DNA of 64,000 bases from Collinsella sp. (GTDB taxonomy: Bacteria; Actinomycetota; Coriobacteriia; Coriobacteriales; Coriobacteriaceae), in contig JAHYYL010000003.1 in the NCBI GenBank assembly GCA_019424965.1, positions 7,614-71,613 on the forward strand, written 5' to 3'. Position 1 is the stretch's first letter. Each line of letters starts with the position of its first letter. Positions 1-64,000 of the stretch are shown in pieces. The notes under the pieces are model-generated. The model had not been told where the DNA came from. It saw only the letters and a list, made by a program, of their open reading frames with translations, and made no database searches. Position numbers and translations under genes: made by a program.

Positions 1-651
1 GCCCGCATCCACGCGCTCGACGGCGCGAGCTTTACGGTCGAGCGCGGCGAGCTCGCCATCATTTTGGGTGCTTCGGGTGCCGGCAAGACCACGGCCCTCA
101 ACATTCTGGGCGGCATGGACACGGCAACTTCTGGCACCGTGACGGTGGACGGGCGTGACGTGAGCTCTGCCAACGAGGCTCAGCTTGTGGAATACCGTCG
201 CGCCGATGTTGGCTTTGTCTTTCAGTTCTACAATCTGGTCCCTAACCTGACGGCGCTTGAGAACGTCGAACTCGCGGCGCAGATCTGCCCCGATTCGCTC
301 GATGCCGAGCAAACGCTTCGCCAGGTTGGCCTGGGCGACCGCCTCGCTAACTTTCCGGCGCAGCTTTCGGGCGGCGAGCAGCAGCGCGTATCCATCGCCC
401 GCGCGCTGGCTAAGAACCCCAAGCTGCTTTTGTGCGACGAGCCTACGGGTGCACTCGACTACAAAACCGGCAAGCAGATCTTGCAGCTGCTACAGGACAC
501 TTGCCGCAAGCAAGGCATTACGGTCATCATCATCACCCACAACTCTGCGCTGGCGCCCATGGCCGATCGCCTGATCCGCTTTAAGAGCGGCCGCGTGGAG
601 AGCGAGACGATCCAGCAAAATCCTGTGCCTATCGAGACGATCGAGTGGTAG
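1..651 (+). CDS. ABC transporter ATP-binding protein (5' end lies outside window)
   Basis: Frame of ORF 64..651 stays open to base 1. Walker [10 protein letters not shown], signature LSGGEQQR, Walker [10 protein letters not shown]-loop ITHN. Stop overlaps the start of the downstream permease. Confidence 0.9.
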
Positions 652-3422
652 CGCCCATGAATCAGGACCGCCAAAACAGTCAACGCCGCGACGCGCAGAA
701 CACGGAGCGCGAGCAGGATTTTACGACCTACCGTACCGCCCAAAGCTCAAACGATATGGTGCCGACGGTTTTTCGCCGTGGCATCTACCGCACGATTCGC
801 GGCAGCCTCAAACGCTTCTTGTCTATCGTTGTGATCACCGCGCTTGGCGTGAGCGTGATGTGCGGCCTTAAGGCGGGCTGCGAGGACCTGTGTGATTCGG
901 TCGACGCCTATTTTGACCAGCAGAATGTCTATGACATCAACGTGCAGTCGACCTATGGTCTGACCGATGACGATATTGCCGCGATCCAAGAGGTCGATGG
1001 CGTCGAGACGGCCGAGGGCATCTATACCGAGACCGCCTATACCGCCGTGGGTACGACGCGCGAGCGTGTCGTCGTACAGAGCCTCTCCAAAGAGAATATT
1101 GACCAACCGGTGCTAGTGCGCGGCGAGCTGCCCGAGACTTCGGGCGAAGTGGCAGTGACCTCACGTTTTTTGAAGGCTTCGGGCAAGAAAATCGGCGATA
1201 CGGTGAGCTTTGCCGCCAACGATGCGAGCTCGTCGAACCAAAGCGCCAAGGACCAGTTTGCCGATGGGGACTACACCATCACGGCCGAGGTTCTCGATCC
1301 TACCGACGTGAGCTCCGACTCGACAGTCAACGCCTTTCGCGCTGCTTCGACTGCGGACTACAAGTTCTACGTGAGCGAGGATGCCGCGACATCTTCTTCC
1401 TACTCCGCTGTCCACGTGGTCGTCGAGGGAGCCAAGAGCCTCAACTCCTATTCGGATGCCTACTCGGCAAAGATCAATGAGGTCAAGGGCAATATCGAGA
1501 AGATCCGCGAGGAGCGTGAGAAGGCGCGCGCCCAGGAGCTGACGGTCGACACACCGGCGAGCTTGGACGCAGCTGAGCGTCAGGCGAATATGGTCTTTGG
1601 GATCGAGCAGGACAACATCAATCGCATGGCCGAGGGCAGCGACGAGCGTGCGCAGGCGCAAGCCGACCTGGACCAGCGCCGTGCCGCCGCCGACCAGCAG
1701 TTTGCCGATGCCCGCGCCGAGCTCTCTGACCTGGGCGAATGCACCTGGTACATCCAGGACCGCGATAACATCGCAAGCTACTCGAGCGTGGAGAGCGATA
1801 GCTCGTCAATTGAGGCCATTGCCACGGTGTTCCCGTTCATCTTCTTTATCGTCGCCGTGCTCATCAGCCTCACCACCGCCACGCGCATGGTCGAGGAGGA
1901 GCGCACGCTCATTGGCCTGTACAAGGCGCTCGGCTATTCGCGCGGGCGTATCCTGTCCAAATATGTGGACTACTCGCTGTGGGCGTGTCTGATCGGTGGC
2001 GTGCTCGGCAATATCATCGGATTTGTGGGTCTGCCGCTGTTCTTGTTTACGGTGTTCGACGACATGTACTCGCTGCCCCAGATGTTGCTTTCGTACGACA
2101 TCGTGTCATCACTCGTGTCGGTAGCGCTGTTTGCCGTGGGCGTGGTGGGCGCCACGATTATCGCCTGCCGCCACGAGATGGCTGAGACCCCAGCCTCGCT
2201 CATGCGCCCCAAGGCCCCGCGCGCCGGCTCGCGCATTCTGCTCGAGCGCATTGGCTTTATCTGGCACCGCATGGGCTTTTTGAACAAGGTCGCTGCACGC
2301 AACCTGTTCCGCTACAAAAAGCGCGCCTTTATGACCATCTTTGGCATTGCGGGCTGCACGGCGCTTGTGATTTGCGGTATGGGCATCCGTGATACGTCGG
2401 TCGCGCTGTCGCCCAAGCAGTACGGGCACATCACACGCTACGATTTGCTGGCGGTCGCCAATCCCGATGATTTTTCGCAGACGTGCGCGGCGTTGGATGA
2501 GCGCAGTGCAGCCAAGGATTCCGACGTGACCGTGACTTCGACGCTGCCGATTATGACCGACAACGTTACCTTTACATTCGGCGGAAAGAGCGAGACCGTG
2601 CAGCTGATCGTGGTGCCCGATGACCGCACGAACGACCTGGATGACTACGTGCGCCTAGAGGACGAGTCCAAAGAACCGCTCGCCCTGCGTGACGGGGATG
2701 TGTATTTGAGCAAGAGCTCTCAGCTGGTGCTGGGGATCAAGCCGGGCGATACGGCACACGTCCAGGATTCGTCGCTCAATGTTGCCAAGGTCAAAGTCAG
2801 CGACATCTCGCTCAACTATCTGGGGAACACGCTTTACATGACGCAGGGCACCTATGAGCGCGCGTTCGGTCGAAGTGCACGCCTTAACGGCGTCTTTGTG
2901 CTGCTTAAGGGTTCGTCGGCCGACCAGATTGCGTTTAGTAAGAATCTTAAGAGTGACGGTTGGCTTACGATTTCGAGTACGGCCGAGCATTGGGAAAACT
3001 ATGAGGCGAACTTTACGATTATCAATTCGGTCGTGGTGCTCGTGACCTTTATGGCGGCGTGCCTGTCGTTTGTGGTGGTGTTTACGCTGTCCAACACGAA
3101 TATCTCCGAGCGCGAGCGCGAGCTGGCGACCATTAAGGTGCTGGGCTTCCGCCGTGGCGAGGTGCACCACTACGTCAACAAGGAGACGTTGATCCTCACG
3201 GCGATTGGTGCCGCGCTGGGCGTACCGCTGGGTGGTGCGCTGGCCGAGAGCTTTACGTACATCTTGCAGATGCCGTCATTGTACTTTGACGTCGAAGTCG
3301 AGCCGCTGAGCTACGTGCTTGCCGTGGTGCTTTCCTTCGGCTTTACGATCATCGTCAACCTCGCTACCAATCGCACCCTCAATAAGATCGACATGGTCGG
3401 CGCCCTCAAGAGCGCCGAGTAA
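645..3422 (+). CDS. FtsX-family ABC permease, MacB-like, with two FtsX 4-TM blocks and a large extracytoplasmic region
   Basis: 925-aa ORF translationally coupled to the ATPase. N-terminal TM, a long soluble stretch with an Ala/Glu/Arg-rich helical segment, then two FtsX-type blocks (..LIGLYKALGYSRGRI.. and ..LATIKVLGFRRGEV..). GTG 645 or ATG 657 could be the start. Confidence 0.85.
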   Translation: MVAPMNQDRQNSQRRDAQNTEREQDFTTYRTAQSSNDMVPTVFRRGIYRTIRGSLKRFLSIVVITALGVSVMCGLKAGCEDLCDSVDAYFDQQNVYDINVQSTYGLTDDDIAAIQEVDGVETAEGIYTETAYTAVGTTRERVVVQSLSKENIDQPVLVRGELPETSGEVAVTSRFLKASGKKIGDTVSFAANDASSSNQSAKDQFADGDYTITAEVLDPTDVSSDSTVNAFRAASTADYKFYVSEDAATSSSYSAVHVVVEGAKSLNSYSDAYSAKINEVKGNIEKIREEREKARAQELTVDTPASLDAAERQANMVFGIEQDNINRMAEGSDERAQAQADLDQRRAAADQQFADARAELSDLGECTWYIQDRDNIASYSSVESDSSSIEAIATVFPFIFFIVAVLISLTTATRMVEEERTLIGLYKALGYSRGRILSKYVDYSLWACLIGGVLGNIIGFVGLPLFLFTVFDDMYSLPQMLLSYDIVSSLVSVALFAVGVVGATIIACRHEMAETPASLMRPKAPRAGSRILLERIGFIWHRMGFLNKVAARNLFRYKKRAFMTIFGIAGCTALVICGMGIRDTSVALSPKQYGHITRYDLLAVANPDDFSQTCAALDERSAAKDSDVTVTSTLPIMTDNVTFTFGGKSETVQLIVVPDDRTNDLDDYVRLEDESKEPLALRDGDVYLSKSSQLVLGIKPGDTAHVQDSSLNVAKVKVSDISLNYLGNTLYMTQGTYERAFGRSARLNGVFVLLKGSSADQIAFSKNLKSDGWLTISSTAEHWENYEANFTIINSVVVLVTFMAACLSFVVVFTLSNTNISERERELATIKVLGFRRGEVHHYVNKETLILTAIGAALGVPLGGALAESFTYILQMPSLYFDVEVEPLSYVLAVVLSFGFTIIVNLATNRTLNKIDMVGALKSAE

Positions 3423-3480
3423 CCTGCCTGGGATTCAAGCTGTAGCGAGCTGTAATGTACCACAACCGCATTTTTGCATA

Positions 3481-3524
3481 AACCGCCCCGCCGATTGCAT
3501 ATTTCGGCGGGGCGGTTGCTTTTT
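3481..3524 (+). terminator. Intrinsic terminator after the FtsX permease
   Basis: AACCGCCCCGCCGA / TCGGCGGGGCGGTT 14-bp stem followed by GCTTTTT. Confidence 0.8.
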
Positions 3525-3548
3525 GCCCGCGGGTACCCCAGGGGGCGG

Positions 3549-3751
3549 CGTGCAAATTCCGGAGAATTCAGCATCCCGGAGTCCGCGGGTGTGGGAGCGG
3601 GCGCACAAAAGCGCATTGAAAGCCTGACTTTGAGCTCCGGCGCCTCGAGGACCGCTCATTTTTTTGCAGAATGCGGCCCGCGGCGCCTGTCTCTCGCCCA
3701 AAATCCAGTATGCAGGCACCCTCGGCTGCTGAATACTCCCAAAAATGCACG
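3549..3751. repeat. MITE-like intergenic element A (about 203 bp) with imperfect terminal inverted repeats
   Basis: Left end CGTGCAAATTCCGGAGAATTCAGCA, right end TGCTGAATACTCCCAAAAATGCACG (inverted). Both ends and about 50 bp of the right flank resemble element B at 53641..53876. Confidence 0.5.
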
Positions 3752-3815
3752 CCGCATCCAACCCCAGGCACTTGCAGCAAGAAGACGAATAGCCTCGGCC
3801 TCCCCGGTTACCGCA

Positions 3816-3936
3816 GGAGGCCCCAAGGCTTACCTCCCAAATCTTTCCGCAGGACGGAAGGACCCCGCCGCGCGAAGCGCGCAGCGGGGTCCTGACATGT
3901 CCGAGGACGATTTGGGAGGTAAGCCCTGGGGCCTCC
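3816..3936 (-). repeat. Nested long hairpin element P1 directly downstream of pfkA (same family as 59116..59250)
   Basis: 28-bp outer inverted repeat (GGAGGCCCCAAGGCTTACCTCCCAAATC / GATTTGGGAGGTAAGCCCTGGGGCCTCC, 1 mismatch). Inner stem GGACCCCGC/GCGGGGTCC. Read in the pfkA sense it carries GTCCTCGGACATG ... CGCGCTTCGCGC ... GTCCTGCGGAA, identical to the groEL-downstream copy. Confidence 0.7.
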
Positions 3937-3959
3937 GATGGGAGCAGTTCCAGCCGGGG

Positions 3960-5039
3960 CTATTCGTCGCCGAAGCTGATGCCCAACGCCTTGGCCTCGC
4001 GCACCAGATCGCTCTGGGGATCGACGTACTTGAGCTTGCCGGCGACCTCCTCGAGCGGCATGTGGCACATCTTGCCGTCACGCAGGGCAATCATGTAGCC
4101 AAACTCGCCGCGTAGGCACCCCAGTGCCGCCTCGACGCCGCACTGGGTCGCAAAGATGCGGTCCTGGGCGTCGGGTTGGCCGCCGCGCTGCGTGTGGCCG
4201 GGGATGGCGACGCGGGTCTCGCGACCAGTCTTGGCCTCGATCTCCTTGGCGATGTCGTAGACGATCGACGGACTCGTGCGCTCGGCGAGCTTTTTCTTGT
4301 ACTCCTTCTTGGGCAGCGCCGCGTCCTCCTTGGAGATAGCGCCCTCGGCGACGGCTACGATGGTAAAGCGGCTGCCGGTCTCCATGCGATGCTCGATGGT
4401 CTTGATGACGTTGTCCATGTCGTAGGGGATCTCGGGAATCAAGATGACGTCCGCGCCGCCCGCGACGCCGGCATACAGCGGAATCCAACCGACCTTGTGG
4501 CCCATGATCTCGATGACAAACACGCGGCCGTGACTCGAGGCGGTGGTGTGGATGTCGTCGATGCACTTGGTGGCGACGTCGATGGCGCTCGTAAAGCCAA
4601 ACGTCAACTCGGTGCCCCAGGTGTCGTTATCGATGGTCTTGGGCAGGGCGATAACGTTGAGGCCTTCTTCGCGCAGGCGGTTGGCGGTCTTGGTGGATCC
4701 GTTGCCGCCCAGCATAAACAGGCAGTCGAGCTGCAGCTTGTGATAGGTGTGGACCATCGCGGGCACCTTCTCGACACCATCGGCCTCGGGGGTATCCAGA
4801 CGCTTGAACGGCGTGCGGCTCGTGCCCAGGATGGTGCCGCCGCGGGTGAGGATACCGCTAAAATCGGCGGGCGTCATGACGCGGAACCTGCTGTAGATAA
4901 GGCCCTGGTAGCCGTCCTCAAAACCGTAGATCTCGATAGGTTCTTCGCTATTGGTCATAAGCGTTTTGACGATGCCGCGCATGGTGGCGTTGAGCGCTTG
5001 GCAGTCGCCGCCACTGGTAAGAAGACCGATCCTAAGCAT
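3960..5039 (-). CDS. pfkA: 6-phosphofructokinase
   Basis: 359 aa. MLRIGLLTSGGDCQALNA.. N-terminus, ..MLGGNGS.., ..PKTIDND.., ..HTQRGG.. PFK family motifs. Confidence 0.9.
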   Translation of the reverse strand: MLRIGLLTSGGDCQALNATMRGIVKTLMTNSEEPIEIYGFEDGYQGLIYSRFRVMTPADFSGILTRGGTILGTSRTPFKRLDTPEADGVEKVPAMVHTYHKLQLDCLFMLGGNGSTKTANRLREEGLNVIALPKTIDNDTWGTELTFGFTSAIDVATKCIDDIHTTASSHGRVFVIEIMGHKVGWIPLYAGVAGGADVILIPEIPYDMDNVIKTIEHRMETGSRFTIVAVAEGAISKEDAALPKKEYKKKLAERTSPSIVYDIAKEIEAKTGRETRVAIPGHTQRGGQPDAQDRIFATQCGVEAALGCLRGEFGYMIALRDGKMCHMPLEEVAGKLKYVDPQSDLVREAKALGISFGDE

Positions 5040-5178
5040 GATGAATCCTTCCGGGCAAGTTATAACATGCGCATAAGTTTACCCCCGCACACTGTTGATA
5101 CAGGGGTAAAACGTGTTAGCTCAAGCGTATGGAAATGTAAGCAACGCCAGGGAACGTAAGGTCGACGGGCCTGGCTCC

Positions 5179-6264
5179 TTACAGTGCGAAGGCATCGACG
5201 TTGCCCCAGTGGCGGCGCAGCGTGATGGCGGCAGCGGGCTCGGTATTGTCAAAGACGACCGACCATTGCGTATTGCTGGTGATGTCTTCCGGATTGGGCT
5301 CTTGCGCCGCAGCGCGAAGGGCCTTCCAAGCGACTGCCTCGTCTTGGGCGCCGGCATGGGCGTCGAGGACATCGGCGATTGCGACGGCGCGCTCTTTACC
5401 ATGGCCCAGCTCGCCATTCTTTTGGTTGGGCAGCACTTCGTCGCCATAGCAGGCGTAGAAGTTTGTAACCTGGCGTACAGGAGTCGCTTTGAAAGCGCGG
5501 TCCGGATCGCGCGGATCCCACTCTACTACGCGCGCGTCACCGGCGGCGTCGTTGATAAAGAAGTGGTAATCGCGTCCTGCCATGGCGTGCATGTCGTAGG
5601 CAGAAAGCAGGTCGACGGCCTCTTGCGTGATGGTGGCACGGTCGAGCACCAGACGGATGGCGAGCGAGGTATTGATGACGGGGCGTTGCGTGTCCTGGTC
5701 ACAGGGCTTGGAATCCAGGGTGAGTACGGCAATGGACACGCCGCACTCGTTAACACCGTCGAGCTGGGCAAACGGGCTCATGAGTGCGGCGGCACGTCCG
5801 GCGACGGAGTCGAGCGGAGTGTTATCGCCCAGGTTGTTAAGGGCGGCAAACCCGATGGAGGCATAACCGCCGCGTGGGTGATTGCGCACCAGCAGCGCCG
5901 AGGTGTCGTCCTTAAAGTCGTAATTGCGACCGGTGCGCACGCGGCCTTCGGCATCTACGGCGACAAAAGCGCTGCAGGCAAACTGGGGCGCCTGGACATG
6001 TGCCGGCACACCGGGCAGCACCTGTGCCACCACGGCATCGATGTAGGCCTGGTCGTCGCGCACGCCAGTGGCGATGATGCGATCAAGATCGTAGTCGTAG
6101 GCGATGTTGATTGCGTACAGGTCATAGCCATCCGCGTAGCCGGTCAAGCGTTTGAGCGACGCGGCGGACTTGATTTGCTTGTGATAAACGATACCGGTGG
6201 CAGCGGCAAGGCCGACGGCGACTCCCGCGACACCGCAGGCGATGGCAATGTTACGTGGCTTCAT
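5179..6264 (-). CDS. Membrane-anchored Ntn hydrolase of the choloylglycine hydrolase / linear amide C-N hydrolase type
   Basis: 361 aa. N-terminal TM (IAIACGVAGVAVGLAAATGIV), about 95-aa pre-sequence, then ..QFACSAFVAVDAEGRVRTGRNYDF.. (Cys nucleophile + GRN.D motif typical of CBAH/PVA-like enzymes). GAGAGGAG RBS. Confidence 0.65.
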   Translation of the reverse strand: MKPRNIAIACGVAGVAVGLAAATGIVYHKQIKSAASLKRLTGYADGYDLYAINIAYDYDLDRIIATGVRDDQAYIDAVVAQVLPGVPAHVQAPQFACSAFVAVDAEGRVRTGRNYDFKDDTSALLVRNHPRGGYASIGFAALNNLGDNTPLDSVAGRAAALMSPFAQLDGVNECGVSIAVLTLDSKPCDQDTQRPVINTSLAIRLVLDRATITQEAVDLLSAYDMHAMAGRDYHFFINDAAGDARVVEWDPRDPDRAFKATPVRQVTNFYACYGDEVLPNQKNGELGHGKERAVAIADVLDAHAGAQDEAVAWKALRAAAQEPNPEDITSNTQWSVVFDNTEPAAAITLRRHWGNVDAFAL

Positions 6265-6425
6265 GACGGCTCCTCTCGTCCTGTTAGCGTAATTGTCGCA
6301 AAAAGTGCACGGGCATGATGGCTCAACTTGGCGAGCGGCGCGGGATTAAACACGGAATGAAGAGTGCGGCGCTGGCGCGGCGGGGTATGCTGGAAGGGAC
6401 CATCAACCCAGCGAAAGGGGAGAGC

Positions 6426-7811
6426 ATGACGGATCAGGAAACGCCCGAGCGCGCGCATGTGACGGCCGATGATATCGAGGCCGCCAACGACCTTATCGAC
6501 TTTATCGAGGCATGCCCCAGCATGTTCCATACGGCGGCGACCATTATGGCCGAGCTCGACGAGGCGGGCTTTACCTACCTGCCCGAGAATGCGGCGTGGG
6601 ACATCGAGCCGGGCGGGCGTTATTACACGCAGCGCAACACCTCGAGCGTTGTTGCCTTTAAGGTGGGCGAGGACCTGGCCGCGACGTGGGGCGAGGACGG
6701 CGTTGCCGGCGACTACCATTTTCAGCTGACGGCGTCGCACGGCGACTCGCCGACGTTTAAGGTCAAGGCCGTGCCTGAGCTTGACGGCGCGGGCGAGACG
6801 CTGCGCCTGAACACCGAGGCCTACGGCGGCATGATCGACTACACCTGGTTCGATCGCCCGCTGGCGCTGGCTGGACGCGTGTTGGTACGCGAAGGCGACC
6901 GTATTGAGAGCCGCCTGCTTTCCACCGAGCGCGAGGTCGCTATTATCCCGAGCCTTGCCATCCATATGAATCGTGGCGTTAATGAGGGCTTTGCGCCCAA
7001 CCGCGCCGTCGACCTGTGCCCGCTCATCAGCGCTGGTGACCTTAAGCAGGGCGACTTTGATGCTCTGATCGCCGACGAGCTGGATGTTGAGCCCGAGCAA
7101 ATTCTGGGCCGCGATCTGTTCCTGGTCAATCGCCAGGATGCGCGCATTTGGGGCTGGGCCGACGAGTTTATTTCGACGCCCAAGCTCGACGACCTGGCCT
7201 GCGCCTACACCTCGCTGCAGGCATTTTTGGGTGCCGAGAACGCGCACGACGTTTCGGTCTTCTGCTGCTTTGATAACGAGGAGGTTGGCTCCGAGACCAA
7301 GCAGGGCGCCATGTCGACGTTCTTGGCCGATGCACTGCGCCGCATTAACGGCTCGCTGGGCTTTGACGACGAGTCGTACCATCGTGCACTTGCCGCATCG
7401 ATGCTTGTAAGTTGCGACAATGCACATGCCGTGCACCCCAACCACGCCGAGAAGTGCGATGCTCGCAATCAGGTGGTGCTTAACGGCGGCATCGTCATCA
7501 AGGAAGCCGCCAACCAGCACTACTGCACCGATGCCTTTAGCCGCGCGGTGTTCCAGGCCATCTGCGATGACGCCGACGTGCCCACGCAGGCCTTCGCCAA
7601 CAAGAGCGATATGGCCGGCGGCTCCACGCTCGGTAACCTGTCCAATATGCAGGTGAGCATGCATGCCGTGGACGTGGGCCTGCCGCAGCTTGCCATGCAC
7701 TCGAGCTACGAGACCGGCGGCGTGCGCGACGTGATGTATGCCATCCGCGCCCTCACCGCCTTCTACGAGCGCAACCTAACCATCAACGGCGCCGAAAGCG
7801 TGGAACTCTAA
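6426..7811 (+). CDS. M18-family aminopeptidase (aspartyl aminopeptidase-like)
   Basis: Track ORF 6315..7811. The likely start is Met38 (MTDQETPE..), preceded by GGGGAG. ..FIEACPSMFHTAA.., ..FCCFDNEEVGS.., ..HAVHPN.., ..MHSSYETGG.. fit M18/M42-type peptidases. The start coordinate is approximate to within a few bases. Confidence 0.8.
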   Translation: MTDQETPERAHVTADDIEAANDLIDFIEACPSMFHTAATIMAELDEAGFTYLPENAAWDIEPGGRYYTQRNTSSVVAFKVGEDLAATWGEDGVAGDYHFQLTASHGDSPTFKVKAVPELDGAGETLRLNTEAYGGMIDYTWFDRPLALAGRVLVREGDRIESRLLSTEREVAIIPSLAIHMNRGVNEGFAPNRAVDLCPLISAGDLKQGDFDALIADELDVEPEQILGRDLFLVNRQDARIWGWADEFISTPKLDDLACAYTSLQAFLGAENAHDVSVFCCFDNEEVGSETKQGAMSTFLADALRRINGSLGFDDESYHRALAASMLVSCDNAHAVHPNHAEKCDARNQVVLNGGIVIKEAANQHYCTDAFSRAVFQAICDDADVPTQAFANKSDMAGGSTLGNLSNMQVSMHAVDVGLPQLAMHSSYETGGVRDVMYAIRALTAFYERNLTINGAESVEL

Positions 7812-7994
7812 ATGCGAGCCGAAGAAATGAAGGCCGAGCGTGGGGCTCAGCTTATTGATCGGGGTTTACAGCTGTTCGTCGCCGCTTGCCATGAGTCAGG
7901 GGTCGACGTGTCCAAGGCGCGACCAACGAGTGCTGAAGAACTCAAGCGTAACGCCTATTCGGACCGCTATGACGAGGAGACGGACTGGCTCTAA
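7812..7994 (+). CDS. Hypothetical 60-aa protein (weak call)
   Basis: ATG immediately follows the aminopeptidase stop (TAAATG). Charged, helical-looking sequence with no recognisable motif. Confidence 0.25.
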   Translation: MRAEEMKAERGAQLIDRGLQLFVAACHESGVDVSKARPTSAEELKRNAYSDRYDEETDWL

Positions 7995-8104
7995 TAAGCG
8001 AAGTGTCGAAAACGCTAGATGTATGTTTGATATCACTTTGGCGAGAGTGTCGCAGACAGAACTACCGGTATGGCGCAAGCCAACCTGACCCCATTGCGCC
8101 AAAC

Positions 8105-8151
8105 CTACCAAAAAGGGACAGGTTTATTTTGGCAGGTTTTATCTGGGCAAA
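8105..8151 (+). repeat. 52-bp intergenic repeat family, copy 1
   Basis: CTACCAAAAAGGGACAGGTTTATTTTGGCAGGTTTTATCTGGGCAAA. Near-identical copies at 9350, 19324 and 47276, all on the same strand. Contains stem CCWRCCAAAA/TTTTGGYAGG. Confidence 0.85.
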
Positions 8152-8270
8152 TGCCACAACGCCAACGGCAAGACGGAACTGCTAAGGCTTGCAGATGAAG
8201 CCGACGCCAGCGAAACGCCGCAGGTAGAGCGCACGCCAGCGAGAGCCCGCCGTTTGAGCCAAGGTGCCGT

Positions 8271-8306
8271 GAAATGAAAAGGCGCTGACCTTCTGGTCGC
8301 GCCTTT
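8271..8306 (-). terminator. Intrinsic terminator for the 2-hydroxyacid dehydrogenase gene
   Basis: AAAGGCGCGACC / GGTCAGCGCCTTT stem followed by TTTCATTTC on the minus strand. Confidence 0.6.
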
Positions 8307-8392
8307 GAAATTGAACGGCAGATTGGCCAAACGGCGGAACCTAAGAGCGCAGCGTCGAGGGGTTCCGGCGTTTGGTAAAACGCCGGAACAAA

Positions 8393-9328
8393 TCAGTGCT
8401 CGATCCAACAACGTAAAGTTTCGCCGGCCTGCAGGTGACGCAGATTCTCCGCGGCGATGTCGACCACGTTGTTGAGCGTGGCTGCCAGGTGGAACCAGCC
8501 GGAGACGTGCGGCGTGATGAGCATGTTGGGCGCATCCCACAGGGGGCTTGTCGCAGGCAGGGGCTCGGGGTCGGTGACGTCGACCGCAGCGCCGGCAAGA
8601 TGTCCCGACTCCAGGGCGGCAACCAAGTCGTCGGCGACCACAAGATCGCCGCGGCCGCCGTTGGCAAAGAAGATGCCCGGCTTCATCGCGGCGAAGAACT
8701 CGGCGTTCGCCAGGCCGCGGGTCTCGGGTGTGCTGGGCATAAAGGATGCGACGACGTCGGCCTCGGCCAGGCGCTCGGGCAGGGCGTCCATGCCGTCCAT
8801 GTCCTCAAACACAATGGGGTAGACGAGCGGATGGCGCTTGATGCCGCGGACGTGCGCGCCCATGCTGCGGCAGAGTGTGGCAAAGTGGCCGCCAATGTCG
8901 CCCGCGCCCAGCACCAGCACGTTGGCGTTTTTGAGCGAGGTGACCGGACCTAAATCCTCCCAGCGATGTTCGCGCTGCAGGTCCTGGTAGCCGGGCAGGT
9001 GCTTCATCATTGACAGCACCATGGCAAACATGTGCTCGCTTACGGCCTGACCGTAGGCGCCGATCGAGCAAGACAGCTTGGCGTCGGCCGGCACGGTGCC
9101 GGCGGCAAGGTAGTCGTCATAGCCGGCGGTCTGCAATTGCAACAGCTGGAGATGCCCGCATGCCGTGAGCATGTCAGGGTCGATGTTGCCCAGGATCACG
9201 TCGGCATCGGCGACCTGCTCGCACGTGGCGGCGTCGGCGCTCGTGTAGATAAAATCTTCGCCCGGAGCGCTCGACTCGAGAATCGCACGGTGACGATCGT
9301 TGACGGGCAGCAAAACCAGGATGTTCAC
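8393..9328 (-). CDS. D-isomer-specific 2-hydroxyacid dehydrogenase (NAD-binding)
   Basis: Start placed at the GTG giving (M)NILVLLPVNDRH.., preceded by GGAGAGGA. Rossmann motif VLVLGAGDIGGHFA and C-terminal ..NMLITPHVSG.. are typical of the family. The upstream part of track ORF 8393..9439 is covered by a repeat. Confidence 0.8.
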   Translation of the reverse strand: MNILVLLPVNDRHRAILESSAPGEDFIYTSADAATCEQVADADVILGNIDPDMLTACGHLQLLQLQTAGYDDYLAAGTVPADAKLSCSIGAYGQAVSEHMFAMVLSMMKHLPGYQDLQREHRWEDLGPVTSLKNANVLVLGAGDIGGHFATLCRSMGAHVRGIKRHPLVYPIVFEDMDGMDALPERLAEADVVASFMPSTPETRGLANAEFFAAMKPGIFFANGGRGDLVVADDLVAALESGHLAGAAVDVTDPEPLPATSPLWDAPNMLITPHVSGWFHLAATLNNVVDIAAENLRHLQAGETLRCWIEH

Positions 9329-9349
9329 AAGCAGTCCTCTCCGTTCAAG

Positions 9350-9400
9350 CTGCCAAAAAGGGACAGGTTTATTTTGGCAGGTTTTATCAGGCAAAACGTT
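9350..9400 (+). repeat. 52-bp intergenic repeat family, copy 2
   Basis: CTGCCAAAAAGGGACAGGTTTATTTTGGCAGGTTTTATCAGGCAAAACGTT. Confidence 0.85.
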
Positions 9401-9450
9401 CAAACGAAACGCCGGATGCATGGACGGTTGCAAGTCCATGCATCCGGCGT
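9401..9450 (-). terminator. Hairpin terminator after map
   Basis: Perfect 17-bp stem ACGCCGGATGCATGGAC/GTCCATGCATCCGGCGT, 8 nt after the map stop. Followed by TTCGTTTG on the minus strand. Confidence 0.65.
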
Positions 9451-9458
9451 CCGTGCGG

Positions 9459-10346
9459 CTACCAGCTCAGCAACTCGTAGCCGTCCTCGGTCACCACGAG
9501 CTGTACCTCGCACTGGGCCGAATCGCTACCGTCCTTGGTGCGCACACACCAACCGTCACCCTTGCTAATCTTGATGTCAGGCGCTCCGGCGTTGACCATG
9601 GGCTCGATGGTAAAGACCATGCCCGGGGCCATGATGGTGTCCGCGTCGGGCGCCTCGGTGGTAAAGCCCACAAACGGGTCCTCGTGGAACTCCTTGCCAA
9701 TGCCGTGTCCGCCGTACTCGCGCACCACGCTAAAGCCGGCGTCCTCTACCGTCTTTTGCACAGCCTCGGCCATAACAGAGAGCGGCAGCCACGGCTTGAC
9801 GGCGGCCAGGCCCGCTTCCACGCTGGCGCGGGTCACGTCGACCAGGCGCTGGCGCTCGGCAGAGACCTTGCCGATGCGGAACATGCGGCTCGAATCGCTA
9901 AAGTAGCCGTCCAGAATCGTGGAGCAGTCCACGTTGATGATATCGCCCTCGTGCAGCACGTCCGTATCGCAGGGGATGCCGTGACAGACCACATCGTTGA
10001 TCGAGGTGCATACGCTCTTGGGATAGCCCTCGTAGTTGAGGTCGGCCGGCGTGCCACCGTGCTCGATGGTGTAGTCGTAGATCATCTGGTCGATCTGGTT
10101 GGTGGTCATGCCCGCGGCGATGTGCTCGCCCACGTAGTCGAGCACGCCTACGTTGATGGCGGCCGAACGCTTGATACCCTCGATGTCGGCGGGTGTCTTG
10201 TAGAGCGTGCGGGGCAGAACCTCCCAGCCCTCTTCCCACAAGCGCTCGAGGCGCTCGTCGAAGGCGCTATGGCATTTCTTGTATTTTTTGCCGCTGCCGC
10301 ACCAGCAGGCGTCGTTGCGGCCGGGCACGGGTCCGTTGTCAAACAT
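9459..10346 (-). CDS. map: Type I methionine aminopeptidase with N-terminal SEC-C zinc-binding motif
   Basis: 295 aa. CWCGSGKKYKKCH SEC-C motif, then a MetAP core (..VCHGIP.., ..DIINVD.., ..GHGIG.., ..FTIEP..). Confidence 0.9.
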   Translation of the reverse strand: MFDNGPVPGRNDACWCGSGKKYKKCHSAFDERLERLWEEGWEVLPRTLYKTPADIEGIKRSAAINVGVLDYVGEHIAAGMTTNQIDQMIYDYTIEHGGTPADLNYEGYPKSVCTSINDVVCHGIPCDTDVLHEGDIINVDCSTILDGYFSDSSRMFRIGKVSAERQRLVDVTRASVEAGLAAVKPWLPLSVMAEAVQKTVEDAGFSVVREYGGHGIGKEFHEDPFVGFTTEAPDADTIMAPGMVFTIEPMVNAGAPDIKISKGDGWCVRTKDGSDSAQCEVQLVVTEDGYELLSW

Positions 10347-10392
10347 GGCTAACTTCCTTTCATTCGCAGCTAGTATAGCCCACCCACGCGTC

Positions 10393-10464
10393 CATAAAAG
10401 TTGCGGTGATATAGTTCCGATTTAAGCGGTTTAACAGCATAAATAGGAACTATATCACCGCAAC
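10393..10464 (-). terminator. AT-rich 19-bp perfect inverted repeat, likely terminator of the radical-SAM gene
   Basis: GTTGCGGTGATATAGTTCC (10400-10418) / GGAACTATATCACCGCAAC (10446-10464), 27-nt loop, followed on the minus strand by TTTTATGG. Confidence 0.5.
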
Positions 10465-10506
10465 TGATGGAGCGGGATGGCGGGCACTAGCTGCTGCGTG
10501 GTTTCG

Positions 10507-11289
10507 CTAGTAGCTCACCTGGCAGGGGATGCCGAGGGCGCGCACGCGCGCGGCAATGGCGTCGAGCACCTCGGGCGCTGCCTTGGCAAGGCCAGCGACC
10601 GGTGTCTCGCGCGCCACCGTGTAGATGGTCGCCTCCTGCGGGCGAATGCGCTCAAGCGCCGCGAGCCAGGGGGCAACGTACTCCTCGCCGGTGTTGTCGA
10701 TGAGCTTGCCCTGATACTTACCGGTCAAAAAGATCGTCTGGATAATAACGTGACCGTCAAAGCTTGCGAACGTCTCAATCTGGTGCTCGACGTCGTAGGG
10801 GCCAACAGGCTGGTCGAGCAGCTGGATAAACGCCGGGTCGACGGTATCGAGCTTAAGAATATTGTCGTCGACCATCATGAGCGCGTCGTGCGCCTCGGGA
10901 CGGTCGGCGCGCGTGCCGTTGGAGAGCACGGCGATCTTGGAGTTTGGGGCAAGCTCGTCGCGCAGCGCGACGGCGCCGGCGATGGCCTGCGGAAACTCCG
11001 GTGCGGCGGTGGGCTCGCCGTTGCCTGCGAAGGTGATCACATCGGGGAGCTCGCCCTCGGCTGCCATCTCGCGCAGCTTTGCCTCGAGCGCGTCGAGTAC
11101 CACGGCAGCGGTGTTGTACGGCTCATGGCAGGGGCGTTCGGCGTTGAGGCCGTTTTCGCAGTAAATGCAGTCGAACGTGCAGATTTTGCCGCTGGCCGGC
11201 ATCATGTTGACGCCGAGCGAGAGGCCAAGGCGACGGCTGCGAACGGGCCCAAAGATGGGGCTTGCATTCAAAAACGTAGACATAGGCAT
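10507..11289 (-). CDS. Radical SAM protein
   Basis: 260 aa from MPMSTF.. (GAGGAG RBS). CTFDCIYC CxxxCxxC cluster motif and ..FAGNGEPT... The upstream 196 aa of track ORF 10507..11877 overlap the opposite-strand hydrolase gene and are not coding. Confidence 0.8.
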   Translation of the reverse strand: MPMSTFLNASPIFGPVRSRRLGLSLGVNMMPASGKICTFDCIYCENGLNAERPCHEPYNTAAVVLDALEAKLREMAAEGELPDVITFAGNGEPTAAPEFPQAIAGAVALRDELAPNSKIAVLSNGTRADRPEAHDALMMVDDNILKLDTVDPAFIQLLDQPVGPYDVEHQIETFASFDGHVIIQTIFLTGKYQGKLIDNTGEEYVAPWLAALERIRPQEATIYTVARETPVAGLAKAAPEVLDAIAARVRALGIPCQVSY

Positions 11290-11508
11290 ATGCTCCTCAA
11301 GACAATTGTGCCTAAGCATAGCATCGGCTCCAAAGCAAGGTGTGGGCTCTTGCTTTACAAGTTTCGTTTTTTCACGTCGCTCGTTACGCCGTGCCATGAA
11401 AAGCCTCGGGTCGGGTACAGTTAATCTGTTAACAAGGCGTAAGGCAATGCGGGTCCATCCAACCGCACTGACGTGCAACTGGATGAGCATTGATGATGGG
11501 GGCACAAC

Positions 11509-12306
11509 ATGGATTTTACGGTCGAGAATGCGGGCACCACGATTGCCTGTCGCGAATATGCCGGCCCGGATGTGTCGCCTGATACTCCTGCCTTGGTGTG
11601 CGTGCACGGCGCCTGCGTCGACGGCGTCTTCTTTGACGCCATCGCCCGCGAGCTCGCCTGTGACTACCGCGTCATTGCCTACGATCGCCGCGGTTGCGGC
11701 GAGAGCGGCGACGCTGCAGACGGACGCTACGACCTCGCCGCCCAGGCCGCCGACCTGCAGGCCGTTATTGAGCATATCGGCGCTCCGGCAAACGTGCTCG
11801 CGCACAGTGCCGGTACGCTGGTGACCCTGGAGCTTCTCCGTGCAAACCCCGCCATAATCTCGCGTGCGATTCTGCATGAACCCGCCGTGACGGATGATGG
11901 TGCCGGCCTGGGCGCGGCCCCAGTTTTGCTCGAGATGATCGCCGCGGGAAAGGTCTCCAGGGCATTACGGGCCTTCCTGGGCGCCATCGGCGATTCGGAC
12001 CCTGAGGCCCCCAAGTTAACCGAGGCAGAAGCCAGGCATGCCCTGCGCAATGGCCGCAGTTTCATGGCAAACGAATACGGGATTACTATGACCTGCGTTC
12101 CCGATTGGGATAGCGTTCGTGCGTCGAAAACGGTGGCCGCCGTGCTCCTGGGCGAGCTCTCGATTGGCACGCCTCGCGAGGCGGGCACAAGGGTGGCGGC
12201 TGAGCTTTTGGACTGTCCACTCGTAATGGTTCCCGGCGCGCACAACGGCCTGCGCGATCGCCCGGGAGCGGCTGCCCAGACTGTCCTTGGCATCCTGGGG
12301 CTCTAA
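11509..12306 (+). CDS. Alpha/beta-fold hydrolase
   Basis: 265 aa. ..ALVCVHGACVDG.., ..YDRRGCGES.., nucleophile elbow VLAHSAG. Confidence 0.75.
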   Translation: MDFTVENAGTTIACREYAGPDVSPDTPALVCVHGACVDGVFFDAIARELACDYRVIAYDRRGCGESGDAADGRYDLAAQAADLQAVIEHIGAPANVLAHSAGTLVTLELLRANPAIISRAILHEPAVTDDGAGLGAAPVLLEMIAAGKVSRALRAFLGAIGDSDPEAPKLTEAEARHALRNGRSFMANEYGITMTCVPDWDSVRASKTVAAVLLGELSIGTPREAGTRVAAELLDCPLVMVPGAHNGLRDRPGAAAQTVLGILGL

Positions 12307-12517
12307 CACCCGCAATAGCCAAAGCAGACTTCACCCGCAAACGTTTCGGCCTTGTTAACAAATATGCTTAAAACCTCACGTCTGCGGCTTCAATCGCGCC
12401 GTCTGCCAACTCATAAAAATGTAACAGCATTCACGTGCTTACCTGCATCGGCAAGGTGTTACCCTTGTAGGATTTGGAACCCACCGCTACCATGCGAAGC
12501 TATCGAAAGGGCCCCAT

Positions 12518-14398
12518 ATGCTCAATAATCACGAGGTCAATCTAACCGACGAGGAGGCTGCCACCGAGGTCGCCCGTGTCGCGAAGACCTACCCCGTGGT
12601 ACGTTTGCTGTCGGCCGATCAGATTAAGAGCGAGCCTAACTGCCTGCTCGCCGGTGATCGCTGCCCTTGTTTGCGCCAGGCAAGTCTTGAGGCCTTGACA
12701 GATTCCGATGAGGTGTCGGAGCAACTGCTCAACGATGGCGTTGAGTACCGCGCCCATCTGCGCCCTCTGAAGGTCGAGGGCGAGCCTCATGTCCTGCTGA
12801 TGGTGCGTCCGATCGATGGGCAAGAGGCTGCAAAAGAGGACCTTGTCTACACCGACGTGCTGACGAGCGTGCACAATCGCCGATATTACGAGGAAAAGCT
12901 CCGTAGTGCCCGCATGAATGCCGGCGTTGCGATGATCGACCTTGATGATTTTAAGGTCTTCAACGATACGTGTGGCCGTCATGCCGGCGACCTTGCGCTC
13001 GGTGCCGTGGCGACAGCCATGCGCAGCGGAATCCGTTCGACTGACGAGCTTGTGCGCTATGGCTGCGACAAGTTTGTGGTTGTCATGCCCAATATTCCCT
13101 CCGATGACTTCACCCGTCGCCTGCATCAGGTGTCCGATGCCGTTCGTTCCACGATTATTCCGGGCCATGAGTACGTGAGCTTGACGGCATGTGTTGGTGG
13201 CGTTCGCATTCATGGCGAGACGGTCGATGAGGGCGTTGGCCGCGCTGTCCAGTTACTGAGCCGCGCTAAGGCAAAAGCCGGTACGGTCGTGACCGATGCC
13301 GATTCCATCGAGGCCTTCCAAAGCGAAAAGCCTTTGGTACTTATTGTCGATGACTCCGAGATGAACCGAGTCATTCTCAGCGAGATGCTCAAGGACGAGT
13401 ATTGCATCCTCGAGGCCGACAACGGTCGTACGGCGCTCGACATGGTCGACCGCTATGGTGATGAGTTGTCGCTCGTGCTGCTGGATATTGTCATGCCGGG
13501 CATAAGCGGCTTTGAGGTGCTGGCCGGTCTGTCGCGCCGATCGGTTAGTGACAATCTGCCTGTCATCATGATTTCGAGCGAAGATTCCGATGATATGGTT
13601 CTGCGCGCGTACGAGCTGGGCGCCTCGGACTATATCAACCGCCCGTTTGACTCCCGTGTCGTGCGCCGCCGTGTAAGCAACACCATCCGCCTATACGCCA
13701 AACAGCGCCGTCTGACGAGCCTGCTGTCCCAGCAGTACAACGAGCGTGTCAAGAACAGTCGCATGCTCATCGACATCATGGCTGGCGTCATGGAGCTTCG
13801 CAACGGCGAGAGCGGCAGGCACGTTACGAACATCGAAAAGCTGACCGAGCTGCTGCTTGGCTGTCTGGTCCAGCGTAGCGACACCATTTCCCTTGACAAT
13901 GAGGAGCGCTCCACGATTGCCCTGGCTTCGGCGCTGCACGATATCGGCAAGATGTCGATTGACGATGCGATTCTCAACAAACCCGGGCGCCTTACGTCCG
14001 AGGAGTTCGAGATTATGAAGACGCATACCACGATCGGCGCCGACATGCTGCTTGAGCTGGGTAGCCATCACGCCGGCAATGCGCTTATGGAATATGCGTA
14101 CCAGATTGCGCGTTGGCATCACGAGCGCTGGGACGGCAAGGGTTATCCCGATGGCCTTAAGGGCGACGAAATTCCCATTGCCGCACAGGTGGTTTCGGTG
14201 GCCGACATGTACGATGCTCTGACGAGCGTGCGCGTGTACAAGGACGCCATCCCGCACGAGGAGGCTATCCAGATGATCCTGGACGGTAAGTGCGGCACCT
14301 TTAACCCGCTGCTGCTCGATTGTCTGCTTGAGGTGCAAGACCAAATTGCCGAGACGTTGGCACGCCCCGCCGACGTTGTTGCGTTTCCCACGATTTAG
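12518..14398 (+). CDS. Multidomain c-di-GMP protein: N-terminal unknown domain, degenerate GGDEF, REC, HD-GYP
   Basis: 626 aa. GGDEF fold with I-site RSTD retained but A-site GCDKF instead of GG(D/E)EF. Receiver ..LVLIVDDSEMNR..LLDIVMPG... HD-GYP ..HDIGK.. and ..HHERWDGKGYP... Confidence 0.85.
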   Translation: MLNNHEVNLTDEEAATEVARVAKTYPVVRLLSADQIKSEPNCLLAGDRCPCLRQASLEALTDSDEVSEQLLNDGVEYRAHLRPLKVEGEPHVLLMVRPIDGQEAAKEDLVYTDVLTSVHNRRYYEEKLRSARMNAGVAMIDLDDFKVFNDTCGRHAGDLALGAVATAMRSGIRSTDELVRYGCDKFVVVMPNIPSDDFTRRLHQVSDAVRSTIIPGHEYVSLTACVGGVRIHGETVDEGVGRAVQLLSRAKAKAGTVVTDADSIEAFQSEKPLVLIVDDSEMNRVILSEMLKDEYCILEADNGRTALDMVDRYGDELSLVLLDIVMPGISGFEVLAGLSRRSVSDNLPVIMISSEDSDDMVLRAYELGASDYINRPFDSRVVRRRVSNTIRLYAKQRRLTSLLSQQYNERVKNSRMLIDIMAGVMELRNGESGRHVTNIEKLTELLLGCLVQRSDTISLDNEERSTIALASALHDIGKMSIDDAILNKPGRLTSEEFEIMKTHTTIGADMLLELGSHHAGNALMEYAYQIARWHHERWDGKGYPDGLKGDEIPIAAQVVSVADMYDALTSVRVYKDAIPHEEAIQMILDGKCGTFNPLLLDCLLEVQDQIAETLARPADVVAFPTI

Positions 14399-14422
14399 TT
14401 TGACCAAAGGAGTTTTTAATCC

Positions 14423-14779
14423 ATGATTTCCATGCGTGAGGCGTATGAGAAGATCGGCGCCAATTATGATGACGCGTGCGCTCGGCTGATGGGCGAGGAA
14501 ATGCTCGCCCGCTTTGCCCTCAAGTTTTTGGATGACGAGAGCATGGACAAGCTGGAGGCCGCCATGGCGGCGGGAGACGCCGAAGGTGCGTTTATGGCAG
14601 CGCACACGCTCAAGGGCGTGAGCCAGAACCTGGGATTCGATAATCTGTACGAGCCGGCGGTCGTGGTGACCGAGGCGCTGCGCGGCGCCGATGCCGTTGA
14701 CGGCGCTCGCGAGGGGATGCATGCGCTGCAGCAGCAATATGCGGCTACGATGTCGGCCCTGCGCGAGACGGCCGAATAA
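14423..14779 (+). CDS. Hpt (histidine phosphotransfer) domain protein
   Basis: 118 aa. ..AAHTLKGVSQNLGF.. HxxKG phosphotransfer motif. AAAGGAG RBS. 24 bp downstream of the REC-HD-GYP gene. Confidence 0.75.
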   Translation: MISMREAYEKIGANYDDACARLMGEEMLARFALKFLDDESMDKLEAAMAAGDAEGAFMAAHTLKGVSQNLGFDNLYEPAVVVTEALRGADAVDGAREGMHALQQQYAATMSALRETAE

Positions 14780-14818
14780 GAGCTTGCGAGCCTTGGGCTG
14801 CGCGCCTGTCGCGTATAG

Positions 14819-14863
14819 GCAAAAGGGCGCCACGTCGGACCATGTGGCCGGCGGGGCGCCCTT
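14819..14863. terminator. Hairpin between convergent Hpt and amidotransferase genes
   Basis: AAGGGCGCC / GGCGCCCTT stem. A T-run (CTTTTGCC) follows on the minus strand. Confidence 0.5.
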
Positions 14864-14884
14864 ATCTGTTATGCGGTTCGCGAA

Positions 14885-15694
14885 CTAGCGGGTCTGCTTT
14901 ACCTTGGCCGCCGCCTCGACAAACGACTTCCACAGGTTAAAGTCGGTCTCGAGCGTCTGCCAGGTGTACTCGGGATGCCATTGCACACCCAGACAGAACG
15001 GCTGGCCTTCGACTTCGATGCACTCGGGAACGCCGTCGGTTGCCTTGGCGACCAAGCGCGTGCTCTTACCCAGACGATCGACGCAGCAGTGATGTGCGGA
15101 GTTGGTCTGGATCAGCCTGTGCCCGCCAACCGCGCGCTCCAGCAGCGAGCCCGGCACGACCTCGACAGGATGCACAGGGTCGTTGAGCACGTGGGTATGG
15201 CGCCACTGCGTGCGGCCCTCGCGCGCGCCCAGGCTCGGCACGTCCATGCACAGGGTGCCGCCGGTGGCGACGTTGAGCAGTTGCGTGCCGCGGCAGGTGG
15301 TAAAGAGCGGCTTTTTGGCACGGAGCACCTCGCTGACCAGCTTAAACTCAAAACTATCGCGGATCTCGCAGCAGAGGGTGGGGTCGTAGGGTCGATCATC
15401 GCCCCAACGTTTGGGATTGACATCGGGGCCGCCGGGAATGGCGATGCCGTCGGCGATATCGACGTAATGACGGATGACCTCAATGTCCTCGGTGATGGAC
15501 ATCTGCAGCGGCAGACCGCCGGCGGCAAGAATGGCGTCGACAAATACGCTCGCAATCTCCTCGTTGGGGGAGAGCGTCTCGCTCAAATAGGGCTTCGCTT
15601 CTTCCCAGCGTGGTGCTACCAGGATAAGCGGGCGGTCAGCGGGATCGACGTCGACGTGCGGAGTGTAGGACGATGAGGTGCGGGTTCCGATCAT
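14885..15694 (-). CDS. Class-I glutamine amidotransferase-like gamma-glutamyl hydrolase (peptidase C26 / PuuD-like)
   Basis: 269 aa. ..TTCRGTQLLNVATGG.. (nucleophile Cys) and ..GVQWHPE... Confidence 0.8.
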   Translation of the reverse strand: MIGTRTSSSYTPHVDVDPADRPLILVAPRWEEAKPYLSETLSPNEEIASVFVDAILAAGGLPLQMSITEDIEVIRHYVDIADGIAIPGGPDVNPKRWGDDRPYDPTLCCEIRDSFEFKLVSEVLRAKKPLFTTCRGTQLLNVATGGTLCMDVPSLGAREGRTQWRHTHVLNDPVHPVEVVPGSLLERAVGGHRLIQTNSAHHCCVDRLGKSTRLVAKATDGVPECIEVEGQPFCLGVQWHPEYTWQTLETDFNLWKSFVEAAAKVKQTR

Positions 15695-15781
15695 GGGTGC
15701 GGCTTTCGAATCCGGGTGGACATGGCACAGGGGTGGCGCGGGACAAACGTTACTGATGAATTTGCCCGCGTGGCAATTGGG

Positions 15782-16546
15782 CTAGTGGCCCTTAATGGAG
15801 TTGAGGAAGTCCTGGGCGCGCTTGGTCTTGGGGTGGTCGAAGAACTCGTCGGGTGTGCCGGTTTCCACGATCTGGCCGTCGGCCATAAACACGACGCGGT
15901 CGGCCACGCGGCGGGCGAAGTTCATCTCGTGCGTGATGACGATCATCGTCATGCCCTGCTGGGCCAGACGGACCATGACCTCGAGCACCTCGTTGATCAT
16001 TTCGGGGTCAAGGGCGCTCGTGGGCTCGTCAAAAAGCATGGCCTTGGGTTGCATGGCAAGCGAACGTGCGATGGCTACACGCTGTTGCTGGCCGCCCGAG
16101 AGCTGTGCGGGCACCTTATCGGCCTGCTCGGCAACGCCCACGCGGCCCAGCAGGTCCATGGCGCGCTCACGAGCTTCCTCCTTGGAGACGCCCAGCACAT
16201 CGACCGGTCCCAGCATGACGTTCTGCAGTACGGTCATATGTGCAAACAGGTTGAACTGCTGAAATACCATGCCCAACTCGGCACGCATGCGGGCAAGATC
16301 CTTGCCTTCCTGTGGCAGGGGCTCGCCCTCGATGAGGATCTCGCCTGAGTCGATGGTTTCCAGGCGATTGATGGTTCGGCACATGGTCGACTTGCCCGAG
16401 CCCGAGGGTCCGATCACAACGACGACCTCGCCGCGGTCGACCGAGAGATTGATGTCGTTGAGAACGTGCAGATCGCCGTAGTGCTTATCGACGTGCCTGA
16501 GCTCGATCAGCGGCTGATTGCCGGTGGAAGAGGTGCTCTGTGCCAT
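15782..16546 (-). CDS. Polar amino-acid ABC transporter ATP-binding protein
   Basis: 254 aa. [33 protein letters not shown]. GlnQ/ArtP-like. Confidence 0.9.
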
Positions 16547-16582
16547 GGTGCTCGGCTCCTTATGACTCGAAATGGTAAAGCG

Positions 16583-17416
16583 TTAGCGGATGATGGTCGC
16601 GCCGGTCTTGTGCGAAACATAGACAGCGGCCTTGTTGATCGCGACGTTGATGAGGATGTAGATGACCGCGATAACCAGGTAGACCGACACGAGGGCGTCG
16701 TAGTTGGTAATGAGCACGCGGGCGTTTTGCATGAGGTCGGGGTAGCTCACCACGTAGGCCACGGTGGTGTCTTTGACTACGACCACGAGCTGCGAAATCA
16801 ACGACGGAATGATAAACCGGATAGCCTGCGGCAACACGATTTTAAAGGTGATTTTAGCTTTGGAGAGACCGAGTGCCTGAGCGGCCTCGACCTGGCCGCG
16901 CGGCACGGCGTTGACGCCGGCACGGAAGATCTCGGCAAGTACGCCAGCTGCAGCGAGCGCGACGGGAAGCGTGAGCATCCAAAACGACGGCAGCGCGATC
17001 TTGTACTGGGGCAGCACCAAAAAGAAGAAGTAGATGAACAACAGGCTCGGTACGCCGCGGAAGAAATCGGTGAGCACGCGGCAGACCAGCTGCAGCGGCT
17101 TAATGTCGCTGGTACGGCCGAGCATAAGGGCTAAGCCCAGCACCAGCGCGATGGCGCCAGCGGTGAGTGCGACTTTAACGGTGCCCTCAAAGCCGGCAAG
17201 CAGGAACTTCCAGGTGGTGAGGTGCGTAAAGAAAAACCAATAGTGAACCGAAAGCTGGCCGGTCACATAAAAGCGCTGCAACACGAGGGCGACGAGCACG
17301 GCGACGGCAACAAGCGAGATGGCGGTGCCGATGCGAATCTTGGCGCGCATCTTGGGGCCGGGAGCCTCGTAGAGCGCATCGCGCATGGTGAGCGCGGAGG
17401 TGGAGTGCTTGCTCAT
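16583..17416 (-). CDS. Amino-acid ABC transporter permease
   Basis: 277 aa. His/Glu/Gln/Arg-type permease with EAA-like ..VEAAQALGLSKAKITFKIVLPQA... Start overlaps the upstream permease stop. Confidence 0.85.
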   Translation of the reverse strand: MSKHSTSALTMRDALYEAPGPKMRAKIRIGTAISLVAVAVLVALVLQRFYVTGQLSVHYWFFFTHLTTWKFLLAGFEGTVKVALTAGAIALVLGLALMLGRTSDIKPLQLVCRVLTDFFRGVPSLLFIYFFFLVLPQYKIALPSFWMLTLPVALAAAGVLAEIFRAGVNAVPRGQVEAAQALGLSKAKITFKIVLPQAIRFIIPSLISQLVVVVKDTTVAYVVSYPDLMQNARVLITNYDALVSVYLVIAVIYILINVAINKAAVYVSHKTGATIIR

Positions 17417-18072
17417 CGGAGGATCCTCACCTTCTTATCGATGTAGTTGCCAATGTGGCTCACCACAAAGGCCGTGCCCAGGTAGCCGAGCGCCGAGATA
17501 AAGAACGCGGCGACGCCGCCGAGCGAGCGCGTGTTGATGTAGCTCACCACGCCGGTGAGCTCCTGCGGTTGCAACGGCACCTGACTGCCGAGCGCGGTGG
17601 TGAGCATGACGGCGATAAGGAGGTTGGTCATGGGCAACACGCTCGAGCGCAGCGCCTGCGGAATCACGATCTTGGCGAGGATACGGCTGAAGCTCATGCC
17701 GAGCGAACGTGCGGCTTCGACCTGACCGACGCCGACGGTGTTGATGCCGCTCATAAAGTTCTCGGAGCCAAAGGCCGAGCCCAAAAGAACCGTGGCGACG
17801 ATAACGCAGGTGCGGTAGGGTAGGACGACCTTGAGCGGCGGCAGCGCATAGACGACGATGATGAGCAGTGCGATGCCGGGGATGTTACGGAAGACCTGGA
17901 CATACAGGTCGCCAAAGACGCGCAGCGGCTTGAGCGGCGACACGCGCATCACGGTGACGGCGACGGCCAGCACCATGGCGATGGCAAACGACTCAAGCGT
18001 CATGCCCCAGGTTGCTAGCAGCGCGTCGATATAGTTCTGGCCATAGAGCGACCAGAGCTCGGAGAGACTCAT
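17413..18072 (-). CDS. Amino-acid ABC transporter permease
   Basis: 219 aa. ..VEAARSLGMSFSRILAKIVIPQA... GGGAGG RBS. Confidence 0.85.
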   Translation of the reverse strand: MSLSELWSLYGQNYIDALLATWGMTLESFAIAMVLAVAVTVMRVSPLKPLRVFGDLYVQVFRNIPGIALLIIVVYALPPLKVVLPYRTCVIVATVLLGSAFGSENFMSGINTVGVGQVEAARSLGMSFSRILAKIVIPQALRSSVLPMTNLLIAVMLTTALGSQVPLQPQELTGVVSYINTRSLGGVAAFFISALGYLGTAFVVSHIGNYIDKKVRILR

Positions 18073-18210
18073 GCGGACCTCCCGCCGATAAGGAAAGGGG
18101 CTCCCGTGTGTACGGAAGCCCCGACAACTCAGTGAGGAAACAGTTTACCGCAATAAAGCGCATCATGCGTTTCCGTATGGTTTCGCAGCGGCCGTTACCA
18201 GGCTCGCTGC

Positions 18211-19206
18211 CTAGGCGCCGATCTCGGGCAGCTCGGGAACATTGGTGTCGCCCGTACGGTCGCCGATGCAGATCTGCCACAGCTCGGTCCAGGTGCCGTC
18301 GTCCTCGATCTTCTTAAGGAAGTCGTTAACGAAGGCGACGCCGTCGGAATCGAGCGGCAGACCGATGCCATAGGGCTCCTTGCTGCCGAAGGGCTTGCCG
18401 GCAATCTTGTACTTGCCGGGCTCGCGGACCAGGGCGCTCTGCTGCATGTTGTTGTCGATGACGTAGGCGTCAACACGACCCTGCTGGAGTGCCTGGCGGG
18501 CCTCCTCGTCGGTCTTGAACTCCTGCTGGCTGGCCTTGGGGGCGAACTCCTCCAGGATGGCAGGGCCGTTGGAGCCGGACTGGACGGCGACGTTCTTGTC
18601 GGCCAGGTCGTCGACGCTCTTGATGTCGTCGTTATCGGCGAGCACCAGGATGGCCTGCTGGGTGTAGTAGTAGGGGCCGGCGAAGGAGACGAGCTTCTTG
18701 CGCTCGTCGGTAATGGTGTAGGTGGCAAAGACAGCGTCGACCTGGCCGTTCTGCAGGACAGACTCGCGCGTGTCCGAGGTCACCTGGGTGATCTCGACCT
18801 TGTTCTCGCCCAGAATGTAGTTGGACAGGAGCTGTGCGATACCGGCGTCGAAGCCGCGGGTCTGACCGTCTTTCTCGTTGAGGAGGGAGAAGAGCGTGGA
18901 GGTCTGAACGCCACCGATCTTAAAGACGCCGGCGTCCTTAACGGCCGTGGCCCAGGTGCTGGCGGCGATGGCGTCGTCATCGGCCTTGGGGCCGTTGTCG
19001 ACGAGCTTGTCGAATGCCTTGGCGTCGAGCGTGGCGGAAACTTCGGTATCCTTGGAGCTCTTGGAGGAGCCGGCGGCGGAACCCTTGTCGGCCTCGGCGC
19101 TGGTGTCGGAGCAGCCGGCAAGACCAAGGCCGGCGACGGTTGCGAAGGTGGCGGCAACGAAGCCGCGGCGGTCGAGAACGACCTGCTGGGAGAGGTTCTT
19201 GCTCAT
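18211..19206 (-). CDS. Amino-acid ABC transporter substrate-binding lipoprotein
   Basis: 331 aa. Signal peptide with lipobox LGLAGCS, type-3 SBP core (..VDAVFATYTITDERKK..). Confidence 0.85.
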   Translation of the reverse strand: MSKNLSQQVVLDRRGFVAATFATVAGLGLAGCSDTSAEADKGSAAGSSKSSKDTEVSATLDAKAFDKLVDNGPKADDDAIAASTWATAVKDAGVFKIGGVQTSTLFSLLNEKDGQTRGFDAGIAQLLSNYILGENKVEITQVTSDTRESVLQNGQVDAVFATYTITDERKKLVSFAGPYYYTQQAILVLADNDDIKSVDDLADKNVAVQSGSNGPAILEEFAPKASQQEFKTDEEARQALQQGRVDAYVIDNNMQQSALVREPGKYKIAGKPFGSKEPYGIGLPLDSDGVAFVNDFLKKIEDDGTWTELWQICIGDRTGDTNVPELPEIGA

Positions 19207-19323
19207 GGTAGAACACCTTTCTCAATAAAATCCCTAGCGGTTGAGTAGAGTTATACCCTATCCGGCTCAAATGGGTCAACACGAAATAACTCAGAAACAT
19301 ACTTGTCTTATGGGTAATTCTAC

Positions 19324-19374
19324 CTACCAAAAAGGGACAGGTTTATTTTGGTAGGCTTTATCTGGGCAAACGTT
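19324..19374 (+). repeat. 52-bp intergenic repeat family, copy 3
   Basis: CTACCAAAAAGGGACAGGTTTATTTTGGTAGGCTTTATCTGGGCAAACGTT. Perfect 10-bp stem CCTACCAAAA/TTTTGGTAGG. Confidence 0.85.
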
Positions 19375-19425
19375 GATTATTACAGCTAAGAAAGCGTTTT
19401 GCGGGCGGCCGGTCTCGTTGTTTTG

Positions 19426-19641
19426 TCTCAATCTGTAACAGGTAGACGAGGAAATGGGTTCTAGCTGTTACAGATCGAGATTATCTCTTCAGGGGGATTC
19501 GAATGTCTCGATCTGTAACATCTGGACGGACAAAAGGTCTCTAGCTGTTACAGATTGAGACAAAGGTCTGGGACTAAGATGTCTTATCTAGATCTGTAAC
19601 ATCTGGACGAGGATTTATCCTCTAGATGTTACAGATTGAGA
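19426..19641. repeat. Array of three tandem 55-bp palindromic units (19426-19480, 19506-19560, 19587-19641)
   Basis: Each unit has the form TCTCRATCTGTAACA - about 23 nt - TGTTACAGATYGAGA. Spacers are 25 and 26 bp. That gives six copies of the 15-mer in alternating orientation at about 40-bp spacing. Low-GC context. Confidence 0.85.
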
Positions 19642-19653
19642 TAATCGCGCCGC

Positions 19654-19699
19654 GAAAATAAAAACCTTCGCAGGGGTGCTTCCCTTGCGGAGGTTTTTT
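19654..19699. terminator. Bidirectional intrinsic terminator at the dxs 3' end
   Basis: 12-bp stem CCTTCGCAGGGG/CCCTTGCGGAGG flanked by an A-run and a T-run (AAAATAAAAA ... TTTTTT). Confidence 0.8.
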
Positions 19700-21479
19700 A
19701 CTCGTTGAGAAGCCTTGCGGCTTCGGCGGCCATGTTCTCGACCGTCATGCCGTTCTGCGCGAGCAGTTCGTTGGGGTCGTAGCGGTCGGGGAAGCCCTTG
19801 GCGATGCCGAAGGTGCGCGTGCGCAACGGCGTGCATGCTAGATAACATGCCACGCGCTCACCCCAGCCGCCGTCCAAGATGCCGTCCTCGAGGGTGATGA
19901 CAACGCGATGCTCGGCGGCAAGGCTGTCGAGGAACTCGCGGTCGAGCTCGGTTGCAAAGCGCGGGTTGACGAGTGTGGCCTCGATACCGTACTCGGCAGT
20001 CAGACGGTTTGCCACGCGCTCGCCCAGCTCAAAGAAATCGCCGAGCGCGAGTACGGCAACGTCGCGACCCTGGCGCATCACGTTGTAGCGAACGACGCTG
20101 TAGCCGGTGCCCTCGGCGGGCGCCAGATCGGGGCGGCTTACCAAGCCGATGCCCGGTACGCGGATTGCCACGGGATGCTCGCGGTGGTTGAGCGACCAGC
20201 TCAGCATGGACAGGTATTCCTCCATGCAGGCCGGCGCTAGGTAGCGCATGTTGGGAAGTCCGCCCAGCATGGAAATATCAAAGAACGAAAGGTGCGTCTC
20301 GGACGTGGTGCCAAAGATCGACGCGCCAAACACCAGGATGGTTGCAGAGGCGTCGTTGAGGCACAGGTCGTGCCACAGCTCGTCGTAGGCGCGCTGCAAA
20401 AACGTGCCGTACACACCAAAGACTGGCTTGGCGCCCGAGCGTGCAAGCGCGGTGGCAAAGGTCACGGCGTGCTCCTCGGCAATGCCCACGTCGACAAACT
20501 GCTTGCCTGCCGCGGCGCGAAGCTCGGGTGTAAAGCCCATGATGTAGGGCGTGGCGGCCGTGATGCCCACGACCTGCGGATCGCGCTCGATGGCGGCGCT
20601 GAGCGCCTCGCCCGTAATATCGGCATAGGTGCGCGGTGCGGGCTCGCTCGGGTGGCCCGGGCAAAGTTTGCGGCCGGTTGCCATATCGAAGGGCCCCACA
20701 TGATGCCAGTGCTCGGGGTCGCTCTGGGCTGGCTCAAAGCCCTTGCCCTTGGCGGTGGAGACATGCAGCACGATGGGATGATCGATATCGCGCAGCTCCT
20801 GCAGCGTATCGACCAGCGCTTGGACATCGTTACCGGCGTCCAGGTAGCGATAGTCGAGCCCCAGCGCGCGGAAAACGTTGCGCTCACAGGTGCCGTTGCT
20901 GGCGCGCAGCTCGGCCAGATTGCGATAGAGGCCACCGTGGTTTTCGGCGATGGACTGGTCGTTATCGTTGACGATGATGATCAGGTTGCTGTCGAGCTCG
21001 GCGGCATTGTTAAAGCCCTCAAACGCCAGGCCGCCCGAAAGCGAACCGTCGCCAATAACGGTAATGACGTTATACGTGTCACCCGCCAGGTCGCGCGCGT
21101 GGGCAAGGCCGCAGCCCAAGCTCACCGAGGTCGAGGTATGCCCCATGGCAAACAGGTCGTGCTCGGACTCGTCGGGATTGGCAAAGCCAGAAGCCTCACC
21201 ATAACGCTCCGGATCGATATAAGTGTACGCGCGCCCGGTCAGCGCCTTGTGGGCGTAGGTCTGGTGCGAAACGTCAAAGACAATCTTGTCGATAGGGGAG
21301 TTAAACACGCGATGAAGCGCAACCGTAAGCTCAACGACGCCCAGGTTGGGGGCAACGTGTCCGCCGACAGCGGCGGAGCTTTCGAGGATGGCGTGGCGAA
21401 TCTCGCCGCAGAGCAGCGGAAGCTCGGCGCGGTCGAGAGCCTTGACGTCCTCGGGCGTTGTCGTTTGCGTAAGCAGCAT
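19698..21479 (-). CDS. dxs: 1-deoxy-D-xylulose-5-phosphate synthase
   Basis: 593 aa. ..GGHVAPNLGVVELT.., ..FDVSHQTYAHKALTGR.., ..GDGSLSGG.. TPP motif. Confidence 0.9.
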   Translation of the reverse strand: MLLTQTTTPEDVKALDRAELPLLCGEIRHAILESSAAVGGHVAPNLGVVELTVALHRVFNSPIDKIVFDVSHQTYAHKALTGRAYTYIDPERYGEASGFANPDESEHDLFAMGHTSTSVSLGCGLAHARDLAGDTYNVITVIGDGSLSGGLAFEGFNNAAELDSNLIIIVNDNDQSIAENHGGLYRNLAELRASNGTCERNVFRALGLDYRYLDAGNDVQALVDTLQELRDIDHPIVLHVSTAKGKGFEPAQSDPEHWHHVGPFDMATGRKLCPGHPSEPAPRTYADITGEALSAAIERDPQVVGITAATPYIMGFTPELRAAAGKQFVDVGIAEEHAVTFATALARSGAKPVFGVYGTFLQRAYDELWHDLCLNDASATILVFGASIFGTTSETHLSFFDISMLGGLPNMRYLAPACMEEYLSMLSWSLNHREHPVAIRVPGIGLVSRPDLAPAEGTGYSVVRYNVMRQGRDVAVLALGDFFELGERVANRLTAEYGIEATLVNPRFATELDREFLDSLAAEHRVVITLEDGILDGGWGERVACYLACTPLRTRTFGIAKGFPDRYDPNELLAQNGMTVENMAAEAARLLNE

Positions 21480-21707
21480 CGTTGTGGGTTACTCCATGCG
21501 AATCGAGCGCCGGCGCTCCCTCGGCCGACACAATTGCACAAGACAGTCTCGCACATTTTGGCGTTTGATATGTGACGGCGGCGCGGTAATTCGCCAACTG
21601 GTGGGGCAAAACGTTTTGTCCGATGCCATACTGATGTGTTCCATGATGTTTTTATCGATTGTGCACAGGCCGTGGCTTGCCGCCGTGAGCCGCTGGAAGG
21701 AGGCAGC

Positions 21708-22244
21708 ATGTCCGATGCCGTTCGTGCCGAGAAAATCGCGTGCGAAGTAGACCATGCTGCCCGTCAACTGGCGCAGGCGGGCCGTCTGGACCTGACGCGC
21801 GAGTTTATCCAGCATGGCGACGTGACGGTCTATGCACATGTGACCTCGGTGGCACGGGCAAGTCTGTCCTTTGCCGAGCACTTGGGCCGTGCTGGCATTT
21901 CGATCGACCGTGCCTCGCTGCTGCGCGGAGCCTTGTTACACGATTACTTTCTCTATGACTGGCACGATCCCGATCCGAGCCATCGCCTGCACGGATTTCG
22001 GCATCCGTTTTTTGCCCTGGCGCGTGCCGAGGTAGATTTTGAGCTGACGTCTCGTGAGCGGAATATTATCGTACGCCATATGTTTCCGCTGGTGCCGGTG
22101 CCGCCGACGTGTCGTGAGGCATGGATTGTGTGCCTGGCGGATAAATGGTGTGCTCTGCGTGAGACGGTCGCCGGTCGTCTGCGGCGCAAGGACGAGACAG
22201 ACGATAGCGTGAGTAAAGCATCGAGCGAAAAGAGGAGAGGGTAG
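21708..22244 (+). CDS. HD-domain phosphohydrolase
   Basis: Start at MSDAVRAE.. (GGAAGGAGG RBS). ..LLHDYFLYDWHD.. HD motif. Confidence 0.7.
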   Translation: MSDAVRAEKIACEVDHAARQLAQAGRLDLTREFIQHGDVTVYAHVTSVARASLSFAEHLGRAGISIDRASLLRGALLHDYFLYDWHDPDPSHRLHGFRHPFFALARAEVDFELTSRERNIIVRHMFPLVPVPPTCREAWIVCLADKWCALRETVAGRLRRKDETDDSVSKASSEKRRG

Positions 22245-22247
22245 ACG

Positions 22248-23267
22248 GTGGGGACCGCGATTGATATGGCGTTTGGCGGTGCGACGCTTGCCGCCTGCCC
22301 ACTCTCGGCACTGGTGCTCTCGTTTGCCTTTTACGGGTTTTGCGGTTGGGCATGGGAGTCGACAGTATGCGCCATGCTCAATCACGGACGATTTGCCAAC
22401 AGTGGCTTTTTGCTGGGGCCGTGTTGTCCTATCTATGGTGTGGGCGGCATTGCCTGCTGGCTGCTGTTGCGCGGGATTCCGGATGCCTCGAGCCAGTTTG
22501 TCGCTGCAGCGCTCGTATGCAGCGTGATCGAGTACAGCGTAGGCGTGCTGTTGGAAAAAACAACGGGCGCTCGCTTTTGGGATTACTCGCACCTGCCGTT
22601 TAACCTGCACGGACGCATCTGTCTGTACTGGGCCTGCGCGTTTGGCTTGGGTGCGTTGTGTATTTGCCGTTTAGTGGAGCCGGCATTGCTGGGGCTGCTT
22701 GGCCATCTGCCGGTGCTGATTGTGCGGCTGTCCGCCTTTATCGTCGCGGTCGCGATGATGGTCGACGCGGTGTGCTCGTTGGCGAGTTGGCGGCGTCTGT
22801 CTGATCAGCTGGAGCGCGTCCGGGCCGACCTTGCCGACCGCATTAACGAGTCGCTTGCCGATGCGTCCGACTCTATGCTCGAACGTATTCCCGATTCGGC
22901 GATCGGCTCGGTGGCACAGACGCATATCCGCAGCCGTGCCGTTAACGCGTGGCTGGCCGAGCTGGGCGACGCCGCGCTCGATGCCCTGCGCGAGAAGGCT
23001 TCGATGCCGACGTTTATCGCGGATGGTGCTCGCGGCCTGGCGCTTGCCGCCCGCCGCGTGGCCGATGCCGCGCCGAACATGCCGCGTCCGTCGCTCAGTC
23101 GTCGCCTTGCCGGCAAGAGCATGAGCCGTCCGGTGCCAAGCGTGTCACTCAGTCGTCGTGACCTGCGCTTTTTCAATGCCTTCCCGCGTCTGCGCATCAA
23201 TCGCTACGAAGGTGTCATTCGAGCAACTAATCTCCGCGACCGCGCTCACGAGCTGTTTCGGCGCTAG
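22248..23267 (+). CDS. Polytopic membrane protein ('putative ABC-transporter type IV'-like N-terminal domain) with Ala/Arg-rich C-terminal extension
   Basis: 339 aa, GTG start 3 nt after the HD-gene stop. ..FYGFCGWAWESTVC..GFLLGPCCPIYGVGG.. resembles the PF06541-type family (from memory). Confidence 0.6.
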   Translation: MGTAIDMAFGGATLAACPLSALVLSFAFYGFCGWAWESTVCAMLNHGRFANSGFLLGPCCPIYGVGGIACWLLLRGIPDASSQFVAAALVCSVIEYSVGVLLEKTTGARFWDYSHLPFNLHGRICLYWACAFGLGALCICRLVEPALLGLLGHLPVLIVRLSAFIVAVAMMVDAVCSLASWRRLSDQLERVRADLADRINESLADASDSMLERIPDSAIGSVAQTHIRSRAVNAWLAELGDAALDALREKASMPTFIADGARGLALAARRVADAAPNMPRPSLSRRLAGKSMSRPVPSVSLSRRDLRFFNAFPRLRINRYEGVIRATNLRDRAHELFRR

Positions 23268-23388
23268 CCGGGACGGGTGTGCTTGCGGCCCCTTGCTCGC
23301 GTATTTCCCATTGGTTTCGCGTCCGTTGCTGCGCCGTTTCCAAGATTGCGGCAGCATTTCCATTCAACAACGCCGCGTTTAACAACGC

Positions 23389-23403
23389 TGTATCTGGTCT
23401 ACA
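23389..23403. promoter_or_regulatory. Candidate operator palindrome TGTA-N7-TACA upstream of amt
   Basis: TGTATCTGGTCTACA lies 62 nt before the amt start. It is preceded by a direct repeat of AACAACGCYG. The function is only a guess. Confidence 0.2.
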
Positions 23404-23464
23404 CCAGTTGCCCCTCGGCCGCATTATGGGCGCCGACAACGTTTATGCGATCAAGGGGGAGCGA

Positions 23465-24742
23465 ATGTACGATACGGGATCGACAACGTTTATGCTCATC
23501 TGCACCATGCTCGTGTTTTTAATGACACCGGGTCTGGCGTTTTTCTATGGCGGCCTGTCCAGGCGCAAAAATGTCATCAACACCATGCTTATGTGCTTTG
23601 GCGCCATTGGTCTGGTTGGTGTGCTGTGGATTGTTGCCGGCTGGTCGCTGGCCTACGGCGGCGACGGTTCCAGCCCGCTTATTGGAGGCCTTGACCAGCT
23701 GCTGTGCCTGCCGGTGCTCAACCAGGTGCTGCAGGCGGCTGAGGGCAATGCCGCGGACGGTGCCGTCTATCCTCAGATTATCAACATCGCCTTTCAGATG
23801 GCATTTGCCATGATTACTGCCGCTATCGTCACGGGCAGCCTAGCCGGCCGCGTTAAGTTTGGTGCCATGACGGCTTTCCTGGGCATTTGGCTGCTTGTGG
23901 TCTATGTGCCGCTCGCCCACATGGTCTGGGGCGGCGAGGGCTCCTTTATCGGCGACATCATCGGCGCACTCGACTTTGCCGGCGGCGACGTGGTACACAT
24001 TTCGTCCGGTCTCACGGGCCTGATTCTCTGCTTAATGCTCGGCCGTCGTCGCGGTTTTGGCATGGTGAGCTACCGTCCGCATAACGTGCCGTTTGTGGCG
24101 TTGGGCGCCGGGCTGCTTTGGTTTGGCTGGTTTGGCTTTAACGGCGGCAGCGAGTTTAAGGCCGACGCCGTGGCCGCGCTTGCCATCCTCAACACCGTGA
24201 CGGCCAGCGCGGCGGGCATGGTCTCGTGGCTTGCCGTCGAGCGCGTGCATACCGGCCGCCCCACGCTGGTGGGTGCCAGCACCGGTCTGGTTGCGGGCCT
24301 TGTGGTGGTCACGCCTGGTGCGGGTTTTGTCGAGCCGTGGGCGGCGCTGGTCATGGGCCTGATCGTCTCGCCTGTCTGCTACCTGGCCATCAGCCATCTC
24401 AAGACCAAGTTTGGCTACGACGATGCACTCGACGCGTTTGGCTGCCACGGCATCGGCGGCATCTTGGGCGGCGTGCTCACGGGGCTGTTCTGCGTGCCGG
24501 AGCTCTCATGGACCGGTAAGGGCGGCCTGTTCTACACGGGCGACGTGTCGCTGCTCATCTCGCAGATTTTGGGCATTGTGGTGACGGTTGCTATTGTGCT
24601 GGTGCTCGATTTGGTGATCGCCGCAGTGGTCAAGGCGCTGTTCCACGGCAGCCTGCGTGTGGACGAGGCCGACGAGGCGCTGGGCCTGGATGCGAGTCAG
24701 CACGGCGAGAGCGCGTATCCCTCGTTCTCCGGACTTGACTAG
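23465..24742 (+). CDS. amt: Ammonium transporter
   Basis: Start at MYDTGSTTFML.. (GGGGGAG RBS). ..LMTPGLAFFYGG.., ..DFAGGDVVHISSG.., ..DDALDAFGCHGIGG.. Amt family signatures. Confidence 0.9.
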   Translation: MYDTGSTTFMLICTMLVFLMTPGLAFFYGGLSRRKNVINTMLMCFGAIGLVGVLWIVAGWSLAYGGDGSSPLIGGLDQLLCLPVLNQVLQAAEGNAADGAVYPQIINIAFQMAFAMITAAIVTGSLAGRVKFGAMTAFLGIWLLVVYVPLAHMVWGGEGSFIGDIIGALDFAGGDVVHISSGLTGLILCLMLGRRRGFGMVSYRPHNVPFVALGAGLLWFGWFGFNGGSEFKADAVAALAILNTVTASAAGMVSWLAVERVHTGRPTLVGASTGLVAGLVVVTPGAGFVEPWAALVMGLIVSPVCYLAISHLKTKFGYDDALDAFGCHGIGGILGGVLTGLFCVPELSWTGKGGLFYTGDVSLLISQILGIVVTVAIVLVLDLVIAAVVKALFHGSLRVDEADEALGLDASQHGESAYPSFSGLD

Positions 24743-24743
24743 C

Positions 24744-24853
24744 GGCACGGCTTTCCCAGGCACCCGACCTTGCCCCTCAAACCGTCGCTTGCGTACCGAA
24801 GTACGCGGCGCTCCTCTTTCGGAGCAATCTCGGGCACCTGGAAAACCCGTGCC
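24744..24853 (+). promoter_or_regulatory. Candidate structured RNA in the amt-glnK intergenic region
   Basis: Long-range helix GGCACGG..CAGG..CCCGA / TCGGG..CCTG..CCGTGCC (about 20 bp with small internal loops) encloses two hairpins, GCGTAC-CGAA-GTACGC and GCTCC-TCTTTC-GGAGC. Confidence 0.3.
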
Positions 24854-24898
24854 ATGTGAAGGACAATCAATTTCTTTTATTGAAGAGAGGAATTCACT

Positions 24899-25237
24899 AT
24901 GAAGAAGATTACGGCGATCGTTCGTGCCGAGAAGCTTGAGGTTCTTAAAGACGCGCTGTTTGCTGCTGATGTTCGTGGTATGACCATCAACCAAGTGCAG
25001 GGCTGCGGCGCGCAGCATGGCTGGAAGGAATACGTGCGCGGCAACGAGTTGCTTGTCAACACGATCCCTAAGGTGCAGTTCACGCTCATTTGCGCCGATG
25101 AGCATGTCGACGGAATTGTCGAGATTATCTGCAATGCTGCTCGCACCGGTGCCGTTGGAGACGGCAAGATCTGGGTCGAGCCGGTCGAGGAAGTTATCCG
25201 CATCCGCACCGGCGAACACGGCCCCGCCGCGGTGTAG
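24899..25237 (+). CDS. glnK: Nitrogen regulatory protein P-II
   Basis: 112 aa. MKKITAIVRAEKLEVLKDAL.. and ..GDGKIWV.. Adjacent to amt. Confidence 0.9.
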   Translation: MKKITAIVRAEKLEVLKDALFAADVRGMTINQVQGCGAQHGWKEYVRGNELLVNTIPKVQFTLICADEHVDGIVEIICNAARTGAVGDGKIWVEPVEEVIRIRTGEHGPAAV

Positions 25238-25311
25238 AATCGACTGCCTGCCATCCGCAACGTTAAAATACTGCAATGAGGCACAAGACTTGCGTTGCGG
25301 ATGGACAGATT

Positions 25312-25974
25312 ATGGGGCGTAATAAATATCCCGAGGAGACGGTCGCGAAGATTCTCGACGCGGCGCTGGAGCTATTCTGCGCACAGGGTTATGAGGGGAC
25401 GAGCATTCAAGATATCGTCGACCGCCTCGATGGCATGACCAAGGGCGCTGTCTATCATCACTTTAAGAGTAAAGAAGAGATTTTCAACGCCGCATTTGAT
25501 CGGGCAATGGCTCCGATTGTTGAGCGCCGCCGCTCAACGCTTGGTATCGGTAATATGAACGGAGCCCAAAAGCTCAAGCGGCTGTACGCGCCCGAGTCCG
25601 TCGTTCCACAAATTGAGCTATGGGCACGCATACATCCTGCGGCGGATCCGGTAAAAAGCTCGCGTCTACTGGCGATGCAGTACCAGGGCTCGTTTGACGA
25701 ATCGGCCGATGGCTGTCTTTTGCCAGTGATCGAGGAGGGCATCGCCGACGGCTCCATTGCGTGCGAATGCCCTCGCGAAGCGGCGGAGGCCGTATCGTTG
25801 TTGGCGAATCTTTGGTTGCTGCCATTGTTCCGTCCGCTTGAATCCAAGGACCGAATGCTCGCTCGCGCTCAATGTTTGGCGCAGATGGCTGCCGCGGTGG
25901 GACTTGATTTGGGGGAAGAAGTGCTTCAGACAACGGCGCAGATTTGGGACGTATGGGACCGCGCCGGGTGGTAA
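25312..25974 (+). CDS. TetR/AcrR family transcriptional regulator
   Basis: Start at MGRNKYPEETV... HTH ..GYEGTSIQDIVDRLDGMTKGAVYHHF... Confidence 0.85.
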   Translation: MGRNKYPEETVAKILDAALELFCAQGYEGTSIQDIVDRLDGMTKGAVYHHFKSKEEIFNAAFDRAMAPIVERRRSTLGIGNMNGAQKLKRLYAPESVVPQIELWARIHPAADPVKSSRLLAMQYQGSFDESADGCLLPVIEEGIADGSIACECPREAAEAVSLLANLWLLPLFRPLESKDRMLARAQCLAQMAAAVGLDLGEEVLQTTAQIWDVWDRAGW

Positions 25975-25979
25975 TATAG

Positions 25980-25995
25980 ATACTGACGGTATGTA
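25980..25995. promoter_or_regulatory. Candidate TetR operator, site 1
   Basis: ATACTGACGGTATGTA. This is a direct copy of the core of site 2. Confidence 0.4.
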
Positions 25996-26006
25996 ATTGA
26001 TTTGTA

Positions 26007-26030
26007 AGGGTAGCCACGGCTGCCCTTTTC
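26007..26030 (+). terminator. Small hairpin plus T-run after the TetR gene
   Basis: AGGGTAGC / GCTGCCCT stem followed by TTTTC. Confidence 0.45.
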
Positions 26031-26040
26031 AAGTCATTAA

Positions 26041-26061
26041 ATACATACTAACGGTATGTAT
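26041..26061. promoter_or_regulatory. Candidate TetR operator, site 2
   Basis: ATACATAC-TAACG-GTATGTAT, an 8-bp inverted repeat 14 nt upstream of the MFS start. Confidence 0.45.
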
Positions 26062-26074
26062 AGGGGATAGGCTT

Positions 26075-27337
26075 ATGGCTGAAATGCGGAGGAGTAGCGT
26101 CTCGTTGGCGCAAAAAACAGTGCGATCTATCAGGCTTTTCGGTCTTCTTGTTGCACAGCTGTGCGCGTATTCGATGTTGTCGGCACTGTGCTTTGCGTGC
26201 CCGCTTTACTTGTTCGATTGCAGCGGCTCGTCAACGTTATATGGTGCCGTCGCGGCGATAGCGTTCGTGCCGGGCGTACTCGCAACTCCGGCTGGCGGAA
26301 TCTTGGCGGATAGGGGAAGACATCGCGAGGTCCTCGTGGCCCTCGGCATTGCTCTGATGACTGCATCACTGCTGTCTATCCTCATGAAGCGTTCGTTGCC
26401 TCTTGCGGTCGTCGTAGTAGCGATACTTTGTGTTCAATATGGTGTTCAATCGCTGCTGAAGCCAATGCTCCAAATTGATACGGTGCGCATGGCGGGTGAA
26501 GAGAAGGTTGAGCGGGCCACTGCATTGGTTTCGCAGGTGACCATGGTGAGCAATATCTTGGGTCCTGTGGTCGGGACGGCAGTCTATGGGTGCTTTGGCA
26601 TCGATGCTCTTTGCACAATCGCGTCGGTAGCGTTTGCGATTTCAGCCCTGCTGTTTGGGGGTGCACTCAAGCAAAATGCCTCATCTGAAACGATGGGAGA
26701 CGGCGCGACTCGCACGACATGCCGAAACGATTTTCGGGAGTCGATTCGGTATCTGTTGCAAAATGCATCATTGGTCGCTGTGATTTTGCTTGCGGCCGTT
26801 TTGAACCTTGCGTTGATTGGGCTAACGATTGGCGCTCCCATTATTGTTACAAAGCATCTCGGCATGCAATCGTCCTGCGTTGGGATAGTTGAGGTGGCTA
26901 TGGGCTTGGGTGGTCTTGCCGGCAGTGGCTTGGTCGGCATTTGGCCGCATCGTTTTTCTTTCAATGGCATATGTCGATATGTTGCGATGATCTGTTTTGG
27001 AGTCGTACCGATTATTGTTACGCTACTGTTCGGCGCAGATGTATGCGTGTTCACCGTGTTTGCGGTTGGTTCGGCATGGATCATGGTGTGGGCAAGCATT
27101 GCGTCGGTTGAAATCACCGCGTTTGTTCAGCGGGCAGCGCCGACTGAGCTCTGCGGAAAAGTGCTTTCGGTCGTTTACATGGTCCTTTCCTGCGCAACAC
27201 CTATCGGCCAATTGACGTACGGGGTTGCATATGATCGATGGACACCGGCGATTGTATTCGCAGCCATGTTGGCAGTGCTGACGTTGACGACGGCGCTGTT
27301 TTATCGTCTGAAAAATCGCTTGCGGCGATTGTCTTGA
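26075..27337 (+). CDS. MFS transporter
   Basis: Start at MAEMRRSS... About 12 predicted TM segments, ..GGILADRGRHR.. MFS loop motif. Visibly lower GC than its neighbours. Confidence 0.8.
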   Translation: MAEMRRSSVSLAQKTVRSIRLFGLLVAQLCAYSMLSALCFACPLYLFDCSGSSTLYGAVAAIAFVPGVLATPAGGILADRGRHREVLVALGIALMTASLLSILMKRSLPLAVVVVAILCVQYGVQSLLKPMLQIDTVRMAGEEKVERATALVSQVTMVSNILGPVVGTAVYGCFGIDALCTIASVAFAISALLFGGALKQNASSETMGDGATRTTCRNDFRESIRYLLQNASLVAVILLAAVLNLALIGLTIGAPIIVTKHLGMQSSCVGIVEVAMGLGGLAGSGLVGIWPHRFSFNGICRYVAMICFGVVPIIVTLLFGADVCVFTVFAVGSAWIMVWASIASVEITAFVQRAAPTELCGKVLSVVYMVLSCATPIGQLTYGVAYDRWTPAIVFAAMLAVLTLTTALFYRLKNRLRRLS

Positions 27338-27401
27338 CGCGCTGGGGCACCGTGAATTTGCGGAGGCAGTGGCCCGCCGCGCCGGGACGGCATTGTTTGG
27401 G

Positions 27402-27449
27402 CATGCCTCTCCTTCGTCTACAATATCGGGCAGACGAAGGAGAGGCATG
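27402..27449 (+). promoter_or_regulatory. Perfect 18-bp hairpin that sequesters the RBS and start codon of the HAD hydrolase gene
   Basis: CATGCCTCTCCTTCGTCT (27402-27419) / AGACGAAGGAGAGGCATG (27432-27449). The 3' arm contains GAAGGAGAGG and the ATG at 27447. Confidence 0.6.
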
Positions 27450-28310
27450 TCCATGATCAAGATGTTCGCGAGTGACTTAGACGGAACGCTGCTGAACGCC
27501 CTGCACGAGGCGGATGGGACCATCCGCCGCGCCATTCGCGAGCTGACCGAGGCTGGCCTGCACGTGGTTCCCGCGACCGGACGCTCGACGCTGCCGATCG
27601 GCGAGCATGGCTTTACGGGGCTGGCGCTCGATGCCTGCTGCTCTAACGGCTCCATCGTGCGCGACAGCCATGGCGAGGTGCTCAAGACCTGGACCATCGA
27701 TCCGCAGATCACCGAGGAGCTGCTCAAGGCGTTCCCGGATATCTGTTTTGACTGCTCCACGCCCGACGGCATGTTTTCGAGCGGATCGTTCGAGATGCAC
27801 CAGGCGGGCTTTAAAAAGGACAGTCCCATCAAGCGCATCGTGATGCGTGGCATGCGTGCGCGTGGCGGCTATCACGAGGAACAGTATTTCGACCAGTCGA
27901 TTGGCGACATCTTGCGCCACGATGTGTGCAAGATCAACTGCCGCGTGACCTCGCGCGAGCTGGAGCGCGACCTTAAGGCGTATCTTGCCGAGCGTTCCGA
28001 TCGCGTGGTCAACGCGCCGTTTGACCCCGTTATGTTCGAGATTACGGACGTGACGTGCAACAAGGGCGAGAGTGTTGCCTGGCTGGCGGGCTACTACGGT
28101 ATTGCCGAGGACGAGGTCGCGGTCTACGGCGACGGTGGCAACGACATCGCCATGCTCAAACGCTTCCGCCACAGCTACGCGACCAAAAACGCTAGCGATG
28201 CAGCTAAGGCCGCCGCGAGCGCGACCATCGGCAGCTGCATGGCCCACGCCGTCCCCAAACACATGCTCGCCACCATGAGCAAGCAGAACTCCTGCACCAT
28301 CATCGAATAA
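27447..28310 (+). CDS. Cof-type HAD-IIB phosphatase
   Basis: Start MSMIKMFASDLDGTLL (motif I DxDGT). ..YGDGGNDIAML.. (motif IV). Confidence 0.85.
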   Translation: MSMIKMFASDLDGTLLNALHEADGTIRRAIRELTEAGLHVVPATGRSTLPIGEHGFTGLALDACCSNGSIVRDSHGEVLKTWTIDPQITEELLKAFPDICFDCSTPDGMFSSGSFEMHQAGFKKDSPIKRIVMRGMRARGGYHEEQYFDQSIGDILRHDVCKINCRVTSRELERDLKAYLAERSDRVVNAPFDPVMFEITDVTCNKGESVAWLAGYYGIAEDEVAVYGDGGNDIAMLKRFRHSYATKNASDAAKAAASATIGSCMAHAVPKHMLATMSKQNSCTIIE

Positions 28311-28364
28311 GGGACAAAGGGACAGTCCCTTTGCCACAATCTAAATATTGCCTTTACGTGTTGA

Positions 28365-28409
28365 TGCACACGGTGTGCAATAATACTCGCACTGTGCAAT
28401 AGCGCACAG
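28365..28409. promoter_or_regulatory. Two palindromes sharing TGTGCA half-sites upstream of the TetR-activase operon
   Basis: TGCACAC-G-GTGTGCA (28365-28379) and CTGTGC-AATAGC-GCACAG (28392-28409). TGTGCAATA is repeated directly. Confidence 0.4.
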
Positions 28410-28430
28410 GCTGAGTAACAAGGAGGACGC

Positions 28431-29141
28431 TTGTCCCAGCTCGAGAAATGCGATCGCCGGTCCCTTCGCTCGCAGCGTGCCCTTCGCCAGGCACTTGCCA
28501 GCGAGCTTGCCGAAAGCGGCGACCTTTCGCGCATTAATGTCGCGTCGCTCACCGAGCGCGCTGGCCTTACGCGCCGCACGTTCTATTCGCACTACCGCGA
28601 TATTCCCGACTTTATCAATCAAATCGAGGACGGCTTGCTGGCCGAGATCCGTGAGCGCATTGAGCTCATCACCGCAGCTCAGCTGCCCGACCTCTATCAC
28701 AACATCGATGAGCTCGAGCCGGCGCCCGGTTCGGTTGAGTTGCTGCGCTACCTTGCGGCCAACCGCGATTTGATCGGATCGCTGCTGGGTCCGGGTGGCG
28801 ATCAGGCTTTCATTAAAAAGATTATCGATACCGCGCGTGAGGCCGTGGTGCCGCGTGCGCAGACGGGCATTTTGGGCCTGGCGCTGGGTACATTCTTTGA
28901 CTACTACGTCACCTACGTCGTGAGTGCCGAGGTCGGCCTGATTCAGCGCTGGTTTGAGCGTGGGCTCACTGAATCGCCCGAAGCCATGGCGCGCATTATG
29001 ACGGTAATCGCCTTTGTGCGTCCCGGCGATCTATATGGCCAACCCATCGATATCAACGTGCCGGAATATGGCATGAAGCTATTGAATCTGCAGCTCGAGG
29101 ATGCGGTCGACACTGCCGCAACCGTCGAGTCCAACAACTAA
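28431..29141 (+). CDS. TetR-family regulator (DhaS-like)
   Basis: 236 aa, TTG start after AAGGAGG. ..INVASLTERAGLTRRTFYSHYRDI.. HTH. Confidence 0.8.
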   Translation: MSQLEKCDRRSLRSQRALRQALASELAESGDLSRINVASLTERAGLTRRTFYSHYRDIPDFINQIEDGLLAEIRERIELITAAQLPDLYHNIDELEPAPGSVELLRYLAANRDLIGSLLGPGGDQAFIKKIIDTAREAVVPRAQTGILGLALGTFFDYYVTYVVSAEVGLIQRWFERGLTESPEAMARIMTVIAFVRPGDLYGQPIDINVPEYGMKLLNLQLEDAVDTAATVESNN

Positions 29142-29153
29142 GAGGAGAGACAG

Positions 29154-32100
29154 ATGAGTAAACTCGTCGAGGGCATCAAGGACCGCATGATCGCCGCCGC
29201 ACGCGAGGCCGCGCCCACCGTGGTGGACGCCGCGCAGAAGGCCGCGACCGCGGCTGCCGAGAAAGTTGTCGAGGCTGTCGCCGATGCCAAGAACGCGGCG
29301 GGGGAGGCGTCCGTCACTAGCGAGCCCGCCACCGCCACTGAGTCCGTAGCCGCCGCCCACGCCCCCGAAGGCGCGATCTTCAACCCCGGCAACGCCCACG
29401 GCAACCTGCACCTGGGCATCGACGTGGGCTCCACCACCGTTAAGCTCGCCGTGCTCAACGACGACAACCAGATTGTCTACGCCAAGTACCAGCGCCACCA
29501 CACCGACGTCCGCGCTTGCGCCCGCGACCTGTTCGAGGGCGCTGCGACCGTGCTGTCGACAGCCCAGATGACCTGTGCCATCACCGGCTCGGGCGGCCTG
29601 CTGCTGTCCCAGTGGCTCGATTTGGAGTTTGTTCAGGAGGTCATCGCCAGCAAGCGTGCCGTCGAGACCCTCATCCCGGCCACCGATGTCGCCATCGAGC
29701 TGGGCGGCGAGGACGCCAAGATCATCTACTTTGACAACGGTATCGAGCAGCGCATGAACGGCACCTGCGCCGGCGGCACGGGCGCGTTCATCGACCAGAT
29801 GGCCACTCTGCTGCACACTGACGCCAGCGGCCTTAACGAACTCGCGGCCAACGCCACCACCATCTATCCCATTGCCAGCCGCTGCGGCGTCTTTGCCAAG
29901 ACTGACGTGCAGCCGCTGCTCAACGAGGGCGCTCGCCCCGAGGACGTGGCCGCCTCCATCTTCCAGGCTGTCGTGACCCAGACCATCTCGGGTCTGGCGT
30001 GCGGCCGTCCCATCCGTGGCAACGTCGCCTTCCTGGGCGGCCCGCTGCAGTACCTCTCCGAGCTGCGCCACCGCTTCTATCTCACGCTCAACCTGGACGA
30101 GGAGCACCGTATCGTGCCCCAAAACGCCCACCTGTTTGTGGCGAGCGGCGCCGCCATGGCGCACGAGTCCAATAAGCTCAGCACGTTCCCGCAGCTCATC
30201 GAGGCCATCGATGCCCTGGGCGACACACAGGGTGCCGAGGTCGAGCGCCTGGATCCGCTCTTTGCCACCGACGAGGACTTTGCCGAGTTCAAAACCCGCC
30301 ACGACCAGGAAGTCGTCCCCAAGGGCAAGCTCGAAGGCTACACCGGCCGCGTGTTCATTGGCATCGACGCCGGCTCCACCACCATGAAAGCCGCGCTCGT
30401 GGGCGAGGACGGCCAGCTGTTGCACACCTGGTACGGCAACAACAACGGCGACATCCTGGGCACGGCCAAGGTCATCATGGCCGATTTCTACAACCACATC
30501 CCCGCCGGCTGCACCATCGGCCACGTGACCACCACGGGCTACGGCGAGGCGCTGCTCATCGAGGCCCTCAAAGCCGATTCCGGCGAGATCGAGACCGTTG
30601 CGCACCTGCGCGGCGCCAAAGCATTCCTGCCCGGCGTCGAGTTCATTCTGGACATCGGCGGCCAGGACATGAAGTGCCTGCGCGTCAAGGACGGCGTTAT
30701 CGAGCACATCATGCTCAACGAGGCCTGTTCGTCGGGCTGCGGTAGCTTTATCGAGAGCTTCGCCGTCTCTATGAACATGGACGTGCGCGCGTTCGCCGAT
30801 GCCGCCATCCATGCCAAGGCCCCCGTCGACCTGGGCAGCCGCTGCACGGTCTTTATGAACTCGCGTGTCAAGCAGGCGCAAAAGGAAGGCGCCACGGTGG
30901 GCGACATCGCGGCCGGCCTGTCCTATTCCGTCATCAAGAATGCCCTGTTCAAGGTCATTAAGCTGCGCGATCCCAAGGAGATCGGCAGCCAGGTAATCGT
31001 CCAGGGCGGCACCTTTATGTCCGATGCCACGCTGCGCGCGTTTGAGCAGCTCACCGGCGTTCATGCCGTGCGTCCCGACATCGCCGGCTGCATGGGCGCC
31101 TACGGTGCGGCCCTGCTCGCCCGCGATCGCGCCGGCGCCGACGGCACCTCGACCATCCTTTCGGCTGAGGACATCGCGCACCTCACCGTGACGCAAAAGC
31201 ATGTCCGCTGCGGCCGTTGCTCTAACAACTGCCAGCTCACCGTCAACGACTTTGGCGGCGGCAGGCGCTTTATCACCGGCAACCGCTGCGAGAAGGGTGC
31301 CGGCCACAAAAAGCAGAAGACCGAGGCCCCCAACCTCTTCAAAAAGAAAAACGAGCTGCTCTTTAACCGCGAGGTGCTGAGCCCCGACGAGGCCCCGCGC
31401 GGCACCGTCGGCATCCCCCGTGCGCTCAACATGTACGAGAATTACCCCTTCTGGCACGCGTTCTTTACGCGCCTGGGCTTTAGCGTGCAGCTGTCCGACC
31501 AGTCGAGCAAGAAGACCTACCAGGCGGGCATCGAGTCCATGCCGTCCGAGAGCGTGTGCTATCCGGCCAAGATGAGCCACGGCCACGTGATGAACCTCAT
31601 CGACCGCGACGTCGACTTTATCTGGATGCCGTGCGTGCGCTGGGAGCGCAAGGAGGATCCGACGGCTGGCAACTGCTATAACTGCCCCATCGTCATGAGC
31701 TACCCCACGGCGCTGGCGCTCAACATCGACGAGATCCGCGAGCAGAACATCGAGTTCCTGTACCCGTTTGTGCCCTATCACGATAAGACCGAGCTCAAGC
31801 GCCGCTTGTACCAGGTGCTCGCCGTCGACCGCGTGGCCGATGCCGAGGCTGGTCGCGGCCGCGTGCGCGGTCCCAAAATCACGCGTTCCGAGGTCGATGC
31901 CGCTGTCAACGCTGCCTACGAGGCCGATGCGCGTTTCCACGAGGACATCCAGACTATGGGCGAGGAGGCTCTTAAGTGGGTCGAGGACCACGGTGGCCAT
32001 GGCATTGTGCTCGCCGGCCGCCCCTACCATAACGACCCCGAGATCAACCATGCCCTGCCCGAGCTTATCTCGAGCTTTGGCTTTGCGGTCTTTACCGAGG

Positions 32101-33935
32101 ATTCGCTCGCACATCTGGTGAAGCCCGAGCGCCCGATCCGCGTCGTTGACCAGTGGATGTACCACTCGCGCCTCTACGCCGTGGCCCGTTTTGTGACGAT
32201 GCGCAACGACCTGGACCTGATCCAGCTCAATTCCTTCGGCTGCGGTCTCGATGCCCTGACTACCGATCAGGTGCAGGAGATCCTGGAGGCCAGCGGCAAG
32301 ATCTACACCGTGCTCAAGATCGACGAGGTGTCCAACCTGGGTGCCGCGCGCATCCGCATCCGCTCGCTCATGGCAGCGCTCAAGGACCAGGAGGCCGAGC
32401 GCCTGGCCGAGGCAACCGCTGCGGGTGAGATCTACGAGCAGGGCGATGCCGCACCGGTGACGCCCTCCACGGATGCCCCCGCATTCGCGAGCCGTAAGTA
32501 CACGTTCGAAGCGCAGCGTGAGAGCGCCTCGACTGCATGGCCCAAGGTGCCCTTTACTGAGCAGATGCGCGACGAGGGCTACACCATCCTGTGCCCACAG
32601 ATGGCGCCGATCCACTTTGACCTGGTCAAAGAGGTGTTCCGCGGGGCCGGCTACAACCTTGAGCTGCTGCCCTCGACCGATCACGACGCCGTCGAGGCCG
32701 GCCTGCGCTACGTGAACAACGACATTTGCTACCCGTCGATCCTGGTGACGGGCCAGATTATGGAGGCCATCGAGAGCGGTCGGTACGACCTGTCCAAGAC
32801 GGCCGTGGTCATCAGCCAGACCGGCGGCGGCTGCCGAGCCACCAACTACATCGCGCTTATCCGCAAGGCCCTGCGCGAGAGCGGTCATCCCGAGATTCCC
32901 GTGATCTCGCTTTCGGCCGTGGCGCTCGGCGAGGATAACCCCGGCTTCAAGATTACGCCGGCGCTGCTTAAGCAGGCTGTGTACGCGGTACTCTTTGGCG
33001 ACGTTATGATGCAGATGCTCTACCGCTGCCGCCCGTACGAGGCCACGCCCGGTGCTGCCAACGCGCTCTACGAGGAGTACATGGCGCGTGCCCGCAAGCT
33101 GGCGCCCAAGTTTAACCGCCACAACTACACCAAGCTTGCGCGTGAGGCCATCCGTGCGTTCGACACCATGCCGCTTGTGGGTGAGGGCACCAAGCCGCGC
33201 GTGGGCGTGGTCGGCGAGATCTTGGTCAAGTTCCACCCCACGGCCAACAACCACGTGGTCGATGTCATCGAGCGAGAGGGCTGCGAGGCTGTGGTGCCGG
33301 GTCTGCTCGACTTCTTCCTGTACTCCATGAGCAACGCCGAGCTACAGAAGGACGAGCTGGGAAGCTCTGCTACCACGCGCGCTGGCATGCAGGCGCTCAT
33401 CAAGCTCGTGGACTGGATGCGCACGCCGGTGGAAGAGATGCTCGAAAAGTCCCGCCGCTTTGAGGCGCCCGAGCGCATCGGCACCATGGCCGACAAGGCC
33501 CGTACGGTGCTTTCGGTGTGCAACAACATGGGCGAGGGCTGGCTGCTCACGGCCGAGATGCTCGACTTGATTGATCACGGTGCGCCCAACATCATCTGCA
33601 CGCAGCCCTTCGCGTGCCTGCCCAACCACGTGGTGGGCAAGGCCGTGATCAAGGAGCTGCGCCGTCAGCACCCCGAGAGCAACATCGTCGCGGTGGACTA
33701 CGACCCCGGTGCGTCTGAGGTCAACCAGCTCAACCGCATTAAGCTCATGATCAGCGTGGCCAAGGAGAACATGCGCGCCGGCAAGGGCTTTAAGCTCGAG
33801 AAGGTGGCGCCGCTCGCGATGGATGAGGTCACCGGACAGATGCGTGCCCATGACGGCTGCGTGAGCTGCGGACCGGCCAGCGAGGAGACCGTGGCGTCGG
33901 TCGCTGAGCGTCTGGGACGCGGCATTAAGAAGTAG
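29154..33935 (+). CDS. Giant fused protein: two BcrAD/BadFG (HgdC-type activase) ATPase domains plus a 2-hydroxyacyl-CoA dehydratase-like module
   Basis: 1593 aa. Two actin-fold ATPase starts (LGIDVGSTTVKLAVL, IGIDAGSTTMKAALV), each with a cluster Cys context (GTCAGGTGAFID, EACSSGCGSFIE). CGRCSNNCQ Cys motif. GIPRALNMYENYPFW.. and C-terminal dehydratase D-component-like regions. Confidence 0.85.
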   Translation: MSKLVEGIKDRMIAAAREAAPTVVDAAQKAATAAAEKVVEAVADAKNAAGEASVTSEPATATESVAAAHAPEGAIFNPGNAHGNLHLGIDVGSTTVKLAVLNDDNQIVYAKYQRHHTDVRACARDLFEGAATVLSTAQMTCAITGSGGLLLSQWLDLEFVQEVIASKRAVETLIPATDVAIELGGEDAKIIYFDNGIEQRMNGTCAGGTGAFIDQMATLLHTDASGLNELAANATTIYPIASRCGVFAKTDVQPLLNEGARPEDVAASIFQAVVTQTISGLACGRPIRGNVAFLGGPLQYLSELRHRFYLTLNLDEEHRIVPQNAHLFVASGAAMAHESNKLSTFPQLIEAIDALGDTQGAEVERLDPLFATDEDFAEFKTRHDQEVVPKGKLEGYTGRVFIGIDAGSTTMKAALVGEDGQLLHTWYGNNNGDILGTAKVIMADFYNHIPAGCTIGHVTTTGYGEALLIEALKADSGEIETVAHLRGAKAFLPGVEFILDIGGQDMKCLRVKDGVIEHIMLNEACSSGCGSFIESFAVSMNMDVRAFADAAIHAKAPVDLGSRCTVFMNSRVKQAQKEGATVGDIAAGLSYSVIKNALFKVIKLRDPKEIGSQVIVQGGTFMSDATLRAFEQLTGVHAVRPDIAGCMGAYGAALLARDRAGADGTSTILSAEDIAHLTVTQKHVRCGRCSNNCQLTVNDFGGGRRFITGNRCEKGAGHKKQKTEAPNLFKKKNELLFNREVLSPDEAPRGTVGIPRALNMYENYPFWHAFFTRLGFSVQLSDQSSKKTYQAGIESMPSESVCYPAKMSHGHVMNLIDRDVDFIWMPCVRWERKEDPTAGNCYNCPIVMSYPTALALNIDEIREQNIEFLYPFVPYHDKTELKRRLYQVLAVDRVADAEAGRGRVRGPKITRSEVDAAVNAAYEADARFHEDIQTMGEEALKWVEDHGGHGIVLAGRPYHNDPEINHALPELISSFGFAVFTEDSLAHLVKPERPIRVVDQWMYHSRLYAVARFVTMRNDLDLIQLNSFGCGLDALTTDQVQEILEASGKIYTVLKIDEVSNLGAARIRIRSLMAALKDQEAERLAEATAAGEIYEQGDAAPVTPSTDAPAFASRKYTFEAQRESASTAWPKVPFTEQMRDEGYTILCPQMAPIHFDLVKEVFRGAGYNLELLPSTDHDAVEAGLRYVNNDICYPSILVTGQIMEAIESGRYDLSKTAVVISQTGGGCRATNYIALIRKALRESGHPEIPVISLSAVALGEDNPGFKITPALLKQAVYAVLFGDVMMQMLYRCRPYEATPGAANALYEEYMARARKLAPKFNRHNYTKLAREAIRAFDTMPLVGEGTKPRVGVVGEILVKFHPTANNHVVDVIEREGCEAVVPGLLDFFLYSMSNAELQKDELGSSATTRAGMQALIKLVDWMRTPVEEMLEKSRRFEAPERIGTMADKARTVLSVCNNMGEGWLLTAEMLDLIDHGAPNIICTQPFACLPNHVVGKAVIKELRRQHPESNIVAVDYDPGASEVNQLNRIKLMISVAKENMRAGKGFKLEKVAPLAMDEVTGQMRAHDGCVSCGPASEETVASVAERLGRGIKK

Positions 33936-33963
33936 CTGGCCTGCTTTGGGCTGGATATGAGAC

Positions 33964-34001
33964 AAACGGGTGGTAGCCGTACCGGCTACCACCCGTTTTT
34001 G
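33964..34001 (+). terminator. Intrinsic terminator after the 1593-aa gene
   Basis: AAACGGGTGGTAGCCG / CGGCTACCACCCGTTT 16-bp stem followed by TTTTG. Confidence 0.85.
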
Positions 34002-34051
34002 CTGGACATATGTTGCGTAAATGGGCTTGTTGACGCCTTCAGCGGACTCGT

Positions 34052-34182
34052 ATTTCGGAAGTGCGGGGAAAACTCCAAACCTCCGAGCACATTGCTCTTT
34101 TGAGCTCTCGTGACCTGCAGTTTTGTTGTTAAAAAAGTCGGTCTGGTTGGCGAAACTCAATTTTTCACCGCACTTCCGAAAA
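34052..34182. repeat. About 130-bp element bounded by about 20-bp imperfect inverted repeats
   Basis: ATTTCGGAAGTGCGGGGAAAA ... TTTTCACCGCACTTCCGAAA. Lower-GC interior. Confidence 0.5.
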
Positions 34183-34349
34183 CGACGGTCCTGCGGCACG
34201 AAAAACGGCCTGTAAAGCCTTGAGTTAATGAACAGGTGTAGCCGTTCGCGGCAAAATACCGTCCGTTTATAGAACCCACCCCCAGCGTGCAGTCCCCTTA
34301 CGGTTGAATAAATACACATCTATGGAATTACGTAAGAGAGGACCGTTTC

Positions 34350-35309
34350 ATGAGCTACAAGACCGTTTGTGTTGCCGGCGGCGGCGTGTTGGGAAGCCAG
34401 ATTGCCTTTCAGGCTGCCTACTGCGGCTTTGATGTAACGATTTAGCTGCGCAGCGAGGGCAGCATCGGCCGCACCCAGCCCAAGATCGATCATGTGCGCG
34501 AGGAGTACATTGCGGCTATCGAGGGCATGGCGGACGGCACGGGCGAGTGGTGTGCCGGTATCGCCGATAGCGACCAGCCCTTCGACAAGGAGGCGGCGCT
34601 CGCTGCCGTCGAGCGTGCCTACTCCACGCTCAAGCTGGAGCTCGATCTGGCCAAGGCCGTTGCCGATGCCGATCTGGTCATCGAGTCTATGGCCGAGGAC
34701 ACCCAGGCAAAAATCGACTTCTACAAGAAGCTTGCCCCGGTCCTCCCGCAAAAGACCGTCGTCGTGACCAACTCCTCCACGCTGCTGCCGAGCACCTTTG
34801 CCAAGTACACCGGCCGCCCCGAGAAGTACCTGTCGCTGCACTTTGCCAACTCCATCTGGAAAAACAACATGACCGAGGTCATGGCCCAGGACCAGACCGA
34901 CAAGCGCTACTTCGACGAGCTCGTCGACTTCGCCAACGACATTCGCATGCTGGCGCTTCCCGTCAACAAGGAAAAGAGCGGCTACCTGCTCAACTCCATG
35001 CTGGTGCCGTGGCTGCTTTCGGGCCTCGACCTGTACGTCTCGGGCGTGAGCGATCCCAAGAGCATCGACCTCGCATGGACACGTGGCACCGGCGCCCCCA
35101 AGGGCCCGTTCCGCGTATTCGACACGGTTGGTATCCAGACGGCCTACAACATCGTTATGCAGTATCAGAAGGTGCCGGGCTTGGTGAACCCGCTGCTCAA
35201 AAAGATGATGATGCCCTACAACTTTAAGGCCATGGCGTCCGTCCTCAAACAGATGCTCGACGAAGGCAAGCTGGGCGAAAGCTCGGGCGAGGGTTTCTTT
35301 ACGTACTAA
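34350..35309 (+). pseudogene. 3-hydroxyacyl-CoA dehydrogenase interrupted by an in-frame TAG (34443-34445)
   Basis: ATG 34350 (GAGAGG RBS) encodes MSYKTVCVAGGGVLGSQIAFQAAYCGFDVTI, then TAG, then continues in the same frame into track ORF 34494..35309 (3HCDH C-terminal domain). Confidence 0.75.
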
Positions 35310-35426
35310 CAATGGCTCCTTGGGGGCGGAGGACACGAATCATTTGTAGCGTCAATACGCCGCATAGTCCGTGTGGCATTTCGACACATGACGCCAAAGC
35401 AAATGGGTTGCGGGGATAGAGAAGAA

Positions 35427-35897
35427 ATGGCAATGGATCGGCAAATCGTACTCAAGCAGGATATCCTCGATGCGCTTTCTACCGTTGGCATGCGCCCGGG
35501 GCAGACGGTTATGGTCCATTGCTCGCTCAGCGCGCTTGGATATGTGTGCGGCGGCGCGCAGTCGGTAATCGAGGCGCTGCTCCAGACGGTGGGCGAGGCC
35601 GGTACCATTATGATGCCGACGCAGTCGTGGAAAAACCTGGACCCGGAGAGCGGCGTCCATTGGCAGGAGCCTCAAGAATGGTGGCAGCTTATCCGTGATA
35701 ACTGGCCAGCCTATGACAAACGCATCACGCCTACCAATACGATGGGGGCCGTGGCCGAGATGTTCCGCACGTGGCCGGGCACGCTTCGCAGCGACCATCC
35801 GGCACGCTCGGTGGCGGCAAACGGCCAGCGAGCGCAGTTCCTGACGGAGAACCACGACGTGAGCTGGATCGAGCGCCATCGCGGCCGCCTCGAATGA
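35427..35897 (+). pseudogene. Truncated aminoglycoside N3-acetyltransferase (AAC(3)) family gene
   Basis: ..GQTVMVHCSLSALGYVCGGAQSVIEALLQTVGEAGTIMMPTQSW.. is a typical AAC(3) N-terminal half. The ORF stops after about 157 aa, whereas the family is about 260-270 aa. A possible out-of-frame C-terminal remnant lies at about 36030-36200. Confidence 0.6.
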
Positions 35898-36210
35898 TCC
35901 GCCGGGGACGGAGGAAAACGGATCATCGCATTCCTGCGTCCCCCGCGCGTCTTGCGACTAACAGCTCCGGCTGCCGCGAGCCTAAGCTAGCCTTAAGGGG
36001 CGTTTGTTAAGCTGCGAGTCAAATTGGACAGGGCTGGGCAAACGCCATGGTATATGAGGGAAACGGCAGCGATGGAATTCTTCGATGGTGACGACATGGA
36101 ATCGAGTAGCGAAGGCGGCTGCGACGAAACTGCCCCGTTTGTCAAAGTCGATCCCTTTGGTACCGATGCCCTGAGTTGCTACGTGCGTTTTGCAACATCC
36201 CGCGTCGGCA

Positions 36211-37350
36211 TTACTTCACGTCAAACTCCACGCGATCGAGCTCGGGCACGTTGAGGTCGATGAGCTTGCGGGCAACGCGGCGGTCGTGTGCCCCAAGCGC
36301 CTCGCTTGTCGTCACGTGAGCGACAACCTCGCGCTCGACCATGCCCTCTTCCTCGCCTTCGGTAGCCGAAGTTTCGACAGCGACGGTGTAATCCTTAAAG
36401 CCCGGCAGCACCGCGGCAAGTTCGCGCGTGGTTTCGGTGACGCCGTAGCCGTCCTGCACGCCGGCCTGCGCCGAGCCAATGGACCCCGCGGTCATAATGA
36501 TGCAGGGGATGGCAAAGATCACCGTGCCCACGATGATGCGGCGGCGCACCTTGTGTGACAGCTCATCGACCGCGGCATTTTCCTCGGCGGTTACAACGCC
36601 GTCGCCGTTGAGGTCGCGCTTGAGCGGCACGCGCAAAAGTAGCAGCACGGCTTCTGCCGCCAGCGCGATAAAGACGACGTTGATGCCAAACTCGTAGAGC
36701 GCCGAGAGGAATAGCGGCCCGCTTGCGATGGCAATGCCGTAACCCGCCGCACACAGGGGCGGCATGAGCGCGGTCGCCACGGCCACACCGGCGATGAGCG
36801 TTGCGGGTTCCTGGTCGCGCGAGTTGCCCAGCCCGCCCGCAAAGCCGCCCGCGAGCGCCACGGCGAGGTCCCAGACGGTTGGCGTCGAGTTGTCGATGAT
36901 GGCGGCCGTGGTGGTGCCGAGCGGCGAGAGCTTAAAGTACAGCGTGGACGTGACCAGGCAAAGGACCATCTGCAGCGCGAGGCCGGCAATGGCCTCGACG
37001 GTAATCTCGCGGTCGAGCGTGGCGATACCGTATGCCATGGCAAGGACCGATCCCATGAGCGGACAGATGAGCATGGCGCCCACAATGGCGATGTCCGAAT
37101 CGATATCGAGGCCGATACTCGCGATCAGCATGGCGATAATGAGGATGCATAGGTGCGAGCCGGTCAGGCGCGCCCCGTTTACAAAGCGCTTGCGAATTAC
37201 GTGATAGGGGGCGCGACCCTCGCGAATGTTGAATGCGCGCCTCAGGAAGCGGCCGGCGTTCTCCATGACCTCGCTATAGGCAGGGCGGATGCCGTGGCGC
37301 CGGTGATGGCGCTCGCGCAGTCGCTTGAGCTGCTGGTTATCGAGTTTCAT
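36211..37350 (-). CDS. DUF389-type integral membrane protein
   Basis: Start MKLDNQQ.. (GAGGTG RBS). Multiple TM segments plus a soluble C-terminal domain. Resembles the TIGR00341/DUF389 family (from memory). Confidence 0.65.
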   Translation of the reverse strand: MKLDNQQLKRLRERHHRRHGIRPAYSEVMENAGRFLRRAFNIREGRAPYHVIRKRFVNGARLTGSHLCILIIAMLIASIGLDIDSDIAIVGAMLICPLMGSVLAMAYGIATLDREITVEAIAGLALQMVLCLVTSTLYFKLSPLGTTTAAIIDNSTPTVWDLAVALAGGFAGGLGNSRDQEPATLIAGVAVATALMPPLCAAGYGIAIASGPLFLSALYEFGINVVFIALAAEAVLLLLRVPLKRDLNGDGVVTAEENAAVDELSHKVRRRIIVGTVIFAIPCIIMTAGSIGSAQAGVQDGYGVTETTRELAAVLPGFKDYTVAVETSATEGEEEGMVEREVVAHVTTSEALGAHDRRVARKLIDLNVPELDRVEFDVK

Positions 37351-37565
37351 GTTCACCTCGCTTCGCCGCGGGCTATGCATCGCGCCCGCTGTCTCTACTC
37401 TACACCGCGGCAGGCGGGGTGGTCATCTTGACGTGAAACTTAGACGAGTAGGTAAAGGGGGCGCGTCAAATGAGGTTGAAGCCGAGGGTTTCGGCAGATA
37501 CAAAAAAAGCGCGGGGCCGGATGGTCTCCGACCCCGCGCTCTGCACGGGTACGTTGTTGTTGGGT

Positions 37566-39269
37566 TTAGCCCAGCAGACTCAATCCCACGGAGACAAACG
37601 CCAGGATAACGCCGACGATGGACTCGCCGCCCAGCAGGCCGCTGGCAACGACCAGGCCCTGCTCCTGGAAGGCGGCATCCTTGGCAGCCTTCTCCTCGTC
37701 CGAAAGGCCTGCCTCGGCGTCGCGGTGTGCGGCCCACTTGTCGTAGTCGAGCTTGACGCAGGAGCCCAAGAAGGCCGTGAGCGACATGTAGAACGGCAGG
37801 TACACGCCCAGACCGATCATCATGGCCGGAATGCCGAGCCAGTACATGACGATGCCGGCGATAAAGCCGCCCGCAAACCACGGCACGCTCGGGATGCCCG
37901 AGACCATGGTGGCGACCACGCTTGCCTGCGCGGCCACAAAGCTCTTGTCGGGGCCGAAGGCGTCCGGACCATAGGCGGTGACGAGCGCGACCATGACGGC
38001 GGCAGCGACCAGGGCGCCCACGATGCCGCCAATGGCCTGGCCGACCCACTGTGCACGCGGGTTGGTACCCAGTACGGCTCCGGCCTTAAAGTCGTTCATG
38101 ACGTCGCCCGCAAGGCCGCACGCCACGGCCACGATGCCGGCGATAAAGAACAGCTTGACTTGTGCGAGCTGCGCGAAGGCTGCCACGATGAGCATGACGA
38201 TGAGGCCAAAGATCTCCATAGGGTCGATACCCGTCTGGCCGCAGCTCTGCGCACTCATGATGGTGGTGACAAAGGTGAACAGCGTGACGATGACGGCCGG
38301 GACGGGACCGAGGTCGAGCGCGATGGCAACGATCACGGCGATGGCGGCGGTGCCCAGGCCGATGATGCCGGCGTCGAGCTTAAGCGAGCCCGAGATGAGC
38401 GATTGCTCGTCGGTGTCGGTGGAGCTGTCGGCGGCGAGGCCGCGGACGATACCGGCGACCTGCGGCAGGATGTCCTTAAGGACGACGGCGACGCCAAAGC
38501 CCATCATAAGGCCCATACCGAGGGACTTGACGATACCCTGCGCGGTCACAACATCGAACAGGCCGGCAGCGGTGCCGCCGACGATGATGCCAAAATTGCC
38601 CAGCAGCGCGCCGGCAAACCAGAACGCGACGGGGGCGAAGCCCACCAAAAAGCCGATGGACAGCAACATGGGCGAGTTGTAGATGGCAAAGGTCACGCCG
38701 GGGATGTTGAGCGTGCACAGCATGCTGGGCACCACGCCCAGGGCGTCGCGCAGCACGCTGTAGATGCCTGCGATGGCCATGGAGCCAAAGAGCTGCTTGC
38801 CGGTCTTGCCGCCGGCCTCGGTCGCGCGTAGGGTCTGAGCTGCGGCGTTGCCGGTGGGGAACTCCAGCGCGGCGTCCACGATAAAGTGACGGTGGATGAG
38901 TGCCGTGGCCAGTAGGCCCAGGATAGTGCCGGCGAGTGCCACGATAAACATGTCGAGCCAACTGATCTGGTCGGCATAGCCCAGCATCCAGGCGCCCGGG
39001 ATGGTAAACGCCAGACCGCCGGCGACCATGGCGCCTGCGGACATGATGGTGTGGGTGACGTTTGCCTCGTTGAGGCTGGCGTTGCCCATGAGCTTCAGGA
39101 AGAACAGCGAGATGACGGCAGCGAAGACGATCGGCCAGGGGAGTGCGCCCATCTTGAGGGCGGTGTAGGCCGAGCTTGCCGTGATGATCACGCAGCCAAG
39201 GACGCCGATGACGACGCCGCGCAGCGTGAGTTGCCCGCGCATCGAGGCGCGGTTCGAGGGATTGCTCAT
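37566..39269 (-). CDS. OPT-family oligopeptide transporter
   Basis: Start MSNPSNRAS.. (AAGGAG RBS). About 16 TM segments. ..SSAYTALKMGALPWPIVFAA.. is typical of bacterial OPT proteins. Confidence 0.8.
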   Translation of the reverse strand: MSNPSNRASMRGQLTLRGVVIGVLGCVIITASSAYTALKMGALPWPIVFAAVISLFFLKLMGNASLNEANVTHTIMSAGAMVAGGLAFTIPGAWMLGYADQISWLDMFIVALAGTILGLLATALIHRHFIVDAALEFPTGNAAAQTLRATEAGGKTGKQLFGSMAIAGIYSVLRDALGVVPSMLCTLNIPGVTFAIYNSPMLLSIGFLVGFAPVAFWFAGALLGNFGIIVGGTAAGLFDVVTAQGIVKSLGMGLMMGFGVAVVLKDILPQVAGIVRGLAADSSTDTDEQSLISGSLKLDAGIIGLGTAAIAVIVAIALDLGPVPAVIVTLFTFVTTIMSAQSCGQTGIDPMEIFGLIVMLIVAAFAQLAQVKLFFIAGIVAVACGLAGDVMNDFKAGAVLGTNPRAQWVGQAIGGIVGALVAAAVMVALVTAYGPDAFGPDKSFVAAQASVVATMVSGIPSVPWFAGGFIAGIVMYWLGIPAMMIGLGVYLPFYMSLTAFLGSCVKLDYDKWAAHRDAEAGLSDEEKAAKDAAFQEQGLVVASGLLGGESIVGVILAFVSVGLSLLG

Positions 39270-39443
39270 ATAAAACTCCTTTGCGTATATCCGCTCCCCC
39301 GGGAGCGCCGCTACGGATACGGCGCGGGAAGTCGGGTTACCAAGGGCCGCCGCGTGAGCTCGCAAACGACCGCGCATCAGTATAGCGGCAAGGCAGCTCA
39401 TTTGGGACGGGGCTTTTTTAGCTGACCCAGGCTTGGGCCAAAG

Positions 39444-39521
39444 GATGATTATTCTGGGACGGGGATTTAAAAATCATCAGGTACGCAATGATTTTTAAAT
39501 CCCCGTCCCAGAATAATCATC
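39444..39521. repeat. 34-bp perfect inverted repeat (78-bp palindromic element)
   Basis: GATGATTATTCTGGGACGGGGATTTAAAAATCAT (39444-39477), loop CAGGTACGCA, then ATGATTTTTAAATCCCCGTCCCAGAATAATCATC (39488-39521). It lies in the divergent region between the OPT transporter gene and coaX. Confidence 0.9.
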
Positions 39522-39558
39522 GGGATATACTGCTGGGCAGACGAAAGGAGCGCCGACG

Positions 39559-40410
39559 ATGCTTAATGGGTGCGCATATATATTGACGGTCGACGTGGGC
39601 AACACGTTCATTCGCTTTGGCCTGTTTGCCGAGGATTCGGCCGCGGCGCAGGAATGCCCGCTTGCGACGTGCGAAATCACGACGCCGTCGAGCATTACAG
39701 CCGACGAAGCGCGCATGAGGCTCGCGCAGGTCATGGGCGCGCTGGCGGCCGATGCGGGCATGCCCGGCGCGCTCGTTCCCGCGGCCGCAGTGCTGAGCTG
39801 CGTGGTGCCGGCGCTCGAGCGCCCGTGGAAGGCGGCGCTTTCCCGTACCTGCACGGGACGCGTGCTCACGGTGGGACCGGGCCTCAAGACCGGCATGCCC
39901 GTGCACTACGACGACCCGGCCGAGATCGGCCCCGACCGCATCGCCGACGCCGTGGCGGCCCGTGCCGTCTACGGCTCTCCGTGCATCGTGATCGACCTGG
40001 GCACTACGACCAATATCGAGGTCATCGACGCGTGCGGTACCTTTGTGGGCGGCGTCATCGCGCCGGGTCTGGCGCTCGGCGCCCGCTCGCTCTCGGCCGC
40101 TGCGGCGCGTCTGCCGCAGGTCGAGCCCTCGGCACCGACGCATGTGATCGGCCGCAACACGCGCGAGGCCATGCGCTCGGGCGTGGTCTTGGGCGAGGTG
40201 GCCCGCATCGACGGCATGCTCGACATGGTGCTCGCCGAGATGCGCGCGACCAAGGCCGCGGGGGAGGGCGACGTGCCCATCGTCATTACCGGCGACGATG
40301 CCGAGGCACTCGCGTCGTTGGTCGGTCACAGTCTGACGGTCGACGACGCGCTGACGTTGCGGGGTCTCGCCGAGCTCTACCGCATCAACCAAAAGCCCCG
40401 CCGCGTGTAA
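39559..40410 (+). CDS. coaX: Type III pantothenate kinase
   Basis: 283 aa. ..ILTVDVGNTFIRFGLF.., ..IVIDLGTTTNIE.., ..GRNTREAMRSG... Confidence 0.85.
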   Translation: MLNGCAYILTVDVGNTFIRFGLFAEDSAAAQECPLATCEITTPSSITADEARMRLAQVMGALAADAGMPGALVPAAAVLSCVVPALERPWKAALSRTCTGRVLTVGPGLKTGMPVHYDDPAEIGPDRIADAVAARAVYGSPCIVIDLGTTTNIEVIDACGTFVGGVIAPGLALGARSLSAAAARLPQVEPSAPTHVIGRNTREAMRSGVVLGEVARIDGMLDMVLAEMRATKAAGEGDVPIVITGDDAEALASLVGHSLTVDDALTLRGLAELYRINQKPRRV

Positions 40411-40494
40411 AAGTGAGGGCGCTGGTGGGACAAACGCCTCCACCTTTCACCTGCTACAATGGGTCAAACTATTGCGATTACGGAGGTGTCTGCC

Positions 40495-41019
40495 ATGTCG
40501 GACGATCTTCATCAAACTTCGTCAGGCAAGCGCCTGGACGTCATTAGCTGGGACGAGTTCTTTATGAGCGTGGCCATCGCCGCGCAGCGCCGCAGCAAGG
40601 ACCCCAACACGCAGGTGGGTGCGTGCATCGCCAGCACCAACCACCGCATCCTTTCGGTGGGCTACAACGGTACGCCCTCGGCGCTCAACGACGACTTTTT
40701 CCCGTGGGGTACGAGCGACGACCCGTTGCAGGACAAGCACAACTACGTGGTCCATGCCGAGGCAAACGCCGTGCTCAACTACCGTGGTTCGCTCAAGGAC
40801 CTTGAGGGTTCCACGGTCTACGTCACGCTGTTTCCGTGCCACGACTGCGCCAAGATTTTGGCACAGGTGGGCGTGGGCGAGGTTGTCTACCTGGACAACA
40901 AGTACGCCGACACCGATGATGGACGCATCAGCCGCCGCATCCTCGACTCCTGTGGCATCAGCTACCGCCAGGTTATCGTCGATGTTCACATCGGCACCGA
41001 GGGGCAGGCTCAGCAGTAG
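40495..41019 (+). CDS. dCMP deaminase
   Basis: Start MSDDLHQ... HAEANAV and PCHDCAK zinc motifs. Confidence 0.85.
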   Translation: MSDDLHQTSSGKRLDVISWDEFFMSVAIAAQRRSKDPNTQVGACIASTNHRILSVGYNGTPSALNDDFFPWGTSDDPLQDKHNYVVHAEANAVLNYRGSLKDLEGSTVYVTLFPCHDCAKILAQVGVGEVVYLDNKYADTDDGRISRRILDSCGISYRQVIVDVHIGTEGQAQQ

Positions 41020-41191
41020 CGCGTGGCAACGCCAGCTGGCAACAAAAGGCAGCCAAAAGAGCCCCGTCCCAAATTGACTACTCGTGAAAGTCGCGTCTGC
41101 GCGCATGGACGGCTCGTGAGCGGGTACATGGCTGTAGTAACATAGCTTCTGTCCGCGGGCGCGCCCGCGTAATTGTGAGAAAGGAGCCCCT

Positions 41192-41470
41192 GTGGCTGTT
41201 AACGAAGAGCTGCTTAAGAAGGTTCTTGAAGAGATCCGCCCCAACCTGCAGGCCGATGGCGGCGATATGGAGTATGTGGGCGTCGACGACGAGGGTGTTG
41301 TCAAGCTGGAGCTGCAGGGCGCCTGCGCCGGCTGCCCCATGAGCTCGCTGACCCTGTCCATGGGTATCGAGCGTATCCTCAAGGAGCATGTGCCCGGCGT
41401 TACCCGTGTTGAGCAGGTCAATGCCTCCGGCGAGACCGACGACCTGTACGACGAGTACGCGCCGTTCTAA
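41192..41470 (+). CDS. NifU-like (Nfu C-terminal domain) Fe-S cluster protein
   Basis: 92 aa, GTG after AAGGAG. ..GGDMEYVGVDDEGVVKLELQGACAGCPMS... Confidence 0.8.
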   Translation: MAVNEELLKKVLEEIRPNLQADGGDMEYVGVDDEGVVKLELQGACAGCPMSSLTLSMGIERILKEHVPGVTRVEQVNASGETDDLYDEYAPF

Positions 41471-41579
41471 GATGTGAAAGCTGCGGACGGCATACTCCGC
41501 ATAGACGTTACGCCCAAATATGCGGCTGCGAGCGCAAGGCCCGCGGCCGCATTTGTATGTAGGGAGTAGGAGGGTCGAC

Positions 41580-42401
41580 ATGCTCAACGACTTCTACCAT
41601 ATGCTTGATCCTGTCGCGATCTCGGCGGGCCCCATCACCATCTACTGGTACGGCCTGGCCTACGTGGTCGGCGCTCTGCTCACGGCGGTCGTCATGTACC
41701 GCACACAGCGTCGCTGGGGCTTTAACATCACGATTGACGACCTGACGAGTGTCGTGGTCGGCGTGGTCTTTGGCCTCATTATCGGTGCGCGCCTGTTTTA
41801 CGTCGTCTTTTACGGCGATGGCTACTATTGGACCCACCCGCTCGAGATCTTTGCCACCAACGAGGGCGGCATGAGCTTCCATGGCGGTTTGGTGGGCGGC
41901 ATTATCGGCGGCATCATCGTGTGCCGCATGTATAAGCTCGACGCATGGACTTTGGCAGACCTTGCCGTCATAGGCGCGCCGCTGGCCTTGTGCCTGGGCC
42001 GTTGTGCCAACTTTGTCAACGGTGAGCTGTGGGGCAAGCCGACCGATCTGCCCTGGGGCGTGGTCTTCGGTGGCACCGCGGGCGATATGCCGCGTCATCC
42101 CTCCCAGCTCTACGAGGCATTTCTTGAGGGCATCGTGCTCTTTTGCATTCTGCAGGTGCTCAGCCGCAAAAAGCCGCTGCTGCCTCAGGGTACGTTTATG
42201 GGCGTGTTCGTGATGGGATACGGCATCGTCCGCTTCCTCGTCGAGTTCGTGCGCGTGCCCGACGCCCAGCTTGGCTATCTGCTGGGCGGCGTCATCACGA
42301 TGGGGCAGCTGCTGAGTCTTCCGCTCGTGATCGCCGGCCTGGCGCTCATCATCTTCGCGCGACACCGCAACCGTCCCCAGCGCATCTACCTCGACGCCTA
42401 A
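41580..42401 (+). CDS. lgt: Prolipoprotein diacylglyceryl transferase
   Basis: Start MLNDFYHML... ..ITIYWYGLAYV.., ..GGMSFHGGL.., ..RCANFVNGELWGKPT.., ..HPSQLYE... Confidence 0.9.
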   Translation: MLNDFYHMLDPVAISAGPITIYWYGLAYVVGALLTAVVMYRTQRRWGFNITIDDLTSVVVGVVFGLIIGARLFYVVFYGDGYYWTHPLEIFATNEGGMSFHGGLVGGIIGGIIVCRMYKLDAWTLADLAVIGAPLALCLGRCANFVNGELWGKPTDLPWGVVFGGTAGDMPRHPSQLYEAFLEGIVLFCILQVLSRKKPLLPQGTFMGVFVMGYGIVRFLVEFVRVPDAQLGYLLGGVITMGQLLSLPLVIAGLALIIFARHRNRPQRIYLDA

Positions 42402-42477
42402 CCACCACAAAGGGGACACAGGCACCTTTGTGGTGGTTTTGCTGAGTTTGATAGGTTTCTAGAAAGGCTTTCGGACT

Positions 42478-44661
42478 GTGAAGGATTCCGACCTCTCCAC
42501 AACGGCTGCGCGCGACGCTGCCCGCATCGTCTGGTTTAAGCGCTACCCCGCCAAGCAGACGCTCATCGCATTTCTGCTCGCGCTGTTGGCGACCACGGCG
42601 TTTTCCATCGATCCCGCCCCGGTGTCGAGCAACGCAGTCTTGGCGATTGACCCCAAAGCCTCGGGCATGCTGTACGTGTGCTACGAGGTGCTCCTCTCGT
42701 TTGCCGGCCATACCGACGCGGTCATGCTGCTTGCGCTTGCCTGCCTGCTCACGCTGCCGTTTCGCTACGTGTTCTTTGGCCGTGGCGACACCTGGCGCCC
42801 ATCGATTATTCTGCCGTCGCTGTTTTTCGCCATCTGCATGGTGTTCGGCCGCAGCTACGACCTTATCGACTCGGCCGAGATTGTTCTTGGCGACAAGGCC
42901 CGCATCATCTGCGCCTGGATTGGCGGCGCGGGCTGGATGCTCCTAGCGATCGTGGCCTTCTATCTGGCTTTTGAGTGCCTGGATTGGCTGAGCTCTCGGC
43001 GCATTCCGTTTTCCGAAGCGCACTTTGGCCGCGTATGGCGTGTGGCTCACGCCGTGCTCTCGGTCCATCCCTTTGCCGGGCCCTTCCTGGTGCTTATGAT
43101 CGCCTGGGCGCCCACGCTCATCGCTTCGCTGCCCGGCCTTTTTATGGGAGATACGGGTGCGCAGATTCGCCAGTGGTTCAACTATCCCAATGGCACGAGC
43201 GACTACCTGCGCCTGCTCAACCCCAACGTGCTGCTCAACGGGCACCATCCCGTAGTGCACACGGCCATTATCGGCTCGTGCGTTCAACTGGGGCTTTCGC
43301 TGTTCAACAGCGCTAACGCGGGCCTCATCATCTATACCTGCGCTCAATTTGTCATCACGGCTGCCTGCATGGCCTATTCCATTTCGTCGCTGCGCAAACT
43401 GGGCGTGAGCCTGCCGGTTCGCGGTACGATCCTGCTGTTCTTTGCGTTTATGCCGATGTTCTCTAACTACGCGGCGTTGCTCACCAAAGACGTGCTCTTT
43501 GCCGACGCGTTTTTGGTGCTGCTGGTACAGACCGTCAAGCTCGTGGCATGTGGCTTGCCCCGTCGTGATGCCAATGCCGAGCGTGCGGGCGAACAGAGGC
43601 CCGTGCTCTTTGCGCGCCACGACTGGCTGTTGCTTGCGCTGGCTGCCATGGGTTCCACGTTTTTGCGCAATGGCGGTCTGGTCTTTCCGTTGGCGGCCTG
43701 CGTGATTGCGGCGGCGTTTTGCGCATGGGATGTACATGTCGCCCGTCGTGCGGCTAAGCAGACGGGCACCGCGGTCTCATGCGCCACGCCGCGCTTCCGC
43801 TGGGTTGGCGTCCTCGCGGTGCTCGCACTCTGCCTTGCCTCTAATATGTACTTCACCAAGGTCTTTATGCCGGCGCACGACATCACGCCTGGTTCCAAGC
43901 GCGAAATCCTCTCGATTCCGTTCCAACAGACGGCTCGTTTCGTCCAAAAGCACGACGGCCTCAACTCGGGCGTCAACCCCACGGTTAAGGAGGACGGCAC
44001 CATCGTGGAGGCTCCTTGCGACGGTTCGGTGACCGACGAAGAGCGTGCCGTGATCGATCGTGTACTCAAGTACGAGAACCTGGGCCGCCGCTACAACCCC
44101 GACAAGTCCGATGCCGTCAAGAACTGCTTCAACGAGTACGCCTCGCAGGAGGACATCAAGGCCTATTTTGAGGTGTGGGCCCAGATGTTCAAAAAGGATC
44201 CCGAGTGCTATGTCTCGGCGCTCATCAATAACTACTACGGCTACTTTTATCCGAGCGCCCGCGATGCGTGGGTCTACAGCACGGCGCGCAGTGCCGAGAT
44301 TATGGCGCGTCCCGACAACCTCAAGTACTTCGACTTCCATCCGGTTGACAGCAACGTGGTGCGCTGGTGCGACCACCTGATCAATCTGTACCGTGTGGCG
44401 GTGCAGCGCATCCCGTTTATCTCGCTCACCATGAGCTCGGCCACCTATGTGTGGATCATGATCGCCGTGGTGGTCTACCTGCTGCGTCGTCATTCATGGC
44501 GTGCGCTGGCGATCTGGGTGCCGCTGTTGGGCGTGCTCGCCGTGTGCCTGATTGGCCCGTGCAACGGCTCGACTTACATGCGCTACCTGTATCCGGTCAT
44601 CGCCTGCATGCCCTTCGCCATCGGCGCCACCGTCACCCGCAGCGACTTCCTCTGGTTCTAA
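42478..44661 (+). CDS. Large polytopic membrane protein (DUF6020-like, possible GT-C-type glycosyltransferase)
   Basis: 727 aa, GTG start. More than 10 TM segments with a soluble loop/domain (..DERAVIDRVLKYENLGRRYNPDKSDAVKN..). The family assignment is from memory. Confidence 0.55.
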   Translation: MKDSDLSTTAARDAARIVWFKRYPAKQTLIAFLLALLATTAFSIDPAPVSSNAVLAIDPKASGMLYVCYEVLLSFAGHTDAVMLLALACLLTLPFRYVFFGRGDTWRPSIILPSLFFAICMVFGRSYDLIDSAEIVLGDKARIICAWIGGAGWMLLAIVAFYLAFECLDWLSSRRIPFSEAHFGRVWRVAHAVLSVHPFAGPFLVLMIAWAPTLIASLPGLFMGDTGAQIRQWFNYPNGTSDYLRLLNPNVLLNGHHPVVHTAIIGSCVQLGLSLFNSANAGLIIYTCAQFVITAACMAYSISSLRKLGVSLPVRGTILLFFAFMPMFSNYAALLTKDVLFADAFLVLLVQTVKLVACGLPRRDANAERAGEQRPVLFARHDWLLLALAAMGSTFLRNGGLVFPLAACVIAAAFCAWDVHVARRAAKQTGTAVSCATPRFRWVGVLAVLALCLASNMYFTKVFMPAHDITPGSKREILSIPFQQTARFVQKHDGLNSGVNPTVKEDGTIVEAPCDGSVTDEERAVIDRVLKYENLGRRYNPDKSDAVKNCFNEYASQEDIKAYFEVWAQMFKKDPECYVSALINNYYGYFYPSARDAWVYSTARSAEIMARPDNLKYFDFHPVDSNVVRWCDHLINLYRVAVQRIPFISLTMSSATYVWIMIAVVVYLLRRHSWRALAIWVPLLGVLAVCLIGPCNGSTYMRYLYPVIACMPFAIGATVTRSDFLWF

Positions 44662-44825
44662 CTTGGTGCATTGAGGTCAGGTTTCTTTGCACCAAAGGGG
44701 CCATCATCACGACGCCTTCATTTTGGGGTTTATCTCGCAGGCCAGTAGGTATATCATAACGACGTTTGTTTATATTGCCCGAGCATCTGCGCTGGGCTTT
44801 AGGTCGAAACCGATAGGAGACACGT

Positions 44826-45632
44826 ATGTCCGGACACTCTAAGTGGGCCACAACCAAGCATCGTAAGGGCGCGCAGGACGCCAAGCGTTCCGCCCTCTTC
44901 TCCAAGCTCAGCCGCAACATCACCGTTGCTGCCCGTCTCGGCGGTGACCCGCTGCCCGAGAACAACGCCAGCCTCGCCGCTGCCGTTGCCAAGGCCAAGG
45001 CTCAGTCCATGCCTAAGGACAAGATCAAGTCCGCTATCGACAAGGCTTTTGGTTCGGGTGCTGACGCCGCCGTCTACGAGAACATCGTGTACGAGGGCTA
45101 CGGTCCCGCCGGTGTCGCCGTCTACGTCGACTGCCTGACCGACAACCGCAACCGTACCGCCGCTGATGTCCGTTCCGCCTTCTCCCACGCTGGTGGCAAC
45201 CTGGGCACCTCTGGCTCCGTCGCCTTCCAGTTTGAGCGCAAGGGCCAGATCGTCGTCGCCAAGGAGATCCTGGACGAGAACGCCAAGAAGGAGACCATGA
45301 TCGCCAACGGTGCTGCCGGTGACGAGGATGAGTTCATGATGGCCATCGCCGAGGCCGGTGGCGAGGACTACGAGGACGCCGGCGAGGAGTGGATCGTCTG
45401 GACTACTGCCAACGAGGTCATGGCTGTTTCCAAGGCGCTCGAGGAGCAGGGCGTCCAGGTCAAGGGCTCCGAGACCACCATGGTCCCGACCACCCCGACC
45501 GAGGTCTCCGGCGCCGACGCCAAGAAGGTTCAGCGCCTCATCGACCGTCTTGAGGAGCTCGACGACGTCCAGGATGTTTACAGCACCATGGACATGACCG
45601 ACGAGGTCATCGCTGCTCTCGAGGAGGAGTAG
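44826..45632 (+). CDS. yebC: YebC/PmpR-family transcriptional regulator
   Basis: MSGHSKWATTKHRKGAQDAKR.. is the canonical N-terminus. Confidence 0.9.
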   Translation: MSGHSKWATTKHRKGAQDAKRSALFSKLSRNITVAARLGGDPLPENNASLAAAVAKAKAQSMPKDKIKSAIDKAFGSGADAAVYENIVYEGYGPAGVAVYVDCLTDNRNRTAADVRSAFSHAGGNLGTSGSVAFQFERKGQIVVAKEILDENAKKETMIANGAAGDEDEFMMAIAEAGGEDYEDAGEEWIVWTTANEVMAVSKALEEQGVQVKGSETTMVPTTPTEVSGADAKKVQRLIDRLEELDDVQDVYSTMDMTDEVIAALEEE

Positions 45633-45701
45633 CGCCCGCACGGGTTAAGCCGTGCATATCTGGGCATAATGAAGCGAGCATGCAAGCCTCGTGGAATAGA
45701 T

Positions 45702-45746
45702 GAGCCGGATCCGCGTGCGTAGAGCACCGGACCCGGCTCTTTTATA
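45702..45746 (+). terminator. Intrinsic terminator after yebC
   Basis: GAGCCGGATCCG / CGGACCCGGCTC followed by TTTTAT. Confidence 0.65.
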
Positions 45747-45798
45747 ATGATGCGAACCGTTTTGCATTTTGAGAGCCGAGATTTGAAGGGAGCGCCAC

Positions 45799-46344
45799 GT
45801 GCGCGTACTCAAACGAGCCCTAGCGATCGTGTATCTTGCCGCCGCCATCGTGGCGCTGGGTACGCTTGTCTGCCAGTTTTGGGGGCCGTATACGTATCGC
45901 TTTATGCTGCTGATGCGCGACCCCATGCCGCGCATTGTCGTGACGGCATGCGGCGGAGTTGTGGCGATTGGCGTGCTGGTAAGCTTCTTCCGCCTGATGT
46001 TTGCTCGTCGCGAGCCATCCTGTGTGCATCCGGCGGGGGAGCGCAATATCGAGGTCACGCTCGCGGCGCTTTCTTCGTGTGCCAGGGCTGCTGCCGAGCG
46101 CGACGACCGCGTGATGGTCGAGCATGTCGAGGCCCGCGTCCAAGGCCCCGACGATTCGCACGTCCGATTTAAGGTCGAGGCTATCGCGCTTGACGATAAG
46201 GACGTGGCATCTCTGGCTACCGCGATGCAGCAGCGCATCGAGGAAGCTTGCGACACCATGCTCGGCACGCCGGGTACGACCACGCGCGTCCGTTTTTTGC
46301 CGTCCAAGACTACCGTCCAGACCGTGGAGGTTTCCGGTGAGTGA
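45799..46344 (+). CDS. Alkaline shock response membrane anchor protein (AmaP-like)
   Basis: 181 aa, GTG start. Two N-terminal TM segments plus an Asp23-partner-like soluble part. Sits in an operon with DUF2273 and Asp23 genes. Confidence 0.65.
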   Translation: MRVLKRALAIVYLAAAIVALGTLVCQFWGPYTYRFMLLMRDPMPRIVVTACGGVVAIGVLVSFFRLMFARREPSCVHPAGERNIEVTLAALSSCARAAAERDDRVMVEHVEARVQGPDDSHVRFKVEAIALDDKDVASLATAMQQRIEEACDTMLGTPGTTTRVRFLPSKTTVQTVEVSGE

Positions 46345-46714
46345 TACCAATCAAGATAAGACCGCTCGTACGCCGCGCCTGACGATTGACCAGAGCGCCA
46401 CGCCGGCGAGCGAACCTGTTGATTCCAAAGCAGAGGCAACCGAGTTACAAGACGCGGCAGCCGCGGATTTTGACGAGGCTATGGGTCTCATTAAGGGCAC
46501 GGGGGCGGCTATCTGGAGCTATGCCGTTCGCCATCCCAACACCACGCTCGGCGCCGTCGCTGGCTTTATCCTCGCCGTGTTGGTGCTCACGCTCGGCCTG
46601 TGGGACACGCTCGTCATTGCATTCTTCGTGCTAATCGGCGCCGTAATTGGCCAAATTCGCGACGGCGAGAACGGGATCGTCAACTTCTTCGGCCGTCTGT
46701 TTAGCGGCCGCTAA
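46337..46714 (+). CDS. DUF2273-like small membrane protein
   Basis: GTG overlaps the amaP stop. C-terminal ..LGAVAGFILAVLVLTLGLWDTLVIAFFVLIGAVIGQ.. double-TM hairpin. The start is uncertain. Confidence 0.55.
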   Translation: MSDTNQDKTARTPRLTIDQSATPASEPVDSKAEATELQDAAAADFDEAMGLIKGTGAAIWSYAVRHPNTTLGAVAGFILAVLVLTLGLWDTLVIAFFVLIGAVIGQIRDGENGIVNFFGRLFSGR

Positions 46715-46758
46715 TATGTATTCGACTGTCGCATCCGCGGCAGGCATAAGGAGGAACC

Positions 46759-47274
46759 ATGGCTTTTAATACGAAGGTCGATGTGGCCGATACCGAGCTC
46801 GAGGCAGACGAGACCGTCACCGCCGAGGCCGAGGACGTAACGCTCGAGGATGAGGCGCTCGTCGAGGCCGAGTCCGATGTGGATGAGGATGACGAGGAAG
46901 CGGACGAGTCCGAGGACTCGCTGACCTATTCCAACGGTGTGATCGAGAAGATCGTTGCCATGGCCACCCGCGAGGTTCCGCACGTTCTTGGCATGAAGGG
47001 TAACCTCATGCACTTTGTGCAGGAGCAGTTTGGTGCCGAGAATCTGACCAAGGGCGTGACGGTTGAGGTCACCGATGACAATCGCGTGGTCGTCAACATC
47101 TCCGTCATCATCGAGTACGGCGCCTATGCGCCCGCGATTTTCGACGACGTTAAGGCGCGCGTGACCGAGCGTCTGGCCGCGATGACTGGCCTTGAGGTGG
47201 CGGGCGTCAACCTGCGCATCGAGGACGTCATCACCCCCGAGGAGTACGAGCACCGCACCAGCCAGCACGAATAA
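46759..47274 (+). CDS. Asp23/Gls24-family envelope stress protein
   Basis: 171 aa. Acidic N-terminus, then ..LTYSNGVIEKIVAMATREVPHVLGM.. Asp23 core. AAGGAGG RBS. Confidence 0.85.
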   Translation: MAFNTKVDVADTELEADETVTAEAEDVTLEDEALVEAESDVDEDDEEADESEDSLTYSNGVIEKIVAMATREVPHVLGMKGNLMHFVQEQFGAENLTKGVTVEVTDDNRVVVNISVIIEYGAYAPAIFDDVKARVTERLAAMTGLEVAGVNLRIEDVITPEEYEHRTSQHE

Positions 47275-47275
47275 C

Positions 47276-47326
47276 CTTCCAAAAAGAGACAGGTTTGTTT
47301 TGGCAGGTTTTATCTGCGAAAACGTT
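47276..47326 (+). repeat. 52-bp intergenic repeat family, copy 4
   Basis: CTTCCAAAAAGAGACAGGTTTGTTTTGGCAGGTTTTATCTGCGAAAACGTT, starting 2 nt after the asp23 stop. Confidence 0.8.
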
Positions 47327-47370
47327 AAACGGCCGACCGCGCAAGCAAAAGCGTGGCCGGCCGTTTTTGT
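47327..47370 (+). terminator. Intrinsic terminator after asp23
   Basis: AAACGGCCGACCGC / GCGTGGCCGGCCGTTT followed by TTTTG. Confidence 0.7.
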
Positions 47371-47480
47371 ACGCTCCCGATATAGTCATACCGCTCGTCT
47401 AACTAAGGGTTGCAATCCCCACGTTCCGCGTTACCCTAATGAGCGCATTGTTTCCAAATTGTTAACGAGGAGTTGCCGTA

Positions 47481-48503
47481 ATGGCCGACGAGCACGAAAC
47501 AGAAAGCAAGGCATGGGCAATTGAGGCCGCTGCGGCAGAGGCGGCGTCGCGTGCTGCCGAGGAGGTGCATCGTCCTCCCGTAGTGCCGATGGAGCGCGTG
47601 GTCGATCGCGATGTTATCGAGCGGGGCGAGCGCGCTGGTCGCAAGCGCAGCCAGGAGCCGGGCTTTCCGCGCTTTTTTGCCGAGCTCAATTTGGGCCTGA
47701 TCCTCACGGCCTTTGCCATCGTCGCGTTTAAAACCCCTAATCACTTTGCTTTTGGCGGCACCTCGGGCGTGTCGGTCATTCTGTCCACGCTGTTCCCGAC
47801 CCTGCCCGTCGGCGTCTTTATGTGGATTATCAACGCGGTTCTCGTCGTTTTGGGCTTTATCTTTTTGGAGCGCAAGGCAATCCTGTGGAGCGTCTTCGCC
47901 TCGTTTGCGCTGTCCGCCTATGTTTCGTTTTTTGAGCTCTTTATTCCGACTGATGTTTCGATGACGGGCGATATGTGGCTCGACCTGTGCTTTGCCGTGA
48001 TACTGCCGGCGCTCGGCAGCGCCATCGTCTTTGATATTGGCGCCTCGACGGGCGGCACAGACATCCTCGCCATGATCCTCAAGCGCCGCACCACGCTCGA
48101 GATTGGCCGCGCGCTGCTGTTGGTTGATATCGGCATCGTGGCCATCGCGGCCTTTTTGTATGGTCCGCGTGTCGGCCTGTATTGCGTGCTCGGCCTGTTT
48201 GCCAAGACGCTCGTGGTCGACAAGGCCATCGAGAGCATTCACCTTCGTAAGGTCTGCACGGTCATTTGTTCCGAGCCCCTTAAGGTCGAGGAGTTTATCG
48301 TCAAGCATCTCAACCGTACGGCGACCATCAGTCGCGGCTACGGTGCCTTCTCGGGCAAGTGCGTGACGGTGATCATGAGCGTGCTGAGCCGTCGCGAGGC
48401 CGTGCAGCTGCGCCGCTATGCGCGCGAAGTCGATCCGGGTGCCTTTATCACGATTGTCGACAGTTCCGAGATCGTCGGCAAGGGTTTCCGCGGTACGAAC
48501 TAG
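47481..48503 (+). CDS. YitT-family membrane protein with C-terminal DUF2179 domain
   Basis: 340 aa. ..FAFGGTSGVSVIL.., ..GASTGGTDILAMIL.., C-terminal ..ISRGYGAFSGKCVTVIMSVLSRREAVQLRRYAREVDPGAFITIV... Confidence 0.8.
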   Translation: MADEHETESKAWAIEAAAAEAASRAAEEVHRPPVVPMERVVDRDVIERGERAGRKRSQEPGFPRFFAELNLGLILTAFAIVAFKTPNHFAFGGTSGVSVILSTLFPTLPVGVFMWIINAVLVVLGFIFLERKAILWSVFASFALSAYVSFFELFIPTDVSMTGDMWLDLCFAVILPALGSAIVFDIGASTGGTDILAMILKRRTTLEIGRALLLVDIGIVAIAAFLYGPRVGLYCVLGLFAKTLVVDKAIESIHLRKVCTVICSEPLKVEEFIVKHLNRTATISRGYGAFSGKCVTVIMSVLSRREAVQLRRYAREVDPGAFITIVDSSEIVGKGFRGTN

Positions 48504-48653
48504 CGCGAACGCATTCAACGAACCGCCTGCTGGCGCCGTGTACCTTGCAAATCGGTCATCTTTGAGTATTTGAACTCACATTGGGTGATAATGATGCCAA
48601 AGACATCGTTTGCGATCCAGGTGACTCGCTCAAGATACGAAGGGATGATTTCG

Positions 48654-49976
<1,323 letters not shown>

Positions 49977-50116
49977 CCCTGCCACCTGCCATTTGGGGAC
50001 GGGGTAGAAACGGTAGAAATAGCGCTTGACAAATAAGCGGGGGCGGACGTGCCGAAGCGTCCGCCCCCGCTTTGATATCGCGATGCGGCTATGACTGCGA
50101 GATGGTCGTGGATCGA

Positions 50117-51580
50117 CTACTCGTCGTGCTTCTCCTCGCGGCGGGCGGCGGCGCGAGCGTCGTGGATGCCCTTGATTGCGGCGTGTCGGGCGGTGCGGGC
50201 ATCGTGCATGGCGTCGCGGGCCTCGGCGGCCGTGGCCTTGGCAGAGCGCAGTTTGGCTGCCAGGTCGGGATTGGTCTCGGCGACCGCGGCAATCGTGGGG
50301 CCGTCGAGCTCTTCTTGTGTGGGCTCGGCCAAAAAGTCGATGGCATATTGGGCGGCCACCATGGAGCCCTTGGCCAGTACCGACTCGTCAATCTTGTAGA
50401 AGCAAGAATGTTGGGCGTACGTGGCGCCAATCTGGGGGTTGCGCGTGCCAACAAAGGCGAGCACGCCCGGTACGCGGCGCAGGTACTCCGAAAAATCCTC
50501 ACCCGAGAGTGTGCCGCGATAATGGCCTTGGCCGGTGGGGCCCAGGCATTTGATTACTGCCTGGCGGCAGCGCTCGCTCGAGGCGGCATCGTTTTCGACC
50601 TTGTAATTGGCGATGGTGTAGTCGGTGAGCTCTGCCTCGGCGCCCAAGGCGGCCGCGGTATGCTCCACGATGCGGCGCATGAGCTCCGGCATTTCCTCGT
50701 GGGTCGAATCTCCGTAGGTGCGCACCGTGCCGGCGAGGTAGGCCGTGCCGGCGATAACGTTGCGCGCGGTGCCGCCGTGCAGCTCGCCGACGGTAATGAC
50801 GGCCGGCTCGTAGGGACTGATCTCGCGCGAAACGATGGTCTGCAGAGCGTTGACGATCTCGGCGGCAACCATAACGGCGTCGTGACCGCGCTGGGGCATG
50901 GCGCCGTGGCACGAGGTGCCGCGGACGTCGATGCGGAACCAGTCGGTATTGGCCATGCGCGGTCCGGGCTCACAGCTCACGGTGCCGGCGTCGACCTCAC
51001 TCCAGATGTGCGCGGCGTAGGCGCCATCGACGCCGTCGAGCACGCCCGTGCCGATCATGAGCTTGGCGCCCTGGCCGTTTTCCTCGCTGGGCTGGAAGAC
51101 GATGCGGACTTCGCCGTGGATGTCGTCGGTCATATGGCGCAGGATTTGCAGCGTGCCGAGCATCATGGCGATGTGGCAGTCGTGGCCGCAGGCGTGCATG
51201 CAGCCCTCGTTGACGCTGGCAAACTCCTCGCCGGTCTGCTCGGTGACGGGCAGGGCGTCGATATCCGCGCGCAGCAGGATGCGGCGGCGCGGCGTGCCGT
51301 CCTCGTGGTAGGCATCCGACGCGGTACCGCGAAGCGTTGCCACCAAGCCGGTCTTGAGCGGACGCTCGTAGGGGATATTCATGGCGTCGAGCTGGTTGGC
51401 GATGTCGGAGGTCGTGCGCTCCTCGGCAAGGCTCAGCTCCGGATGCTTATGGAAGTGCCGGCGCTGCTTGATGATATAGGGCTCAAACTCGGCGGCGATA
51501 TCTCGGATGGCCGCGGTGACGTCGTCTGCCGCGCGAGCCTCGGTCGCCGCCATAATCTGCTGTGCCTTGGTCTTCGTCAT
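50117..51580 (-). CDS. M20D-family amidohydrolase (N-acyl-amino-acid / hippurate hydrolase type) with Ala/Arg-rich C-terminal tail
   Basis: Start MTKTKAQQ... ..RRHFHKHPELS.., ..LRADIDALP.., ..MHACGHD.. metal ligands. The upstream 317 aa of track ORF 50117..52531 are antisense shadow. Confidence 0.85.
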   Translation of the reverse strand: MTKTKAQQIMAATEARAADDVTAAIRDIAAEFEPYIIKQRRHFHKHPELSLAEERTTSDIANQLDAMNIPYERPLKTGLVATLRGTASDAYHEDGTPRRRILLRADIDALPVTEQTGEEFASVNEGCMHACGHDCHIAMMLGTLQILRHMTDDIHGEVRIVFQPSEENGQGAKLMIGTGVLDGVDGAYAAHIWSEVDAGTVSCEPGPRMANTDWFRIDVRGTSCHGAMPQRGHDAVMVAAEIVNALQTIVSREISPYEPAVITVGELHGGTARNVIAGTAYLAGTVRTYGDSTHEEMPELMRRIVEHTAAALGAEAELTDYTIANYKVENDAASSERCRQAVIKCLGPTGQGHYRGTLSGEDFSEYLRRVPGVLAFVGTRNPQIGATYAQHSCFYKIDESVLAKGSMVAAQYAIDFLAEPTQEELDGPTIAAVAETNPDLAAKLRSAKATAAEARDAMHDARTARHAAIKGIHDARAAARREEKHDE

Positions 51581-51736
51581 GATCGATTTGCTCCTTGCTG
51601 GGTTGATCGCAAAATCGTACAGGCTCTCTCCAGTATGCCACCTGCCGCTAGGGCTGGCAAAGCTGCCGTTTGCCGCTTGGCATTTTGTAACCGAGACGGG
51701 GGAGTACACTCGGGGGTGTTGAATTTCCTGCCAGAG

Positions 51737-53386
51737 ATGGGGATGCCCATGCAACATATCGATCGGATTATCCGCTCCAAGAACGTCTTTACCGCGCAAG
51801 ACGGCATCGATACTGCTCGTGAGCTGGCGATTGCCATCGCAGGTGACCGTATCGTCGCAGTCGGCAAGCCCGATGACGTGATCGCCGCCGCTCCCGCCGC
51901 CACGCCGGTTCTCGACTACGGCGAGCAGTTTGTCTGCCCCGGTTTCCATGACGCTCATCTGCACTTCTTCCATACCTCGGTCGGTTCCTCGCCGTACATG
52001 CTCATGGATATGGGCACGTCCGAGGCGGCGCTGGTACAGCACGCGCTCGAGTTTTCCCAGGACCTGCCCGACGACGCTTGGGTTGTGACGCAGGGCTGGC
52101 GCGACTACCGTTGGGACCCGCCCGAGCATCCTACCAAGGCGTCGCTCGATGCGGCATTCCCCGATCGTCCCTGCGTTATGTATTCGGGCGACGGCCACAC
52201 GCTGTGGCTCAACAGCCGCGCACTCGAGGCGCTCGGCGTCACGCGCGACAGCGAGCCGCCGGCGGGCGGCAGCTACGACAAGGACGCAAACGGCGAGCTC
52301 ACGGGCATTGCTCACGAAGCGGCTGCCATGCAGCTGTTGCCGCGCTGTCTTGAGTGGCTGGGCGAAGATCGCATCGCAAGCGCTTACGCCGATCAAATGA
52401 GGCGCATGGCCGAGCAGGGCATCACCTCGATCTGCGATATGTCGCTCATGCCCATGCTGGGCTGTGATTTTATCCGCGACGATGTCTACGACAAGCTGCA
52501 GACGACCGGCAAGCTGGGCATTCGTGCCCATCTGTTCCCCACGCTGCTGGATGACCAGTCGCGTCTAGAAGAGCTCCAGGTACGTTACGCGAACAACGCG
52601 CTGCTTTCGGCGCCAGGTTTTAAGCAGTTCTTCGATGGCGTGTCGAGCGAACACACGGCATATCTCACCGAGCCCTATACCAATCCGCGCTTCCCGGGCG
52701 ACCGGGGCCGTCTGACGGTCCCGGCTGAGCGCATGCGCAAACTGGTTCTGGCGGCCGCGGAGCGCGGTCATACCGTACGCATCCACGTTATTGGTGACGG
52801 TGCGATTCATGCCGCGCTGGATATCTTCGAGGAAGTGGCCGACCTGTACGGCCTGCCCCAGCACGGCCATAACACGCTCGAGCACCTAGAGAACCTTCTG
52901 CCCGAGGACATCGACCGCCTGCGCAAGCTCAACGTGGTCGCCTCGAGCCAGCCCTGCCATATTACGCTCGATCCGGGTGGACCGGAGCGCGATCTGGGCC
53001 TGGAGCGCAGCCGCATCATGTGGCCGTTCGCAACCTATAAGCAGCGCGGCATTCGCCAAGCCTTCGGTACCGACAGCCCTATCACGCCCGTTACCAGCAT
53101 GAACGTGCTCTACACGGCTATCACCCGCCAAGACCCCCGCAGCCACTGGCCCGAGGGCGGCTGGCTCCCCAGCGAGCGCATCGACGCGGCTACAGCTCTG
53201 CGCAACTACACCCTGGGCAGCGCCTACGCGGCAGGCGACGAGCGAAACCTCGGCAGCCTGGAACCCGGCAAATACGCCGACCTGGTAGTCCTGGACCAAA
53301 ACCCGCTCACCATCGACCCCCAAGAGCTCCAGGCTACCAAGGTTCAGGCAACCTATCTGGCAGGCAACTTAATCTACGAGCGCTAA
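51737..53386 (+). CDS. Amidohydrolase-3 family metal-dependent hydrolase
   Basis: Start region MGMPMQHIDRII.. (ATGs at 51737, 51743 and 51749). ..VCPGFHDAHLHFF.. HxH motif, ..RIHVIGDGA.., ..GTDSPI... The upstream part of track ORF 50072..53386 is antisense shadow. Confidence 0.85.
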   Translation: MGMPMQHIDRIIRSKNVFTAQDGIDTARELAIAIAGDRIVAVGKPDDVIAAAPAATPVLDYGEQFVCPGFHDAHLHFFHTSVGSSPYMLMDMGTSEAALVQHALEFSQDLPDDAWVVTQGWRDYRWDPPEHPTKASLDAAFPDRPCVMYSGDGHTLWLNSRALEALGVTRDSEPPAGGSYDKDANGELTGIAHEAAAMQLLPRCLEWLGEDRIASAYADQMRRMAEQGITSICDMSLMPMLGCDFIRDDVYDKLQTTGKLGIRAHLFPTLLDDQSRLEELQVRYANNALLSAPGFKQFFDGVSSEHTAYLTEPYTNPRFPGDRGRLTVPAERMRKLVLAAAERGHTVRIHVIGDGAIHAALDIFEEVADLYGLPQHGHNTLEHLENLLPEDIDRLRKLNVVASSQPCHITLDPGGPERDLGLERSRIMWPFATYKQRGIRQAFGTDSPITPVTSMNVLYTAITRQDPRSHWPEGGWLPSERIDAATALRNYTLGSAYAAGDERNLGSLEPGKYADLVVLDQNPLTIDPQELQATKVQATYLAGNLIYER

Positions 53387-53404
53387 TATTCATGCCGTAC
53401 CGTT

Positions 53405-53456
53405 AAACGCGGCTCGGGCAGCCTATTTTGGGATGGCGCTCGAGCCGCGTTTGTTT
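53405..53456 (+). terminator. Hairpin terminator after the amidohydrolase gene
   Basis: AAACGCGGCTCG / CGAGCCGCGTTT 12-bp stem with a long loop, followed by GTTTG. Confidence 0.5.
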
Positions 53457-53640
53457 GCCTATGGGGTCCGTTAGGAGCGCCCCCGCTCTGCTTGATTTGG
53501 GCGCGGGGCGGAGGCGCCGCTGCCCCGCGCTCAATTTGGACGTCAGTAATGCTGTCTCTTGGTGTTTTGAATACTTCCCATTGCAGATTGCATAAAAAGT
53601 TGAGATGTTCTTTCCGGTCCTGATGTACCCCCGCCTGGGC

Positions 53641-53876
53641 CGTGCAAAAAATGGAGTATTCAGCACCGTGAGCTCTGCCGGTGCCGCTGCAGTCGGGTGG
53701 CATTGCGGAGATCGACGTCATTTTGGGGTCCGGTGCGGCGCGAGGCACGCCTTTTTGTCCTGATGGGGTTTGCCCGCCGACCCAAATCGCCGGTCAAAGG
53801 CGTTCTTGGGACCAATATGGTGTGTCCGGCGCGTATGCAGACGTCCTGGCCTGCTGAAAACTCCCAAAAATGCACG
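53641..53876. repeat. MITE-like intergenic element B (about 236 bp), related to 3549..3751
   Basis: Ends CGTGCAAAAAATGGAGTATTCAGCA and TGCTGAAAACTCCCAAAAATGCACG. The right end plus flank GTATGCAG.C..CCT.G.CTGCTGAA.ACTCCCAAAAATGCACGC is shared with element A. Confidence 0.5.
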
Positions 53877-53987
53877 CTGCTTCCCAGGGGACCCGTGCGA
53901 GCGGCGAAAACCATGCCCAAGTCGCTGTCCGCATCGCCATTTTGCTGCACTGACTTTTCTGAATACCGGGCCCGAGATTGGTCAACC

Positions 53988-56051
53988 CTAGGCTCCCGGA
54001 GCTGCGTTGGGGTCGGTTTCGTTGGCGGCCGCCTGCTTATGGGTGGCAAAGACCGAGCCTTCGTGGTCGAAGAGCTTACGATATTGCATGCGGTCCAGGC
54101 GATCGCGCGCATTAGCGGTCTTGGCGGGAACGTTCTTGGCCTCGGCTGTATACCAAACGCCGTGCGCATCCTGCGCCCCCACCACGTTTATCGCCGGCAT
54201 GTGCGCTCGGTTTTGCAAGCGTGCGCGTTGGTAGGCGGTGAGCGGGGCACCGATGGCATTGAGTGCGAGTGCACCGACGTTATTGATGCTTGTGTTGAGT
54301 TCCCCACTCGTTTGTGCGTTGCCGGCGACATCGTAGTTCGCCCAGACCACATAGCGTGTCTGCCAGATGCGCTCGGTATGGGTGGCATCGTCCTCATCGG
54401 TAAAGTAGAGGTCGTTGTAGCGGTCGGTGAAGAACGGCTGGTGGTCGCCGTACATCACCACGACGACGGGGCGGTCGAGATCACGCAGCTTTTCCAGGAA
54501 GGCGGCGAAGGCGGCATCGGACGCTTCCATGAGCGAGCAGTATTCATTGGTCCAGGTGATAACTTTGTCGGACACACCTTCGACGGCAAGGTGCAGTTGC
54601 TGGTCGGTGGGCACCAAGCCCGTGTCATAGGCGGAGTGGTTTTGCATCGTCACGTCGTGGATGAAGATCGGCTGGTCGCTCTGCTTTAGTACCTCGAGGC
54701 ACTTGTCGTAGGTGGCGGCGTCGGTGACCTTGCGGCAGAGCTCGGGTGCGCCGGCGAAGTCCTCGATCGAGAGGAACTCGTCGAATCCCATGTCCGCGAA
54801 GACGTTCTCGCGATTCCAGTTGGTGGCGTGGTTGGGGTGCATGGCCACGGTGCGATAGCCGAGTCTCTTGAACTGACGGGCGAGGTTCTCGCTCGGGGCC
54901 AGGTTGTAGGTCATGAACGGGTAGACGCCAGCGCCCAGGAATGCCATGGAGTGTCCGGTTAAGAACTCGAACTCGCTGTTACAGGTGCCGGCACCGAAGG
55001 CGCTCATGTAGCTCACTCCCTGCAGAAGCGCGTTGTCGATGGCTTTGAAGCGCTCGGGCCCCTTATAGCCGCAGCCCAGTTCGTTAAAGATTGAAAGGTC
55101 GGCGAAGGACTCGTTCATGATGCAGATGACTGAGGGCTTGAGCTGGTCAAACTGTTCGACGGCAGCGGCACGGGAGGGGTCGGCGATGCCGTTCGTGCCC
55201 GCGTTCCAGCGCGCGGCAAGGCGCTTGATGATCGCCGAGGCCTCACCGCTCTTGTAGTGCTTGGGTTTAGGCGGCACCATTTTTTGCGCGCTCGAAATGA
55301 AGGTGGGGAGAAACCCCTGACTGTAATAGCTTTCGAGGAGCTTCCAGGTATGAAGCTTGATGCCCAAGGTGTCGTAATAGCTGATGAAGGCCTGCGCCCC
55401 CAGCACGGCTCCGGCAACAAGTGCGGTACGACGGTCGACGGAGAGGGGGAGCTTGGATTTGGTTGCGACTGGATGCTCCCTCGGCGCTGTCGATGTCCCC
55501 TCGGTTGCCGGAGACGCCTTTGGGTCCTTCGATTTCAAGGACGCAGACATCGCATGGTCGATGGGCTCGGGGGACGTTTCCGATGCGCGGCGCGGCGGTC
55601 GCCCACATGCATCACGCGGAATGAGGACGATAAGCGCGATTCCCAAGGCCGCGGCGGCAAGCCCCATGAAGCAGAAAGTGCTGAGCTCATAGGTGTAGCT
55701 GCCGGCGACCGTCGCAGCGGTCGAGAGGGCGAACAGGTCTCCGGGTTGGATGGGCATCGATTTGAACGTGATTACGAAGTACTCGGCGATACCGATGCTG
55801 GCGAGCGCAGCGATGCCCACGATTGCGGGGGTCTTACGGCGGTGCGGCAGATAGAACAACAGGCACAAGAAGCAGAAGATGAGCAAAAGCTCCAAAAGTG
55901 CCTGTCCGGGCTGCATCTTCCATAGCTCATGGTTGGAGGGCAGCTCGAGGGCGAGCATCGAGCATATCGAAGCGCCGCCGATCGTTGCCAGCGTACGGGG
56001 GTAGGGATGGTCGGTCATCCAGCTTTTCAGATCCTTCATGCTCATCTTCAT
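53988..56051 (-). CDS. LTA-synthase-family sulfatase/phosphoglycerol transferase with N-terminal TM domain
   Basis: 687 aa. 5 N-terminal TM segments, Ser/Pro-rich linker, sulfatase core ..VICIMNESF.., ..GTCNSEFEFLTG.., ..MHPNHATNW... Confidence 0.8.
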   Translation of the reverse strand: MKMSMKDLKSWMTDHPYPRTLATIGGASICSMLALELPSNHELWKMQPGQALLELLLIFCFLCLLFYLPHRRKTPAIVGIAALASIGIAEYFVITFKSMPIQPGDLFALSTAATVAGSYTYELSTFCFMGLAAAALGIALIVLIPRDACGRPPRRASETSPEPIDHAMSASLKSKDPKASPATEGTSTAPREHPVATKSKLPLSVDRRTALVAGAVLGAQAFISYYDTLGIKLHTWKLLESYYSQGFLPTFISSAQKMVPPKPKHYKSGEASAIIKRLAARWNAGTNGIADPSRAAAVEQFDQLKPSVICIMNESFADLSIFNELGCGYKGPERFKAIDNALLQGVSYMSAFGAGTCNSEFEFLTGHSMAFLGAGVYPFMTYNLAPSENLARQFKRLGYRTVAMHPNHATNWNRENVFADMGFDEFLSIEDFAGAPELCRKVTDAATYDKCLEVLKQSDQPIFIHDVTMQNHSAYDTGLVPTDQQLHLAVEGVSDKVITWTNEYCSLMEASDAAFAAFLEKLRDLDRPVVVVMYGDHQPFFTDRYNDLYFTDEDDATHTERIWQTRYVVWANYDVAGNAQTSGELNTSINNVGALALNAIGAPLTAYQRARLQNRAHMPAINVVGAQDAHGVWYTAEAKNVPAKTANARDRLDRMQYRKLFDHEGSVFATHKQAAANETDPNAAPGA

Positions 56052-56069
56052 CGTCTCTGTTCCTTACTC

Positions 56070-56305
56070 CTAGTTCAGCGTCTTCACGAGCTTCTCCAGG
56101 TTGTCGTTCATGATGGGCGGGTAATCCTCGCCGGCTTTAAGCTGTTTGTCAGCGAGTCCCTCGACGGGGTCGAGCTGGACGCATTGTCGTCAGAAGCGGC
56201 GAGAGCAAAGACCGCACTTACAAGGGACATATATGCCGCCGCCATGGGGCCACGGTGACGAATAGGACGCCGCTTGGGATGGCGACGGTAGATTCGGTTG
56301 TCCAC
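56070..56305 (-). pseudogene. Possible small secreted protein gene disrupted by a frameshift (weak call)
   Basis: AGGAG plus GTG 56305 gives a Sec-like signal (RRHPKRRPIRHRGPMAAAYMSLVSAVFALAAS). The best-looking coding frame downstream (..QLDPVEGLADKQLKAGEDYPPIMNDNLEKLVKTLN, stop 56070) is offset by one base. Confidence 0.3.
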
Positions 56306-56405
56306 ATAGATTGCTCCTGAATTGAAAACGGCTGCGTCGGGGTGCCGACGGCCGAAGGCGATGCCGCTGTGGCACGCGGTAGCTATTTGATTCAATTGGG
56401 AGCCG

Positions 56406-56774
56406 TTAATCGTCCAGACGGACCCTGAGGGATAATAGGGTGACCGGGGCATATGAAGATCGCTCGGTGCCGATGACGGCTAGGGCGGAGATCAGCAAGA
56501 GGGTGATGAACGATGTCGCGCCCACGGGGACGGTGTCACCGCCACGGGCGATCGACAGATTGCCGGCGAGCTCGGCGCAGATGGTGCAGCCCGCGCCGGT
56601 GCAGTCATGATGCAACTCATGGGCGGTTGCGATGGGGGAGAGGATGGTTACCGCGAGAAGGGCGAAGACGAGAGCCAGGGCGAGCAGGCGAGTGCGAACG
56701 GGCGGCATGGAGTCGCGTGCATCGCGATTCGGTGCTATATCTCGCCATGCCGAGGTGCTCAGCTCATCAGTCAT
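56406..56774 (-). CDS. Small two-TM protein with HxxHHxCxxxxCxxC motif
   Basis: Start MTDELSTS.. (GGAAGGGAGGG RBS). TM1, then ATAHELHHDCTGAGCTICAE, then TM2. Ends ..LRVRLDD. Confidence 0.55.
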   Translation of the reverse strand: MTDELSTSAWRDIAPNRDARDSMPPVRTRLLALALVFALLAVTILSPIATAHELHHDCTGAGCTICAELAGNLSIARGGDTVPVGATSFITLLLISALAVIGTERSSYAPVTLLSLRVRLDD

Positions 56775-57057
56775 CTGCCCTCCCTTCCTCTCATCTGGGC
56801 ATATTTCATCTGGAGGATTGTAGTCTTGAGAAGCTGATTCACAAAGTTGCCGCGCTAAAACTTCATGCTTTCCGGTCCGCCTTGGGGCTGCGCATAAGTT
56901 ATCCTCCGACATTCAGAAAATCTAAGTGCCAAAAAATAAGATTTTTTGACTCTGTGTTGTATAACCCGCCATTCGTGGGTACCATTCAACGCGTACGCAA
57001 ACAAAAAGGGTTAATTCGCGCGGCATAACCGCGCGGCCCAAAAAGGAGGAAACAAGC

Positions 57058-57351
57058 ATGTCGTCTTTGAAGCCGCTTGCAGATCGTGTTCTGGTCAAGC
57101 CCGACGAGGCCGAGCAGAAGACCGCTTCTGGTCTGTATATCGCCAGCAACGCCCAGGAGAAGCCGCAGCGCGGCACCATCGTTGCCGTTGGCGCCGGCAA
57201 GGTCAACGACAAGGGTGAGCGCATCCCCATGGACGTCAAGGTCGGTGACGTTGTCATTTACGGTAAGTTTGGTGGCAACGAGGTCAAGGTCGACGGCGAG
57301 AAGTATCTGCTGATGCGCGCCGACGACATCTACGCTGTCGTCGAGGCCTAG
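57058..57351 (+). CDS. groES: Co-chaperonin GroES
   Basis: 97 aa. ..LKPLADRVLVKP..ASGLYI... Confidence 0.95.
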   Translation: MSSLKPLADRVLVKPDEAEQKTASGLYIASNAQEKPQRGTIVAVGAGKVNDKGERIPMDVKVGDVVIYGKFGGNEVKVDGEKYLLMRADDIYAVVEA

Positions 57352-57369
57352 TCTCGTCAGAATCTCTGA

Positions 57370-59085
<1,716 letters not shown>

Positions 59086-59115
59086 GGCCGACAAGGTCTA
59101 GAACTCCCACCGGGA

Positions 59116-59250
59116 ATCCGGGGGCGGGACGGGGTTTCTCTCCGGAACGTCCTCGGACATGCAAAGAGGCTCCGCATCGCGCTTCGCGCTGCGGAGCCTC
59201 TTTGCGTCCTGCGGAATGTTCCGGAGAGAAACCCCGTCACGCCCCCGGAT
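59116..59250 (+). repeat. Nested long hairpin element P2 directly downstream of groEL (same family as 3816..3936)
   Basis: 33-bp outer inverted repeat (ATCCGGGGGCGGGACGGGGTTTCTCTCCGGAAC / GTTCCGGAGAGAAACCCCGTCACGCCCCCGGAT, 1 mismatch). Inner stem CAAAGAGGCTCCGCA/TGCGGAGCCTCTTTG. Carries GTCCTCGGACATG, CGCGCTTCGCGC and GTCCTGCGGAA as in P1. Confidence 0.7.
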
Positions 59251-59454
59251 CCCCTGCGTTTACGGCCTTGAGGTCGGCTCGCGGAGAAGGTCGTGGTTGA
59301 TAGGAGTACGTGTCCCTTTCGCTGTTTCGCGCTTTGCGCGAAAGGCGCGCTACTTTGGGATGGGTGGGGAACGTGGTTGTTGCGGCAACTGATCCCCGCC
59401 ACAAATTACCCTCGGCATACTTGCGCGAACGATTGCTCGTGCTACACTTGCAAG

Positions 59455-59640
59455 TGCTGTTTCAGGGCGGGGTGGAATTCCCCACTGGCGGTAAACCGGG
59501 CGGTGCCAAAGGGGTGCCGTGGCGCAGGCGAGGCGTCTGCGACCGAGCCGATGAGTCCGCGACCCGTGTGTGCGTTGGTTCGCATGCCGGCTGAACTGGT
59601 GAGATTCCAGTACCAACGGTTAGAGTCCGGATGAAAGAGG
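59455..59640 (+). promoter_or_regulatory. FMN riboswitch (RFN element)
   Basis: ..TTTCAGGGCGGGGTGGAATTCCCCACTGGCGGTAAA.. and ..AACTGGTGAGATTCCAGTACCAACGGTTAGAGTCCGGATGAAAGAGG.. match conserved RFN cores. The P1 3' strand abuts the ribU RBS. Confidence 0.85.
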
Positions 59641-59651
59641 CAGGTGATCTT

Positions 59652-60242
59652 ATGTCTGAACAGTCGCAGCATATCCATTTTGAGAACACGAATAGGTGGA
59701 GCACCAAACAGCTCGTTACCATGGCGCTGATGTGCGCCTTGGGTGCCCTGTTTATGTATGTGCAGCTGCCCATTCTTCCCTCGGCGCCGTTTTTGACGTA
59801 TGACCCGTCGCTGGTGCCGGCGATGGTGTGCGGGTTTGCGTATGGTCCCGGCGCCGGTACCGCTGTTGCCGCTATGGCTATCGTTATCCATGCGCTCACC
59901 ACGGGTGACTGGGTCGGCGCGCTTATGAACTTGGTTGCTACGCTGGGTTATATTCTGCCCGCGGCTATCGTCTACCAGAAGATGCATACCTATAAGGGTG
60001 CCGTGATTGGTCTGGTGCTCGGCGTTATTGCCGCTACGGCGTTGTCTATGGTCGCAAACCTTACCATTGGCGTATGGTTCTGGTATGGCTCGGTTGATGT
60101 GATCGCCCCGCTCATGATTCCTGCCGTGCTGCCGTTCAACCTCATCAAGACCGTGCTCAACTCGGTATTGACGCTGGCGGTGTACAAGGCGGTCTCTAAT
60201 CTCATCACGCCCAAAAAGGACCAGGTAAAAGGTCGCGCATGA
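59652..60242 (+). CDS. ribU: ECF transporter S component for riboflavin
   Basis: Start MSEQSQH... 6-TM S-component-like sequence immediately behind the FMN riboswitch. Stop overlaps the ecfA start (ATGA). Confidence 0.8.
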   Translation: MSEQSQHIHFENTNRWSTKQLVTMALMCALGALFMYVQLPILPSAPFLTYDPSLVPAMVCGFAYGPGAGTAVAAMAIVIHALTTGDWVGALMNLVATLGYILPAAIVYQKMHTYKGAVIGLVLGVIAATALSMVANLTIGVWFWYGSVDVIAPLMIPAVLPFNLIKTVLNSVLTLAVYKAVSNLITPKKDQVKGRA

Positions 60243-62143
60243 TTGAGTGCCGAGGTGTTTCCTTTAGCTATGACGGTGCCGTACCGGCACTCGACGGCGT
60301 CGATCTGAACATTGAGGACGGGGAGTTTTTCTGCATCCTCGGTGGCAATGGGTCGGGCAAGTCGACGTTTGCCAAGCATCTGAATGCACTGTTGCAGCCC
60401 GATGCGGGCACGGTACGCATCAACGGCATGGACGCGTCCGATCCCGAGCTGGTCTACGACATCCGCTCGACTGCGGGCATGGTATTCCAGAATCCCGATG
60501 ACCAGCTGGTGGCAACGCTTGTCGAAGATGACGTTGCGTTTGGCCCCGAAAACCTTGGCGTTCCATCGGCGCAAATTGCGCAGCGCGTACGCGAGGCGCT
60601 GAAGGGCGTGGGCCTGGTGGGCTTTGAGCGCCACGAGACCCATGCGCTTTCGGGCGGCCAAAAGCAGCGCGTGGCGCTTGCCGGCGTGCTCGCCATGGAA
60701 CCGCGCGTGCTCATCTTGGACGAGGCTTCCTCGATGCTCGATCCGCGTGGACGCAAGGGCCTCATGAAGGCTTGCCGCGTGTTGCATGCTCGCGGCATGA
60801 CCATCGTGATGATTACGCACTTTATGGAAGAGGCCGCCGAGGCCGATCGTGTCGCGGTGTTTCGGGCGGGGCGCGTTGCCATGCTCGGTACGCCCGAGGA
60901 AATCTTGACGCGGGCGGACGAACTTGCGCAGCTCAACCTGGATATGCCGGCGTCGTGCTGCTTGGGCATGGCACTTCGTGCGAAGGGCGTGCCCGTTCAT
61001 GCGCAGGTGCGCGAGGCGGATATGGTCGCCGAGATTGCGCAGGTATATGCCGACCGGAGTGGGGTAGACATCGTGGAGCGGCCCTTTGGGTCCGATCCTC
61101 GTATGCTCGACAACGCATCCTCTGCAAACGATGGAACAGCAGCGTCGGAGCCCGTCATAGAGCTATCCCATGTTTCGTACAGTTATTCGCTCAGTCCGCG
61201 CGAGCGTCGCCGCTGGCATAAGCGCTCGGCCGTTGCGGGCAAATCGAGCAAACAGGCTCTCTGGGGAAACGACCCCAGCAGCCCGTGGGCGCTGCGCGAT
61301 GTATCGCTGACGGTGCGTCGCGGCGAGTTCCTGGGCTTAGCAGGCCATACCGGTTCGGGTAAGTCGACGCTGGTCCAGCATCTCAACGGTTTGATTCGCC
61401 CCCAGGAGGGTTCCGTTTACGCGTTGGGGCTCGACCTGGCAAACAAGAAAGATGCCGCCGCGGTTAAGGCCAAGGTCGGCGTGGTGTTTCAATATCCCGA
61501 GCGTCAGCTGTTTGCCGAAACCGTGACGCAGGACGTGGCGTTTGGCCCGCACAACCTTGGCTTGTCGCAGGCCGAGGTCGCGCGCCGCGTTGAGTCATCG
61601 CTCGCGCGCGTGGGCCTCGACTTGGCCACGGTGGGCGACAAGAGTCCCTTTGAGCTTTCGGGTGGCCAACAGCGGCGCGTGGCGTTTGCCGGCGTGCTTG
61701 CCATGGAGCCCGAGGTCCTGGTACTCGATGAGCCCATGGCGGGGCTCGATCCGGCGGCGCGCAGTGATTTCCTGGAGCTCATCGATCGACTTCACCATGG
61801 GGGCCTGACCGTCGTCATGGTCTCACACAGTATGGATGACCTCGCCAATTGCTGCGATCGTATTGTCGTGATGAACGAGGGCGCGGTGTTTGCTGAGGGC
61901 ACGCCCGCTCAGGTTTTTGCGCATGCGGATGAGCTTAAATCAATCGGCTTGGGTGTTCCCGCTGCCCAGCGCATGGCGTTGGCGCTCGCGGAAGCGGGCG
62001 TGCCGCTGCATCGCGGCGGGCTCTATACGGTTGAGTCGTTGGCCGACGAGTTGGCAGATTTGCCGATCGGTCGCTCAGGCGGTTCTTCTAACGTCTCGGA
62101 CAAGGCCAAATCCGAAACGGTCGCGCGAGAGGAGGGTTGCTGA
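60239..62143 (+). CDS. Fused ECF transporter ATPases (EcfA1-EcfA2 in one polypeptide)
   Basis: 634 aa with two complete ABC cassettes: GGNGSGKST/LSGGQKQRVA/LILDEASSMLD and GHTGSGKST/LSGGQQRRVA/LVLDEPMAGLD. Confidence 0.9.
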   Translation: MIECRGVSFSYDGAVPALDGVDLNIEDGEFFCILGGNGSGKSTFAKHLNALLQPDAGTVRINGMDASDPELVYDIRSTAGMVFQNPDDQLVATLVEDDVAFGPENLGVPSAQIAQRVREALKGVGLVGFERHETHALSGGQKQRVALAGVLAMEPRVLILDEASSMLDPRGRKGLMKACRVLHARGMTIVMITHFMEEAAEADRVAVFRAGRVAMLGTPEEILTRADELAQLNLDMPASCCLGMALRAKGVPVHAQVREADMVAEIAQVYADRSGVDIVERPFGSDPRMLDNASSANDGTAASEPVIELSHVSYSYSLSPRERRRWHKRSAVAGKSSKQALWGNDPSSPWALRDVSLTVRRGEFLGLAGHTGSGKSTLVQHLNGLIRPQEGSVYALGLDLANKKDAAAVKAKVGVVFQYPERQLFAETVTQDVAFGPHNLGLSQAEVARRVESSLARVGLDLATVGDKSPFELSGGQQRRVAFAGVLAMEPEVLVLDEPMAGLDPAARSDFLELIDRLHHGGLTVVMVSHSMDDLANCCDRIVVMNEGAVFAEGTPAQVFAHADELKSIGLGVPAAQRMALALAEAGVPLHRGGLYTVESLADELADLPIGRSGGSSNVSDKAKSETVAREEGC

Positions 62144-62943
62144 TGGAGGCGTTTTCGTTTGGCAGCTACTATCCGAGCGATAGCGCGATCCATCGCCTGG
62201 ATCCGCGCACCAAGCTGCTCCTGGGCTTTGTGTTTTTGATCACGACGCTGACCGTCGGCGGCTTCCGCGGATTGGCCCCTGTCGCAATTTTCGTTGTGCT
62301 GATCTATGTCGTGTCCCGGGTGCCGGCTCGTCGCGTTCTGTCGTCGATGGCGCCGCTGCTGGCAATCGTCGTCGTGGTCGCGGTGCTCAACTTGTTTACC
62401 GATCAGAGTGGGCGCATCCTGTGGCAGCTCGGCTTTCTGCAGATAAGCGAGGGCTCACTGCGTTCTGCCGCCTTTATGGCGTGTCGCCTGACCCTGATGA
62501 TGGCCGGCATGAGCGCCATTACGCTCACCACACCGACGCTCGACCTCACCGCGGGCTTTGAGCGTCTGCTCGCACCGCTTGCGCGCGTGGGGCTTCCGGC
62601 GCATGAGCTCGGCATGATCATGGGCATCGCGTTGCGCTTTATGCCGCAGTTCGCCACCGAGATGAAGCAGACGGCGGACGCGCAGGCAAGCCGCGGTGCA
62701 CGCGTAACGGGTGGCCCGCTCGGCGGCGTGCGTATGCTCGGCAGTGTGGCGATTCCACTGTTCACGGGCGTGTTCCGTCATGCCGAGACGCTGTCTGCCG
62801 CCATGGATGCACGCTGCTATCACGGCGAGCAGGGCCGCACGCGTCTGCATGCGCTTGCATTTCGCCGCGGGGATGCGCTGGCTGCGGTGGTGACGATGCT
62901 GCTGTTTGCGTGTGTCATCGTCGTCAACCTTCAACTTGTTTAG
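62143..62943 (+). CDS. ecfT: ECF transporter transmembrane (T) component
   Basis: Start MEAFSFGSYYP.. (GAGGAGGG RBS, TGATG overlap with the ecfA stop). ..DPRTKLL.., ..ALRFMPQF..ADAQASRGA.. CbiQ/EcfT motifs. Confidence 0.85.
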   Translation: MEAFSFGSYYPSDSAIHRLDPRTKLLLGFVFLITTLTVGGFRGLAPVAIFVVLIYVVSRVPARRVLSSMAPLLAIVVVVAVLNLFTDQSGRILWQLGFLQISEGSLRSAAFMACRLTLMMAGMSAITLTTPTLDLTAGFERLLAPLARVGLPAHELGMIMGIALRFMPQFATEMKQTADAQASRGARVTGGPLGGVRMLGSVAIPLFTGVFRHAETLSAAMDARCYHGEQGRTRLHALAFRRGDALAAVVTMLLFACVIVVNLQLV

Positions 62944-62973
62944 GCGCGATTCGAGCGCAAGAAAGGGGTCCCT

Positions 62974-63420
62974 ATGACCGACAACGACCGCACAGCTCAG
63001 CTTGAGCGCGCCTGCTCGTATCTCAGGCGCATTCCGGCGTGGTATCTGGCCACGACCGATGTGGCCGACGGGCATCAGCCTCGCGTGAGGCCGTTTTCGT
63101 TTGCCATGGTCGATGAAGGTAAGCTGTGGTTTTGCACGTCGCGCGACAAGGATGTGTGGGCGGAGCTGAGTGCGAATCCCAAGTTTGAGCTCTCGGGCTG
63201 GAAGCCGGGGGAATGCTGGATCGTATTGACCGGCGAAGCCGCACTTGAGGACGACGCAGTTGCGAGCGACAAGGTGCGTCAAGCGGGTTTTAAGCACATG
63301 GTGGGCATCGGCGAGGAACACGAGAGTGCCAACGACGGCCGCCTTGCTTTCTTTTCGGTCCGCAACATTGCCGCGCGCTTCTGTGATATCGACGGCAGCG
63401 AGGAGCGCCTGGAGCTCTAG
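62974..63420 (+). CDS. Pyridoxamine 5'-phosphate oxidase-like (split-barrel, FMN-binding) family protein
   Basis: 148 aa. ..PAWYLATTDVADGHQPRVRPFSF..DEGKLWFCTSRDKDVW..L..NPKFE... Confidence 0.7.
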   Translation: MTDNDRTAQLERACSYLRRIPAWYLATTDVADGHQPRVRPFSFAMVDEGKLWFCTSRDKDVWAELSANPKFELSGWKPGECWIVLTGEAALEDDAVASDKVRQAGFKHMVGIGEEHESANDGRLAFFSVRNIAARFCDIDGSEERLEL

Positions 63421-63471
63421 CGCGTCTCAAATTAACTACCCGTTCCGAATTAGCTAGCGCCAGGAGGACAC

Positions 63472-63882
63472 ATGGACGGATTGAATACGGTGTTGGAGTA
63501 TCTGACGTCGGTGCCGGCATGGTATTTGGCGACGAGCGTTGACGGACAGCCTCATGTGCGTCCGTTTTCGTTTGCGCAGATCCAGGACGGCAAGCTGTGG
63601 TTTGTAACAGCGCGCACCAAAGATGTGTGGCAAGAGCTGCTGCAAAACCAGCGCTTTGAGGCCACGAGTTGGTGGCCGGGCCATGGCTGGCTCATCTTGC
63701 GCGGGCGTGCCGGCTTGGATGACCGGGCTTTAGGCGAAATGCGCGAAGCTGGGTGGAAGCATCTAGAGCGCCTGGGCGAGCACTATGAGGGGCCTAACGA
63801 CCCCACGCTCGTCTTCTTTAGCGTCGAGGATCCCGAGGCTTTTATCTGCAATCACGACGAATGGGTGCCGGTCGAGCTCTAG
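63472..63882 (+). CDS. Pyridoxamine 5'-phosphate oxidase-like family protein (paralog of the previous gene)
   Basis: 136 aa. ..PAWYLATSVDGQPHVRPFSFAQIQDGKLWFVTARTKDVWQELLQNQRFE.. is clearly paralogous to 62974..63420. Confidence 0.7.
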   Translation: MDGLNTVLEYLTSVPAWYLATSVDGQPHVRPFSFAQIQDGKLWFVTARTKDVWQELLQNQRFEATSWWPGHGWLILRGRAGLDDRALGEMREAGWKHLERLGEHYEGPNDPTLVFFSVEDPEAFICNHDEWVPVEL

Positions 63883-63918
63883 CCAGCTGGCTCATCCTAA
63901 CAACTTGGTTTCGCATGG

Positions 63919-63972
63919 GCGGGCCCCGTATTGCCCGGCGCCGTTAGGAGCGCCGGTCAATACGGGGCCCGC
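63919..63972 (+). terminator. Long GC-rich hairpin after the second PNPOx-like gene
   Basis: GCGGGCCCCGTATTGCCCGGCG / CGCCGGTCAATACGGGGCCCGC (about 22 bp) with loop CCGTTAGGAG. The T-run is weak. Confidence 0.5.
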
Positions 63973-64000
63973 TCCATTTGTCAATTCCTTCAAGCGAATG

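Follow-up and report, generated by a model that had tools for sequence, protein, structure and literature searches.

Two hairpins downstream of pfkA and groEL

The pfkA gene, which encodes ATP-dependent 6-phosphofructokinase, occupies bp 3960–5039 on the minus strand of the window (the whole 64-kb stretch of DNA analyzed here), and groEL lies at bp 57448–59085 on the plus strand. Each is followed, in its own sense, by an element of identical layout, copy 1 at bp 3816–3936 (−) and copy 2 at bp 59112–59254 (+): outer arm, GTCCTCGGACATG, inner stem, CGCGCTTCGCGC, inner stem, GTCCTGCGGAA, outer arm. The first-pass annotation had reported the three motifs as identical between the copies, and both copies lie where it placed them, with exact matches of the motifs: the 5′ core motif GTCCTCGGACATG at bp 3896–3908 (−) and 59149–59161 (+), the central 12-mer CGCGCTTCGCGC at bp 3870–3881 (−) and 59178–59189 (+), and the 3′ core motif GTCCTGCGGAA at bp 3845–3855 (−) and 59206–59216 (+). 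Each has exactly two exact matches in the window, all inside these two elements (with two mismatches allowed in GTCCTCGGACATG, shuffled sequence gives an expectation of 1.96 matches). Both elements fold as a single near-perfect hairpin, copy 1 at −108.3 kcal/mol (shuffles −57, z = −12.0) and copy 2 at −127.6 kcal/mol (shuffles −63, z = −16.1).

Reading from the pfkA stop codon (bp 3960–3962), the minus-strand linker to the base of the hairpin (bp 3937–3959) contains CTCCCATC, an instance of a left-flank motif, CTCCCAYC, that is common to several other sites described below. The 5′ half of the outer arm, GGAGGCCCCAGGGCTTACCTCCCAAATC, lies at bp 3909–3936 (−), and in the 5′ core motif that follows it UCC and GGAC are paired with the 3′ motif while AU(G) is bulged out. 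In the inner module (bp 3856–3895, −) the stem GGACCCCGC/GCGGGGTCC is particular to the site; a UG is bulged out on the 5′ side, and the apex is a GC helix of 5 bp closed by a UUC triloop (the central 12-mer is at bp 3870–3881). The 3′ half of the outer arm, AGATTTGGGAGGTAAGCCTTGGGGCCTCC, occupies bp 3816–3844 (−), and directly after the hairpin comes a conserved right flank, TGCGGTAAC (bp 3807–3815, −), which follows the family consensus TGCG-N-TAAC. The groEL copy is built in the same way: the linker after the stop codon (bp 59083–59085) spans bp 59086–59111 (+) and contains AACTCCCACC, the outer arm halves lie at bp 59112–59148 and 59217–59254 (+), the inner module at bp 59162–59205 (+) has the stem CAAAGAGGCTCCGCA/TGCGGAGCCTCTTTG, a 5′ bulge and an apical GCGC-TTC-GCGC hairpin, and the conserved right flank TGCGTTTAC is at bp 59255–59263 (+).

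The outer stems and the inner stems of the two copies differ in sequence, yet each is self-complementary, as had been noted of the inner stems from the sequence alone. The outer stem lengths first given were 28 bp for the pfkA copy and 33 bp for the groEL copy; the latter hairpin in fact reaches from bp 59112 to 59254, with arms of ~37 bp. The core motifs, which had been taken to be unpaired, mostly pair with each other (UCC:GGA and GGAC:GUCC) to make a short helix with conserved bulges, leaving over a U·C mismatch, a bulged U, an AU bulge and a 1×2 loop.

The base of the hairpin lies 23 nt past the pfkA stop codon and 26 nt past that of groEL, which agrees with the earlier estimate of 23–30 nt in a co-oriented arrangement. 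No T-tract follows either hairpin, as had also been remarked, the 3′ sequence being TGCGGTAAC and TGCGTTTAC, respectively, and a terminator scan found no other terminator-like site between the pfkA or groEL stop codon and the next gene; canonical terminators with hairpin and T-tract are present elsewhere in the same window (bp 3469–3530 and 33950–34012). Neither element matches an Rfam family. With Rfam 15 at gathering scores the lone match in the window is an FMN riboswitch at bp 59454–59646; at E ≤ 10 the two elements gave only generic miRNA- or sRNA-like hairpin matches far below gathering scores, and Collinsella-1 (RF01700) matched neither of them up to E = 10.

A palindrome family of the Collinsella aerofaciens complex

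The two outer motifs, required to match exactly and to lie 30–60 nt apart, were sought across 185,579 species-representative genomes. At least 119 contigs carry the pair, and those among the matches listed are essentially all Collinsella (the list also holds one contig labelled Treponemataceae and a few labelled ‘uncultured bacterium’). Sorted by their arms, the matches listed fall into about 22 classes or distinct sites, and their inner stems and apices come in many versions (for example CGCGCTTCGCGC, CGCACTTCGTGCG and CGCGCTACGCGC). The pfkA and groEL elements are members of a dispersed palindrome family specific to the Collinsella aerofaciens species complex. The further copies for which the first-pass annotation had proposed a search carry different but complementary stems, and a simple recent duplication is thereby ruled out. 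A dispersed repeat family was not among the readings which that annotation offered.

Family copies are near-perfect palindromes of ~120–150 bp, in which site-specific outer arms of ~28–38 bp enclose a conserved asymmetric core, GTCCTCG(GAC)AUG ... (GUC)CUGCGGAA, that forms a short helix with fixed bulges; the core words of the family are GTCCTCG and CTGCGGAA. Inward of the core lie a site-specific inner stem and then a GC-rich apical hairpin with a UNC triloop, which on the opposite strand is of the GNA type. The invariance of the motifs in loci found by the exact-motif scan is partly a matter of construction. Mismatch-tolerant and covariance-model searches found copies with changed cores in flanking sequence (GTCCTCGCACTTG...GTGCTGCGGAA, GTCCTCGACCATG...GGTCTGCGGAG and GTCCTCGGGCATG...CCCCTGCGGAA) as well as a short form, GTCCTCGccgcttcgcggCTGCGGAA, and the strict invariants are therefore GTCCTCG and CTGCGGA(A/G). 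The three base pairs between these invariants and the inner module covary, from GAC/GUC to ACC/GGU and CAC/GUG. The central 12-mer, whose conservation had been claimed from the window pair, is identical in that pair but varies in the family, where it reads CGCRCTWCGYGCG, or GCTCCTTCGGAGC in some copies. Similarly, the outer stems are indeed self-complementary and different from one another, but the claim that they share no sequence does not hold, since the core-proximal half of the arms follows a weak consensus, ..GGGYTWACYTCCCAAAWC. The family also has flank words, CTCCCAYC on the left and TGCG-N-TAAC (TGCGNTAAC) on the right.

A covariance model (R1) identified only the two copies in the window, its remaining matches being unrelated long hairpins. 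The pfkA copy has a single matching record in PLSDB, NZ_OY725717.1, which is a mislabelled 900-kb chromosome piece of C. aerofaciens, and the exact motif pair has no match in viral contigs; carriage by phages or plasmids was rejected on these two results. An unbiased covariance-model census of 400 kb of NZ_OY725717.1 found five members, four of them co-oriented after pfkA, thrB, a P-type ATPase gene and a glycosyltransferase gene, and the fifth a diverged copy lying antisense between pnp and rnj. This density of ~1 per 80–100 kb corresponds to roughly 25 copies per genome, and the family as a whole is put at about 20–25. A palindromic repeat of Collinsella was not found described in the literature (the candidate-RNA catalogue of PMC8040213 has Collinsella motifs, given without sequences). 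The repeat family is real, robust and apparently undescribed, and of a kind that is already familiar.

All orthologous sites examined in the C. aerofaciens complex are occupied in 100% of genomes (1–22 per site), and copies are fixed at gene-end sites across the species complex. Relatives with PfkA at 91–96% identity still carry the element. In 92 kb of sister species at 85–89% PfkA identity, C. intestinalis included, there is no family member, and ordinary short hairpins follow pfkA in these species, with synteny lost and no alignable flanks. This pattern of presence at 91–96% and absence at 85–89% identity indicates that the family expanded in, and is confined to, the C. aerofaciens clade. 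The groEL homologues searched for an empty site were all close relatives (the best 120 are all at least 95% identical and nearly all 99–100%). Stems of the form CCGCAGG...CCTGCGG, which follow pfkA in two sister species, were considered as a general Collinsella terminator theme that would tie the core to ordinary terminators, but they are not enriched in the window and appear to be a coincidence.

The placement of the copies relative to genes is narrow. When the scan matches listed are combined with the census, 15 of 18 independent sites lie 8–30 nt past the stop codon of a gene that points the same way. This shared orientation, first seen at the two window copies, is thus family-wide: among the matches listed, 13 of the 15 motif-ascertained sites directly follow the stop codon of a same-strand gene at this distance, and four of the five in the unbiased census are co-oriented. 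By Pfam assignment the upstream genes encode, besides PfkA and GroEL, a class-II fructose-bisphosphate aldolase (fba), an iron alcohol dehydrogenase (adh), a GrcA-like glycyl-radical protein (grcA), a MIP/GlpF channel, pyruvate:ferredoxin oxidoreductase (PFOR), homoserine kinase (thrB), PEP carboxylase (ppc), phosphotransacetylase (pta), a branched-chain aminotransferase (ilvE) and OppF; the gene at one further site (L110/L009) has no assignment. Most of them are glycolysis, fermentation or chaperone genes. The next gene after the adh-site copy is preceded by an AT-rich region of its own. The three exceptions to this placement are the L006 class, which adjoins the start of a divergently transcribed gene, the diverged copy L099b, which lies upstream of a tRNA promoter, and the antisense pnp-rnj copy. 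Locus L099 was also considered as two convergent genes each with its own copy, and this was rejected because the second copy is not behind a co-oriented gene.

The first-pass remark that the upstream gene is often likely to be highly expressed holds across the family. The upstream genes have a median GC3 of 0.817 against 0.771 in the background (p = 0.006, one-sided Mann-Whitney test). High GC3 is a weak indicator of strong expression, and many likely highly expressed genes in the 400 kb (ribosomal protein genes, tsf, adhE and ppdK) have no copy. Orientation is well kept, in 20 of 21 genomes at the pfkA site and 14 of 15 at the groEL site (among the matches listed). The two copies in the window lie on opposite strands of DNA with a uniformly positive GC skew and each follows its own gene, so that orientation seems to track the gene and not the replication fork; an orientation set by replication direction was set aside on this evidence, which is weak (n = 2).

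Conserved internal-loop nucleotides between variable helices, in an element that matches no known family, might call to mind a free-standing structured noncoding RNA (a small RNA, a ribozyme or something akin to a riboswitch) with catalytic or ligand-binding loops. This is highly improbable: the element is a single unbranched hairpin, and its 1–3-nt bulges are too small to house a pocket or junction. It also lacks its own promoter and is present in ~20 copies per genome after unrelated genes. Nor does the conserved ATG begin a reading frame shared by the copies, whose inner parts are 40, 42 or 44 nt long and so put the frame out of step; a small peptide starting at this ATG (a 22-codon open reading frame in the pfkA copy) was discarded for this reason and because it has no ribosome-binding site.

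Pairing, conservation and irregular copies

The consensus fold of the family contains 50 pairs, 38 of them with double changes. In 48 sequences 97.5% of cells are paired and 39 of the 50 pairs have changed on both sides, values that were reached by none of 500 shuffles and that slid registers also came nowhere close to. The first-pass annotation had read the combination of conserved loops and covarying helices as a sign of selection on structure. Taken as an argument for an RNA this does not follow, since the element is palindromic DNA over its entire length. Of the isolated outer-arm mismatches, 19 are G·T and 19 are A·C, with no excess of G·U; GC-to-CG flips are as common as transition-type paths; and the sense RNA is just 2.4 kcal/mol more stable than the antisense, of about 110 kcal/mol. 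With G·T and A·C equally frequent, flips common and the strands nearly equal, the covariation is what any DNA palindrome would give and is no proof of an RNA. Arm complementarity is probably kept at the DNA level, by template switching or conversion within the palindrome, and not by RNA-specific selection. The helices alone cannot separate RNA from DNA, and it is three other features that speak for a strand-specific role at the transcript level: the core is asymmetric and conserved as such, the element is oriented like the gene before it, and its distance from the stop codon varies little.

The same perfect Watson-Crick arms, intolerant of wobble pairs, would suit a site that acts as DNA, for example a cruciform or single-strand hairpin past heavily transcribed genes with a topological, protein-binding, recombination or inversion function. 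Gyrase and IHF bind the BIME elements of E. coli, and DNA mini-hairpins of the d(GCGAAGC) type with a GNA loop are unusually stable, which, given the GNA triloop on the opposite strand here, counts against the RNA reading. A DNA-level site could also account for the association with central-metabolism genes, for the core of L049, which in one genome is flipped relative to its flanks, and for chimeras with a crossover inside the core (L005, L083, L027 and L100). It is nevertheless decidedly unlikely: a symmetric function does not predict the strong co-orientation or a fixed distance of 8–30 nt from the stop codon, flips are rare (one or two of about 120 among the matches listed), and the chimeras between sites, which were seen in metagenome-assembled genomes, may have arisen during assembly.

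The arms are not unusually variable within a site. At 6 of 10 sites they are more conserved than the next 200 nt (0.91–0.98 vs 0.67–0.88), and a special mutational mechanism making the arms hypervariable was rejected because ten sites show arms at least as conserved as the next 200 nt. At the glpF site the arms are 63–79% identical vs 85–97% for the 400-nt flanks, and the glpF, ppc and grcA sites each have several alleles of the arms and inner stem, as well as hybrids that cross over in the conserved core. Among the irregular copies, L027 and L100 join arms from different sites, and in L115 a half element comes after a short form. It is common for contigs to break off within the element (many groEL contigs are ~2.28 kb long), and some of the chimeras may thus be assembly artifacts.

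Several of these observations would also be expected of a selfish, non-autonomous palindrome of the REPIN or MITE type that is tolerated past stop codons, its core being the site of a mobilizing enzyme (e.g., of the Y1/HUH type) and any terminator effect incidental. Such an element would be multi-copy and lineage-restricted, as this one is (it is missing from the 92 kb of sister species), and the strand-specific orientation, the different arm and inner-stem alleles and hybrids at one site, the short variant and half element in L115 and the breaking of contigs at the element all fit. The bulged hairpin, moreover, recalls the imperfect palindromes of IS200/IS605 and REP elements. On the other hand, with 100% occupancy no empty site was found in the complex, and a target-site duplication was not seen; GGAGGCC recurs around the pfkA copy and was considered as such a duplication, but nothing equivalent occurs at the other sites. 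The distal arms, which would be the termini, show the lowest conservation, the reverse of what a MITE shows, and the arms as a whole are conserved as well as or better than neighboring DNA. Neither solo halves nor full-length parent copies occur in 940 kb, the transposases annotated in the 400 kb are of the IS21, IS30, IS256 and IS1249 types with none of the IS200/IS605 type, and the viral contigs and PLSDB contain, respectively, no exact motif pair and only a chromosome-like piece with the pfkA copy. A mobile origin of this sort is accordingly judged somewhat unlikely.

A possible role at transcript ends, and comparable systems

The reading preferred here is that the element is a transcript-end hairpin without a U-tract, acting as a factor-assisted terminator, as a barrier to 3′-to-5′ exonucleases, or as both, with a core that is read by a protein; its probability is put at about one half. 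The element would be transcribed as the 3′ end of the upstream mRNA and the transcript tail would fold into a hairpin of ~60 bp. This hairpin would end the transcript, probably with the help of a factor, and/or block 3′-to-5′ exonucleases, and a protein, perhaps of the RNase III type or another factor that binds dsRNA, would dock or cleave at the conserved bulged core. The 400 kb of NZ_OY725717.1 include genes for PNPase, RNase J, RNase Y and Rho. A role at gene ends draws support from the co-orientation, the full occupancy, the conservation of the arms, the lack of another terminator after pfkA and groEL, and the precedent of TRIT discussed below. Against it stand the missing U-tract in a window where canonical terminators occur, the wobble-free arms, the three misplaced copies and the many likely highly expressed genes in the 400 kb that have no copy. 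It also counts against termination by the hairpin that mycobacterial RNA polymerase is reported to need a U-tract at intrinsic terminators (PMC3993855). Like a canonical intrinsic terminator, the element is a GC-rich hairpin found where a transcription unit ends, a short way past the stop codon; it differs from one in that it has no U-rich tract of 7–9 nt, its stem is about five times longer, and its motifs are common to unrelated genes.

Among known repeats the Collinsella element is probably the counterpart of REP/BIME or, more closely, of TRIT. The latter, the Tuberculosis Rho-independent terminator motif of the RNIE paper, is a conserved palindrome with 147 copies at the ends of Mycobacterium genes, and a dsRNA-binding factor has been proposed for it (PMC3152330). 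Both are lineage-restricted actinobacterial palindromes that are conserved in sequence and structure, occur in multiple copies at gene termini and lack a canonical U-tract (PMC3152330), and the Collinsella element shares with TRIT the character of a palindromic sequence-and-structure motif with narrow placement, here 8–30 nt after stop codons. TRIT mostly overlaps the stop codon (around −8) and is largely bidirectional, whereas the Collinsella element lies past the stop codon and has a strong orientation preference; the latter also has about 20–25 copies in place of 147, is 2–3 times longer, and has site-specific arms around an asymmetric core. No sequence relationship between the two is apparent. 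Since TRIT is reported to be restricted to Mycobacterium (PMC3152330), the Collinsella element would be an analogue and not a member.

The likeness to REP, BIME and REPIN elements is that of extragenic, multi-copy palindromic repeats at the 3′ ends of genes and operons, a description that fits the Collinsella element. REP hairpins stabilize upstream mRNA and bind gyrase and IHF, and REPINs are long hairpins made of two inverted REPs. However, REPs are 20–40 nt long, number hundreds per genome, have a conserved 5′ GTAG and are conserved throughout the hairpin, whereas the Collinsella element is 120–150 nt long, lacks GTAG, and is conserved in its core and flanks only. No gene for a RAYT, the Y1 transposase that is the partner of REP, is annotated in the 400 kb of C. 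aerofaciens. The Correia elements of Neisseria and the ERIC elements of Yersinia and the enterobacteria are intergenic palindromic repeats of a similar size (~100–150 bp), co-transcribed as hairpins that are processed by RNase III or RNase E with altered mRNA stability; they have conserved terminal inverted repeats and target duplications (TA in Correia) and occur in both orientations, in contrast to the variable termini and biased orientation found here. Compared with MITEs in general, the distal arms are the most variable part, there are no consistent flanking direct repeats, and presence/absence polymorphism was not found at orthologous sites. In integron attC sites the R″ and R′ boxes (RYYYAAC ... 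GTTRRRY) stand at the base of an imperfect hairpin, beside cassettes and an integrase. The Collinsella element has no R boxes, its base reading GG...CC/TGCG, and its neighbors are housekeeping genes.

The features that make the core a candidate protein-binding site are GUCCUCG and CUGCGGAA, the fixed bulges, the 5′ AU bulge, the apical UG bulge and the UNC triloop. It is conceivable, if rather unlikely, that a dedicated putative Collinsella protein acts at this site, either in a new U-tract-independent route of transcript ending or in a REP-RAYT-like single-stranded DNA (HUH/Y1-type) system that would be new to Coriobacteriia. Should a dsRNA-binding termination or processing factor be involved, it would represent a new factor-dependent mode of ending transcripts in this class. 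Collinsella aerofaciens ranks with the most abundant human gut Actinomycetota, and its transcript ends are barely characterized; a family found at the 3′ ends of groEL and of important genes of glycolysis and fermentation could give a handle on U-tract-independent termination and mRNA stabilization in Coriobacteriia.

Each level of the helix is bracketed in a self-similar way (YC/GG...CC/TGCG), which, if a dedicated protein does read the core, would point to one protein site used repeatedly or to growth of the element by insertion into its own hairpin. Nested insertion of a unit YC/GG-hairpin-CC/TGCGNTAAC into its own loop is not supported, as there are no free one-level units in 464 kb; the flank motif after the hairpin occurs in these 464 kb only at full family members, and the sole short form is that of L115. 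On the practical side, the element breaks short-read assemblies and may create chimeric joins in metagenome-assembled genomes, and it is worth masking or annotating in Collinsella genomes and adding to RNA and repeat libraries.

Variant copies of the element

In locus L130 (bp 2504-2641), the space separating pnp from the RNase J gene contains a diverged member of the family, which has 38-bp perfect arms and the core GTCCTGCAC...GTGCGGAA and runs antisense to the two genes. In one metagenome-assembled genome, the copy at the pfkA site (L049, bp 191-338) has its asymmetric core inverted with respect to the flanking sequences, the centre having flipped between the palindromic arms. Behind a grcA-like gene, L115 (bp 3300-3640, minus strand) has first a short version without the inner module, GTCCTCGccgcttcgcggCTGCGGAA, and then, about 70 nt further on, a second copy in which unrelated AT-rich sequence takes the place of the left arm, the break falling exactly on the core boundary.

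Assembly breaks and the labelling of records

Metagenome contigs terminate within the element (L125, at its end, bp 4963, and L127, at its end, bp 5123), and many of the groEL contigs among the matches listed are just ~2.28 kb long; the repeat therefore breaks short-read assemblies. The inter-site chimeras L027 and L100, in which arms of different sites are joined, may be misjoins. One contig (L078, CAVCKO010000001.1) from a metagenome-assembled genome labelled Treponemataceae has a copy typical of Collinsella, and its flanks are also of Collinsella type; mis-binning or contamination is the probable cause. The 899,693-bp record NZ_OY725717.1 (loci L128-L135), listed for C. aerofaciens TSDC17.2-1.1 as "plasmid 6", is a piece of chromosome under a plasmid label. 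It is syntenic with the window, and its genes include recA, rho, pnp, pfkA, thrB and many for ribosomal proteins.

Other structured sequences in the window and nearby

A canonical terminator, a hairpin followed by a T-tract, lies at 3469-3530 on the plus strand and serves the convergent 925-aa gene (645..3422), so ordinary intrinsic terminators are also in use in this organism. About 200 nt 3' of the groEL element is an FMN riboswitch (RF00050; 59454-59646, plus strand, 93.6 bits), which overlaps the start of the open reading frame 59631..60242. Five other long, near-perfect palindromes in the window, with stems of 17-34 bp (39434-39532, which is AT-rich at 41% GC, 10387-10477, 27386-27466, 63903-63988 and 9393-9465), have no motif in common with the element family. 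A further unrelated long palindrome with 21-bp stems, GTTGCGGTGAAATAGGGACTG...CAGTCCCTATTTCACCGCAAC, is found at bp 1500-1590 of L008 (minus strand), ~110 nt 3' of a copy of the L006 class, that is, one placed beside a divergent gene start.
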